64,000 bases of DNA from Lama guanicoe. Lineage: Eukaryota. The notes under the pieces are model-generated. The model ran no database searches. It saw only the letters and a list, made by a program, of their open reading frames with translations, and was not told the DNA's origin. Below, piece by piece: positions 1 to 64,000 of the stretch (position 1 is its first letter; the number at the start of each line of letters is the position of its first letter). The translations under genes were made by a program, and so were the position numbers. The stretch spans positions 1,886,485-1,950,484 of the forward strand of contig MU053431.1 of the NCBI GenBank assembly GCA_013239625.1. The letters run 5' to 3'.

Positions 1-200
1 AACATCAAAGCTATTAATACGAATCTGCAGAACTTTGGGTGCACTGAGGATTTTACAACATCGCCAAACCACACATTCTCGGTTTTAAAAAGTTACTGAG
101 CTCAATGAATGGAAAAAAAAATCCTTGAGAGGGACCTACCTAAAAGAAAATTCATCCATTTAATACAGATGAGCAAAGCTTCGCTGATCGTCTTCCCTAC

Positions 201-387
201 CTGCGTTTGTGAGAGGTTAGAGTTCCCACCAGCAGAGCACGCGTTCGCAGTGAACAGCGGGCACGTAAACTGCAGAGCAGTCGTCGCAGCAGCAGTTTTA
301 TTTTTCACTAAGGTCGTACATTTGTTTTGTTGCTGATGAAGAGGAACATTCATTAATTCAGACGGATGTCGAATAAGAGTTACCAAA
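201..387 (-). CDS. TCFL5: TCFL5 coding exon 2 (bHLH transcription factor-like 5); gene continues off the left edge
   Basis: Translates (N)LVTLIRHPSELMNVPLHQQQNKCTTLVKNKTAAATTALQFTCPLFTANACSAGGNSNLSQTQ, matching TCFL5. Acceptor ttggcag| at 388-390, donor CAG|gtaggg at 200; phase agrees with exon 1. Confidence 0.93.
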
Positions 388-1249
388 CTGCCAAGACAAA
401 AGAGACCCAGAAACACATGATGCGTGTGTGGCAGGTAAGTTCCCCTGAAACACTGCAGTCATTATCAGTCGCTAATGCTGACATTCGATTTTCTCGCTAG
501 GACCTCCAATATGCCCGATGAACACACCCTCATCATGGGAACCTCGCAAAACAAAACTCAACCACGGTTGCAGGGGACGAGTTCAAACTTTCTTCTTCCT
601 CACCCTGGAAGCGGGGGCTGTGGCCCCTCTTGGTTAGCTCCCTTCCCATCACACCTCTGACACCAATCTTTTTCTGGCCAGCCTCCAAAATCTGCTGACT
701 ACGGACAAAATGGGGAAACTAGAGTGGGGACAGACAGAAAACTGAGGCGGCATCCCAGCGGACAGGCTTCTCCTCCCAGCAGCTGTTGGAGAGAGATCAC
801 TTGTGGGCTGGCGGGCTGGCTGCAGAATGAAGCTGTGTTACACACTCACAGCCTCACAATATGGCATCTTTTGCTCCTGCATCTGTGCGTGCGCAGGGAG
901 GTCAGCCCTAACCCCAGTCAATGTGGGGGTGGGGGGCAGAACCCTCTCCTGACCTTTGGGGCAAACCTCTGGTCCTCAGGAGCACCTGTACAGTTATCTT
1001 AACGCATCTCTTCCACACGCAGGTGCTGACGCAGAGTGCAAACCACAAAAGGTAATGCTCTGGGTTATTCACTTAACACCTGCTTGCTCGCTGTGCCTGC
1101 ACGGAGCACACAAACTTTCAGGTCAGCCGCCCCGAGACCCAGTGGGACCCACTCCCTGTTAAGATGCAGGCTGCAGTGAGGCCGCTGCTTCTCTGCACAA
1201 GATCCTGGTCTACACTCAGACGGAGGCTAACGCTTCTCTGTAGGACCCC

Positions 1250-2350
1250 AGGCCTACACCCAGACCCCGCGGGGCCTGCTCCCTGGGGGATGCACCCACT
1301 TGTTGAGCGCCACGCCGGGCTCGGGGGGCTCGGCGCCGCGCGGGGCAGGCGGGGGCTCGGCGGGGATGCTGTTGAAGCGGTCCTCCAGGCGGACGCGCAC
1401 GGCCGACTTGGCCCGCGCCTCGGACGCGCCCTCCGCGCTCTCCTTGCCGGCGCCGTCGGGCGCCTTGGGCCGGGGCGCGCCGGGGCCCGGGCCGTCGGCG
1501 CCCGGCGTCTTCTCGGCGGCGGGGGGCGCGCCCGCCTCGCTCAGCAGAAGCATGCGCAGCTCCTGGAAGTCGATGTGGCCCAGGCACGGGTTGGCGCCCG
1601 CGAAGCCGCCGTCGGCCAGCGCGGGCGGGCACAGCACCGGGTACACGGGCGCCGCGCCTCCTGCCGCCGCCGCGCCCCCCGTCGCCGCGAAGCCCCCCGC
1701 CGCCGCCGCCGCGCCCGGCGCCGCCGCCGCCAGGAAGGCCGAGTTGAGGCGCGTCTCGAGCTCCCCGTCGGCCGCCGCCGCCTCCATGTGCGAGTAGAGG
1801 ATGTGCTGCAGCTGCGTGTACTCGATCTCCGTCATCTCCACCAGGCTCAGGTCGGTGGTCGTGAAGCTCAGCCCCGCCCCGCCCAGCGCCGCGTCCGCGC
1901 CCTCGGGGCCCGCCGGCCCGCCCGCCTGCGGCGGCTCCCGCGGCCCGGGGCCCGNNNNNNNNNNNNNNNNNNNNCCGCCCGCCCCGCCCCCGGCCCCGCC
2001 CCGGCCTGCGCGCAGCCTGCGCGCGCAGGTCGGGGCGCGGGGCGCTGGGGGGCGCGGGAGTCCGCGGGGCCAGGCCTTCCCGGGCCTGGCTGGGAGTCGG
2101 GGCGCAGGCAGGAGGCCCCACGGGAGTGACTCCACCACGAGTTCACGCAGCCACGGGGCGCAGTGCCGTCCGCCTTCTCCGCGCGTGGGGCCGTGAGGGC
2201 TGCGTGCGCCCCGACAGTAGACAGGTGAGACAGCTGCCCCCAGCACAGGTGCGACCAGGCCGTCTGTGCGCAGGTGGAGGCTCAGTCAGGTAAACACGTG
2301 GTGCACGAGTTCATCCTAGAACGGGCCAGGGCCGGTGTGATCGATGCACC
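1250..2350. promoter_or_regulatory. CpG island / TCFL5 promoter
   Basis: Very high GC and CpG density. GC boxes at 1975-2002, TGCGCGCA repeats (NRF1-like) at 2007-2027, E-box CACGTG at 2295-2300. Confidence 0.85.
1300..1958 (-). CDS. TCFL5: TCFL5 coding exon 1; ATG inferred inside the N-gap 1955-1974
   Basis: GPGPREPP...LSFTTTDLSLVEMTEIEYTQLQHILYSHME...CLGHIDFQELRMLLLSEAG...VRVRLEDRFNSIPAEPP...GVALN matches the TCFL5 N-terminus. Donor AA|gtgggt at 1299. The start codon is not visible. Confidence 0.9.
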
Positions 2351-2384
2351 CGACAAGCACTGGCCAGCGACCTGAGATTTTTAG

Positions 2385-2600
2385 AAGCTTTTTTGAACTA
2401 TAACGCACATGTCACGTGGGTTCGTCCGTTTAAAGCGTGCCCTTTGGCGGTAGCATATTCACATCCCAAAGCCACAGTCAGTTCAGAACATCTTCACCCT
2501 AAAGAGAATCCCACACCACTAGCACTCCACTCTCTGGGCCGGTGGGTTTGCTAACCCCCGGCACTGCGCAGAAATGGTACCATACAATACGTGGTCTTTG
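2385..2600 (-). mobile_element. Old L1 (L1M-type) 3' end remnant
   Basis: Resembles the antisense L1MB 3' terminus (tttgaactataa...agaacatcttcaccctaaagagaatccc...catacaatacgtggtcttt); heavily diverged. Confidence 0.5.
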
Positions 2601-3134
2601 AAAGAATTACTCTCGCAGGCTCAAAATACTTACTGTACCCCTCTCACCAGTACCCCGGTCTCAACCAGTGGTTGTTTTCTGTAGAGAAACCAGGTCATTT
2701 AAAGAAAGGCTTGTGATTTAGGCACAGTTTTCTAACAAGCAGGCTCTGAACCTCTTGCTCATTCTGTCACAGCTCAGACGTTTATCTTTGCAGTGCTATT
2801 TTTTTTATTTTGCAGTGTCTTTTCTTTGAACAATATAAGATCATACTATGGTTTTATAATTTGCTTTTCTTTTTTTCCCACTTAATACGTCCCTGGGAGG
2901 GAAATGACGGACTACTCACAAAAAGATAACTGGACAAATGATTAATCTTTTAGAAAAAAAATAAGGGTATTTTCCCCCCACACACCTGAGGTAAAAATTA
3001 GTTTCAGATCATTGAAATACCTAAATTTAAAAAGCAAAATTATGCAACCACCGAATATATAGGATAGCGATAAAATCTTTGAGACGATTCTAAGCATGAT
3101 GCCAACACAGGCGGTGAAGTGCACAGATTCACGC

Positions 3135-3255
3135 CCGGGATCTTGTTTACAAGCAGATTCTAACTCGGCCCGCCTGGGTGGGCCCAGAATCCCCCCTTTC
3201 TACGGAGCCCCCGCTGATGTGTGTGCTGATTGGTGGACCCCACTGTGGGCAGCAA
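3135..3255. mobile_element. MER5-like hAT-Charlie remnant
   Basis: gcagattct...gggcccagaat...gctgat...ggaccccactgtgggcagca resembles MER5A. Confidence 0.5.
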
Positions 3256-3869
3256 AATCAGAGTGAAATTTAGTGTTTAAACGGGAAAATAAAATCAAGA
3301 TTATATCTGACCTGGCTTTTTGTTCATTGGAAATGAAGACCATCGGCACCTGCACTGTTTTTGTGTTTCTTGATTTGGGTGGCGTTTGCAGGTGTTAATT
3401 TCTGAGACCTCTTTTGTTTAGATATGGCACATGAGGACGATCTGGCTTCAGTGGGGTCTGCTTTACAAATAAAACGTGAAGAAAATGTCGAACAAGCTTT
3501 TTTCAAACTCTGAACACGGCTCCCTGTGGTTCTGGTCTAGCCCTGGGGAGGCAGCCCCCCTTGGCTGGGGAACCCTGCTGAGGAGTCAGGGAGAGCCCCA
3601 GGGAGCAGGGCAGGCAAAGAGCAGCCCCTGCCCCGAACCTGCAAGAAGAAACAGTAAAGAGCATCATGGATGGATGGCAGATTTGAGAGGGCCCTGAAGT
3701 GGGGCCAGCTTTCAAGGACCGGGAGGAGCCACAGGGGAGACCCCGTGGGGGCAGGTTCAGCTCTGGACCTACAGCTGGATCCCCAAGCACAGCATCCATG
3801 GGAACCTGGTGTCCCGAGAACACGTGTGTTGGGCGTGAAGTTGTAGCAACACGTGCACCCTGTGAAACC

Positions 3870-4560
3870 GGCAGGACAGGAAAGCAAAACTGCAGAGCGA
3901 TTGACGCGGAGAGATGTGCACAAATTCTGAACCACATCTTGGCACATGGAATCCAACAAGGTTTCTTCGAAAAAAATAACTCATCACAACCCAGAGGGGT
4001 TTATTCCAGGGACGCATGTTTTGTTTACATTTGAAAGTCAACAAACGTGAACAACTCTATTCACAGACCAGAGAGAAAAGCGGTATGATTACCTCAAAAA
4101 TGCAGAACAAAAGCCAATCCAACATCCATTCCTGATAAATCTCTGTCAACCAAGGGCAGGGGGAGCCCACGCTCGATAAAGGGCAGAGTGAAGTAACTAC
4201 GGCTGCACGTCCTTAATGGTGAAAGACAGGCAGCTTTCCCTTGACGAGGAAGAAAGGGAAGACACCCCCTCCCTCTGCTCCGGCTCAGCACTGCCCCGAG
4301 GACCTGCTCAGCGCGACAGAGCGAGGGCAGGAAGGGCCGTCAGACGGCGAGGCAGGAAGCAGGCCTGTCTTGGCTTGCAGACAGCACGGTACTCTGGGCA
4401 GAAAATCCCAGGACTCTATAAACAAGCCAGGAAGCGAGCTCAGCAAGACCACAGCATACAAACACCAACCGTGAGTGCTGGACACGTGGCACTGCGGCTG
4501 AAGCACAAACACCACGTACAATGACTCAGAAACACGCTTAAGAGCAAGCTTCACGGGACA
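3870..4560 (+). mobile_element. Ancient L1 ORF2 (reverse transcriptase region) remnant
   Basis: Translation QILNHILAHGIQQ resembles L1 KILNKILANRIQQ. Downstream segments follow L1 RT order (aatgcagaacaaa, catccattcctgataaa, ttaatggtgaaagac, gcagaaaatccca). Confidence 0.65.
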
Positions 4561-4619
4561 CGCACAGAAGGCGCACGTCGGAGGCCGTCCGGCCTAGGTG
4601 CCCGGCCTGCCCCCCGCCC

Positions 4620-5160
4620 CGCCTTCTCCCTGGGAGCCGCTCGTCCTTTCCCCGTCTCCATAGTTCTGCCTTTTCCAGAAAGTCATAGAGTTGGAATCAC
4701 ACAATAACGTAGGCTTTTCCAGATTGGCTTTTTCACTAGTAACATGCATTGAAGTTTCCTTGACGTATTTTCATGACCTGACAGCTCATTTCTTTTTGGT
4801 GCTGAATAATACGCCGCGTCTGGATGGACTCCAGTATATTTACCTATTCACCTGCTGAAGGACATCGGGGTTGCTTCCAAGTTTTGACAGTTGTGAATTG
4901 AGCTGCTGCAAATGTCTGTGTGCAGGTTTTTGTGTGGATGTGAGCTTTCAGTTCCTCTGGGTAAATGCCAAGGGGACCGCTGGAGGGTATGGTCAGAGTA
5001 CATTTAGTTTCAGAAGAAACTGCCAACTGTCTTCCAACGTGGCTGCACCAGAGAGAGAGTCCCGTTGCTCCACACCCTCGCCAGTGCTGTCAGTGCTGCA
5101 CTTTTTGGACAGTCTAAGAGGTGTGCTCGGTGGCGCTTTGGAGCCTCGGTTACAGTGCCA
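4620..5160 (-). mobile_element. L1M(B)-type ORF2 C-terminus plus 3'UTR remnant
   Basis: ORF 4844-5026 reads PLGIYPEELKAHIHTKTCTQTFAAAQFTTVKTWKQPRCPS, the L1 ORF2 C-terminal motif, followed by typical L1MB 3'UTR. Confidence 0.85.
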
Positions 5161-8049
5161 GCTAGGCGGCAACACCACGCAGGGCTGCGACGACGTCTTC
5201 GGGGACGTGGGGCGGGCTCTGAGTCAGCCACCAGTGGGGCTGTTTCTCCAGCATTTGCGGGACTGGAATCAAGGGGTGGAAGTGGGTGGCTGCTGTTCCC
5301 TCCACTGAGCTGCCAGCAAAGTCTGTGCTTCCTGTTCCTGCAACTTTCGGTTCTGGAGTGCTCAGTCCCAGGGGAGCAGCGCTCCCTCTCGGGGGCATAG
5401 TGACAGTGTCACTGGGCCACCAGTCGAGACTCCTGTCCGGCCACTTTGGACTCTTCAGGCCAGTGAATCAGCTGGCAAAGCAGGAGTGATGGGGCCGGAG
5501 GCCCAGGAGGAGCAGCACTCAGGCAGGGCAGGCGCAGTCCAGACCCGTCAGGATGAAGGTTTGGGTCACCCACAGGCGAGGAGCCTCCAGGGGGGCCTGG
5601 ACTGGGTAGCAGAGGAAGGTTATTCTAAACACAGCGACACCACTGTGACTGGGGCAGCGGGGAGGCCCGAGATAGCTGAGTCCTGTGTGTTTATTACCCA
5701 CGAATGTCCGTTTTCTTCTCTTCTCTTGTCCCCGATCATCTAAGGTGAGACTGGTTCAGGGTGGCTGACCCCCTTCCCAGAGTTTGCGGGACCGGGCAGC
5801 ACCTGGAAGTGCGAGTCGGCCAGAAGACTGAGCATCACGGGGGTGAAAGAAGGGACTGTCTCCTCTGCCAGGGGACAGGGTGGTGGTGTCATGCCAGGTG
5901 GGGACCAGAGTTGGTGCCTGTGTTTGGGAATTATGGCTCAAAGGGCAGCTGTAGGCAAGGTTGGAGGTGTGCTGGGGCCACCATGACGGGGCTGGTGCCG
6001 GTGACTGGCGCTGGCTGGGCCCCTTTTCTTAGAAGCCCCTCCCCTGCATGTTCCTGGTGAAGGGCACCAGCAGGGACAGTTTGCGTGAGATCTGAAGGCC
6101 AGGAGAGAAGTGACAGCCATTCCACTTTTCCTACTCAGAGGGCTGGGCCAGGGTCTCACACATGAATGTCACCTCCCCAGGATCCGCTCAGTCTGTTTTG
6201 GGCCAGGGTTGCACCTACCTTTACGACAAAGTGCGCCAGCTTCTCAGGCCGGACACCCACCCCCTCGAGGTGGCAGGCAGACAGGGCCACGTGAGGCTAG
6301 TCCACCCTCGAGGGCCCAGCCTGTCCTCCCTCCTCTTCCGGCCCCTTCCCGCCCCTCCCCTCTGCCCAACCTGGCCCTCCAGCCCCCCGCCTCCAGCAGA
6401 GACTACCACTGGCTCCCGCAACAGCTGGGCCAACTCTGTCCCCAAAGTCCTGATGCCTCTCCCCGGCCCTGCCTGTCTGCCTTTCTGTGTCTCCCTGTCT
6501 CTCTCTGACCCCAGTAAGGAGAGGGGTAGAGAGGCGTGAAACCCACGCCCCGGCCTCGGGGGACCGTTCTCCACGCGGCTTGCTAGTGCTGTGACTCGTG
6601 AGTTTCGTCTGCTTCTTAAGGAGAAAGAGAATTGGGCCCACCTTTGTCAGAGATGGGATCTCAATTAGCTACTTAGGAGAATTTGAGTACCTTTGTGACT
6701 GATTTCAAAATATTTGGAAAAATGAAATTTGTTAAATGCTTAATTGGATGTTGAAGTGTCTGATAGTCGGTATTTAAATATTTTTTAAAAACATTGTTTG
6801 ATAGATTTATGGGACTAAGAAATAGGACACAGCAAACTATGAGTCTCCCTCTGCTTGCTCGGAAGTTCCTCGGCTGTTAAAGTACTAATTAATCACACAC
6901 ACACACCCACACGAAGAAAAGTGGGGGCAACAGATTTGAACTCCCAAGGAAACCCCAGCGGGGGGCACGCTCACAAGCACGAGACCAACACTCCCCTGGT
7001 GCGTGGTGAGGGGACGTGGGGGATCAGAAGCGGGCGGAGGCTGGGTCTTCGATGCAAACTGGTAAAAGGCAACACCTGAGAAGCAGAAAGTGGTCGACCC
7101 AGAGCTGAAGAGACTGGGTCAGAGCGCCCAGGGCGGGCGGGGGGTTCCAGGACAGGCCTGGGAACAGGCGGTGCGGGGAAGCCAGAGGACAGGGCGGCAG
7201 GGGACCTGCAGGGCGCCCGAGTACCGGGGTGACCTCGAGCAGAGAGAACGAAGGGGAGACCCCAGCAGAAGGGCCTGTAGCCCCTCAGCGCGGTTTCCCT
7301 CCCTCCCTCCGGCCCACCTCCTGCCTCTGGGATCTTGGTTTTTAAACCAAAGGGAAGTGTTCACCTGTTACTCATGTGCATGTAATCTCAGATGTCCCTG
7401 AGGGTCTTTGAAATGAAGAATCTGTCACTGCCGTGGTCCAGGGCAGATAAGTGTGACCGCAGCCGAGTCACCTTCTGACTTGAGCTGGTTTCTCTTTGTT
7501 CCTGATGCGTGCTTGCGTGCGTGCATGCGTACCTGTGAGTGTGCGTGCATGTGCCGGTGTGGGAGGTAGGACTCCCCTCGGGAGCTCCAGCATAAAAACC
7601 GTCTCCCCATCCTGGGTGTCTGGGGGACTGGTTGTCACTCACATGCAGTTGAAGTCACAAGCACAAACATCCAGCAGACCCTGGGCAGACCACTCCTGCC
7701 CCCCAAACTGCCTCCCTTGTGCGGCCCTTAGAGGTGCCCCACTCCCACCTGGTCTGCTGCCTGCCCCCCGGGTTTGCCTTATCCAGCCTGTCCCGTGTGG
7801 GGCCCTGCTGCCGGTGGCCGTGGTCTGGCGCCTGTCCCCGCTGGACGCCCCGAGCCCCCTCCCCACCAGGGTCTGCACCTGCGCTCGCCTGCTCCAGGTG
7901 GCCAGCGTGGTGCGTCTGGGCATTGCCTGGAGGGCATCTGGGTGGTTTTGTGGTTTGGGCAGTGGTGCAGAAAGCACTGTAAGTATTTGCTTACAGATTT
8001 TTGTGTGAGCATGAATCGTTGTTGTTTTTAACTTATCCTATTTCTCTTA

Positions 8050-8158
8050 GGGAGGAGGTAGCTAGGTTTATTTATTTATTTTAATGGAGGTACTGGGGAC
8101 TGAACCCAGGACCCGTGCGCGCCACGCAGGCACGTCACCCCTGAGCTGTGCCCACCCC
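8050..8158 (-). mobile_element. tRNA-derived SINE of camelid type
   Basis: Minus strand reads ggggtgggcacagctcagggg (A box)...gtcctgggttcagtccccagtacctccattaaaataaataaataaacctagctacctcc (B box and tail), the structure of the short camel/alpaca SINE as recalled. Confidence 0.8.
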
Positions 8159-8999
8159 TGCATCTTTGGGGAGTTTCGCCACCATCTGAAGTCTGTCCCC
8201 CAGGGAGCCTGTTAGACTCACTTCCCAGGAGGGCCCTCCTCTGCGTCTCTGCGTCTTCCGTGCTGCCTCTAGGCTTGCTGGGCTCTCTGGAGACCCTGAA
8301 CCATCCCAGCACCTAAGACCTGCCCCCGGGGTGACACTGTCCCCAGTGCAGTGCTGGTGCATGCCTTGGGGTAATGTCTCGCGGGGTAGTGGGGGTTCTG
8401 GGTGGTGTGGAGTTGACCCTGACATGTCACTGATTGGAACCCGGAAGCTCTTCTCCAGACGGTGCCACCGTCCCACCCACCCCCGGGCCGTGCCAGCTGC
8501 CCTGCGCCCTTGCCTGCACTTGTCATGGCCAGTTTTCTGACCCGTGGGGTGTGATGTACCCGCGGTGGTTCTCACGGTGGCTCCACCGTGCCTTCTGTTT
8601 TGCTAGCAGACCCTGATCCCTGATTCGCTCCCTTGCAGCCTGGGCGGCCAGGAGCCAATCTGGCCCAAGGGGTGACACCACACGCTTTGAAGGGGGATGG
8701 GCGTGGACAGCCCTGCAGGCTCCGTGAGCGGTGAGGTGATGAGGGTGTGCTTGCAAGGGCAGCCTTCTTACAAACCCGAGGACAGAAGTCACAAGGGATG
8801 GCAGGGCAGGGGACCCTCTGTGACGTCAGGCCGGGGTTGCCTTGTGAAGCTCGCGAGAAAAGTGGGCCAGAAATGCCATTAGGAACGCCTGTCTCTGGAT
8901 GGCAGCATCTGGGGGAACCTAATTTCCTTAGTACACTTCTTTCATCTCCCACATTCTCCACAGTGGACACGGAGGACCCCTCAGATCCACAGGGAGCAC

Positions 9000-9210
9000 G
9001 TGTTCTCTTGATAGAAGATAAAAACCTTTTGAGCAACGTGAAAAATGTAAATGCTTCTGATGAATTCCTGACAGCTTTGGGAGTCGCCCAGGAGACAGAA
9101 GTGAAATATACCAGAATGCATAGCATCCCGACTTCGTAAAAGAATAGAGGGAAAAAGAGATTAAGAGAAACTGATATACAAAACATTACCAGCAGTAACT
9201 GCTGGGTGCA
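9000..9210 (+). mobile_element. Probable L1ME 3' remnant
   Basis: A-rich island ending aaaacattaccagcagtaactgctgggtg, similar to the L1ME 3' region. Confidence 0.35.
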
Positions 9211-10433
9211 ACGGGTGGCCTCGGGACCCTCTCCTTTCCCGAATGTCCTGCAGGAAGTACGCAGCACAGCCATTCGAAGCCCTGAGACCCAGTAGCTACC
9301 AGCTCCGAACCCCGCCTCCGAGGGGCTCATACACCCATCCCCTGCCTCTCCTCCCCTCCTGCTCAGGCCCCTTTCACGGGCACAGCCAGTCTGGACCCAT
9401 GCTATGACCCGCCCTGGGGCTGGTATGGGTGGGGGCGGGAGAGCGACTGGCCCACCGCCCTGGGAGGCCCTTTCATCCTCCCTCACAGCTGCCCCGTGGA
9501 GACAGATGGGGCATCCGGACCAGGAGTTGAAGCCACACGGCAGCCCCCGCCAAGCACCGCAGCCCTCTAGCCCCAGGGATGTCTCAGAGGCATGCGTGGC
9601 TGCTGGGGGCTCAAGCGGGACTCCCCACTGTCAGGTCTCCGGGGAGCCCAGCACAGGACGGTGGGTGACGTCGGTGAAGGGGGTCATGGGTGGAGCCGTC
9701 GGGGCTAGTCCTGAAGGGGTGGGAGTGGGGGTGACGGGGGAGCCTGGCTGGGCGAGGGTTTTGTGGCACGTGTACAGGATGGGCTCTGGGAGGACAGAGG
9801 ATGTCCAGTCGCGGGCACACTTTCCCCGACGTTTTGGGGAAACTGCTGGAACAGCAGCCTGCAGCCCCGCCGGCCCGGCCCAGCGCCCAGCACTGCTTAG
9901 CGCGTGTCCTGCAGGATCCGGGCTTTGCTCCTTGAGGGAGCTTCGGCTCCCAGCAGCTCTTGGTAGCGCGCTCTTCTCCGAGGTCAGGCTGGTGCGGGGC
10001 GACCACAGACAAGCGGCCGCCTCCTGGGACCCTTGTAGGTCACGGGGCGCCCCCGACCTGACGCCTTCCTGAGACGCAGGGGCAGCGGCGGCCCCAGGCC
10101 AGGTCCCCCCCGTGGAACCCCCACTGTGTGACACGCACGTCCTGGGTTCTCCCCCGGTTTGCTGTGTGCGCAGCCAGGAAACCAGACGGTCAGTTTCGAA
10201 CTCTCCACTGCCCAGGGGTCGAGCCTGTCTTGCCCGAGGAACATGTTTCTTGGCAGTTTCGGCTCACAGCGCCAGTACCGGGGGAGCCTGAGGTTGTCCT
10301 GAGGTGAAATGCTGGCACGAGGGTCACCGGGTGAGGGCCAGGTGCGTGGCTGACTTTCAAGGGCAAGGCCCACACCCACCTTCCCCTCCAGCCGCCGAGT
10401 GAGGACACACGAGACAGAAAACCCTTGTAGACG

Positions 10434-10439
10434 TTTATT
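10434..10439 (-). terminator. DIDO1: Poly(A) signal of the DIDO3 (full-length) mRNA
   Basis: AATAAA on the minus strand at the end of a ~1.3 kb 3'UTR, followed ~20 nt later by a GU/U-rich element (ttttctgtctcgtgtgt). Confidence 0.8.
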
Positions 10440-11704
10440 CTACTTCAAGTAACAAACCTATGAAGTCCATGTTTTAATGTACAGTGATATAATACTCTGC
10501 AATATAAAATACAATTTACAGAAATTTCTATCAAGTAAACCTAAAGAAACACACTTGATTTTTACATTTGTTGTGTTTAAATTAGAAAAATTTGTTTTAC
10601 GTGTAAAAAAACCTTCACATCACATCAGCTGTTGGGACTTGACGCCACTTTGATGCAGTTTAACCCACTGACTCTGATCTGTAACCAATCACCCCAAGTG
10701 GCTAATACGTTCTCCCTGCTCTAGTAACTCAAAATGTTTGTGCTAGAAAGTGAAAAATCTGTAGTGACGTACAATGGAACAGACTCCAAAGAGCAAATAA
10801 AATTCTCTAATTTTATATTTGCAAAAGTAAGTTTATGAAAATATAAAAAAATTATCAAAGTGTATTTGTACAGTCAAATAAATTAGCAAGGTTTTCTCTA
10901 TTTCACACCCCAGAAGTACGTGGAAAACAGGACGAGCGGTGCGCTGCCTTTCACGGCGAGCAGCTTTCCTGCCTGCCGTTCTTGAGCTGACAGCACTACC
11001 TCCCACTTCAGGCTTCACACAGCTACTGTTCCACCTCAGTGACGGACGCTGAAGTTTATCCCCTGACAAACACGACAGTCCGGAGCTAGGGCGCTCTCCC
11101 TGGGACACAGAGAGAAATGCTCAGACGGTGAAGTTCAGCAAACAGCATGTTCCTGATCATTCAAATCAAAGAACTCCCCCTCCCCCACCGTTTAAAGTAC
11201 ACTTAATTGGTTTGTTTTCTCACTTTCTTTAGGCTGGTAAAATTTAAACCTTTTTAAAATAAACTTATTTAAAATGTAACAATTTCTACTCAGATGTTGC
11301 TTTTAATTATGCTTTTGAAACCAAATGTGTAAGGCGATATATAAAAACTGAGCTTTTGCTCAGAAACGCGTTTGTTTCCTAGCTGAAATTTGTAATTCAA
11401 ATTTCTTGACGACGAAAGACGTATGAGTGAGTTCTGCGTTTCTCGACCTTCCAGAGATGAGCTAACACCGCGCCCGCAGCCGGGCCCAGGCACGCGGCGC
11501 GCCCGCCGGGAGGCTGACAGCGGCCTCTGGGAGCAGAAACGCGGGAGAGGCGTCAGGAAAGGTATGGCTCTGAGGTCCATTCAAGTTCCCTTAAAATTTA
11601 CAGGAGTCAAGTTATTAGAAAAGATAACTATAATCTGAAAAAGCAATATGCTTTTTGTAGACACTTTCCATTTCGGTAATTTTAAACGGAAAGGTTAAAA
11701 GTTC

Positions 11705-14700
11705 TTAGTTCTTTTTTAAAAAAGCATCTGAATGGCAAAGGTGTGAAATTCTGTAAGAAACCATTATACACAAAAGTACAGTCATTTCTGGGGCCCAGAG
11801 CGTTCTGTGCTGCGCGAGTTCCGAGCGCCCTCGGCGCCCGCGCTGAGCCCGGGCAGAGGTCTGCGCGGCGGGCTCGGCGGCCCGCGGGGCCTCGGCGCGG
11901 GGGNNNNNNNNNNNNNNNNNNNNNNNNNNNNNNNNNNNNNNNNNNNNNNNNNNNNNNNNNNNNNNNNNNNNNNNNNNNNNNNNNNNNNNNNNNNNNNNNN
12001 NNNNNNNNNNNNNNNNNNNNNNNNNNNNNNNNNNNNNNNNNNNNNNNNNNNNNNNNNNNNNNNNNNNNNNNNNNNNNNNNNNNNNNNNNNGTCCCACTCG
12101 CGGCCGGCGCCCCGGTCGCGGCCCCGGTCCCACTCGCGGCCGCGGTCCCAGTCCCGCTCGCGGCTCCAGGTCCGGCCGCGCTCCCGCTCCCAGGGCTTCC
12201 CGCGCTCGCGCTCCCGCCTGCGGTCCTCGAGGGCCCGGCCCGGCCGACTGTCGGGCAGCGGAGCCTCGGGCTCCTCCTGGGGCTTCTCCTTGGGCCCGGC
12301 CTCGAAGCGCTCCCTCGGCCGCCCTTCGAACGCCGGGCCCCGGTACTCGTGGCCCTTAGGCCCCGGCGGGCCGGCGGGCAGGGCGGGGGGCGGCCCGGCC
12401 TCGTCCCACCTGTCCTTCCGGTGCTGCGGCGGGTGGCTGGGCAGCTCCAGCAGCGGCCGGGGCCCGGGCTTCACGCCGGGGGCGGCCTGGCCCTGGAAGT
12501 GGAACCGCGGGGGCGCCGACTCACTCTTCTCAGGAAAAGGGGCGGACCCCCGTGGCCCCCCAAACTGGAGGGGTGCTGGTGCCCTCTGGTTGGCAAACCT
12601 GGGCGGTGAACTGACCCTCTGCTCCTCAAACTGCTGCGGCTGCATGCCTCTGGGTCCTGGCATGAAATTCGGTGCTTGGCCTCTGGGCCCTTCAAACTGA
12701 TTGGGATGGGGACCCCGCGCAGCTTCGAACTGGCTCGGATGTGGCCCCCTTGGGCCCACAAAGTGGCCGGGGGGTGGTCCTCTCTGGCCTCCGAACTGAG
12801 AGGGAGGAGGGCCGCCTCGGGGTCCTTTAAACTGAGACAGCAGAGGTCTTCTTTGGCCTCCAAACTGGAAAGGGGCCGCGCCCCTGTTCCCCACAAACTG
12901 GGCTTGCTCTGGCCCTTCGAACTGAGCAGGAGGGCCTGCGGCCTCGCTGTGTGGGGGGTCCTGGAGTTCCCTTTTCTCCCCGTGGGGGTCTTTGCGTTCT
13001 TCGAATGGAGGTGGCGCCGCCCCTCTGGGCCCACCAAGGTGAGAGGGGGAGGGGCCCCTGCTGTCCCCGTAGGGAGGTGGCCCGTGTGGCCCTGAGAACA
13101 AGGAAGGGATGGGCCCCTTCTGGGGCCCGAATCTGGCTGGCGGGGGCCCTCCTCTCGGCCCGTCGTTACCAGAAATGATAGCCTCTTCTGAAAACGGAGG
13201 GGCTGGCCCCCGTGGTCCCGGGAAGCCGGGGCCATGAAGGCCCGACAGCCCGAAGGCGCGCGGTGCGGGCTCCCGCTGGCCCTGGAACTGGGGCAGAGGC
13301 GGCCCTCCTTTTGGGGCAGGTGGGGGGAAGCCGCCGGCCCCCTCGCCAGGCCTGGGCTGTGGCTCTCTGTCTCCCTCAGAGTCAGCTGCCGGCGGGTCAC
13401 TTTTTTCAGCAAACTGAGCATTTCTTAGATCCTCATACGGGGAGGAGCCAAGAGGCCTTTCCTGAGAGAGTACTGAACTGGAGAAAGGATCCCTTCCCCC
13501 GAGGGGGTGGAAGTTCTGGCCCTCGCTCTGCGGGGGGAAGTGAGGCTGGAAGGAGGCGCCCGGGGGCGTGGGCAGCAGCACCTTGCGGGCTGGCCGGGCC
13601 ACGCTGTCACCCCCAGCCGTGGGCTGCATGCTCTCGGTGGGCTGCGGGCCCGGACTGTCTGAGTGCTCACATGTGGGGCCGTCCTGCTTGGCTGGCAGCG
13701 GGGCCTCTCCGCCTGGAGCCCACGGCAGAGGGGCCGACTCCGGTTGCTCCTGGGCTGGCTCGGCCCCTCCGGGTGTTTCTCTGGCTGGTGGGGTGGCGGT
13801 GGGCTTCGGGGCGGCCTCGCTCTCGCTGTTCTCTGCGGCCAGCCGTCGGGCCTGCCGGGGGTCCCGGCTCTGCCGCGCCTCGGTGCTCGGGCCGGGCCCC
13901 TGGCTGGTGGAGGGGGGTGCAGCTGGCCGGCCCGCAGTCTGCTGCTCCTGCTCAAACAGCTGGGCCCTGGGCAGCGAGGCCTTCGGGGGCGGCGACATGA
14001 GGGCGTCCGACACGGAGAAGTGGGCCATGGAGGCCCCGACGGCGGCCCTCTGCTGCCGGAGAGCGGCTTCCTGCTCCTCCACTTGCCTTTTCTGCTCCTC
14101 GATCTGCTTGTTGAGCTCCTCTATCATCTTCTGCTGCTCAACCAGGGAGGGCGCCGAGGTGCTCGCAGTGAAGCCCGCGGGCCTCTCCGCGCACCCGCCG
14201 TGTGCGTCCACACACATTCTGTTGGGCAGGTCGTCGATGGTCACTTTGGCTTCCTCTAAAATGGTCTCATCCTCTGGGTCGTAGGCCACCTCCTCCCGCT
14301 CCGCCGACTCCGAGGCCTTCTCCGCGCCCAGCTGAGTGTCGAAGGCCCTCTCGGGACCATACTCCTCCTCGGGGTCGTACGGTCTGTCATCCTCCTCTTC
14401 CTCCAGAGCTTTGTCTTTAGAGAACTGACCAAACTGCTGTACGATCGGATCTAGCAGAGGTGCTGCCGGCAGCCCGTCGGCCTTGGCCCTGGAGTCTTGG
14501 TGGGAGGCCGGGGCGGACTCGGCGGGCTCCTTGGTGGGCGGGTCAAACGACTTCTTCTTCCCAAAGAGAGTCTGCAGGATGTGTTCCAAAGGCGACGCCG
14601 TTTTTGAAGCAGAGGAAGCCACAGAGGCGGCGGCTGAGGTGACCGCCGCCGACACAGGTGGTGCTGTCAAGGAGCTGGTAGCTCCTGGTTTGAGGGATGA

Positions 14701-14993
14701 CAGTACTTTTAACACCGAAGATGAAGCTGGCGCCCCTGATGCTTCTGGAAGAGGGGGCGGGGGTGGGGGAGAACCCGGGGGTGTGGTGCTGCCAGCTGTG
14801 TCCCCAGAGCAGAGCTGGTACTTGGGGGGTTTCTTCTCAGGCAGCAGGGCCGTGGGCACCTTGGGGCAGACGGCAACGTCCGTTTCCTCTGGTGTCTGGA
14901 GCCTCTTGTCTGCTTCGCCAGCACTTGTGGGGCGTTTGATCTTCTGACAGATCACTAACCCAAGGATGATGTTCGGACGTGGTGTCTCAAGAC
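11705..14993 (-). CDS. DIDO1: DIDO1 exon 16 (DIDO3-specific): end of SPOC domain, coiled coil, Pro/Gly/Arg-rich repeats, RD/RE-rich tail. Interrupted by N-gap 11904-12090, so the stop is uncertain (11705 or 11782)
   Basis: Acceptor ttccag| at 14994-14996. GLETPRPNIILGLVICQKIKRP, SPLEHILQTLFGKKKSFDP, EQQKMIEELNKQIEEQKRQ and PRPLLELPSHPPQHRKDRW match DIDO3. Confidence 0.93.
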
Positions 14994-17900
14994 CTGGAAA
15001 ACAAAATGTTTGTGCAAATTTTAGTCTCAAGATTCAGCCTTTGTTCTTCAGAGGCCAACTTAATTAAGGGCAGCCTGGGGAATGTTTTCCTGGGGAGGAG
15101 GAAATTCTGTGGCAAAATAAGATCAAGTGTTTGAAGAGCTTATTGCAAAAGACTCAGACTGCACCACGCGCCTGCCCAGCCTGATGGGGTCGCAGACCAG
15201 GAAACCCAGGGCCCAGTGCGGGCGTCACCTCGCCCTGGCGGTTACAGTGGTTACAGAGTTTAAGTCACACACGACGCTGACACAGACGTGCGGCGGCGGA
15301 GGTAGGGACGGCCACTAGGCAAGTGCTCCAGAGGGAGGTCTGGACTTACAAGATCCAAGTGCGTTCTTTCATTTGCCTCTTGCTACAAACCAGGAAGGTA
15401 ATACCCTCTTCTGATTTTACCTTATGAGTTGCGATACATAAGTTTAGCTATTTATACTCATATAAGTCGTTTGGGACCAATCCCACAACTCAACTGTAAT
15501 AATCAGTAAAATTACAATGATCAATAGAGCACACACACCACCAGGTACGTTCCTTAGTCACTGCTGTCAAAATTACAATTAATGGGAAAAATGAGGCTAA
15601 AATAAGTGTTCTTTTCGGTTTAGAAAGAAATTCAGTGATCATTTCCTTATCAAGAGCTATGTAATGCTCAGGTCTTTGCAAACAGAAGACATGGTCCTTA
15701 AAGAAAGCGCTAAGATGTTCAGAAGAGTGGCAGCAGAGAGCAGGCCACGTGGAGAACACGCTGGGAATTTCAGAGCATCGCACAGGCCTTAAAAATAATT
15801 CCTTATAAAAGCCTTAGTCAAAATATTCTGAATTATGGTATATCATACCAGGAATGCCACTACCCCACCCCGACACTCAACACAAATCCAGAATACCAAA
15901 AGGGAAACAGGAAAACCCAAGTCACAAAACTGTAATTTAGGGAGAAATGATAAACACAGGACAGAAATTTTGTTTCAATAGCAGAAGATATTTAAAATTA
16001 ATCAAATTGCATAAACTCAATTTACAGGTTATTTAACACTACTGTGCATAAAGACAGCCACGTGTTCTCACTAAGAGAGAAAAGCAGCGCTGTTTTCCGT
16101 ATTCTTTCTCTGATTTTAAGCTGATCACAAATCACTTCGAATAGCTGTTTCTGGACACTGTTACGTAGTTCTGAAACGCGCCACCCTTCCTAAATTCCAG
16201 CAGAGAGGGGATGCCAAGCTGTGTGTGAGCGTGGTGGGTGTCCCATCCCACCGGAGGCCCAGGCACGGCAGGGTGGGCTGGCCTGGCCCAGCGCCTGCAC
16301 AGATCGACAGTGTCCCGCTACCCTCCCAACAGTGTCCGAAGGGCCCCCGTCTCACGGAAGGCGTCACAGCCCTGACGTTCGAGGGGCGAGATGACCACTG
16401 AGGCCGTCCTCTCCCTGCCCTCATGGTGCAGGTGCCCCAGGGAAGGAAGTGCTGGGCAGAGGAGGGAACAGAGACCGGAGGCCGGGCAGACTGGACTGAG
16501 CAGCACATCCAAATGTTTCTGCTCAGCAGGCGTGAAAGGTAGCCTATCAAGTTCACTTTCTAATCAACACAAATTAGGATTGTTCCAACTTAAAATAGTA
16601 TGCCTCTCTACAGCAGCTACCTGCTGAGCAGCTTACAGCTTATTCAGACCTATGTGGGTGCAGTCAATTGTTAAATTGGCTCTTGTGACCCTTCTGGACC
16701 AAGTGTCCCAGAGCTCGCAGAACAGGTTTGCGAGCCGAGACACAAGGCTCTCCCTGAGGAAGTGGGCGTCCAGGAAGAGTGAAGGAATGTGCGGTCAGGG
16801 AGGGGGTGGGGGTGGGGAGGGCTGGGAGCCTTGGTGAAGGGGCCCTCGAGCAGCCCAGTGCCCACTTGTCCTCGACGCAGACGGGCCAGGCCATCTCCTA
16901 AGAGCTAACCTTCTAAAGTGCCACCACTAGGGCTGGTGGCATGGCCCGAGCTTCACCGAATCACGGTCGAGCACACTGTATGTGACGGGTAAGTCGCTGG
17001 GTTAAATCCGGGGACACGTGGTCTCTGGTCCTCGTGGGGTGTGCCCCTCCAGCCACAACCCCCAACAGCTCAGCATGCTTCCTGACAGCAACAACACAGC
17101 CCAGGCTCGGCAGGCTTCCTCGACTCTGCCCTCTGTCCTGCTCATTGCAGGTAAGGCTCCAAGTTGCTTAATATGCACGTCTGTCCTGAGAACAGCCCTC
17201 TCGGGTGACGGCCACCTAATCACGCAGCTAGTTTTCTTAAACGCCCTCAGCTCTCCGCTGCCTTACCTGCACACTAGTCTCGAACTTCCAACTCCTCTTC
17301 CCCAAGACTGTCCATGTAAATCGGGCTGTTTCAAAATGCATGCCCATTTTGAAGCAGTTAAATCTCATCGGTTCACAATTCATGCTACGGTTGCATGAGT
17401 ATCTGAAACTAACCAGCACCCTGGAAATAACCTGCACTCGTGGAAGAAACATTGCCACTCACTGAGCTACCCTGGTGGGGCCCTAGGCTCCACAAGGCCA
17501 CAGGCAGATGTCTGGCAAGGCCACCCTGGGGCGGTGGCAGGGGGCCAGCCTGGGGCCTCTGCGGGCTCCCACTGTTGAGCAGGGCCCCAGAGAGGGACAC
17601 AGAAGCCGTGAGCACGCTAGCTGCGTGTGGAGACGCAGGGCTCCGGCCAAGGGCGTGGGGACGGCTCCGGACTTGCTAAGTACCCCCTTCTCCAGCTGCT
17701 AGAAGCGGGGCGCTCACTTACCCACCTCCCTGTGGGGGTTGCGGTGAGGCTTACAATTCACAAAGTCGACGAAAACTATGTGGGCTGGGTGTTGAAATGC
17801 CAGCGGCAGCTCAACGTGCCAGCCTCCATTTCCAGACAAGGGGTGTCGACAAGACAGCACAAGGTAGCTGGGGCCCCTGCCGGCCCCACCATGTGTGAGC

Positions 17901-18677
17901 GCAGACGTGTCCAATGTCCCGCATGGGTGAAATGAGCCTTTTCAGCTGCATGCAGGCCCCAGTGGTTACCACCAGACCCTACAGAGGAAGAAAGGGATGA
18001 ACCCCAGGACCAGGGCATCTGGGAAAGTGTGCTGATTTCCGGGGCCAAGACTGCAACCAAGATCTGTGTCCAGGCGTCAGCACAGGGCTGGAGAAATGGC
18101 CGAGCAGCAGCGCCCAGGGGCTCCCCGTGCACCTCCAAAGTGACGCAGTGCGGGGGAAGATTTAGTTTTCATTAATTTAAATAAACCAGCTGAAACCCAA
18201 AACTATCCAAATGATGCTTCTACCCCTAAATCTACCTGCACGCTCCACTATTTGTTATTTAAAATGAGAACCTTCTTATGGTCTGAATCCGACAAACTTC
18301 CGCACCTGCGGGAACAGAACTGTGTTGGAGTTAGCAGCGACAGCCCTCAAGTATGATCTGGGGAGAGAGACTTGGGGGAGACAGGGAAGCACCTCCCACC
18401 CCCGCACGCACACCCGCACACGCAGACCTTGCCCCTCCTGCCCTGAGACCTGCATACGGCACGGGGTCCACGCCTCTCAGGGGAAGGACAGCGGCGTCCA
18501 CCTCCATCCAGGAGCCAGGGCAGTGCCCACTGGCCTTCACAGCCAGAAGCACGAGGCGTCGGCTTATGAAAAGCAAAGTGGGAGACGGTCCTCCATCACA
18601 GTGGACCTGGGACAGGGACCAAAACCTACCAAATGGTTCAGATTCAAACAAACAATGACCAGTTTCCATGAAATAAT

Positions 18678-18683
18678 TTTATT
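18678..18683 (-). terminator. DIDO1: Likely intronic poly(A) signal ending the DIDO2 isoform
   Basis: AATAAA on the minus strand in an AT-rich island, followed by ttgtttgtttg; ~3.3 kb after the DIDO2 stop. A weaker candidate lies at 20363-20368. Confidence 0.6.
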
Positions 18684-21600
18684 GATTTCAAAGGAGAAAG
18701 ACAAGCACATTCGATACCATTTTGACTTTGAAGACAACACCTACACACAGGTCCACACGCACACGGGGACCGAAGACATGCTTACCTGACATTTCAAGTC
18801 ACAGCAATTTCCAGCTAATCTGGAAAGCAGGTAACAGTGAGTGCAGAAAGAATACGCCACGGATTTAAGCTCTTCTAAGATGGCCCCTGCACAGCAGCGC
18901 CTCAGAAGGCAGTGACCCTGCCCCCTGCGCAGCGCGGCCTACGCCTTGGACTTTGAGGGCATTCAGCAGGCTTCCCAGTCGGAGAAGCAGAGCCCCGCTG
19001 ATTCACTAGGGAAGGGTGGGGTGCTCAGGGCCAGCGTCCAGCCTGACGGGTCTTCCTTCCACGAGTAAGGCCCTAGGACATCGGACCAGCTGAGACCCCA
19101 AGTCCCCAGGAGTGCAGCTGTCAGCCCCCACGGCCCTGCGCTGAGCTCATGTCCAAAGTGGAAAAGATGGTCAGCTGGGTCAGGGGACCCAGGCTTTCTC
19201 CTGGCCTCTGAAATAACACTGCCAGGCCTGTGACAGGACAGTGCCCTAGCCTCTCTGGGGACAAGTCATAAAGACACACAAGGACAGAAGGTCCCCCGAG
19301 CCTGAGCGGCTCTGGATGCGCGCTGAGGGCAGAAGGGGACTGGGCTGGGGCTGGGGCTCCGCCTGGACACGGCTCCCTGCGCTGACCCATGACAGCGCTG
19401 TGGAGACACTGACCAAGGGCAGCCCACGGGGGCTCCCTGGCTCAGGGCACGGTTTAAACACCTGTGTCTTCACCTGCTTCTCAAGTGTGACTCATTCTGT
19501 CCAATGTTCAGGAGGTGAGGGACACCTGTGAGATCTCACAGGTATAAAACGGCTTCCAGGCCTGGGGTGTGCTGGTCTCTCGCCTCTACGATCCGCTCTC
19601 TACTCCAGCGTGAGCATCTTCTCCTCCACACACTCCCACAGTGGCCGACCCGTCAGCCCCTCCAGTGGACTGGCAGCCCCTTGAAGCCAGAGCTCCATGC
19701 CCACTCAGGCCTGAGCCTTGTGCGCTGCGCAGAGAACTGAGGGGAACAGAGGGTGTGGACCCTGGCAACACTTACTGGGCACGTGACCTCGGGCGAGAGG
19801 CTGCCTTGGGCAGGGCAGGCTGCTCCCTCCTGCAGGGCTGCCGTGGGGGCAGGGCACTCCTGCCGGGCTGTGGGGCCAGTGCTTGCCGGGCAGCACGTGC
19901 TCAAACCCACTGGCCACCTGGCCGAGGGATCCACCACCCTCAGGCTGGGCCAGTGCCTTCAAGGGTGCTGTGTGGAGATGGGAGAGACACTCCCTGGCTC
20001 ACCTTCCCCACACACGCACACCACGAATCCAGGACACACGCCCAGCCTTGCACACGCTCATGCACGCACACGACACACCCCCCACCCGGCCCAGACACCC
20101 CAACGCTTGTACCCAGGGGGCACCAAGTCATGCTGTGAGTATGTGAAGTGGTTCAGGTAGGTACCCTGGGTGGGGTCAAGGCTGGCGTACAAGTGTGCAG
20201 AGAATACAGGTGTCAGCGTCAAACCCTGACAGCGAGAGGAGCAGACACACACCCACCAGGTCACGCAAGCGCAGACCTGGAAACCCCTAAGTTGGAAAAC
20301 GTCTTTTAAAAGCTTATGGGGAAATTTCTGTATAATTGTGTATCTAAAACCCTTCTTCCTACTTTATTTTAATGAAACCCATCTGTTCCTGATGGTGGAT
20401 GAAAATCCGCAGGCTTTTGGAAGCGTCAGGCTCAGGAATGTGGGGGACAAGAGTGATGTCCACTCCACTGGTCACTGAGTGTGTCCAGGTGGTCAGCGCC
20501 CATCACGCCTGGCGGATGAGGCGAGTGTCCCTGCCCAGCCCTCTGTGTCACCCAGGGAGTGCCCCATGCAGCCCCTCCCCCACCAGCCGGGCCATCGCCC
20601 AGCAGTGCACCCACAACACGCCAGCTCCTGCTACAGCTCCAGTGGGGGGATCTCCCTGGGTGGCCCCCGGTCCCTCCTGTCCCCGCCTCATCAGGCCTGA
20701 CCTTGTCCGCCCCTCTCCCCGCAGGGCCTGGCGGGCCCCTGCTCACCTGGCAGGCTGCACCAGGACGGAGTCTGCAGGTGCAGTGATGAGGGCACAGATA
20801 AGCTCAAGGTGCTCTCATCACCTCCCAGTTCCAGTCTCTGGACGTCACAGTGTGTGCGTCCCAGGGGACCTACGCTCACCCTGGGTCCCCACACCGGCCG
20901 CTGCCCTCGTGACTGACCAGACGCTCTTCGCGGTGTCGGGAGGCGGCTCCGTCCTCACCGCTGGTGCCGTCAGGAGCAGGTGTCCAGGGGGCTGCCCGCC
21001 CAGAGCCTCTGCTGAGGCCCCTCTGCCACCCATTGGGTGGCACCTCCTGGCTGGGGTGTGGGGCACAGCAGTGCGCTTGGCTCCCAGGGCACTGGCATTA
21101 AAGTAACTGTGTGTGTTGCATGGTGAACACTGGACGTCGTGGGCATGAAGAGCGCAGCCCCACACGTGTTAAGAATGTGCCATGGTCAGGACCCGGGGAG
21201 GCACCTAGCTGGTCCAGGTGCTGTGTGACTGAGCGCGTGCCGAGGACACGGAGCCGCTGGCAGCGTGGGCAATGCTCTGGGCGGCAGCCCCTCTGCTAGA
21301 AGAACAGAACGCCTCCGAGAGCATTGCCCGCGAGTCAGGCGTGCCTTCAGGGGTCGTCAGTCCTTGGGGCCGTGGAGACGCTTCCGCCTGGGCAGCTTTC
21401 CATGCAACTTAAGTCGCATCAGCCTCTCCTGAGGGGCTGAGAGGAACTGGGCCCCCGGAGACCGCGTTCCCCCGGAGTCTCCCCCAGCCCCGGACAAGCC
21501 TGCGTGTGCTTTCAGGCTGACCCCTGAGTAAACCTTCGGAGTCAGTGCTTTCTAAGGAATGCGCAACTAGAAAGAGGCCTGCCAGAGAGAAGCTCTCGAG

Positions 21601-22019
21601 GGCAGGTGCAAGCGTGACTGTTGCTAGAACTCCTTTCTATTTCACTGCTGTTTCTTGCATCTCCTTGAAATGAACCCCCATGAACAGGAGGAGGGAAGGC
21701 GGGGACCCGCCAGGCCTCACCTGTCCCTGCTCTGCTGTGTGTGAACTGAGGCTCCGACAGGCAGCTGGCCTGGATGCTGCAAGTCCTTCTGCTGCAGGGC
21801 ACTTCTCTAAGACAGTCTATGCTGATAATGCGGGTGCTCTGGTGCCAGCCTCAAACACCCCTGAAGCTGAGTTCTGTGGCTAATGCTGCTGCCCCCGAAC
21901 CCCAGTTCCTGCCCCGAGTGCCGCGGCTGGGCCAGGCAGCAGGTCTGCCCAGTGGCACGGTCTGAGGACCCGGTGTCACGGTGGGGGGGGACGTGAGGGA
22001 CCAGAAAGTCAGTGCTTAC

Positions 22020-22215
22020 CTGGCCCCTCAAAAGGCAAGAGCTTGGACGGGATGGGGTCCCTGGCGCTCAGCGGGATCAGGTAGAGGTCCTTGACGTGCC
22101 TGCTGTTGTTGGCGACCACACCGAAGCGGCCGCGGCTGCTGAAATAGGAGTACAGAGAGATGTAGGCCACCTCCTCCTCCTCCGTCGCGGGGTGAAAGCG
22201 GATCAGACACAGCTC
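22020..22215 (-). CDS. DIDO1: DIDO1 exon 15 (SPOC domain); read-through to the TGA at 22009-22011 gives the DIDO2 C-terminus GKH*
   Basis: ELCLIRFHPATEEEEVAYISLYSYFSSRGRFGVVANNSRHVKDLYLIPL...FEGP; cag| acceptor, G|gtaagc donor; 196 nt. Confidence 0.96.
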
Positions 22216-23029
22216 CTGCGGCAGACAGGACAGAGGGGCGCTGACTCGCGGCCGCTCTGCAGGCCCGGCTGGCACTCTGCGCTGAGCCCCAAAAGCAGCC
22301 CGAGGCGAGCGCGCCAGCGGGGCCTCTGGCTCTGGCTTTCACAGTCCTGCTGTTCAGTGCGTCCGAGTGACGGAGCGGTAAAGAGGACGCAGGCCCCAGT
22401 CTCTGGCCTGCGGGGTCCGGTCTTGGCCTTGGCAGGAACCCCTTTAAAATCACTTCTACTTATGGCCCCAGTGTCTTCAAAACCGAGCCTGCCTCGCAGA
22501 GTTCTCGCACGACCAGATGATCTATAAGGGTGTCTGACACAGAGCGAGTATGCGCCAGAGGCGTGGTGACCGACCCATGAGAGCCGTCTGCGACTCTAAA
22601 TGGGAGGGCTGACCTCGAGGGGGAGGGTCGTCGCCCTCCTGTGACCCCCGCAAAAACCGCAGCCCCACCCCCAAAGAGCACCGCACACATAGGCACAGCT
22701 GCGTGGAAGCCAGCAGGGTCACAGGAGCCCGAAGCCATCGGGAGCCCAGTCCCACGCCCCAGCCAGGCTGTCTCCTACCCCACCTCCACTTCAGCAGCCA
22801 GATACCACCAAGCGACAGTACTTCTACTCGCAATGAACTGCACGGACATCACCAAACACATTCTCACACGGCTAGCCAGCGCTACATTCAATTTTAAACA
22901 TTCGCCAGGAAATACTTCAAAAGCTATAGACCTTTCAAGTATTGACCCATTGAGATGAGAAGGGAGAGAAAGAGCTGTGTGAACAAACCCCTCTTCCGTG
23001 GGTGCAGAGGTTAGACTGTGAACAGGTAC

Positions 23030-23119
23030 CTTAGACACAGAAGACTTGAGTTTGCCGACATAATCCCAAACCGTCCTCGGGGCGATCCTCCCACCGATGT
23101 GAATTGTGTCGGGCAGGTC
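23030..23119 (-). CDS. DIDO1: DIDO1 exon 14 (SPOC domain)
   Basis: DLPDTIHIGGRIAPRTVWDYVGKLKSSVSK; tttag| acceptor, AAG|gtacct donor; 90 nt. Confidence 0.95.
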
Positions 23120-23715
23120 CTAAACAAAACGCACTTTTGAGTAAATGACCAATAAAACCGTGGCGTTCACAGAGAGACTGACGCGGTCATTTCCAGGCAC
23201 CAAGCTCCCCATGACTCACAAGCACTCACTCAGGAAACTACAGCTACTCCAACAAGAACAGCAGCGGCCACACTAACGCCACCGAGCTGGCGAGCACCAG
23301 GGCACAAGCGACCGGCCACAAGGCTGCTGCGACGCGCACCACCTGCTAGGCAGGACTGACGGCAGCCTTCTAGACCACGCACGCCAGGCAGGAGGACCTG
23401 CATGGTCACAGCTACGACCGGGCCCTCGACACCCAGGGTGCGCACGAGCCCCTGGGCAACAGAGGTAGGAGGAAGCCGAGCTTCAGCTTTTCTGGAAAGT
23501 CGAAAGGTCTGATTTCTCATCTGAATTTCTGCCACCGTCCTAACTGCTGGGCCTGCCGACTCGGTCCCACAGTCTCAACTCTGGCCTCTAGGGGCGCTCG
23601 TGCGTCCGCTCAGCGGGACGCTGGCACAAGGCCGACTCCAGCACCCAGATCAGAGTGTCTTGAGAGACAGGTGCGCGCACACACATGCACACACGCACAC
23701 ACACTCGGTTCTAAC

Positions 23716-23869
23716 CTCACTGAGATAATCAAAACATCCAGAGACAGGATACGCCTTTGTGACAAATTTTGCTACACTCTGCATGTTAATAAATCCTTTC
23801 CAAATGGTGCTGAGTCGAGACAAGAAGAGGCTTGTATCTCCTTCTGGAGGGGACCGTGACTCTGAGGTG
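23716..23869 (-). CDS. DIDO1: DIDO1 exon 13 (start of SPOC domain)
   Basis: TSESRSPPEGDTSLFLSRLSTIWKGFINMQSVAKFVTKAYPVSGCFDYLSE; canonical AG/GT; 154 nt. Confidence 0.95.
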
Positions 23870-24185
23870 CTGTAAAACAAAGCCACAGCAAATGAGCGAG
23901 TCTTTCTCTCTGCACAAAGGGCTTCCAAGGTACAAAGACTACACAGTTATAAAGCAAAGTGAATTCCTGCACGGTTTGATAGTTTACTTTATCAAATTAA
24001 CTACTTTGATCGTGATGACTGAGATAACTAGGTATCCTAAAACTGAAGCTTTAAAAAAAGCCTGTATAAAACAGGAACACTGTATCTCTGGGGAGATCTC
24101 AGAGCTGAATCGCTCGTCAGTGTGTCTTCTGTTCACCAGATATGGGACGCTGCCCAGCTCGCCAGGCCACGCCCAGAGGCCGCAC

Positions 24186-24690
24186 CTGACGCTCGGGGAC
24201 GGAGTGACTGACAAGAGGTATCTGGGCTCCGGGGACGCGGACGGCTTGGCCAGGATGGACTTGGGCACTGTCACGGAGGCCACTGCAGGCTTCAGGATGT
24301 CTTGCCGGGGTTCCACCGGGGGGGCGCTGTCTGGGCGGGCTGCTGCGGGAGCTGAGATGGCGCACGGCCCGCCCGGGGCGGTTCTGGGGTCTCTGCCGGA
24401 CACTGTGACCGTGGTGAGCACACCGCCACCACAGGAGACAGGGCAGGGGGTGTCTCCCAAGGTGGAGGCCTCGAGGTGGCCGTCCCCTGGAGGCGCTGGG
24501 AGCCACTCTCCCTGCAGGCCCGGCTCCGAGGTGCTGTCAGGCAGGGCCTCTGGAGCTGCCTCGCCAGCCGAGCTGAGGGCCGGCTCAGACGGAGCGCTGG
24601 CGTGCTTGGGCTTGGGCTCCTCCTTCCCAGCAGAAGCGGACAGCTTTTGCTTCTTAGGGGCCGGCTCATCCTCAGCCACGGGAGCCTGGC
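24186..24690 (-). CDS. DIDO1: DIDO1 exon 12
   Basis: QAPVAEDEPAPKKQKLS...TTVTVSGRDPRTAP...PKSILAKPS...SPSV; ttccag| acceptor, AG|gtgcgg donor; 505 nt, phases consistent. Confidence 0.93.
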
Positions 24691-24898
24691 CTGGAACAAG
24701 AGGAGAGCTTTGGTGAGGAGTCCGACCCCCTCAAGAGCAAAGCCTGCCCCCGGGCAGACGACCTCTCCAAAAAAGCAGCACTGCAAAGGTGGGGGCTGAT
24801 TCCATCAACTTCAGAAAACTAAGTTCATTTTTAAAAATCGGCTCGGACACAGCTGTCATAAGACGACTCTCCAAAGTCTCACCCCAGGTCACACTCAC

Positions 24899-25034
24899 CT
24901 GTGCAGATCTTACAGTTCAGGTCAAAGAGATGCGCCCGGTGCTGGCTGGTCGTGTCCTTCAACATGCTGCTGAAGACGTCCAGGGGGGGCGCCGGGCTCC
25001 TCTCGGGGGCTGCCCGCGCCGACTCCTGCTGCTC
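24899..25034 (-). CDS. DIDO1: DIDO1 exon 11
   Basis: EQQESAR...DVFSSMLKDTTSQHRAHLFDLNCKICT; tag| acceptor, G|gtgagt donor; 136 nt. Confidence 0.95.
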
Positions 25035-25238
25035 CTAGAGCACCAGAGACAAGGCGGGTCACCCCGCAGCCGCGCCGGCAGCACATCACGCAACACCGCG
25101 TGATGGAGGGGAGGGCTCTGAGCACACGTGCTCCAGAGTGCGACTGCGTGTGCTTGAGCTCAGGGTCTGCCCAGTAAAGACATGGAATGGATTCGTTTTA
25201 GCCGATTCCTGTGAGCACTGGAAGCCCCAAAGGCTCAC

Positions 25239-25343
25239 CTCTGTGTCTGACACGGGTGGAGAATCCTCCAGGTCGGGGGCAGCCTCCTGTTTCGCAGCAG
25301 GCTTCTTACTTTCATTATGCAACTTAGTTCTGGACTCCATCAC
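25239..25343 (-). CDS. DIDO1: DIDO1 exon 10
   Basis: VMESRTKLHNESKKPAAKQEAAPDLEDSPPVSDTE; canonical sites; 105 nt. Confidence 0.95.
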
Positions 25344-25475
25344 CTAAGAGGAAAAAGACAGACCCAAGCCCTAAGCCTTCTCTCGCAGGGGGACTTGCTC
25401 CCGCCACAGCCCACTGAGTTGCTTGCTTCCGGGGCTGCACATCCCACGCCTCGAGCCGCCGCCGCCAGCACTCAC

Positions 25476-25592
25476 AGATTTTGTCGGCCTCTCCTTCCAC
25501 ACAGAGAGCTCTTTAGATACAAGTTCCTCTGGCTTCATCCTCACAAGTTTTGCCAAGGAGATTTCTTCGCGCAGAACACGGTGGAAGAGCCC
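25476..25592 (-). CDS. DIDO1: DIDO1 exon 9 (TFIIS central domain)
   Basis: GLFHRVLREEISLAKLVRMKPEELVSKELSVWKERPTKS; canonical sites; 117 nt. Confidence 0.95.
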
Positions 25593-26467
25593 CTACAAAC
25601 AAGCATCTTTCGTTCAAAACGCTTCTCTGCAAGTCAGACCCTAAGCTACCAGAGACGACACGGAGAGAGAAGCACGAGTCCTGGTCCGAAGGCCGGGGTG
25701 GGGGCCCGACCCCCTGTGAGTCAGCAGGGGCCCGGGGACCCAGGCCTGCAGGAACACGGTCAGCAGACACAGGCACAGGCCAGGGATGAAGGCAGGGGGG
25801 CCAACAGAGCCAACGGTAAGTCTGGGTGCAACCAGCTCCTAAAGCACAGGCGGAGAAGGCCAGGGCCCACTGGGGGGGGGGGGCAGGAGGCAGAGCAACC
25901 TCACTGGGCACGTGGCTAATCTTTTCGAGCCTTTATATTCAGTGATGCCACTGGAACACACTGCTCGGCCACAGTGCCAGGGGACGTGGTGTGGGGTGAG
26001 GCCCTGCAGTGAGCACTTCTCATCACTCACTGCTTAGCCAAGGAAGCCCAAACTGGCAGGCTCGCTCGGGTGACGGGGACCACAAGGAGGAAAAGGCTGT
26101 CAGAAGCCCAAGTGGGGCAATACCCACATACTAGGTAGAGACATTCCTGGGGCACACGAAATGAACGGGAAAGTGATTTACACCCATGTTTGAAGAGACT
26201 GATCCAGTGTGATGACAATGGACGTCAGGGAGCCGGCAAGGCCCTGGGGCTCCTGGGGAGGGTGGGCAGGATAAATGACCAGCCTCCACACCAACGACAT
26301 GCAGCCCCTGGCACCCGGCAGAGGACAAACAGCTCTCAGCTTTCGCAGAAAGGACACACATGCTTCTGCTTCCAACTGCTGCGTTTGGCTTATGACTGTG
26401 AGATGCAGCTCCGAGGAGCGAGGCTGCAGCCCGGCCGGGCTAGTAGCGCCCCAACAACCGCACACAC

Positions 26468-26627
26468 CTGGTTCTTGGGGTCCTTGAGGTTGAACATGAT
26501 GCTGCGGTACTTGCTCTTGTACCGGTTGTCTGTCACTCGGAACAAGTTAAACATCTCCTTCTCGATGTGCAGTGCAATTTTCCCAACCTCGTTTTCGGTC
26601 ATGACTAGGTCATCACTGTCGCTGACT
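26468..26627 (-). CDS. DIDO1: DIDO1 exon 8 (TFIIS central domain)
   Basis: VSDSDDLVMTENEVGKIALHIEKEMFNLFRVTDNRYKSKYRSIMFNLKDPKNQ; 160 nt. Confidence 0.96.
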
Positions 26628-26770
26628 CTAGGAGGAACAAGAGGCCCTGCGTGAGCTGCTGCACGCACGTGTGGTGTTTTTAAATAGGACAAAAGACAGC
26701 TGAGAAGCAGCCATAACTTAAATGGAAAACCTTCCACTTTAACAGGTAAGAACGGAGTAGAACAGCCCAC

Positions 26771-27248
26771 CTTTTCCACAAAATCTCCTTCAAGGAGCGT
26801 CGTATGTTTTGCCGAATCTGTGAATTTGGCTGTGATGGGGCGGCGCTTGAGGTGCCTAGACGTCCAGGGGCCGGGGAGGCCAGGGGGACAGCAGCAGCCC
26901 CAGGCTTCCTGGCTGCCCCCACTGAAGCAGCAGAGCCGGGGAACTGTCTGGGGGCAGATGTGGCGGTGCTGGGCGCCAGCCCTGCAGGCTTGGTGGCAGG
27001 AGCACTGCCTGCAGGGGCGGCTGAGAGCCACCGCCTCTTGGGGCTGGCGCCCTTGAGGCCCAAGGGAAGCTTTCTGATGGCTGCTTTGCCCGCTGCTGTG
27101 CCAGCAAAAGGAGGGGACTTCTTTGGGACGAGATTTCTGGGCGAGGGCTGTTTGCCGCCCCCCAAGGAGCCCAGAGGACCCGTTCTCTTCGGCACTGCAG
27201 CCGCCGCCACCACCGTCTTCTCCTCCGTGCGCCTGTCCTCCTTCCCTG
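26771..27248 (-). CDS. DIDO1: DIDO1 exon 7
   Basis: GKEDRRTEEK...SQPNSQIRQNIRRSLKEILWKR; acceptor tttgcag|cag, donor AG|gtgggc; 478 nt. Confidence 0.93.
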
Positions 27249-30200
27249 CTGCAAAGGAGACAAGAAGGCTTGGTGAGGGCGCGGGGACCCCACACAGCAC
27301 GCGCCCCAGACCAGCAAAGGCATCCCAGGCATCACTGAGACAGGTTTGGAAGACTGTTAAAATAACCGCGAAATTCAGAAAAGGAGTGTGTGTAAAAAGG
27401 GCTACCAGCAACATTCATGATCGTGACCATACTTTGTTTCAGGAAGAAATGCTTTATTATTAAAACTTTTATTTCAACCAAATAACTCTTAGTTATCAAA
27501 GGCTTGACTGAAATCATTAGCTAAGCTTGAAAACTGAAGGGATGAATTTCACACCTGCAATTTTTGGTAAACAGGAACTTAGAAAACCTTACCAAGATGG
27601 ACCAGACGCATTCTCTTTAAATGCATATTCACCCGCCTTGGGGACCCTGGGGTGTGAAAGGAGGAGCAACAGTCCACTCTCGGGGGGGGGGGGGGGGACC
27701 AACCCCACAGGCCCTCATTCTTTCAGACAAAAGCCAACTGGATGTGATGATGTCAGTAAAACAGAGGAAGCCGGTGGGGACCTGCAGCACCAGCGGTCAG
27801 GTACCCTACACTTTGGGGGAAAGCAGGTGACAGGAGTACAAAATGCTGTCCCCAGAGTTCCCATTTACATCCCGTTAGTTGATCACTGGGTAAGATGGGG
27901 CAGCCCGTTTAATCCCGACAAGGACTGGAGTCCAGAACTAAAACAAAACAGCACCGCCGCCTCTTGCCCTGGGGCAGCCGGCGCTCTGTAGAGTGTGCGC
28001 CTCCCCGGGTCACTCTGCTTCACTCTAAAATGGCAGGCACAGTATCAAAACCCCGGCTTGCACAGGTTTTTAATGCCACGCCGATACCTCCCGCTGACAG
28101 ACCGGGTAACACTTGGTCCTGTACCAGACCTTCAGAATGACGCTCTCAGAAGCAGGGAAGCTCTAAGGCCAGTGTTGCGACCCTCGGCCCCAGGGCTTGG
28201 CCCGAGCTGCTGGGGGCCACAGGCAGCATGTGCACTGGTGGCCCCTGCTGACACACTGCACAGAAAGGCAGGGGTCCAGAGGGGTGAAACGGAGGAACGG
28301 GGGGTCCAGTCATGAGCGAGGGCAAGGAGGTTCAGTCCCACAGGACCAACAGAGAAACTGCCTCCCTAGAGCCGGCTTTTCTCACTAAGCCTCAAAATCC
28401 CCCGAAACCTAAACGGGAAACTTGACAGGTGCTCCAGCGGCCTTCGAACCTCCCGAGCTCAAAGCCGGTCAGTGCTAGGGCTTCCTGTAATCGTCCCGGC
28501 GGGCCAGGGACGGAGCCTGAAATCCGGGGGGAGCTGAGCCCCCGCCAACAGGTATGGCCTGACCCCAAAACAGCTCCCCCGTGTTCACAGCCTGGGGCCC
28601 CGCGCTGCCAACGGCTGGCGTGGCCATGCTGGCAGAGGGCCAGAGCGGCCGCCAAGGCACGGGTACTGGAAGGCCAGGGGCCTCAAGCTTTTCCCAGCTT
28701 TACAGTCTGCACCAGCACCACACACATCCAGAGCTCGGGACGGCACTACAAGCACTTCACCACCAGCTGAACCCGCGTCTCCTATTTCCATTCCACAAAG
28801 CCCCCAAGCTCAAGTCCCCTTGCCCACGGTGTCCCAACACTGGACCCCAGTGCTCGCAGGCATCCCCTGGGCCCGTGCTACCCGTCCCGCTGCTGAGTGG
28901 CCCTGCCGATCAATATCCCCAGTCACCAACAGTCACGGCTCTAAAGGCCTCCTTCCCTTGGGAGCTGAATGTCTGAATAAAGCACAGAATGAGAACATGA
29001 CAAAGTCCGACAAAGCAAAAAATAGGGACGTAATAGGAACTGAGACTAAGAACTACATTTCTACATAAATCATTTCATCAGATCAAGTTTATAAACTTAA
29101 GGAGGTACCGTACTTCAGTATATGTAAATTTATTTTTACCAACTTGAATCTGGCTAACGAGGTCCGCAGCATCGAACCCACGGGACCGCCAGAGTTCAGG
29201 TTACGTCAGATGGACAGAGGCCCCTTTCCTTGGGGAAGGGACGAGCGCAGGGGCATGGCAGGACGTGGTGCGAGACATGATCTCCAGCAGGGGATGAGCA
29301 GCAAACTTGTCCGGACTGCGATCGAGACCTAAAGCCAACCCAGTCAGTGTCTTACAAACACAAATCCTGCTGAGATGATTTTCATGGCGCACTTTTAAAT
29401 AACTCTGCTTCCAGAATCCTCATCGAGGCGCCTGAGCGTAAACGCAAGATCCGTGATGGGCCGCAGACCTTGCCATGCGACATCTACATGGTTTCAGGTG
29501 ACATCTGCTCCCTAAGATCAATAATCCCGCAGGCCCAACTGGTGTGTGCTCACTCACTCAGGGACAACCCAAGCCAGATCACTTTTAGGACACTTCCAGT
29601 ACATGTGATTAAAACGACCTAATCCGAAAGTGGTAACAGGAAATGGACGTCATCTCCTCAAAAAGCAGAGGAGGGCTTTCCTTAAAGACTCAGTGCTCTT
29701 TATAAATATAAAATCAGTTTCTTCTAACTTTTTAAAGTCAACTTTCATTAACCCTTACCTACACCCCTGAGAGTATTTAAGTGTAGTTAGGTAAATTAAA
29801 AAATCATTGGTAAAATGTTGAAACTGGTGGACAGCAACAGCAAGTTGGCCACGTCCCTCTTCTACTCTGAAGGAAAATGCTTAAAAACAGAAGTTACATT
29901 TGGTCCCATGGTGAGCTGGACGTGGGTCAGCTGCTGTGGAATGACAGTGACCACTGTGCAGGGCCAGTGTCCGACAGGGAGACAAATGTTGAGCAGAGCT
30001 AAAATCAAAACCACAAATTCTTCATCCAAATTCACTTGTGTATAAACTCACAGAAGAGCAAGGGATAACTAACCAACCAGAAAAAAACGGTCCTAGGGAA
30101 GCAGCAGGCCAGCACGTTCGAGTGGCTTCAGGGTATAGCAGACTCCCCCAGGGATGCCGAACCCCTCGCTGGTCAGCAACCCCTAAGCTGCAGCACACAT

Positions 30201-33200
30201 GGAGCCCAGGAAGTGCATGGTGGTCTCCCACCTGCTCCTGCCCACCGGGCTGGACGCTGACTGCTTTTGGGAGTGGGTACCAATCTGCCCCTCCGGTGGC
30301 ACAGCCTCCTTCAGTGTCTGCATCCTGGGGGCCTACTTGTGAGGAGGAAGAGGTGCCTGAGTTCCAGGCCCAGAGTTGTCCTGGGGCTCCAGAGGACCAG
30401 ACCACCGCCACAGAAGGAGCTTTTCTGCTGAGTCTGGCAGTCTGTTGGGCTGCGGTGAAGCCTGGTGGAGCACTGAGCTGGCTGGTGTGCTCAGGGACCA
30501 GCAACACTCTAATTGGCCAATTTCCCAGTAAGCATGAAGCTCGGGGCCCTGTCACGCTGCAAGGAGCCGTGGCGCTGGGGCATCGCCGACCACTGGGTGG
30601 CACTGGCGGGCCTAAGCGGAGACGGGAGGACACGGGACGGGGGCCATGATGCTCAGGGAAGACAGCAGCTGTGCAGCCCTCGGCCCACGGGAAGTCACCC
30701 CAGGATGAGCAGCCCGCCCAGCGCCATGCTGCCCCTGCCAAGATGGTCCATGCAGATGGCTCCTCACGGGGGCTGGTGAGAAACCGAGTGACTGCAGACT
30801 GCTTTGCCTCTCGTCCTGTCCAGTTCACTCCTAAAATGCCCAGGCAGGCAGCTTTCTGTCACACTGACACCTGGGGTGGGCCCACTGCTTAAGAACGATC
30901 AGCTGTTGAAGCTAGAAGTCACAGTGAGCCCCTGGAGAGGCGGCGAGCCCTCCACGGGGTGCAGGGAAGCATCCTGCAGGTCGCCGGTCAGAGTGGCCCC
31001 ATGGGTCACCCTCTCTGGAGCCACCCCACTGCCACTGGGTCCCCAACCCACTCGGCGCTAAGACCAGGCAGCTACTGTGGCAAGGACAGTGTCGTGGGGA
31101 CTGAGGGCTCAGAAGACGCACGTGGAGTAGCTGGGGGTGCTGCTGTGACATCAGCCTTTTTCAGCTCAGCGGGACAAGGGCAGAGTGAAGCTCCCCATTT
31201 CAGCTGCTCCTTCACTGTCAAGATTTTTCTCAGGGTGAAAAATCAAGTGGCAAGAGAAAACCATTTTGCTCTTGTGCCTTTGCTTAAGTATCCCGAAGTC
31301 AATCATTCTTCTAGAAGTAAAGTACTGCTTGCTTTCACATCAGAAAACACACGCACTCCCCAAACGAGACTGGGGGCGGCCCGGGCTGCTCTTCAGCACT
31401 GGGGGGCTTTATGTAGGTCCACAGCAGACTGTCCTGCTTTGGGGCTACAAGTTTTTCAAGACTGATTTCTTCTTACTGGTGTCCAGTATTTGAGTGACCT
31501 ACACCTTTTTAGAGAGGGGCAGAGAACTGTCCATAATAAACTTGCAAAAAGCAAGTACACACCTGGAGGCAAATTACCCTTCCTAGTTTTAATAGTGTGA
31601 CATACAATATTTTGAAAGTTAACCCCAAACCTGATTTATGTTGGATTGGTAATACATGAAATGGTCAAGCCATCCTTCCACGTGAGCCCGAGAACGCAGC
31701 AGGACAGGATGGGGGCCACACAGGGAGGCAGGCATTTCGCCCTTCCTGTCTAGGCTACTGGGACCACGGGGACCAGGCCAGACTCCTTCGGGAGGAGAGA
31801 TCTCTTGAGACCTGTCAACAGGCAGCCTCACCAGTTTGATGAGGCTACATTTTAACTGTTATTTGTGCCCGAATTGTCTACTTCAAGCAACATGATGGGG
31901 CAAGGGTGTGTTAAGATTTCGTTTACGACCCCCCCAGGCCGCAGTCCCAAAGGGCCAGGCTCAGCAGAGGGGCCTGCGGCTGGCAGCAGCCTGGGGCCCG
32001 GCGGGCTACGCGGCAGTTACCTGTGTGCGCTCCGTGCTGGCCGCCTCCGAGTGTGCGGCGATGCAAGTCGCCCAGCCTTCACTTACATGAGTCAAAGTGT
32101 AAAATGTCTTATCGATCTTCTACGTCTACTTCTTTAATTTTCAGAAGCTAAGAATAGAACTATGTGCGTGGTGACCTGCAGCACACACAGGCAAGACTGT
32201 CCCCTCGCAACTTCGCACACCCCCGGAGCTCGGGAGCCGTGTGGGGGGTGCACAGCAGCGTCTTCAGAGGGGCCCCTGGGCCCAACACCGCCTCGGGGAC
32301 TCTCCGTAAGCCCCGCTACAGCAGGTGCGGAGCCCCACAGGCTGCACGAAAGCACAGAGCGGCAGGAGGCGAGCAGGACCAGTGCTGTGGGGACCTCTAG
32401 CCCCACCCCCCCGCAGTGGCTGCAGGTCTGCGTTAGGAGGTTAAAGTGCATGTACATGTGAAGCCTTTCCTGCCCTCATTTACTCAACAGCTGGATATTC
32501 TTTTTTAAAGTGTAGAAAGTAAACACTTAAAAATATCAAAGAACACCAGTGACAACCAAGGGAACTGCAACCACGTGGGTAATAGTAAAGTCAGCTGTCA
32601 CGGTGAATCCTTTACCGGGACAAGTTCTGGTCTTCCCTCCAACTGGGGGGAGGAAACCGGTTCAGATGTACAAAGGCTGCTTTGTCTCCCACATTTTTTT
32701 TGCCACTGACAATTCAGGAAGAGCAGATAAAAATGGCTCACACGACTGATAAAGTGCAACTCCCCCAAGCTGTGCCCTTCCCCTCCAACGTCCCTCACAA
32801 CCCCACGTGACTCTAGGAGACTTGTCTCCTCCCGTGACGGCCTGTGGAATGTGCTCCTGGAGCCCACACCAGCTGTCCCCATGGAACCCGTGCCCCGGGA
32901 CCTGCTTCACATGGCATGGGGACCAGTCTGCGTGGCACACACACGAGCCACTGGGAAATGCTTTTATCTGGGTAAGATGCTCAAAACATTGCTGGATTTG
33001 GGTGTACAGTTCTGTCAGGGTTTCCATTTTAATTCTCAAAACTAGATGAAACTGTAGAAGTCTCATTTTCCAGTCAAAATCCAGTGTTTTAAGTCACTTA
33101 TGAGTCATTTAGGGAGTCCAAATACTAGTAGCTGTGCCTGACTCAGAATTTCACTTCTGAATTCTAATAAACCAGGGACAATTTAGAAAAACATTTTCAG

Positions 33201-34287
33201 CCCTCTTTATGCCTTGACAGTAATGAGAAAGAAACAGTGAAATGAAGAATAAGGAGTAAGACTGTAAAAACACAAACATACTGTGAAGAGAAATAAATAA
33301 AACAATTACAGGTTAAAGAAACTATACAGAAATTGTCAAAAACAATTTTTAAAAACTCACCAGAGAACAAGTGTAAGTTAACCCCTCACCCCGGGAACAC
33401 AAAGGAGTTACCGACACTTTCATGGGAAAAGCAGGGAAGAGCTTCCATGCATAGCAAGGTCTTGCCTGCCATGGTCACTGAAAAGCAGCCCCTCCCCTTC
33501 CTGCAACCCAAGGCCAGTGCCAGGCCTGGGAGGAGCAAGGTCCAGAGCACCTCCTGGAGCAGGGAGCTGGCTGCCCAAGGATCCAACGCCTGACTGGACC
33601 CAGGTCAATGCAGAGAGCGTCTCCTCCTGAGAACCGTCCCCAGCATGACCTACACCCCAGATCTCATCCCTGCCCCCCCACGTTATGCTCCGCAGCCAGG
33701 GGTCCTGGTGGGGATGCAGGGCTCTGCCGAGTGTGCGCAGAGTGCCCCCTCCCACTGGCCTGTCGGGAGGGGCCCCTGCACCTGCGAGGTGACGGCTTGG
33801 GGCAGAGAGAGAGGCACTGCTACTCACCAAGGCTGCAGTCGGCGCTTTACCAGTGACCTTTACTCTCCTCCCAATCATCTTTTGGGAAGATGACATTTCT
33901 GGGATAACAAAAAATGATCAGAAGCAACTAGCTCAAAAATATGTTCCTGACGTACACTATGAATTGTGGCTATCCACTCATTTACTTCTGAGCGGTGACC
34001 GTGCTGGGAAGGGCAGTCATTAATTTGTCCCAACTTCCCATCAACAGATCCATCCCCAGCTTCAGTGAGGAGCTGACTGCAGAGAAGAGGGGCAGGGGAG
34101 AGGAGGGAAAGCCAGCCTGTGAGCACAGCCCCAACCTTCCCCCTGTATCACGCGCCAGCCCAGTGCACCTAGACTAACCCCACCCTGGGGCTCTCTGGGC
34201 AGGTTCCCAGGTCCGGTCGACAGGGATGGAGGATAACTGAGCTGAGATCAGTTGCTCAGGGCGCTGTGGCTATACCCCAGTTGTCCT

Positions 34288-34293
34288 TTTATT
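34288..34293 (-). terminator. DIDO1: Candidate poly(A) signal for the short DIDO1 isoform
   Basis: First minus-strand AATAAA I found past the DIDO1 stop, after an AT-rich UTR-like block (34400-35000); the downstream element is weak. Confidence 0.3.
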
Positions 34294-34566
34294 CTGACAC
34301 GTGCCTATCACCAATTTAGAGCACTTCTGCACAATCTTCCAAAGTGACTGCTCCCCACCTGCGCACAGCTGGGTGATGCCCATTTTCAGGCCTGTTCATA
34401 GCCCCCGTTAGCTAAAATGGAGAGGTGCTGCAATTCGATGGAAATTTGAGACATGTCGTTAGCACGCAGTTCTTAGCTCAAACCTAAGTGTATCAAGACT
34501 CATTCTAACACAGCAATTGCTTAATTCTGTACTTAGAGTTCACTCCTAAAATCCAAAATTAAAAAC

Positions 34567-34588
34567 ATATATATATATATATATATAT
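34567..34588. repeat. (AT)11 microsatellite
   Basis: Direct reading. Confidence 0.95.
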
Positions 34589-35419
34589 GCAGTAATGCTT
34601 TGCAAATTATTTGCAACTCCTTTTCTTGGGTCTTGGGCCACTACATTCTTAGAATGAGTATTTAGTTACGCATTTTTCTAACCACTCTGGATTTACCATT
34701 ACCCATGAGGCCTTCCCTCAGGCGACTGCTTAAAAAGCTGGCTGAAAGAAGGCAGCCCACCTCTGTAATTTTGAGATTTAGGGCTACTTTGTGGTGCTTT
34801 TTAAAAAGTCACAAGAGTATAAAACGTAGCACAAAAAAAACTGAATAAAAATAATAAGATGTGGGTTATGGATCAATTTAAATTCCCAAAATTCAATTTT
34901 GGCAAATGAAGCTGAGAAACAAGAACAAAGAGGAAAAATTCAAGTTGCATAACCTCATCTAGGCTCTCAAAGTTCTCTCTGAATTATCTGGATCCTGCTC
35001 ACCTGCAATCTGGAGTGAGGGGACCCAACAGGGCCACACTCCAGTGTGGAGCCGGGACACGGGGTCCCCCGTCTGGGTGCTGCAGAGTGGAGAGACACCG
35101 TGCTCACTTACCTTCGTGCTTATGAAGCGGCGGTCAACGGCCGTTCAAACTGGCTTGTGTGTCTATGTGGTGTGTGGTGTGTGAATTGGACATGAAAAGA
35201 AAATCCCTGTCTGGCCAAAAGCAGCTTAACTCCTGAGAATCATACTTCAGTGGAACATGAGACACAGCACTACTGTGTGAGAGCCCCCACGACAGAGAAG
35301 CGAGGCTCGCAGGCACTCGTGTGGCTCCAAGGCTGGGCCCACAGCGCGTGTCTGGACGACGGGCGCTCGTGCTGGGCAGTGCGCCTGCTCAACCAGGCAC
35401 TGTGAGGTCACGCGAATAC

Positions 35420-35700
35420 TTACCAGAGCCTAAGAATAAAAAAGAGATTAAAGACAGCAACTTTCAGAGGTGAAACATTCAGCAATGAGGCTGGTACAGC
35501 TGTTTGGAAAACAGACAGAAGTCCCGACAGACTAAGGGCGGGCACACGGGGCTCTGAGGTGGCTTGGGTCAGGCGTGCGCGTCCATCTTTGGAAGGGCAG
35601 CACAAAACACAGCTACAACTCCCAGCTCTGGACAGGCCTGAGCGGATGGCTGTCCAGAGAGCCCGGGAAGGGTCCAGAGCTCCCCCTGGGTGATACATAC
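35420..35700 (-). CDS. DIDO1: DIDO1-isoform-specific C-terminal tail (exon 6 read-through; ~620-aa protein in total)
   Basis: The frame stays open past the exon 6 donor: CMYHPGGALDPSRALW...VAVFNLFFILRLW*. The CMYH..LDPSR..W start matches the short DIDO1 isoform as recalled. Confidence 0.75.
35424..35429 (-). other. DIDO1: Putative 6-nt microexon / alternative 3' splice site
   Basis: tttaatctcttttttattcttag|GCTCTG|gtaagt: branch-like motif, polypyrimidine tract, AG, 6 nt, consensus donor. Confidence 0.6.
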
Positions 35701-35917
35701 ATTTACACAACAGAGGCGGCCAGGGGGCAGCAGTCCTTTCTGGCTTTACTGCATTGTAATTGTGGTCACTCGCCCAGGACGGTGTGCCGCTGCTCTCGCA
35801 AGTGGCCTCCTGGGTAAGGCCCTCACTCCTGGGAGGGGCGGCCACCGCCTTCTTCAACGTGTCTTCCTTCTTGTCTGCGGCTGGCCTCTTGTGCACAGAA
35901 GAGATTTTAATGCCTGC
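35701..35917 (-). CDS. DIDO1: DIDO1 exon 6
   Basis: AGIKISSVHKRPA...TPSWASDHNYNAVKPERTAAP...LLCK; cag| acceptor, T|gtatgt donor; 217 nt. Confidence 0.94.
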
Positions 35918-36204
35918 CTGGATAATCAGTAAAACCCCAATCATTAATGAGGTCAGAATTACCTTCCTACATTTCACTTTCCAATCACAGTCGGGCCATG
36001 CCCTATTCCCGGTGTCCAGTCAAGCCCCACAGCGCCCTGAGCTTGTGCGTGCACGGCATCCGCTCAGCGCGAGGGCCTGGCCCACCTCCCACATCATGCC
36101 CAGGACTTCAGCGTCGGAGAGACGTGACAGCACAGCACACGATCCTGCGGTACAGGCAGGCCTCCACGCGAGAAGACGACAACGAACGCAAGGGCCAGTG
36201 GAGA

Positions 36205-36210
36205 CAGGCA

Positions 36211-36250
<40 letters not shown>
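36205..36250. repeat. (CAGG)n tetranucleotide microsatellite
   Basis: About 11 CAGG units with one CAGA interruption. Confidence 0.95.
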
Positions 36251-36251
<1 letters not shown>

Positions 36252-36933
36252 ACACACACACCAGGGGCACCAAGGACAGCTCCGAGCCCGTCCCCTAATT
36301 CCCCCGCACTCGTGCCGGCACCCCTTAACCATGGAAGCAACAACTGCTTCTTCGGGAGTTCCATGATTCAAACTTCTCAGCCTTGAAGAGTAAGCCCCCT
36401 AATCCTAAATAAGCATTTTAAGCATCAAAAAAACTCCCAGAAAAGCAGTAGTTACACTTTGATGTGAGGCCGTGACACAGCCACATCAAACTGAGACAAA
36501 ACTCGAGTCAGCAAGGGCCTGTGATCTTGAAAACATCCCGGCTCTTCCAAAAGCACAAGCAGTGCAGGGGGCCGAGGCCGAGGCTAAGTCCCAGAGGGGG
36601 CAGAGCACGGGGCCCCGCCAGAGATCCCACCCCTGCCCCTGCTGCCCTGTGTTTCCACACAACAGCTGCCAGCGCTTCTCCTAAGAAGGCTGGCCTGTGG
36701 ATGAGAAGCTGCTTCTGCGCAGCAGCCAGCTCCTGAGTTTATGCCGATGAAGCCCTGGCCAGAGCAACACTGGAACAGACGCTTCTTTGTAATTCTGACA
36801 GAAAACTGGAGGCGGTGGGGGCCAGGGCACGGGTGGCAGCACAGCACACACCCGGGCCGCCGCGCCCGCTGTGCCAGCCCAGTCTGTGGCGCCCCCAGCT
36901 CCCTCCTCGGATGGCTGGTCTTGCTCAGCTTAC

Positions 36934-37146
36934 CTGAGCGCTGCATTTCTGAAGAACGAGCTTCTCGGGCTTTGCCTTGGCTTTCTCTCTAGGCTTCGGC
37001 TTCTGCTCTTTCCCCGCACTCAGAAACCTCATGGTGGCGGCAGCATGCTTCAGGATGCAGTCATTGCTGCAGTAAACTGAGTCGGGCTGCGCCACGCTAG
37101 AGCACCCAGGCCCGATGCACCTGGAGGCGCCAGGAGCCTCCACCAC
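36934..37146 (-). CDS. DIDO1: DIDO1 exon 5 (Cys-rich CIGPGC...YCSNDCILKH motif)
   Basis: VVEAPGASRCIGPGCSSVAQPDSVYCSNDCILKHAAATMRFLS...KCSAQ; 213 nt, canonical sites. Confidence 0.95.
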
Positions 37147-37379
37147 CTGCAGGAAAAAAACAGGACTTCAAACAACCTACTTCCACCTTCAGCAGGCATG
37201 GCGCTTTGTAAAACCACGCCTCACAGTACTGAGACCGCTTCTTAACGGTGGACGACCATGAGTAAAGAAGCGCCTCTGGTCATCCAGAGCACACAGCCCG
37301 CCTCCCCCCCACCCCTGCCGTATGCGGCCCTCACGTCAGGCGTGGAGGGCAGAGGTCTCAGGGGACTTCAGGACTCACC

Positions 37380-37850
37380 TCTGAATAGAATGGGATTTCA
37401 CACCCACAATTAAGGTTCCATCATTGGGCACAGGGGCAGGGATTTTGCACATGTAATTAAGGTCCCAAATAGAAGGATTCCCAGGAGGCTCAAAGGGTCT
37501 GATTTAATCCAATGAAAGCCCTTGAGAGGGCCTGGCTGGGAGAGGGCCGTGGCAGGGCACTGAGGGCAAGACTGCCAGACAGCATCCAGGATGGCCAACT
37601 CAATCTGTCTCAGAAAAAGGTAACTTTGTAGCCATGTGCGCCACGAACATCACACAGGACATAGGTATTTGCTAAATCACGTGAGAGCTTTGGAAAGTGG
37701 CTCTTTCCCCAGCCCCCACCTACCCCCGGTGTGCAGCCCGAGAGACCCAGAGCAGAGGGCCTTGCTAAGCCAGGCCCAGGTTTCTGACCCACAGAAAGCA
37801 GCTCATGACTTTGTTTTAAGCTGCTAAGTCTGTGGCACCCTGTCACGCCG
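37380..37850 (+). mobile_element. MLT1-family (ERVL-MaLR) solo LTR remnant
   Basis: gggattttgcacatgtaattaaggtcc...tttaatccaatgaaagccctt...gacccacagaaa...tgttttaagctgctaagtctgtgg is typical of MLT1. Confidence 0.65.
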
Positions 37851-38404
37851 TGGCAGGGATGGAGGGCACTGCAAGGACCAAGTGCAGCCGCTGCTGTTTA
37901 CGACGGAAGCACGTTCTGACGCTCACGACACATGTGCAAGCACAGACCCCTCGGACGTACTGGAGCCAAGTCTTACTTCTCAAGGGAGGTACTTAACTGT
38001 CTTTCCTCCAAAGAATCCAAGTTTTACTCAAAAATATTTAAGCTACATAGTCTCAAACACACCAGCAATAGGAAGACTTTCCCCACTAATTCAATTTCCA
38101 TTAATCAAAAAAAACTACCATTTACTGTCACACTTCCATGGCAGTATGGTACAATTTACACGGTCCAGCCCTCGAGGCCGACACAGGACACAGGGTTATG
38201 GCAGGGGTGCCAACAAGCCCACCTCAGAGCCTCCTGTGTGCCCAACACCTGCTGACGGACGGGCGGCGGGGTGCCCCCACCAGAGGCCTGGAGCGAAAAC
38301 ATGCTCTGGGCAGGCCGACCGGGAGAGCAAGATGCATGCAAACCGCGAGAAAGAACCACGGACGGGAAGGGGCCTAGAAACCAGCCGACAGGAGACACAG
38401 GTAA

Positions 38405-38452
38405 ACAGAGCCGGGGAGGGAGCACAGAGCCCGGGAGGGAGCACAGAGCCCG
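38405..38452. repeat. 19-bp tandem repeat, 2.5 copies (ACAGAGCCSGGGAGGGAGC)
   Basis: Direct reading. Confidence 0.8.
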
Positions 38453-38994
38453 CGCAAGCACTGGCGGGCGCCAGGGAGCACGCAAGGGTGTCCCCTCAGC
38501 AGAGGGCGCCCTCGAAGCGCCACCGCTGGGAGGATGGAGGCGAGCCAGGAAGGCGGGGTGGGTGGAAGACCACCGGCTCGCTCAGGGTGGTGGCAGGTGG
38601 TTCAGGCGCACACATTCTTTGGTGATGAAAAATAATTTCCTTACTTAACATACGAACTTTAAACTCAAGATCCCATTCACAAGAACACTTAATAAACTTT
38701 TTAAAAGTGAGTCCATTTAAGGAAAACGTTCAGCCAGTAAAAACAGCACAGAAGGAAGATATAACTAAAAAAAAAAAGAAAAAAGAAAAAAAGAACGGCA
38801 GTGCCGGCATCACACAGGGGCACGGAGCCCACGGGGAGGCCACTGCCCTGCCCCGGGCCCAGCCTCGCACGGCGCCGCTCCAGGGAGATCAACTCATCTC
38901 AGAAGAAACAACTGCTGGTCTGGACGGTTCTGTCAACCGCAGTCTGAGATCTCGAAGGTGACCCCACCGCTGACCTCAAGAGACAGGTACTTAC

Positions 38995-39316
38995 GGGCTG
39001 GAATATCTTGAGTTTTTTCTTGCCACTTGGGTTCGCAGCTTTCTCAATTCTGCCCTTTATTCCTTGGTCTTCACTCGATTTCTGCTCTATGGTTCCTATA
39101 CTGGTAAAGTCGGTGCCGTCAGCATCAGCAGCTCTCACCCGCACGTCCTGCGGGTCTGCAGTCTCTGAGCTGTTCTCGTCCTGCACCTGCAGGATGGTGC
39201 AATTTGGGCAGATATAGTCTTCCCCATTCCTCTCCAAGAGCCTCCCTCGAGCCTCAGAAATGCCCACACAGTCGCCATGAAACCATTCTTCGCATCGGTC
39301 ACAGCAAATCATAAAC
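38995..39316 (-). CDS. DIDO1: DIDO1 exon 4 (PHD finger)
   Basis: FMICCDRCEEWFHGDCVGISEARGRLLERNGEDYICPNC...KKKLKIFQP; 322 nt; donor CCC|gtaagt. Confidence 0.97.
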
Positions 39317-39938
39317 CTGAGATTATAAAATATTAGGAACAGAAAATGAGAAACAAATCAAATGGGTTTCAACATTCTATTATGAAAAATGTGCAAACAC
39401 ACACAACATCCACGTGGCCTTTTCTTGACTTTACTAACATTCAACTAAATTTGCTTCAATCATCTTTGTGGGGGGCGTCCTGCCCTGAACACCACAGTGC
39501 TTGTCCATGAAATGGCAACAATGCCTTTACCACCACTCTCCTGACGAACTAAAACTAGTCACCAAACACTCCGGGCACCCAGTCAAAGCCAGACTCTGAG
39601 CTGCCCCTACATCCATGCCACCGTCCAGGACAGCTCAGAGTGTTGACCCAAAGAGCTCTCCCAGACCACACCGCCCGGCATGCTGACCTCTGGCTGCACA
39701 TGGCTGGTGTGAGTGAGGCACAGACACCCAAGGCCACCTGCCACCACTGGACGGTCCCCACCCGCTCCACTTGCTGCTTCTTGGACAAGGACTGGTTTGT
39801 CTATTTAAACTGAACAAGTGGCTCCTCCAGGCCAACCAAGGGCTCTTTACATTCCAACAGTAGCAAATCTCAGGTGTCCAAGGCCTGGCCTTTCTGGACA
39901 GCTCAGGCACCCAGCCCCGGGGCCACACCTCAACCCAC

Positions 39939-40768
39939 CTGTTGTTGTGGGGCTGCCGGCAGATGCAGTACAGGGCACTGGGGTCGTAGCCCTCACACTC
40001 GGGCTTGGGTCTGACCACGTCCCCAGCCTCTTCGTCCTTAAGCCCCGGGGCCGCCCTCCCCTCTGGCCGGCTCTCCCTGGCCTCTCTTGCCACCTGGGGC
40101 GTGGCCCCCTGCTCAGCCTCGGGCTCCTGCTGGCCAGGCAGTGAGCCCTCCACGGGGCCGCCCGCCTGGCCGTCCACAGACTCAGGAGGCTCGTCGCCCC
40201 GGCGCTTCTTCCTCAGCCTGCTCTGCGGGCCCTTGGCGGGCCCGTCGGCTGGCTCCTGCGCTCGCTTCCTCCGCAGCCGGTTCTGAAGCTCCTTCAAGGT
40301 CAAGCCGTCGCTGTCGCTGTCAGAGGTGTCGTCCTCACCGCCGCCCCCTCTGGCCTTTGCAGGGGCCGGGCGGCCCCTGGCGCCCGCAGAGCTGGCCTTG
40401 GGCCCGCTCTTCACATCGGAGGCGCTCTCCACGCTCCCTTCAGAGGCGGTTTCGGCGTCTGTGACGGGGCACGAAGTGGGCTCGCCGGGGTCCTCCAGGG
40501 AGACAGGGGCGCTCCTCCTGCCTCTGCGGCGGACAGTGGTGAGGAACTCCTCCACCCGCTCCGTCCGCTTTGGCTGCCGCCCGCTGCGCCGCAGGGAGAG
40601 GCTCTGCTGCTGCGGCTGCGGCTCCAGGGAGTCCAACTCCACCTCCCCCACGCCCTCGCGCTTGGCGATGGTGGTTCTCCGGAACCCCCACGTCTTCCTG
40701 AACTCTTTGCTGGTGGGCTTGACGGCCCTGGGCGCATCCTCCCCGCTCGGATCGCCCTTCTCGTCCAT
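39939..40768 (-). CDS. DIDO1: DIDO1 exon 3, first coding exon (exon starts at 40770; ATG at 40768-40766)
   Basis: MDEKGDPSGEDAPRAVKPTSKEFRKTWGFRRTTIAKRE...YDPSALYCICRQPHNNR; cag|GT ATG acceptor, AG|gtgggt donor. Confidence 0.96.
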
Positions 40769-42183
40769 ACCTGCCGGGCAGACACAAGCAGACCACGACG
40801 GCGTCAGCCAGGGCCCTGCTCCCTCCAAGGACCAGGAGCCACCGGTGACAGGAGCACCCACAAGGGAGCAGCACCCACGTGGGAAACATGGTGACCCAAC
40901 ACTCCTCCACCTACGCAAGTGAAGGGGCTTCCTAAAGTGCGGTACATGAGACCATTCAAGGTGATTCTTGAAGAAAATTTTAACTGTCATATATCTAATG
41001 TTCAGCAGAAAAACACAGCCAGCAACACAGATTTAGTTTGCTGGCTAACTGCTCGGGACAAGGATTTCTAAAACAGGTGGTGGGGAAGGAGTCGAGAAGC
41101 AGCATGTGCGTGAGGACAGGACGGGGTCCACCTCCCTCCCCTGGAGTCAGGCTGGCCTTCGACACTCCGGTCCTGGGCTCTGAGGCCCTGAGCTGCATGA
41201 GATGTGCAGCCACCCTGTGCACACCTCACACAGAGCAACCATGGGGAGATGGCGTGGTGTTGGCCCGAACCCCAGCCCTGCTGTGGGCTGAGTGGTGAGT
41301 GAGCCCTGTGGTCGCCCTGCAGGGGAACCCTGCCCAGACTCGGGAGCCATGACCACGTGGACACGAGATGGGTGCTGCTTGGGTCCAGTGGGCTCCAGGG
41401 ACAGGCGTTAACACCGGGACAAAGGAAATACACAACCAGACGGTACCTTGAATGTGGATTTCTTCTTTCTCTCCTTACCTTTTCACTTTCTTTCTAATGG
41501 ATTATTAAAGGGTCATGTTTGGGAAAACTTTATTCTTACTTAAAGCGAAGAAGACTTGAAACAGTATATACCTTGAGAATTTTTTTCCCCAAGCTGTGCA
41601 GGCTTTAATCACATTTAACTGCTAACGATGACTCAGACTTTATGCCACGTTCCATCCTAGAGGAATGACTGGTATGGAATGAAAACCTTCAAAACATAAA
41701 CAAAATTCAAATCACACACAACCTAATCCTTTGCTTCCCAATGAGTGCTGTCACCCCCCATTCACCTGCCCAATTCTGCAGCTCCTCCACCCTGTGTCAG
41801 CCTGTGACACTCCCAGGTCACTCAGAAGCCTGCAGGAGTAGCTGTGACATCAGCTGTGCCACCATACCACACCACTTTTCTTGTCTCCCAAGTTCTTCTG
41901 CAGGAAAAATTCTCTACAAAACCCAGTTCTCACCAAAGGGACTAGACAACATCATCGTAAACGCACCACTAAAACCACGACAGTAAAAATAAAGGGGACA
42001 ATCAAGGTCAACCCCTCAGCATACAATTAACATTCATCTAAAAACTTGGGCTAAAGGCTAGAGTATCAATAAACTATTAATGTTATATCAGTTTCTTTAC
42101 ATATAATGCCACTTTAGACACAGAAAACATGTTATCAAGCCTTAAGATTTTGCGGTTGACTTTTAATCTTATTGACGCGTTAC

Positions 42184-42357
42184 CTGTCCCAAATGGAAAG
42201 CTTGGATACGAAGTTTCCTGACTTGCTGAACACACCACCTGGCTGATGCAGCCACGGGGTGCGAGGACAGCGCCAGGCCGGAAACACTGCTGCTGCTGGT
42301 CACTGTTCACAAGTAACAGCACAGGTTATCTCGAGACTGCGCCCATGGAGTAAGCTC
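42184..42357 (-). other. DIDO1: DIDO1 exon 2 (5'UTR, non-coding)
   Basis: ttttag|GAGCTTACTCC...TCCAAGCTTTCCATTTGGGACAG|gtaacg; resembles the human DIDO1 5'UTR as recalled. Confidence 0.82.
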
Positions 42358-43939
42358 CTAAAATGAAGAAAATAGTTTATAGGTCTTAAGTAAATATAGC
42401 TAAAACCATGTTTAAAAAAAAAGCATCAAACTTTCCAAGCACTCTCTTATTTGAGTGTAGGTCACATGACCTGCAAAGACATCCTGGGAGTGGAAAAACC
42501 AACCAACTAGCCTCCAAAACACGGTTCCTTTCCCTAAGGACTTCTAAAAGAAGGGAAGGTACTCTGTCCACACTCTGAAAGCAGGGGGCTGGGACAGGCC
42601 AAGGCCAGGGCGCTGGTGAAGAGGCGCTGGTGGGAAGAGCCCAGGGGCCTCGGGGACAGAGGGTTTCATGACCAGTCATCAGGTGTCAGCTGCTTTCCAA
42701 TCTACCATCCTCCTTTGGAGATGGACACAGCTCAGTAAAACCCCAGAGAGAAATACGAACACAATGTGCAAAGATGAAAAACAAAACTACACACGAGAGT
42801 AAACTATTCAGGAATTCTTACCACTGTAGCTCTGTCATTGTTCTAGTTAAAAACCCAAGAAAGGTTTCAGAAGACGGATGTTAGGATGACTGAACAGGAC
42901 GTGGTACCGCGTCCACGTGCATCTAAACACCACTTCCGCTCCCTCGTTCAAACCACTTCACTTAGTTTATTAGCGAACATGTCTTTGGTCCTGAGTATCA
43001 GGCATTCAACGCGTTTCACATTCTAGACCCAAGACCCTCTGCCAGCACCTCACCTCCTTCTCTGACTCAGGCCAACTGCCTCTCCTTCCAGGAGAGAACT
43101 TAGTAACTGAGGTCGCCTTAGCAACAGAACAAACATTCCGCGGCACCTCCTTTTAAAGAGACAGTGACCACTTCACCCTGACCAGCCACCCACATCATCA
43201 TGAACCCATGTCAAAACAAGAAACTGCTTCTCAGAAGGATCTTGAAATAAACTTTCACATTCCACAACAGTGAACATCGACAAAAGCAAAGGAATTTGGA
43301 TGTTTTCAGGAATGAAGTTTTTAAAGTTTACCTCTGGAAAAAGTTTTTGGATTTGAGTTTTGAATAATCAATCAGAATAGGAGAATCCAGTTATTTCTGT
43401 TACATGCAATGAGGTAAAGTACTTTATTCAAAATAGATCAGATCATTTAAAATAATTTGGTTCATTTATCTTGACTTTAATTTACAAAACTGATTTTGTA
43501 ATTTCTAACACAGAAATTCTAATATAAAATTTCAGCTCATGAAACAAAAGCAGGTCTATCAAGACAAAAGACAAACAAAACATCTATGATCAAGGCGAAA
43601 GTTAAAAAAAAAAACTGTGTTATGTTCCAAACACAACTTAGAGTGTACAGGTCCACACACGACAGCAAGCCAACACACCTGATCACACCATGTTGGTAAC
43701 AAACGCTCCCCAGGAAGAGGACAACGGGAAAGAGAAAAACTGGAGGTGAACACTGAACGTACTGAAATAATTCACTATTACTGTCCTAAGTTTCTAAGTG
43801 CAAATTTTTCCATTTCCTACTAATGAGAAGTAGGAATAATACCATGAAATCTTACTTTTCCACAAGCCAACAGTTCTCATCTGCAGTGCCAAAGGCCATT
43901 CATGAACAGGCCACAGCCCACCTTCCAAGTTCTTGAAAG

Positions 43940-44630
43940 GCACTCTCCAACTTTTTGCTGTCAGGGCCCCTTTATACTTTTAAAATTTGAGGACCCCCAA
44001 AGAGCTGTTTTTATGTGGGATATATCGGTATTTCCAAAATTAAAGCTGAGAAGGATTTTCAGAATTATGCACATTTGCTGACATTACAGTAAATCCTGAC
44101 GAGTAGCAGTTCCATAAAAATCAGTCACAAAATGAATCTGAAGCCATGCTTGTGAACTTTCCACAGCTCCTTACATTACAAGCCACTCTGAATGCACCCT
44201 CTGCTCCCGTGCTTGGGGGTCACCTGGAAGCCTGGTCCGGACACAGCGGAGCCCATGTGCCAGCAGAGAGCTTAGTGGACAAGGACACGCTGGTTAATGT
44301 TGGCGCCCACCTCCCGAAACGTCTTTAGTCACTGCCAACATTCCAATTTTCGCTTACATCTTGAATTTTATCGTAAGTAACAAATACGGTCAGCTGCTTT
44401 CCTTGAGACTCATGCCACTTCTCTTCAATGCCTGCCAAACGAAACCCCACCTGGAAAACAGAGTCTGTCAGTGGTACCTCCACCCCGCACACTGTAAACA
44501 CAACCGTGTGTGTGATGCCCCGTGTGGGGTGGAGAACACTCACCAGGCCAACTATGACTGGGGACAGAGTTCTGACCTCTTAGCCCCTAGAAGGGTTTGG
44601 GGACCCATATGAAACAGACTGAGAACTTCT
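43940..44630. mobile_element. hAT-Charlie (Charlie1-like) DNA transposon remnant
   Basis: cagggcccctttatactttt...tgaggacccccaaagagctgttttta at the start; tgacctc...gggtttggggacc...tgagaac at the end. Confidence 0.6.
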
Positions 44631-45090
44631 GTAACATGCCATTCCTACCTAGTAGTTTAAGAACACGATGAAGGCGTGCAAAGCCATCACACACATGGAG
44701 TCTTTAGCATCAGAAGAGATTAAACATTTCCTTCCACAAAACTGTTATCAACCAATAAATGCTCCCTTCAACGCCTAAAAAATATTAAGCTGCCAGAAGT
44801 GATTTTCTTAAACACAAGATCAAAAATACCCTCCCCAAGTAATGTTAGCGATGCCTGACTCTATGACCATTGTAAATTTGAATGCTTGACCTCCACAAAG
44901 CTTCAGACAGGTAGAGGTAACTGCATCTTGCCCATTTAAAGATGTTTAGTTCTATACACTAGAGACTAATTCTGCTAAGACACTTTAAAATACAATATAT
45001 AACCACAATTAAGGTCCTATTTTCACAGCACGGGAACTGCGAGAAAACAGCTCCAGCTTCTCAAAAAGATAACACACAGATGCGTATCTG

Positions 45091-45105
45091 TCCCACCTGG
45101 TGGCA
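45091..45105. promoter_or_regulatory. Candidate CTCF site
   Basis: CCACCTGGTGGCA (plus) / CCACCAGGTGGGA (minus); each is one mismatch from the CTCF core. Confidence 0.3.
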
Positions 45106-46401
45106 AAACAGTGTGGTTCTCTGAACCTCATACCCACCCCCCAAAGCAAAAATCAAAATTAACACTAATTGTGCAACAATGGTAACCTGCTAATCTCAAA
45201 TTACATCCAATGCTATAACATAATCTCATTATGCTGGCCTCTGCTAACTTACTTCTGAAAGACTAGGCCGAAGTTTACAGTTACTTATACTTTTTATTAA
45301 GGGTCTTCTGTCTCACAACTAATCCTCTGCTGTGGAAGAGGAGGGACTGAGAAGACGCTGGCTAAAAGTTTTTTAAGTAACCCCCTCCCCCCAAAAAGAC
45401 AAGCTTTCCCACTTACTCTTTCACAATTGTTTTTATTAATGGGATGGTCACTCATGAGAGTGCCCAGACATGAGACAGCTCTCTACATCCCGAAGGCACC
45501 AGTGTTCTCTGAATACCAGCCCACAGTAGCCGGACGGCCCCACACGTCTAAAGCAGCAAACACCACACCTGTTCACTAAACACGTCCCCCAGACACGGAG
45601 AGGCGGCAGGCCTGGGCTCGCGGGGCAGAGGGAGAAGCCCCGCTTTCCTTTACCTGAATTTCCACAGAGAACCTGACTCAGACGTGTTAAGTTACATTTC
45701 AGTCCCTCAGACGGCTAATGCAAAGTTTGCTGCTTTCCCAGCAACATTGTCATTATTAAAATTATCCTGAAGCAAAGGCACTCAACACAGAAAGGTTCTC
45801 AAGAGGTAAACAGAGACAAACCTAGGAACAATCCTGCTGTTTGAAACTTCTTATATACTTCTGCTCTACAATACGTGGGAATAAAAAGCAAACTTGCTGC
45901 GTAACCTGCTGAGGACCGGTGCTCAGCTGGGCCGCGGTGGGCTCCAGCCTCCCCCACCCCCGCTCCTCGTCGTGGGTGGGCAGGGGGTGCACCGGCCCCC
46001 CATAGGGTTTCTAGTGCATAACAGGCTTGTGCCCTCAATGGGCAACTCTCCAAACCAGCTTCAGGGACCATAAGAGCCACCTGAACGTATCAAGATTAGG
46101 GAGGGGGTAACGAGGCTTTCCCCATTCTGTCCTGAGCGCTGTGCAGTCTCCTGCCCAGGTTCTGTGAGGATATTCAGGTGAACAGAAGCGGGGCTTCTCC
46201 CTCTGCCCCGTGAGCCCAGGCCTGCCGCCCCTCTGTGTCTGGGGGACAAGGTGTTTAGTGGACAGGTGTGGTGTTTGCTGCTGCAGATGTGTGGGGCCGT
46301 CCGGCTACTGTGGGCTGGTTTTCAGAGAACACTGGTGCCTTCGGGATGTAGAGAGCTGTCAAGTCTGGGCACTGTCACAAGTGACCATCTGGAACGGGCT
46401 C

Positions 46402-46705
46402 CTGCTGTGGTCTGCCTGCCTGCGCCCCTGGCCCAAACTCAGCTCGAAACCCAGTCCTGAGGTGATGGTGCTAGGAGGTGGGGCCCTTGGGTGGTACCTA
46501 GTCCACGACGTTGGAGCCCTCAGGAGTGGGCTCACTGCCCTTAAAAATAGGCCCCAGAGCTCACTCGGCCCCTGCAGCCAGGGAGAGGCATCCGGTCTGC
46601 GGGCACCCTGGCCTCGGGCCCCCAGCCCTCAGCGCTGTGAGGAACCGTCTACTGCATATGAGGCCTGCAAGTCTGCGGTCTGGTGCAGCAGCCCGAGTGG
46701 ACTCC
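46402..46705 (+). mobile_element. MLT1A-like solo LTR
   Basis: tgctgtggtctg...gtgatggtgctaggaggtggggccctt...ggagccctcaggagtggg...gcccttaaaa...ccagccctcagcgctgtgag...agcagcccgagtggact follows the MLT1A layout. Confidence 0.75.
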
Positions 46706-47662
46706 CGGTGAGCAAGAAAACACGGTTCCAAACACTGTGCAAGGGGCTGCTGGAATCCTGCCCCCGAGGACTGGTGCTCTTAAGGCTGCTGCCTGGGGCT
46801 TAGCGACCCTCTGAACTGTGAAGGCTCTCGTCCTCAGCAAGTGCTGTGTGGGACAAGCCTGGCTGCCGCTGAATTCCCAAGGACAGCACTGGGATGGGTT
46901 CCGAAACGGAGCCTCCCCTCTCTTTCCTCGACCAAGACCGAGAGAGCGAGAGAGAGCCTGCGTGACAGACAGACGACCTGCAGGCAGTAAGTCACTTCTC
47001 AGGACAGTCACCCCTGCTAAGCACTCCAGGGGCTGCTTCCCCTCGGAGCCTCTAGGTCCCGTAGCTGTGAATTAAAAACCCTGATTCTCCAGGGACCACT
47101 CCTGCGATAAGCCACTTGACTGCCTTATAGCCGCAGCGGTCTGTTTGGCCCAAGTCCTCCTGTGCGGGCTACTCCCATCCAGCACCCCGGGGACATGGTT
47201 GCGGATCCCCGCACCCTCCTGTGGTCTCCGGGGGCCAGGCCCCTATACAGGCCACTCTCACCTTGTTTCACTGCAGCAAGAGCTGTTAAGGACCCAGCGA
47301 GAGGCTGTGGATAAGGAAAGGACACCCTATAACAAATGCAAAATGCCACTGTGCCCTAAAGCCAACAGAAGCCTTGAGGCTTCCTCACCCAGCAGGCACC
47401 CTGGCTGTGCTTGGGCCTCTGGTTCCAGGTGGTCCTCTTCAAGGGAGAGATACGCACTGACACCTCTTCACTGGGGACAACACACATTTTCCACACGTTT
47501 CCCAAAAAGCAAGGACGTGGCTGATTCAAAAAAAAAGTTCAAAGACATTGCCTATCTTCTTAAAAGTAATCCATTTTCCCAGTTGTTCAAGTTTAGAGTC
47601 AACTATTTTTCTTTTTTTAATCTCATTTCTCAACAAAAGAGCATTTCTAACTATGACCCAGA

Positions 47663-48090
47663 GCAGAGGTTCTCAAAGTATGTTGGGGGGACGGGGGTGT
47701 GGTCTTTCAGGAGGTCCCCAAGGTCAAACTATTTGCACAACACTCCTCTTTCAGGAGCACGTGGTATTTTTCAGATGCTAAACGACCATGCTATTACAAC
47801 AGCTGGAATTCAGAAGCAGGCAGGAGAATCTGACGACTGTTGCTTAAGCCAGACATTAAAGAGATTTGCCAAACTGTAAAGCAATGCCACCTCTCACCCA
47901 GCTGTTTTCCTCTTGGAACAATTTTCATAAAGTGTTAATATGCAAATGTTAATTATTATTTTTAAATGAAAAAGTATATTTAATTGTCAATTTCTAATGC
48001 CAAAAGTGGGAAATGCCAACAGATACAACATAAACAAAAGCTGTTTGTGGTCCGGGTTAATTTCTGTAGCGGCATCAGTTTGAGAACAGC
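47663..48090. mobile_element. hAT-Charlie remnant
   Basis: cagaggttctcaaagt terminus; ttaagccagacattaaagagatttgc internal block; agtttgagaacagc terminus. Confidence 0.65.
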
Positions 48091-48959
48091 CGGCAGCATA
48101 CACCTGACACTGGGAAACTTTAAAGGGCTGCTCTTGACGGGTCAGAAGCAACCCAGAACTTCCCAGTCGGTAGGACCGAAGGACTGTGCCAGTGATGCTT
48201 CAGGACTCTGCTCTCCCAGCCCCCCTGGGCCTCTCCTCAACGCAGTTTCACATGATGACTGAGAAAGCACCGATTTCCAATCATGAAATTGCAGCATTCA
48301 GAGTGCCTACCACTCCAGTTCAAAGGGAAAGTGGTTGGAGAAAACAACACAGGCCTTCTCTCTCACAAGGATCCGCTTCCCAAGTGGAGCTGCATCTTAT
48401 AAAGGAATTAGGATCTCAAACCACAGGTCAAGGTGCAAAAAGAATGGTTGGAGGAATGTGCGGAAATACAAAACACAAGAACTGTGTATCTCAGCTGGAG
48501 TCCTTCCTTTCCCTGAGATTAGCGGAGGCCAATGTCTAGTTTTAGGGGCGGTGTGGCAAGTCCAAGCTTACATTAGAAAGCTATGAGATAGGGGGCAGAG
48601 TCTGTGCGTCAGCTCTGCAGGCCCACCAGAGCTGGGCTTGGTGCAGCTCTCGGGCTCGTCAAGGCTGCACAGGCAGGGCACACGCAGACAGGAGCCACCT
48701 TACTGCCAAACACACATCCTTAGGGGGAAAACACTTTCAATTACAATCTAACAAATCTGAAGAGTCAGCAGCTAGTGTCGACCCAGCCCTGTCTTGATGG
48801 AATGCTGGGGTCAACTCCTCCAGCATCCCACGACCTGATCAAGGCAGCCAGCAGCCACCCTTCCCCTGCCGGGCAAATTAATGAGTCAGGTAAGTCCTCT
48901 GATAAGTAGACTGGGGGCTGGGAGGCTCAAGGGGCAGCACCGTGGAAGAAGGCAGGCGT

Positions 48960-49100
48960 TGTGCCAGGATGTTCCTGGCTTCAACCCCAGCTGCAAACCT
49001 AACAGCTAGACGTGCTGCTCAGGAAACGGGGACAACTGTAACCTCAGTTTCCTAAAAGGATATCTGAAACCACACCATGTCAAGTGCCAGTCAGCACTTA
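48960..49100 (+). mobile_element. MIR remnant
   Basis: cctggcttcaaccccagct...aacctcagtttcct core-like sequence. Confidence 0.4.
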
Positions 49101-49934
49101 TACACAGCAAACGTGTAATAAATGGCACACGTCATTTGACAGAGTGGCAATGTCAGACATGACCAGTTGGGGAAACAGGACCCCATAGGAGAGACTGCAA
49201 ACATTTACCAAGAGCCCTTTACGTCGGTACAGAGCACGCAGTAGCTCTGTCCCCCAGCCAGGTGGGGCCGCTTCATCTTGACCCGGCAGAGATAACCGGG
49301 AAAGTGCAAGTGCGTTTATAAGGGTGCTCCCAGCAGGCTTTTTTTTTTTTATACTAAGGGACACAAACCAATGTCCATCACCGAGGGACTGGTTTGAAAA
49401 AATAGTCAAGAAACATCCATACGATGAAATCATTTAAGGATGTAACGAGGGGGTGACAAGCTCCACCCTCTGAAAGAGTCTCACATGGGAGTGGGGAGAC
49501 AAGTCAGCCCTGCACAGTGGCCCCACCTCCTAACACCCTCTGCCCAACACATGCAACCAGGCTCACAAACAGGACAACAGCTCTAACGCTGGGCTTCCAC
49601 ACAGTGCCGTTTCTGGGGTTTCTGCTTCCTTCTTTATATTTTTACATTGTCTTGATTTTCTACATATATATTTATCTTTGCAAAACAAACACAGTAATCT
49701 TTGTATTGGGGGGGAACCTCTTTTACCTTCTTGTAAAGGTTTATTAAATACCACATTAAGAGTCTGTATTAGCATAAGAAAAGCAAAACCACAGCAGCAA
49801 AGTTTGATACTCAAGCATCTGCTTTACAAATTACAAACGTGACAATCCCACTGCTTACTGAACAGGTTTACAGGGACTGCTGCAAAAGCAGGATCATCAT
49901 CCATTCAACTTCGTATCACTTACCCTCAGAATCA

Positions 49935-50100
49935 GAGTTGACCCTTGAGACAAACAGGAGTTAGGCTTCAAGCCTGCACACACCTCACACCCAGGCTCTG
50001 CACGCTGTGGCCTGTGCAGCACCGCAGTGTTTACTCCTGAACAGGGCCCTGTGTAAGTGGGCCCGGGCAGCTCAAAGCCATGCCGTTCAAGGGCCAGCTG
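49935..50100. mobile_element. Tigger2-like non-autonomous DNA transposon with both TIRs
   Basis: Imperfect terminal inverted repeats gagttgacccttga ... tcaagggccagctg; subterminal aagtgggcccgggcagctcaaagcc. Confidence 0.7.
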
Positions 50101-51519
50101 CACTGCTCAGAAAACGAGAGTGAGGCCTAAGCAAGGGGGTGCGGGCACTCAGACCACGTGCGCTCCATGCAGGCAGTGTGTGACCTCCCCTCAAGTCACT
50201 GTTAATCACAGAACCTCCGGAAAGGAACTCACGCACATCCCTCGGTGCTGGCCATAAAGAGGGCAGTGTCAGATATCCACTGGGAGGGGCTCCACCGTTT
50301 ACACAAGGAACGCAAAAAGGAGATTCTGTTTCAGGAAATTTTCCTTAATGGACTTTCTGAGTCCACCAGGTATACGAGAAATCAGGTCTCTATCGGACAT
50401 GGTGCCAACAGCGCAGACTCAAGGACAACAGGGAGCTGGCCTGTCAACATTCAATCTTGGCTCCCCAAGGGCCAAATGGAAGTCACCTGGTATCATGGGA
50501 CAGGTGTATAAAAAAGGTAAAACATTAGCACTTTGCAGAAATAGAAAACAATCAGGACCTGGAACATCCAGAAAACACATACTACAAAGAACCAGTCTGT
50601 GGGCTGCCCAGGAAGGGGCCTCTACTCAATGAGGACTTACAGCGTCAACAGCAGGACCTACAAACTCCTCCGCCGAAGCCCCCACTCCAATCCCTCTCCT
50701 CCCACCATGAAGACTAACCCTACCCTCATGAAGGCCCACTTGAAGCACTGGGCGCCCTGTGTCCAAGCCCCAGTGACACAGCTCCTCAGCAAGCCATTGT
50801 GATGCTCACACATCCACACGGTCGCCGTGGGAACGAGCAGACATCCAGGGGAGGCGTCAACCTCACAACCTTTAATGTGTCCTTTCTTATCAGAGTCCAG
50901 AGTGCTACCCATTACACATAGGGCCTATTATAATGTCTTTTCTTATCAAAGCATAACTCACTTTGCTTGAAATGGCCCGAATTCAATCAAAAACTAATAA
51001 AAGACAACTCTTGGTGGAAAATCAGAAATAAATTAAAAATACATATTATTCCTACTCATTATTAAAATAAGTCTACAAGAACACAGGCAAGGAGGAAACA
51101 GCACTTAGGAAATGTGTTAGGCAGAAAGTTTCACCACAGGGTTGGGGCTGGGTCCTCTCAGGTGACATGTGGGGTGTCTATGCTGTGTTAAAAATGGCAA
51201 AATAATGGTCTAGTCATAGAGATGGCATGTGTGTATGCCAAACCCAAGTGCCAGTAAGGGCTCTAGGTTCCAGGGTACAAGGCTGCCAACACTGGATTTC
51301 AATGAAGGAGCTAGGAGGCCCTCACAAGTCCCCACTTCACTTGTCTCCAGGACTGAGAAGGCCACCTTTCTGGTATTCACTGAGTAAACTGAGAAATCTT
51401 TTTAAAGGTCCTTGATTTTATTTCCTCAAAACAGACGCCTAAAGCACCTTCTTGGAAGCGTGTTTAAGCCAGGGACTACATCACGCCAGGAAAATCATGG
51501 GACATTTGCCTGGGGTTGG

Positions 51520-51660
51520 CCCAACAGCCCAGTTAGAACTCAGCTGTGTGTTCCTGGACAAGTTCCTTACAGGTGCTTCACCTTCCTGGAGGCTAGAATG
51601 GTACCGAGCACCCTAGTGGTCGAAACGAATTAGCACTCATAAACTGCTCAGAACAGGGTC
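51520..51660 (+). mobile_element. MIR remnant
   Basis: agctgtgtgttcctggacaagttcctta...taaactgctcagaacagg. Confidence 0.45.
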
Positions 51661-52459
51661 CACCTTGGTGGAACGCCCACTGGAGGCTCTGCTTCCCCCA
51701 ACCCAACCCCTGTACCAATCTACAGCTGCCCTGAGGTTTGTGAACATACTGGGGGAAAAGTCTTACTATTCGCCTCTTCGGCTTCAAAATGCCCGACACG
51801 CTCAAATCGCGCTCCACCAGCGCGCAAAGGACACGGATGCTGCCATCTACGGCTGACCGCCAATTACAGAGCACCCTCAACCTACCTCGTGTGCTGCTGT
51901 CCCAAGGCCCCAACTCTAGGCCCACTGTCTGAGGGGTCAGATCTAGGGCGGAAAACCTGTCCTGACCCCCAGGGTCTCCCAAGCGGGCGGGGGAGCGGCA
52001 GACACCGAGCAGAGCGCGCGAAACGTGGGGCGGGAATGGCACAGCGGACGGCAGGGCCGGCACGCCTCCCGTCGAAGGTGAGAGGTGCCCCTTCCCTTTT
52101 TCAGGATGACCAGCGGGCAACACAGCACAAATCGGTTTCATGTCACACATCGAGTTGACAAGTCACGCAATAAAACCCAAAATTCTGTATTTTGCGGCTG
52201 GGCACAGTCTTAAAAAAAAAACCGAAACCGACTTTCCAAACTTCTTTTTTGCTTCCTACAGCATCGAATACCACACAACTAACGTAATGTTCGCCTTTAC
52301 AAGAGCAGTCGACTAGAAGCCTGAAATTACCTGAAAGCGAACAGAACCACACCTTATAGAAAAACGCTAAAATGAAACTTCACCTCCTGCAAGATGTCTA
52401 GAGAAACTCACCGGACTAAAGAGAGAATTCAACTCTACGTTACTCCGTTACTTGAAACA

Positions 52460-53280
52460 GAATCGCTTCCGCGCCCAAGCAGCCAGACTCGGAACTCCCA
52501 GGAAAAAGCGCTTCCCTCCCCCTCTCCGGTCGCGCGCCGCCGCCGCGGGGCACCGGGCCGCGCTGTGCCCGCGCTCCCTTCGGTCCGTCCAGGCTGAGAC
52601 GCGACGGCGAGCACCGCCCTTTGCGGCCCGNNNNNNNNNNNNNNNNNNNNNNNNNNNNNNNNNNNNNNNNNNNNNNNNNNNNNNNNNNNNNNNNNNNNNN
52701 NNNNNNNNNNNNNNNNNNNNNCTCGGCGGAGCGCGGCCCGGCGCGGCCCCTGCGGCTCCGGGCGGGCTCGGTCCGGGCGCCGCCGCCCCCGCCCGTCCGG
52801 ATGCGGCCCCGCGGCGGCCGGCCCCTCCGCCCCGGCCGCCACTCACCGCGGGCAGCAGGCCTCTAGAGTTTCGCAGCCATTCCCTCGAAGCGCCGCGGAG
52901 CGAGGGGACAGGAGAGCGGGCGGGCGGGCACGGCGCCGGCACCGAGATGCGGGGCTAGAAGAGCCGCCCGCGCTGCGAGCGGAGGGAAGACGTCGGCCAC
53001 CGAGACGTGGAGCTAGATGGGCCGGCCGCGCGCCGCGCAGCGCCCCCTCACGGCGGGCGGAGGAAGGAGACTGGCCCAGGCCCCGCCCCTGCCCTGCGCC
53101 GCGCGCCCCTGTGGGTCCGGCCACCCCGAGGGAGCGCACAGTGCCTGGGCTTCCGTTGGCTGGTCGCCCTGGGCCCACTTAGTGGCAGAAGGGGCCGGGA
53201 GGAAGATAGGAGCAAGGCACAGCGCTCCTTTCCCACCAGACCGCGGTCGAGCCGGGCCTCCGCAGAAGCACGGCTACAAA
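52460..53280. promoter_or_regulatory. DIDO1: CpG island: proximal (internal) DIDO1 promoter
   Basis: CpG-dense, GC box at 53081-53089, N-gap 52631-52721; contains a first exon. Confidence 0.85.
52847..52980 (-). other. DIDO1: DIDO1 alternative first exon (proximal, non-coding; 5' end approximate)
   Basis: ...TCCGCGGCGCTTCGAGGGAATGGCTGCGAAACTCTAGAGGCCTGC...CGG|gtgagt donor at 52846; similar to the human DIDO1 leader as recalled. Confidence 0.75.
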
Positions 53281-53671
53281 GAGGTGAGCTCACACAACTG
53301 GGCACACTGGGCCACCAGGGTTGCAAGGAAAGGGCTATGATAACCCTCCCCCTGGATTTTCTTCACTTAGTGCTGACGAGTGACACCCCAGCACCTGCCT
53401 GCCCCCAAATACTCAGCAAATGGACCTCAGAGGGGAATCACCTGCTTCCTTGGGACACTACAGACACCAGCCCTGAGAACACTAACTCCTTGACCAAGGG
53501 CTGGCCTCTGTCCCCATCACTGCCTCTACAGCTCCCTGCTCTCACGTTCCTTAGAAGCAGGAACCCTGGGCAAAAAGCAGAAAACTGCCCTGTGTGCAGT
53601 AAAGCTGCACTCCCGCCCTGCCAGCTGCTTCCACGCAGGAGAACCAGGGCCTGGGAGCAGGTGTGTGTGAG

Positions 53672-54119
53672 TGAAAAAGATTGCAGCCGTATCAGTAAAC
53701 AAAGAATGCTGAGGCCGTGGAGTCATCAGCCGCTACTGCCACCCCCACCCCTCCACCTCCCGCCCCAGTGAGCTGGAGGGAACTCAGGATGTGAAAGAAC
53801 AGCATACAGGCCCTGGACAGCTAGGTGCACATCAAAGGAATGATTTCAAGGAGCCCATACCTTTGCACCTTCCCATACATAGAGAAAAGTGATAAATTCC
53901 TTAACTGGAGGTGTCTGGTTTTCTTTGATTAACAGTAATCTTTTGATGCTCTGACTACCTGGGGGTCTTTGTTGGAAAGACTCATATATCCTGGCTTCTA
54001 CCTTGCTGCTTTGGAACAGCCTTTTAGAGTGATCTGAGATGCTGAGTCCTGGGCTTGAGTCCTAAGAAAATCTACTGAATAAAACGTAGCTCTCAGCTTT
54101 CAGGCTGTGCTTTTAGACA
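53672..54119 (+). mobile_element. ERV-type solo LTR (cetartiodactyl-like)
   Basis: AT-richer block with LTR layout: TG start, TATA-like motif at 53985, AATAAA at 54078-54083, ends ...agaCA. No clear TSD seen. Confidence 0.6.
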
Positions 54120-57100
54120 AACATCTTGAAGACCCCATAGCCTGCTAGGTTCTGAGAGACTCTCCTTCAAAGGAACATAGTACGGCTTGTCTCTGCTGGT
54201 GGGATTCCATGAGGACCACCTTCATCAAATCTTGCAGGGATGAATACTGCTCTTCCACCTTGACTGTCTTCAGGTTTGCCCCAGATAGGTGTAGTGAGAA
54301 GTCTAGAAACCAGACAGAAGTAGCTGAAACCGGCTTGAACAAGCAGTGTGATCTCGGGCAAGTGGTCTGTAAAATGGGACTCACATGCTGGGCCGTAGGG
54401 GAAAGCTCACATGGGGACCCCCTGCAAAGGGCTCCGTAAATGGGAGCTGGAGTGAGGACACCCCACTCAGCCCCTTCAGCTGAAAATCCTTCAAAGAAGC
54501 GAAACCAGTAGCAATGCCCTTCTGCAAAGTGAGATTTTCACTGAGATGCGGCTCCAGGTGGGTGCTCGGAGGGATGAAAGGCACCAAAGGCAGAGCTGCC
54601 GGGAGGAGGAAGCAGGAGACAGCTCGGGGTGGAAAAGCAAGTGGGCAGAAGGGAAAGGAGCTGCAGGAAGCCCCACCTGCAGTCATTACAGCACTCAGTG
54701 ACCCTCAGGATGGCTCTTACGCAGTAAAAGGAAATTGCTCACCCCCTCAACAACTGTGCCTCCCGCTTGCAACCTCTCAGCAGCAGCTGGCTCTGACCCT
54801 GGGCCTGCGGGCTGAGGGGTCCCTGCCACCCTCTCACTACTCCGGCCTCCTCGGCCTCCTCAGGTAATTCCAGTTCACCTGTCTGCACTCCTCACGGGAG
54901 CCACTCTCACTTGCTGAAAAAGGCATTTCTGGAAGCGCAGTTTGGGTACATTTCACCTGAACTCAACTAGCTAAGAAATATTCCCTCCTAATAAACTTAC
55001 TTTTCATAGCTGAACTCAGAGGAGCAAACAGACTAAAAAGGAGTCTCTGGTTGTCTCAGATTCTTTCCTAAATACACCAGGTGTGCAAGCCAAATCCCAA
55101 AGGTCAGAGGGCTGCCAACAGGAGGGAGCAGGAAGCCGCACAGGCTTCCACCCTCGGGGATTTCAGTCTCTGACAAAAGCGCGTCACCAGCAGGTGTAGA
55201 CACCAGGTCCCGCTGCCCCACCTCACAGACACATTTGGGAACTTTATCAAAGCGGAAAAGCACATCAGGAAACTCAGCGATCCCTTTAAAAAACTGCCTT
55301 CCTGTGTTCAGCCTCCTCTCCTTGAGTTAAAGCCCATTGGAAAGCAGGGTCCTGAGCAGAGCACCTGACCCAACGAGAAACCCCCGAAGCAGGGCGCCCG
55401 CTCCTGGAGGCCTGAGAGGTGAGGCAGGACCCAACAGGCTCCACCCTTTGCAGGGACAATGTAAAACCTTTATTGTTCCTCTCATTTGGAATTCAAAGGC
55501 AGGCAGGCAGGCAGAGAAGTGGCCTGCTGGTCAAGGTCGAGGGTGGGTCTGATGCCTGGCCCCGGACAAGGTCCCTAGGGAACCTGGACCCAAACTCAGA
55601 CCCAGGCCAGAGGTGGAGGGGAGAGGCAGAGCAGGAGAGACAAGAGGGGGAGGGGAGGCCAAGGGGCAAGGTCAACGTCGGACCCTCTCAGCTCCTCCTC
55701 CCTGGCCTCTGCCAGCAGTTTGGAGGAAAACCACAGGATTCTTCCAGAATGGCTACTGCAGGGGCCCCGACCTAGTGGTCAGGGGCTGCAGGGTTCCTGG
55801 CGTCCCTGAGGCCAGAGAACCACAGGCTGTGGGCTCACCAGGCTGGAGCCACCCTCTCAGGACAACCGGCTGTCCCCTCAGCTTTGCTCTTGCCCTGTTT
55901 CAGGGCCCCAGGGTGCCGGGCGCCCAGAGGCTGCACTCCTAACCATCAAGGTGAACGAAAGGATTATCACACAATACACCCCCCATCACTCCCTGGGGAC
56001 AGAATGCAGGTTCCCAACACAGATAAACCTCGTGTTTTTTTATTATCACTAACACAAGCATCAACCACTGTATCTTCTTTTTCTTTTTCTGAGCAATGAA
56101 TGAATTGGCATCACTCTTACACTACGTACAGCCAGCTAGCAGCCAACTGGAGGTGCGTCCACACGCACAGTCCTGTCATTTGACCAGTGCTGAAAGGTCT
56201 CGCCATAAGCTGGAGACCACCCCAAGCAGAGCAGAGCTAAGTTCCAGGCTTTGGCCCCTCGCTAAGGAAAGTGTGAAGCCGAAACTGGCTGCTGCTCTCG
56301 GAAGCTGCTTTCAAGTTAGAGAACCCCCACCCCAGGGCCCTTGGTGCCCCACTCCCCTCTGCAGGACCACCCCGCATACCTGCATTTCTGCAGGATTAAA
56401 TAAAAAACATCTCTTGACCTGTGTTTACCCTAACAAAACCCACTGCCGCAGGAAACAGCCTGCCTCCCAACACCCTAGGTAGACAAGTCTCCGTCCTGTC
56501 CTTACCGGTCAGGAAGCCTGTTACAGGTCTCACAACCAGTCAGACACCTGTGCATGTCTGACCACACCGCCCCCACTCCCCGTGTGCACAGCCCCCTCCT
56601 CCAATGACAGACCCTGCCCGCCTGCCCTCGCGGCTCACCCAGGCCCCTCTCGTCTGCGGGGCCCGCTGCTGTCTTTGGCAGTGTAACCTAGCAACTCCTT
56701 TCCTGTTCTCCTTTGCCTTTGGTAAAGTCACCGGCCCAGCAGTGCTGCCCACGAAGGGAGACAGGTCCCCATTCCTAAGCAGACCTTTGTTTGTCCACCA
56801 CCAGGGCCATCCCACACCTGTGCGTCACTGCTGGAAAGGCAACTTCGTGGACTACGTGGATCCTGCTGGGCGCTGCTCTGAGGCAGGGCAGGGGGACTAA
56901 CAGGCAGGATGGAAAAGGGGCCACCAAACAAACAAAAAACAAAAAAGTGGGGGGGGGAGTGAAAATTAGGAGTTAACCTTTGTATCCAACCCCAAAGACC
57001 TACTGAAAGTCAGCTGTGGAACGTGACGGGCTCCTTAGTCAAAGGAGCAAATGAGAACCATACTAATCTTCTGTCTTTTATACAAAAGAATACATAAACG

Positions 57101-58528
57101 GGAAAATGCGAAAGATTAGGAAAGGGAACAGGGTGGGAGGAGGGGGTCACCCCAGGCACGCTGTGCCCAGCAACCCTCTACACGGATGCTGCAGCTGGCC
57201 CTGCGGACGGAGTGCCACCGCTCGCCAGCAGCAGCAGAGCCTGGCCCTGTGACCGGCGGGAGTGGAGCGGCAGCGCTGTGGCTCCGAGGCCGCCCCACCT
57301 CTGGGAGGCCCGGATCGACGGCAAGAAGCGGGGCTAGATGCGTCCTTCCCATGTCCACCGCTTCCCAGAGCCCTTCAGACAGAAACACAAATCCAAGGAG
57401 CCGCCTCTCCTGTAAGAAAGCCCCGGTCTGTCACCTACACCAGAGGGACCACCCTCACGGAGCACAGTGTGTCACTCATGCCTCTTAGGATGGTCCTGCT
57501 ACTCTGAGACGTCTTCTGTCCCCTGTGAGTTTAGTGAAAAAAGTAAATGCAGTTAATTTCAGAAGAAATTTTAACACATATAAGGCATAATAATTGTATT
57601 TCCTTTCTAGTTGACTTCATCTCCTAACCATCTCCAAAAGAACACACCAAATAAAAAGGGCAGGAAAATCAATGCCTTCACAGCTTTTGACAGAAAAGCA
57701 GTTGAGGAGAAACATAGTTGTGCCTGAACACACCGTTCACCTGCACACGCTCCTCACAGAGCGGTGCCAGGACGAGGGCGAGTCCCGCAGACCTGTCCCC
57801 ATTCCGAGGCCAGCTGGGAGCAGGGGCCGCGGGGCCCCAGGGGCAGGGGGCAGTTACAACCGTACCAGCTACAATTTAATAGATTATTTTTTCCAAAATG
57901 AAATACTTGAAAAGTAAGAGACTGCTGAAAGTCAGGTCTAATGGTAGCTTTCTGGATTTGTCCAAAATAGAAAAAAACGTAACGTATAAATTCCTGTTCT
58001 TGCCTGACTCATAAAAACAAAATGGCGAAAGTGAGGAAGAACGCATCCGAAGGAACTGCCAACAAGGACAGCAGAGGCTGAGCGACCAGGAGCTTCCACA
58101 GGGCGCCCAAAAGCCTCTACTCCGGACCTCAGCAAAACCAACGCCCAGAAAACACCCTTCCAATGCCAAAACAGTCTTGAGGTCCCATCTGGACCACGTG
58201 CTTCTCAACTGCAGAAATCCAAGGAGAAACAAGAGCTCCCAAACCTGTCCACAGAAGGCAGGAGCCCAAGAAAGCTGCCCTTTCTGATGGTACAGAGGAA
58301 TGCAAAATCCTGGGAGCTGGTCAGACAGACAGAAGTTCCTCTTGTTCCAACGGAAAGTAAAAGCACTTAGAGAGTAAACATAAGGTTTTAAAGTTAAAAA
58401 CGCAAAAACAAAATTTTGAGAGTGTGTTTTTAAAAAGGAACATGTGGTTACCAATTGAAAAGGATGCCTCATTTTCACTCAACGCTTCTACCTCCCAAAT
58501 TGACATCTGATCAGAATAGCCAGGCTCT

Positions 58529-58555
58529 GAAAAAAAAAAAAAAAAAAAAAAAAAA
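58529..58555 (+). repeat. Poly(A) tract (~27 nt)
   Basis: Direct reading. Confidence 0.9.
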
Positions 58556-59599
58556 TTCAAAGCACACACAGTCACACAGCTACACAGTACGGGCTCTTTG
58601 TTTATGTGTGAGCACATCTGTCTGTACCTGCGTCTACAGCAACATACGTGTCAGGTCCCCACCAGCCAGGCCTGAAGGGAACCACCACCTCAACAGGAAG
58701 TGGTTGCGAACAGCGCACTGACTGGGCCCGGGACGGCCAGGCAGGTCTGCTGCCTGTGCTCCCCCGGCCGGCCCCCACACTACCCCACTTTATGTCGCAA
58801 CTTCTGCGGGAGTTGAAAGATCAAGACAAACATCACTCTTGCTTTTACCCATCCGAAGAAACCTGTGACACACCAGCGCGTCCTGACTTTGCGGTAGAGC
58901 CTAGAAAGGCAAGGGGGGCGGGGGAGGGAGACTGTCTCCAACCCCACTGCACGGGCTTCGCAGGCCAAGACTCATGGCATCTGAATATACGCGGCAGAAC
59001 TAAATAGTAATAAAAGTCTCCCTACTCCCTTTAACATCTTCACGCAGAATTTCAAGACAGAATATTGTGAAAAACTAAGGCTATGGAAATTGGCTTTTTG
59101 GAGTTTATTGCCTACTCGTGGTAATGATTCTGAGCAGTTTATACATTAACCCCAAGAATCAGGTTTGATTTTGCCAAAACTCCCCTTGAAAGCAGGGCTC
59201 CAATGGGTATGGGTTTGATTTTATGCTTTTGGGGTTTGAAAGATAGAAACACCACCCCAAATACTGTGGCTCTGTGAAACACGGCTGGTAGCCTGCTTGT
59301 TGAGCAGTCCAGGATTTGTTTAAAAGAAGCACTGTGTATTTTATTCTCAAAATGCATTCCCGTTTTAAAAAACTCTTTTATGCTCTTTTAAAACTAATAA
59401 GCCTTTAACATCTCTCTTTACAGAACTGCTAACTTGTGAATCACTATGTTGTTCACCAGAAACTCATATAATATTGTACCTCAAACTATACCTCAAATAA
59501 AAAATAAGAGAGAAAAACGTGCTAATCTGTCAAGATGAAACTCCCCCTGGGCTTGGAGAACAGCAGAAGCTCTGGCCGTCTGGCTGCTCCCCCTGCCCC

Positions 59600-60680
59600 A
59601 GGCCCACCTCGTTCCCTTCCAGAAGCCAGTTCACGACCCCACAGGCTGAAATCTTGTCAACCTGCTCACTGTTCCAGATGAAGAGCGACACATGCCCCAA
59701 ACCCCTCGCTGTGCGCTGGGGTCTTCAGGGCTCGGGCCCAGGGTCCTCCTGCACTCGTGCTGTGCTCGCCTCTACCACCTTTCCACCTGCTCCCCTAACC
59801 TCCCCACTCAATGCCTCAAATGCACCTGGAAACCTGACATGCAAAAGGAGCTCTTGACTGCTGAACCTCCCCATCCATCCAGGCCTCCTCTAGCCATGGT
59901 CCCACCCTGTAAACCCAACTGCCCCCAGATATTCCCCTTGACACGCCCCCCTCTGCCTCAGCCACCAGCTCCTGTGCTTCAGTGCTGCCTGTAATCATCC
60001 CAGCCGCTGACTCCTCCCACGGCGGCCGCTAGCCCAGTCACAGCCTGGTCCCCTCTGTCAGGCACCTCGCCCCTCTGGGCTCACCGCCCTATGATGACCA
60101 GACACTGACCAAGTTCACCAGGTGCCCCGCCTGCTGGCCCCAACACTGCTGATCACATCTGCTAGAAACTGCCCCGGGGCTTCCCCGGTGGATCCCCTCA
60201 GTGGATTCTGGACCTGGTCCACTTCTCCTCTCAACGGACTTTCTTTGAGTGCTCATCAACCCTCACAAGGTGTTACCACAAAACCTTCACTCCCAGCCTC
60301 ACCTTTCCCACCAGCTTTAGACAGTCCCACAGGTGCCTCAAACTCCAAGAGGCCGACCTGAACTCTTCCCCGTTCCTCTCCCTCCTCTCCCTCCTCATCC
60401 TCATGGTTCTTCTGCCATTGGTGCCACCACTGCGACCTCGCCAACCAGGCTGCACCATTGAGCTCATCTTCCACTTCTTTCTCTTCTGTTGCCCTACAAA
60501 CTGTCAGCCCACCAAGGGTTCCCCCTTCGTCCATTTCTGCTGAAACTGCTTCTAGTCAAGTCCCCATCACCACTCAGTCATCTACTCCTCCATCTTCTCA
60601 ACAAGTGTCTGTGGAACTCCTGCCACGTCCCAGATCTCCACGTCTGGGGTGAGCTGTGCCACACTGTTCGGCATCAGGGA
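59600..60680. mobile_element. L2 LINE remnants
   Basis: C/T-rich L2-like segments (gtcccacaggtgcctcaaactc, ttggtgccaccac, cttctcaacaagtgtctgtggaactcctgc). Confidence 0.55.
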
Positions 60681-62112
60681 CATAACGGGCTGCGAAAGGG
60701 CAGTTTACGGGACCACGTGAGCAAAAGGAGAGGCACTACCTCCTGCTTCGTCAGGGAAGGTCTCCCCGCTCCTGGGAGTTAGCCCAGGCAGTGCTGCGAA
60801 CCCAGAGGGGAGAGAATCTGAGACCTGGGTTGGAGAGAGAAAGGGTAGGAGCGATGAGGCTCTCAGCCGTGCTCACTTTGGGAGGGTGTCCTCCGACGGG
60901 TGTGAAGAGGGCAGGGACCGGGAGAGATCACCCTGCCTGCTGGGTGGGTTTCAGAAAGGAGCTGGCAGGACCCCTGGGAGGGGCAACTCAAGAAGCAGAG
61001 AGGACAGCCTCAACGTTTTCAGGGAGGAGCTGGGAACAAAACAGCAGCCAGTCTCCAGACAGGATTAAGGATGGGCAGGACCAGGTGACTAGCGGCTTTC
61101 TGGGGGAGAGGCCTCAACCTCCGACCCGCAGAGAAGGCACAGCCGCAGCCCCTTCAGACGCAAGCATTCTAGCGCCTTAGGGCACCGGAACTGTGCTTTC
61201 TGCTCGCTCGCCCTTGAAAAGAATTTTTAAAATCTGCACCTCCACGGGCACTATGAAGTTGGCATCTAAAGTTGTTTATGGGATTAAGTCCTTGAACAGG
61301 ATGTTACAGACAAGTACCACACTGGCATCTGCATTTTAAGTAGATTTGTGCCCAAACTTTGGACCTGCAGATTTAACTCACTCCACTAACGGAAAATGTC
61401 GGTAATCAGTCGTCATTGTCAAACCCATTTGCCGAGTTGCACTTAACTTTCTGCCGGAAGTCCACCACCACTTTCACGTTATTTAGTTCGCTTTTGAGCA
61501 ATCACAGGAAGCCATCTAACCCCTGACTTCCAATTCAGGAGGACGTCGGATTTCATCCGATAAAGGGCTCAATTTCCTGCCTGAAAAGCTCTAAAATCTT
61601 TTAACTCTACTCTCCAGTAGCAGGAAAACGAGACCCTGCTCTGAGTCTGCATTCCACTCCAGCAAACGGACAATAAGAACCATGTGAAAGCACAAATGTG
61701 TATTTCTGCGCCTCTGCGGCCGCACGCAGCACCTCGGGGCCCCGCGCATAAGGCTGCAGCCCCTGCCCAACGCCGGCGCGGCTTAGGAACCACGGGCGGA
61801 AAGACCACCGGGCCCTGGGCCGCGGGGAGCTCGCGCGGGAAGGACCACCGGGCTCCCGGCGGGGGGCTCCCCGAGGGCAGGCCCGTCCCTGTTGAGTCAT
61901 CTGACAGCGAGCGAAGGCGCGTTCTGCGACCCGGTCGCGTAGCCACGGAGCCGCCCCAACGATCGGAACCGAGAGCTCCGGCCCGCCGCTCCCGGGCGGA
62001 TCCTCCCAGGCTTTTGCGCGAAGGCAGGCGCTGGGTCGGGAGGGACCCCGCCTCGGGGCTGCGCGGAGCACCGGCGCCTGACCCCGCACGCGCCCCCTGC
62101 CCTCAGACTCAC

Positions 62113-62260
62113 ACAAACGACAGAAAGGACGCTGGGACCTCCGCCTCCGACTCAGTCCAGATGTCGCCGTCCTGGCGCGAAGTTCCCCCACAATGACGCC
62201 TCCACGGCAGCCATCTTACCCAGAGGCGGACGACGCCTTTTGACTCTCGCGCCAATCCGT
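62113..62260 (-). other. DIDO1: DIDO1 distal first exon (non-coding; 5' end approximate)
   Basis: AAGATGGCTGCCGTGGAGGCG...CCTTTCTGTCGTTTGT|gtgagt donor at 62112, within the CpG island. Confidence 0.7.
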
Positions 62261-62399
62261 AGAGCGAGGGCGCCGCGAGGGGAGTTCTGCGCAAGGACGG
62301 AAGCTAGGGTTCCGCGCTTCCGGGCGGCCGCCGCGCCCCGCCCCCTCGTGGGGGCACTTGATTGGCTGCCGGCTTGCGATCTCACGATCTCGCGGGAAG

Positions 62400-62702
62400 T
62401 GGCTGAGGGGGCGGCCGCCGGTGCGTCTGCCCTCCCGTTCCCCGCCCCCGCCCCCGCCTCTGCCGCGGCCCCCGCCGCCGCCTCCCCCTCCCCGNNNNNN
62501 NNNNNNNNNNNNNNNNNNNNNNNNNNNNNNNNNNNNNNNNNNNNNNNNNNNNNNNNNNNNNNNNNNNNNNNNNNNNNNNNNNNNNNNNNNNNNNNNNNNN
62601 NNNNNNNNNNNNNNNNNNNNNNNNNNNNNNNNNNNNNNNNNNNNNNNNNNNNNNNNNNNNNNNNNNNNNNNNNNNNNNNNNNNNNNNNNNNNNNNNNNNN
62701 NN
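62400..62702 (+). other. GID8: Probable non-coding first exon of GID8, largely hidden in N-gap 62495-62702
   Basis: Inferred from conserved head-to-head synteny with DIDO1; no GID8 coding sequence is visible in the window. Confidence 0.45.
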
Positions 62703-63539
62703 ATGGCCGCGGCGGGCCCAGGCGGCCGGGCCGAGCGGCCCCGCGGGAGCGCGGCAGGCGGGGGCGGCGAGACGGAGGGCCCGCGGGGGGAGGGCTCGGG
62801 CAGGAGTCGGGACCGGGGAGGGGAGGAAGCGGGGAGGGGGTGGAGGCGAGCCAGAGACGGGGCCGGGCCGGGTCGCCGCGCCGCCGCCGGGTGCGCCGGG
62901 CCGGCCGGGCCCGCGCTGGGAGCCTTCCGGGGTCGAAGGTCCAAGTGGGTGTCAGAGTCGGGCCGCGTCCTCGGTGCAGGCGGCGCCCTCGAGTTTTGCA
63001 AGTCAAACTGCCCCCTTTCCTCCGGCAGGAGTAGACTCCTAACGTGGCGGTGCCCGGGCTGTGTAATTCGGTGTTTGCTCTTAACGGGAGCACGTTTCGA
63101 GTGAAGGCTGCAGTGTTCAGAGATGGTCGCCAGCTAGAACAGTGACAGTTACTGAAACACCGCACAGGTGTCTCTAGGAAGGGAGCTATTTTAATACAGA
63201 ACCGCTTCAGAGCAGACTGAGCTGGTGAGGACGTACTTGCTGCTTGGCAAGCAAGTGTTCCTCGGCTTCAGAATTGGGACATTTAATTGTGTCTGTTGAG
63301 TATTTAACTGCTGAATCCTTCTTGCGCAGAACAACGGGCCAGTTCTCCGAAGCTGTTACTTTCAAATATCGCCCTGTTGCCTCAGAATAAGAGCTTGATC
63401 TGAGCGAGTTTAGCAGTTGGTCGTAGCTCTGAGAGAGGGTGTTTGTATGAGCGACACCTCTCGATTTTGTCTTGCCGCCAGTTTTTTTCTGCTACACCTC
63501 CGGTCTGCTGATCTCGGAGTTTGGCATCCGCCAAGTACC

Positions 63540-64000
63540 CAGGACTTTGTCCTGCACCGCTTTGCTTCCCTGCCCACACTCTCTCCCTGTGCGATCTTTG
63601 GCAGACTCTTGGCTTTCAGTATCATTTTGTGGAGGATATTTCCCTAATTAATGTTTCCAGTGCTGATCTGGGGACCTATAATCCAGGTGCCTGCTTGACT
63701 TCTCTGGCTGCGTGTCTAATAGCCCAGACTTGCCCAGCTCCTCAAACCTGTTCCACTCCCAGCCCTTCCTCCTCACTTGTGGCTCCATCTTCCAAGGTCT
63801 CAAGCTTGAAACCTCCCATTGTCCTGGAGTCTTGTTCTTTTACCTTCCACACTGGGTCCAGCAGCAGGGCCCCTTGGCTCTCTGTCCACAGAACCTTGAG
63901 GGACTGTGCCTTCAGGCTCTTCTGCTGCTACTGCTCTCTGGACTGGGCAGCTCTTTGATGGTCTTCCTGCTCAGCTGTCACCAACCACCCCGTGGTCATC
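63540..64000 (+). mobile_element. L2 remnant
   Basis: ttggctttcagtatcatttt...tctctggctgcgtgtctaatag...cccagcccttcctcctcacttgtggctccatcttcc is L2-like. Confidence 0.5.

What the first reader, a model, noticed from the sequence alone, without database searches (positions are those of the whole stretch)
35389..35460. Triple-use switch in DIDO1 intron 6: stop codon, terminal-exon acceptor and 6-nt microexon in the same 15 nt
Seen: the minus strand reads ttgctgtctttaatctcttttttattcttag|GCTCTG|gtaagt. (1) In the exon 6 read-through frame this is ...FFILRLW*, with the TAA stop inside the GTAAGT donor. (2) Splicing exon 6 (phase 1) to the AG and reading through gives CSGKYSRDLTVPG* (TGA at 35389-35391); I recall a human DIDO1 isoform ending CSGKY..., which would make the acceptor real and conserved. 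(3) Using both sites inserts a frame-preserving 6-nt exon into DIDO2/3 (K-S-G-K becomes K-C-S-A-G-K). Established: 3-27-nt microexons with an upstream UGC are the typical SRRM3/SRRM4 neural class; a UGC lies ~28 nt upstream here. Inference: this element may arbitrate between short and long DIDO isoforms, for example U1 binding at the donor suppressing intronic polyadenylation.
Basis: partly seen in the sequence, partly recalled or inferred. Interest (0 to 1): 0.8.

Follow-up and report, generated by a model that had tools for sequence, protein, structure and literature searches.

The report
DIDO1 short-isoform terminal exon signals
The described sequence is real, but it is the already known end of the short DIDO1 isoform (a read-through stop plus a minor alternative splice acceptor), and nothing found here supports the proposed 6-base microexon.

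Summary
Observation confirmed. The minus strand reads PPT-AG(35431-30)|GCTCTG(35429-24)|GTAAGT(35423-18). The exon-6 read-through frame stops at the TAA inside GTAAGT. The frame spliced from exon 6 (phase 1) gives CSGKYSRDLTVPG*.

- **Reading 1, read-through stop:** this is the known DIDO1 short isoform. Mouse Dido1 (614 aa) ends FSFRPW* at the same place. 141 of 157 fetched proteins that reach the exon-6 end read through it (K|CMY...), from fish to mammals.
- **Reading 2, terminal-exon acceptor:** one sheep UniProt isoform (543 aa) ends KCSGKYVCLQQNLMVG*. That supports the acceptor by annotation only.
- **Reading 3, 6-nt microexon:** unsupported.
  - All ten proteins that join exon 6 to exon 7 join directly.
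  - The AG-GT spacing is 5 nt in pigs and warthog and in one rodent cluster. One rodent contig lacks the AG.
  - DIDO1 is absent from SRRM4 and neural exon tables that list the 6-nt TAF1 exon.
  - The upstream UGC is at chance level (51% of 40-mers).

Published work already treats DIDO1 as a composite intronic-polyadenylation gene.

The GTRAGT motif is kept across lineages, so a U1-related role remains an untested inference. Low interest.

The parts
35701..35917 (-). DIDO1 exon 6 (217 nt, ends in phase 1 with TGTAAAT).
   Evidence: flanking exons mapped by local tblastn with P0181
35695..35700 (-). Exon-6 donor AAT|GTATGT. It is weak (mismatches at -1 and +4). Its read-through translation K|C-M-Y (C-T-Y in pig and rodents) is kept from fish to mammals.
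35430..35700 (-). 271-nt facultative intron inside the composite terminal exon. Retained, it codes the 93-aa read-through tail. Removed, it gives the 13-aa CSGKY tail.
35432..35460 (-). Polypyrimidine tract with a branch-point-like cuuuaau and a UGC at -30..-28
35430..35431 (-). AG acceptor of the alternative tail
   Evidence: sheep isoform P0130 ...KCSGKY
35424..35429 (-). GCTCTG, the proposed 6-nt microexon. No evidence that it is spliced on both sides.
35418..35423 (-). GTAAGT, a consensus 5' splice-site-like motif (CTG|GTAAGT, 8 of 9 matches to the U1-complementary consensus). Kept as GTRAGT-compatible sequence in sheep, suids and muroid rodents.
   Evidence: protein-frame inference
35420..35422 (-). 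TAA stop of the read-through short isoform (predicted 527+93 = 620 aa)
35389..35391 (-). TGA stop of the spliced tail CSGKYSRDLTVPG* (predicted 527+13 = 540 aa)
34288..34293 (-). The only AATAAA on this strand between 35700 and 32000, about 1.13 kb downstream of the stop. Putative intronic poly(A) signal of the short isoform; its use was not shown.
   Evidence: Logan transcript contigs of 3.1-3.5 kb for 607-614-aa forms fit a 3' UTR of about 1 kb
26771..27248 (-). Exon 7 (starts CAGGGAAG; 3' end inferred from homology), the first exon specific to DIDO2/3

Best explanation
The 15 nt lie inside the composite terminal exon of the short DIDO1 isoform.

The main event (shown by homology and literature): transcripts that fail to use the weak, deeply conserved exon-6 donor (AAT|GTATGT) run on into intron 6. 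They are presumably cleaved after the single AATAAA about 1.1 kb further on. They are translated through 93 extra codons to the TAA that is part of GTAAGT.

The minor event (supported by annotation in sheep only): the AG at 35431-30 is an alternative acceptor. It removes a 271-nt facultative intron from that terminal exon and swaps the tail for CSGKYSRDLTVPG*.

The inferred part: GTAAGT is a conserved 5' splice-site-like motif. It is not the donor of a conserved coding microexon, because the AG-to-GT spacing drifts between 5 and 6 nt among mammals. Its most likely role is U1 snRNP docking. That could dampen use of the downstream poly(A) site, crowd the adjacent acceptor, or both.
For: - Sequence and frames.
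- 141 of 157 fetched proteins that reach the exon-6 end read through it, from fish to mammals. They include RefSeq mouse Dido1 (614 aa), a Bos taurus protein record (AAI14686.1, 607 aa), a Xenopus record (MGC68807 protein) and spliced Logan transcripts longer than 500 aa.
- Mouse, hamster and mole-rat proteins end R-x-W-* like camel L-R-L-W-*.
- Sheep isoform with the KCSGKY tail.
- Published work: DIDO1 'composite IpA' falls on CPSF knockout (PMC10664987). DIDO1 intronic polyadenylation and splicing of the same intron trade off (PMC13322065, Fig. 6E). DIDO1's unique C terminus carries a nuclear export signal (PMC10111866).
- Five runs on record as RNA, and others guessed to be RNA, hold 46% of the sampled words of 34250-35950. 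Exon 6 is only 13% of that stretch.
- GTRAGT is kept in several frames: sheep G-K-Y, pig G-E-Y, warthog G-*(TGA), rodents W-* or G-K-Y, and an unnamed mammal L-V-S-I.
- There is a single AATAAA.
Against: - No reads could be laid, so neither read-through, the acceptor, the donor nor the poly(A) site is shown for this animal.
- No camelid short isoform is in the protein collection.
- The acceptor rests on one automatic sheep model. The pig models (KCGEYPGL) do not fit a simple splice at the inferred pig sequence.
- Many of the 141 read-through proteins are ORFs from genomic contigs, not transcripts.
- Conservation of GTRAGT was inferred from protein frames, not DNA. The whole stretch is alignable between camel and mouse, so the motif may be no better kept than its surroundings.
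- The U1 role is pure inference.
Confidence: 0.62

Rival explanations
1. A real 6-nt, frame-preserving, SRRM3/4-type neural microexon (GCTCTG) is spliced between exons 6 and 7 of DIDO2/3, at least in lineages with 6-nt spacing.
For: - Strong acceptor and donor 6 nt apart; 6 nt keeps the frame.
- The spacing is 6 nt in camel, and by inference in sheep, mouse, hamster, mole-rat and an unnamed mammal, P0256.
- A UGC lies 28-30 nt upstream.
Against: - All 10 proteins spanning the exon 6-7 junction join directly.
- The spacing is 5 nt in pig and warthog and in the 12-member rodent cluster of P0110. The AG is lost in P0108.
- The encoded residues differ: C-S-A in camel, C-P-A in mouse.
- DIDO1 is absent from the SRRM4 and neural exon tables of PMC7935315, which list the 6-nt TAF1 exon.
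- No paper mentions a DIDO1 microexon; the only paper holding both terms is a circular-RNA review.
- TGC is found in 51% of 40-mers.
Confidence: 0.06
2. GTAAGT is an alternative donor of a long form of exon 6 (35917-35424). Alternatively, together with the second GTAAGT at 35111, it belongs to a stop-containing cassette. Splicing from it to exon 7 shifts the frame (277 nt added), giving an unproductive, decay-prone transcript that tunes DIDO output.
For: - A consensus donor lies 277 nt past the weak exon-6 donor.
- A second perfect donor AAG|GTAAGT sits at 35111, and 35429-35112 is 318 nt.
- The Moschus model P0135 shows a splice from within the read-through part.
Against: No transcript or protein with such a junction was seen. 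Decay-prone products are rarely assembled, so this absence is weak evidence.
Confidence: 0.1
3. The arrangement has no function of its own. GTAAGT is kept by descent in a slowly evolving stretch, the stop inside it is the usual by-product of the donor consensus, and the AG is used only as splicing noise that annotation pipelines picked up in sheep.
For: - Similar arrangements arise about once per 30 kb under loose criteria.
- Tail lengths and frames differ widely between mammals, from 20 to about 110 aa.
- The spacing and the AG are not fixed.
- There is no RNA structure (z = +0.73) and no Rfam family.
Against: - GTRAGT-compatible sequence is kept in artiodactyls, muroid rodents and another mammal despite frame changes.
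- This is the best tract and donor of its kind in 128 kb.
Confidence: 0.22

Closest known systems
Mouse Dido1 / human DIDO1 short isoform made by composite intronic polyadenylation
   Same: - Read-through of the exon-6 donor.
- A unique C-terminal tail ending, in mouse, at the homologous W-stop (P0159, 614 aa).
- DIDO1 is called a composite IpA gene (PMC10664987), and its polyadenylation competes with splicing (PMC13322065).
   Different: The camel tail (93 aa) differs in sequence from the mouse tail. No transcript of this animal was seen.
Sheep DIDO1 isoform A0AC11DTS2 (543 aa)
   Same: Exon 6 joined to a tail that starts CSGKY, the same first five residues as the camel frame-B tail, which implies the same AG acceptor.
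   Different: The tail continues VCLQQNLMVG* rather than SRDLTVPG*. It is an automatic model without a cited experiment.
SRRM3/4-dependent neural microexons (for example the 6-nt TAF1 exon 34')
   Same: Length of 6 nt, in frame, strong donor, a UGC upstream.
   Different: Length is not conserved (5 nt in two lineages). No inclusion was seen in any isoform. It is not listed among SRRM4-responsive exons. The UGC is not above chance.
U1 snRNP telescripting, and 5' splice-site-like motifs that inhibit nearby poly(A) sites
   Same: A consensus U1 site about 1.1 kb upstream of the only AATAAA, in a gene where polyadenylation and splicing are known to compete.
   Different: Nothing here shows U1 binding or any effect on cleavage. 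This is an analogy only.
Recursive splice sites (AG|GTAAGT ratchet points and RS exons)
   Same: A strong acceptor is followed almost at once by a strong donor inside a long (8.45 kb) intron.
   Different: The sites are 5-6 nt apart rather than juxtaposed, so a two-step removal would leave extra bases in the mRNA. A truly juxtaposed CAG|GTGAGC lies further on, at 35003|35002.

Membership tests
Composite terminal exon (intronic polyadenylation isoform) of DIDO1 | An open frame continues from the exon through its own donor into the intron | tested here: met
   ORF 35420..35977. The same K|CMY read-through occurs in 141 fetched proteins.
Composite terminal exon (intronic polyadenylation isoform) of DIDO1 | A poly(A) signal in the intron downstream of the stop | tested here: met
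   Single AATAAA at 34293-34288. Only its presence was tested, not its use.
Composite terminal exon (intronic polyadenylation isoform) of DIDO1 | Transcripts of this organism cover the extension and end at the poly(A) site | tested here: inconclusive
Alternative terminal-exon acceptor (spliced CSGKY tail) | Polypyrimidine tract, branch-point-like site and YAG | tested here: met
   14 of 16 pyrimidines, uuag|G
Alternative terminal-exon acceptor (spliced CSGKY tail) | Isoforms that join exon 6 to this acceptor | tested here: met
Sheep P0130 ...KCSGKYVCLQQNLMVG*. None was found for camelids.
SRRM3/4-type neural microexon | Length 3-27 nt, in frame | tested here: met
   6 nt in this genome
SRRM3/4-type neural microexon | Length and frame conserved among mammals | tested here: not met
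   5 nt is inferred in pig and warthog (LRLGEYP, LYPQAG*) and in the rodent cluster of P0110 (FRFGKY, 12 sequences). The AG is lost in P0108 (FSFMFW)..
SRRM3/4-type neural microexon | Inclusion seen in transcripts or isoforms | tested here: not met
   0 of 10 proteins spanning the junction carry an insert. DIDO1 is absent from the exon tables of PMC7935315.
SRRM3/4-type neural microexon | UGC enhancer upstream of the acceptor, above chance | tested here: inconclusive
   A UGC is present at -30..-28, but TGC occurs in 51% of 40-nt segments of this strand.
Recursive splice site | Acceptor AG directly abutting GTRAGT, with no bases between | tested here: not met
   6 nt lie between them.
U1 telescripting site | U1 binding that suppresses a downstream poly(A) site | not testable with these tools
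   Only the consensus match (8 of 9) and the distance of about 1.13 kb to AATAAA are known.

The most novel reading that the evidence does not exclude
The abutting AG and GTRAGT, kept in artiodactyls, rodents and at least one other mammal while their spacing is free to be 5 or 6 nt, form a small platform where U1 and the 3' splice-site factors exclude each other. Its occupancy would help set the ratio of short DIDO1 to long DIDO2/3, the isoform switch tied to stem-cell differentiation. In lineages with 6-nt spacing it might also yield a rare 2-residue insert.
Probability: 0.15. Interest if true: 0.55.

Novelty: already known. Interest (0 to 1): 0.2.

Why it matters
DIDO1 versus DIDO3 expression is reported to govern the exit of embryonic stem cells from self-renewal (PMC5390109). 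The choice between them is a contest between splicing of intron 6 and intronic polyadenylation (PMC13322065). Knowing which cis elements decide that contest would be useful.

What remains of possible value is modest:
- a deeply conserved weak exon-6 donor;
- a conserved U1-type motif 277 nt further on, which could be tested in a minigene.

Tried and rejected
The local tblastn left the whole of exon 6 out.
3. **Two metagenome scans** found nothing. The patterns were back-translated from the mouse tail (MLEAISYFSFRPW*) and the ruminant tail (DFLSVFPKSCTSSWLNVHL*). All conservation statements are therefore inferred from protein reading frames.
4. **Word search with exon 7** returned only ORFs that start in the intron or inside exon 7. 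None of the 33 hits crossed the exon 6-7 junction.
5. **MicroExonator supplements** hold no gene names, so the blank for Dido1 means nothing. Two other papers have no supplements held.
6. **RNA fold and Rfam** gave nothing (z = +0.73).
7. **The pig Ensembl tail KCGEYPGL** could not be reconciled with a simple splice at the pig sequence inferred from other frames. It would need a 2-nt difference. This is left unexplained.
Exons were searched singly by reference.
No contig taken for human was handled. N runs were left alone.
10. **The large HMMER search** was not used. At 50% clustering it could not resolve tails or a 2-residue insert.

Full report
**What is in the sequence.** The gene on the minus strand is DIDO1.
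- The first coding exon (ATG at 40768), the PHD exon (39316-38995), a third coding exon (37146-36934) and exon 6 (35917-35701) were placed from ORFs, from the text and from a local tblastn with a bat DIDO1 protein. Exon 6 was left out of that tblastn.
- Proteins found with the first coding exon are named death-inducer obliterator 1 by their sources.
- The exon lengths add to 1582 nt, so exon 6 ends in phase 1 after 527 codons.
- Its donor is AAT|GTATGT (35700-35695).
- The read-through frame runs 93 codons to the TAA at 35422-35420.
- The frame entered by splicing exon 6 to the AG gives CSGKYSRDLTVPG, then TGA at 35391-35389.
- Exon 7 begins CAGGGAAG at 27248, so intron 6 is about 8.45 kb, and a 6-nt insert would keep the frame.

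**Is it more than chance?** Partly.
- A pyrimidine-rich YAG followed within 3-27 nt by GTRAGT turns up four times on the two strands of this window under loose criteria. This one is the best of them.
- A stop inside the donor is also less remarkable than it sounds. GTAAGT and GTGAGT carry TAA or TGA in one frame out of three.

**Reading 1, the read-through stop, is the known DIDO1 protein end.**
Three cluster look-ups followed. Together they gave 157 proteins that reach the end of exon 6, and 141 of them continue K|C-M-Y, or C-T-Y. That is the translation of the unspliced donor T|GTATGTA.
- They range from teleosts, Xenopus (source name MGC68807 protein), birds, reptiles, echidna and wombat to placental mammals.
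- They include RefSeq mouse Dido1 (NP_035935.2 and NP_001278361.1, 614 aa), a Bos taurus protein record (AAI14686.1, 607 aa) and Logan transcript ORFs longer than 500 aa that are spliced upstream. Many of the shorter ones are only ORFs from genomic contigs and say nothing about RNA.
- Mouse, Mus spicilegus, Chinese hamster and blind mole-rat proteins end FSFR(P/L)W*. This matches camel FILRLW* and puts their stop at the homologous TGG-TAA.
- The literature agrees. DIDO1 is given as an example of composite intronic polyadenylation that drops when CPSF subunits are knocked out (PMC10664987). DIDO1 is also shown as a gene in which blocking 3' processing lowers the intronic poly(A) transcript and raises splicing of that intron (PMC13322065). 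A review states that the shortest isoform has a nuclear export signal in its unique C terminus (PMC10111866).
- In the window the only AATAAA on this strand between 35700 and 32000 is at 34293-34288, about 1.13 kb below the stop. That distance fits the 3.1-3.5 kb Logan contigs that carry 607-614-aa forms.
- Five runs on record as RNA, and others guessed to be RNA, hold 46% of the sampled words of 34250-35950, although exon 6 is only 13% of that stretch. This is weak support for transcription of the extension.

**Reading 2, the acceptor, has annotation support from one species.**
- Inside the ruminant cluster, the sheep entry A0AC11DTS2 (543 aa) ends ...PLLYK-CSGKYVCLQQNLMVG.
- The first five residues equal the camel frame-B tail. 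That is what one expects if the same AG is used and the next bases are GCTCNGGNAARTAY.
- Three pig entries of 533 aa end K-CGEYPGL. This lies in the same region, but it does not fit a plain splice at the pig sequence inferred from other frames. I leave that open.
- A Chinese hamster model (isoform X4, 556 aa) has yet another spliced tail.
- The short isoform therefore comes in a main read-through form and in minor forms that remove a small facultative intron from the terminal exon, and the details differ between lineages.
No camelid short isoform is in the collection.

**Reading 3, the microexon, is not supported.**
- All ten fetched proteins that cross from exon 6 to exon 7 join K directly to S-x-K, with no extra residues. 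They are mouse Dido2 (two records), two mouse-like Logan transcripts, a bat, naked mole-rat, golden hamster, blind mole-rat, yak and a snake.
- The spacing is not fixed.
  - In suids three reading frames agree on AG-GCTGG-GTGAGT, which is 5 nt: warthog ...LYPQAG*, pig ...LRLGEYP and the pig models.
  - In a rodent cluster of 12 sequences the tail reads FRFGKY instead of FRFW*. That needs one base fewer between AGG and GGT.
  - One rodent contig reads FSFMFW, that is AGG changed to ATG, which removes the AG.
  - Six-nt spacing is inferred for camel, sheep, mouse, hamster, mole-rat and one unnamed mammal whose ORF reads Q-T-L-V-S-I.
- A coding microexon of the neural class is normally fixed in length. 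Here a 5-nt version would shift the frame.
- In the supplementary tables of a study of SRRM4-dependent and neural exons, the 6-nt TAF1 exon is listed but DIDO1 is not (PMC7935315).
- The only held paper with both 'DIDO1' and 'microexon' is a review of circular RNAs.

**What the GTAAGT may be doing.**
- GTRAGT-compatible sequence is kept in every lineage whose ORFs reach it, whatever the frame: G-K-Y, G-E-Y, W-stop, G-stop, V-S-I.
- Because the spacing to the AG varies, the two signals look independent rather than parts of one exon.
- The exon-6 donor is weak (mismatches at -1 and +4) and conserved as such from fish to mammals, which is typical of a regulated site.
- A consensus U1 site 277 nt past it and 1.1 kb ahead of the poly(A) signal could restrain cleavage, as in telescripting. 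It could also crowd the acceptor 6 nt away, or serve as a frame-shifting alternative donor.
- A second perfect donor lies at 35111.
- None of this was tested. The region as a whole is alignable between camel and mouse tails, so the motif may be no better conserved than its neighbours.
- There is no stable RNA fold (z = +0.73) and no Rfam match.

Cross-species statements therefore rest on protein frames, not DNA.
- The joined spliced models were neither built nor searched.
- No human contig was handled and no N run was filled.

**Verdict.** The sequence is as described. Two of the three proposed uses are the known end of the short DIDO1 isoform and a minor annotated variant of it. The microexon is unlikely. 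A regulatory role of the conserved donor-like motif in the contest between intronic polyadenylation and splicing is a reasonable but untested idea.

Noticed in passing
window 35695-35701 (minus strand): The weak exon-6 donor AAT|GTATGT is conserved as such. Its read-through translation K|CMY (CTY in pig and rodents) appears in short DIDO1 proteins from teleosts to mammals, which suggests that the weakness itself is under selection.
   Followed up: partly
window 35106-35114 (minus strand): A second perfect donor, AAG|GTAAGTGAG, has its GT at 35111-35110. The stretch 35429-35112 is 318 nt and would form a stop-containing cassette if both sites were used.
   Followed up: no
window 34997-35005 (minus strand): A juxtaposed CAG|GTGAGC (AG at 35004-35003, GT at 35002-35001) looks like a recursive-splice-site arrangement inside the putative 3' UTR of the short isoform.
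   Followed up: no
window 36205-36251 and 34567-34588: A (CAGG)n array of about 12 copies lies in intron 5, and an (AT)11 run lies in the putative short-isoform 3' UTR.
   Followed up: no
proteins P0141, P0142, P0155 (pig, 533 aa): The tail K-CGEYPGL* shares G-E-Y-P with the pig read-through frame, but it cannot be produced by a plain splice at the inferred AG-GCTGG-GTGAGT. It would need a 2-nt difference or a model artefact.
   Followed up: partly
protein P0192 (Chinese hamster isoform X4, 556 aa): A third kind of spliced tail, K-FCPCVSFTSLKYLPVNLRSCGSKGY*. Its end looks homologous to the camel frame-B tail. The acceptor would lie about 30 nt upstream of the camel AG, near camel aaag|TTGCTG at 35462-35461.
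   Followed up: no
   Followed up: partly
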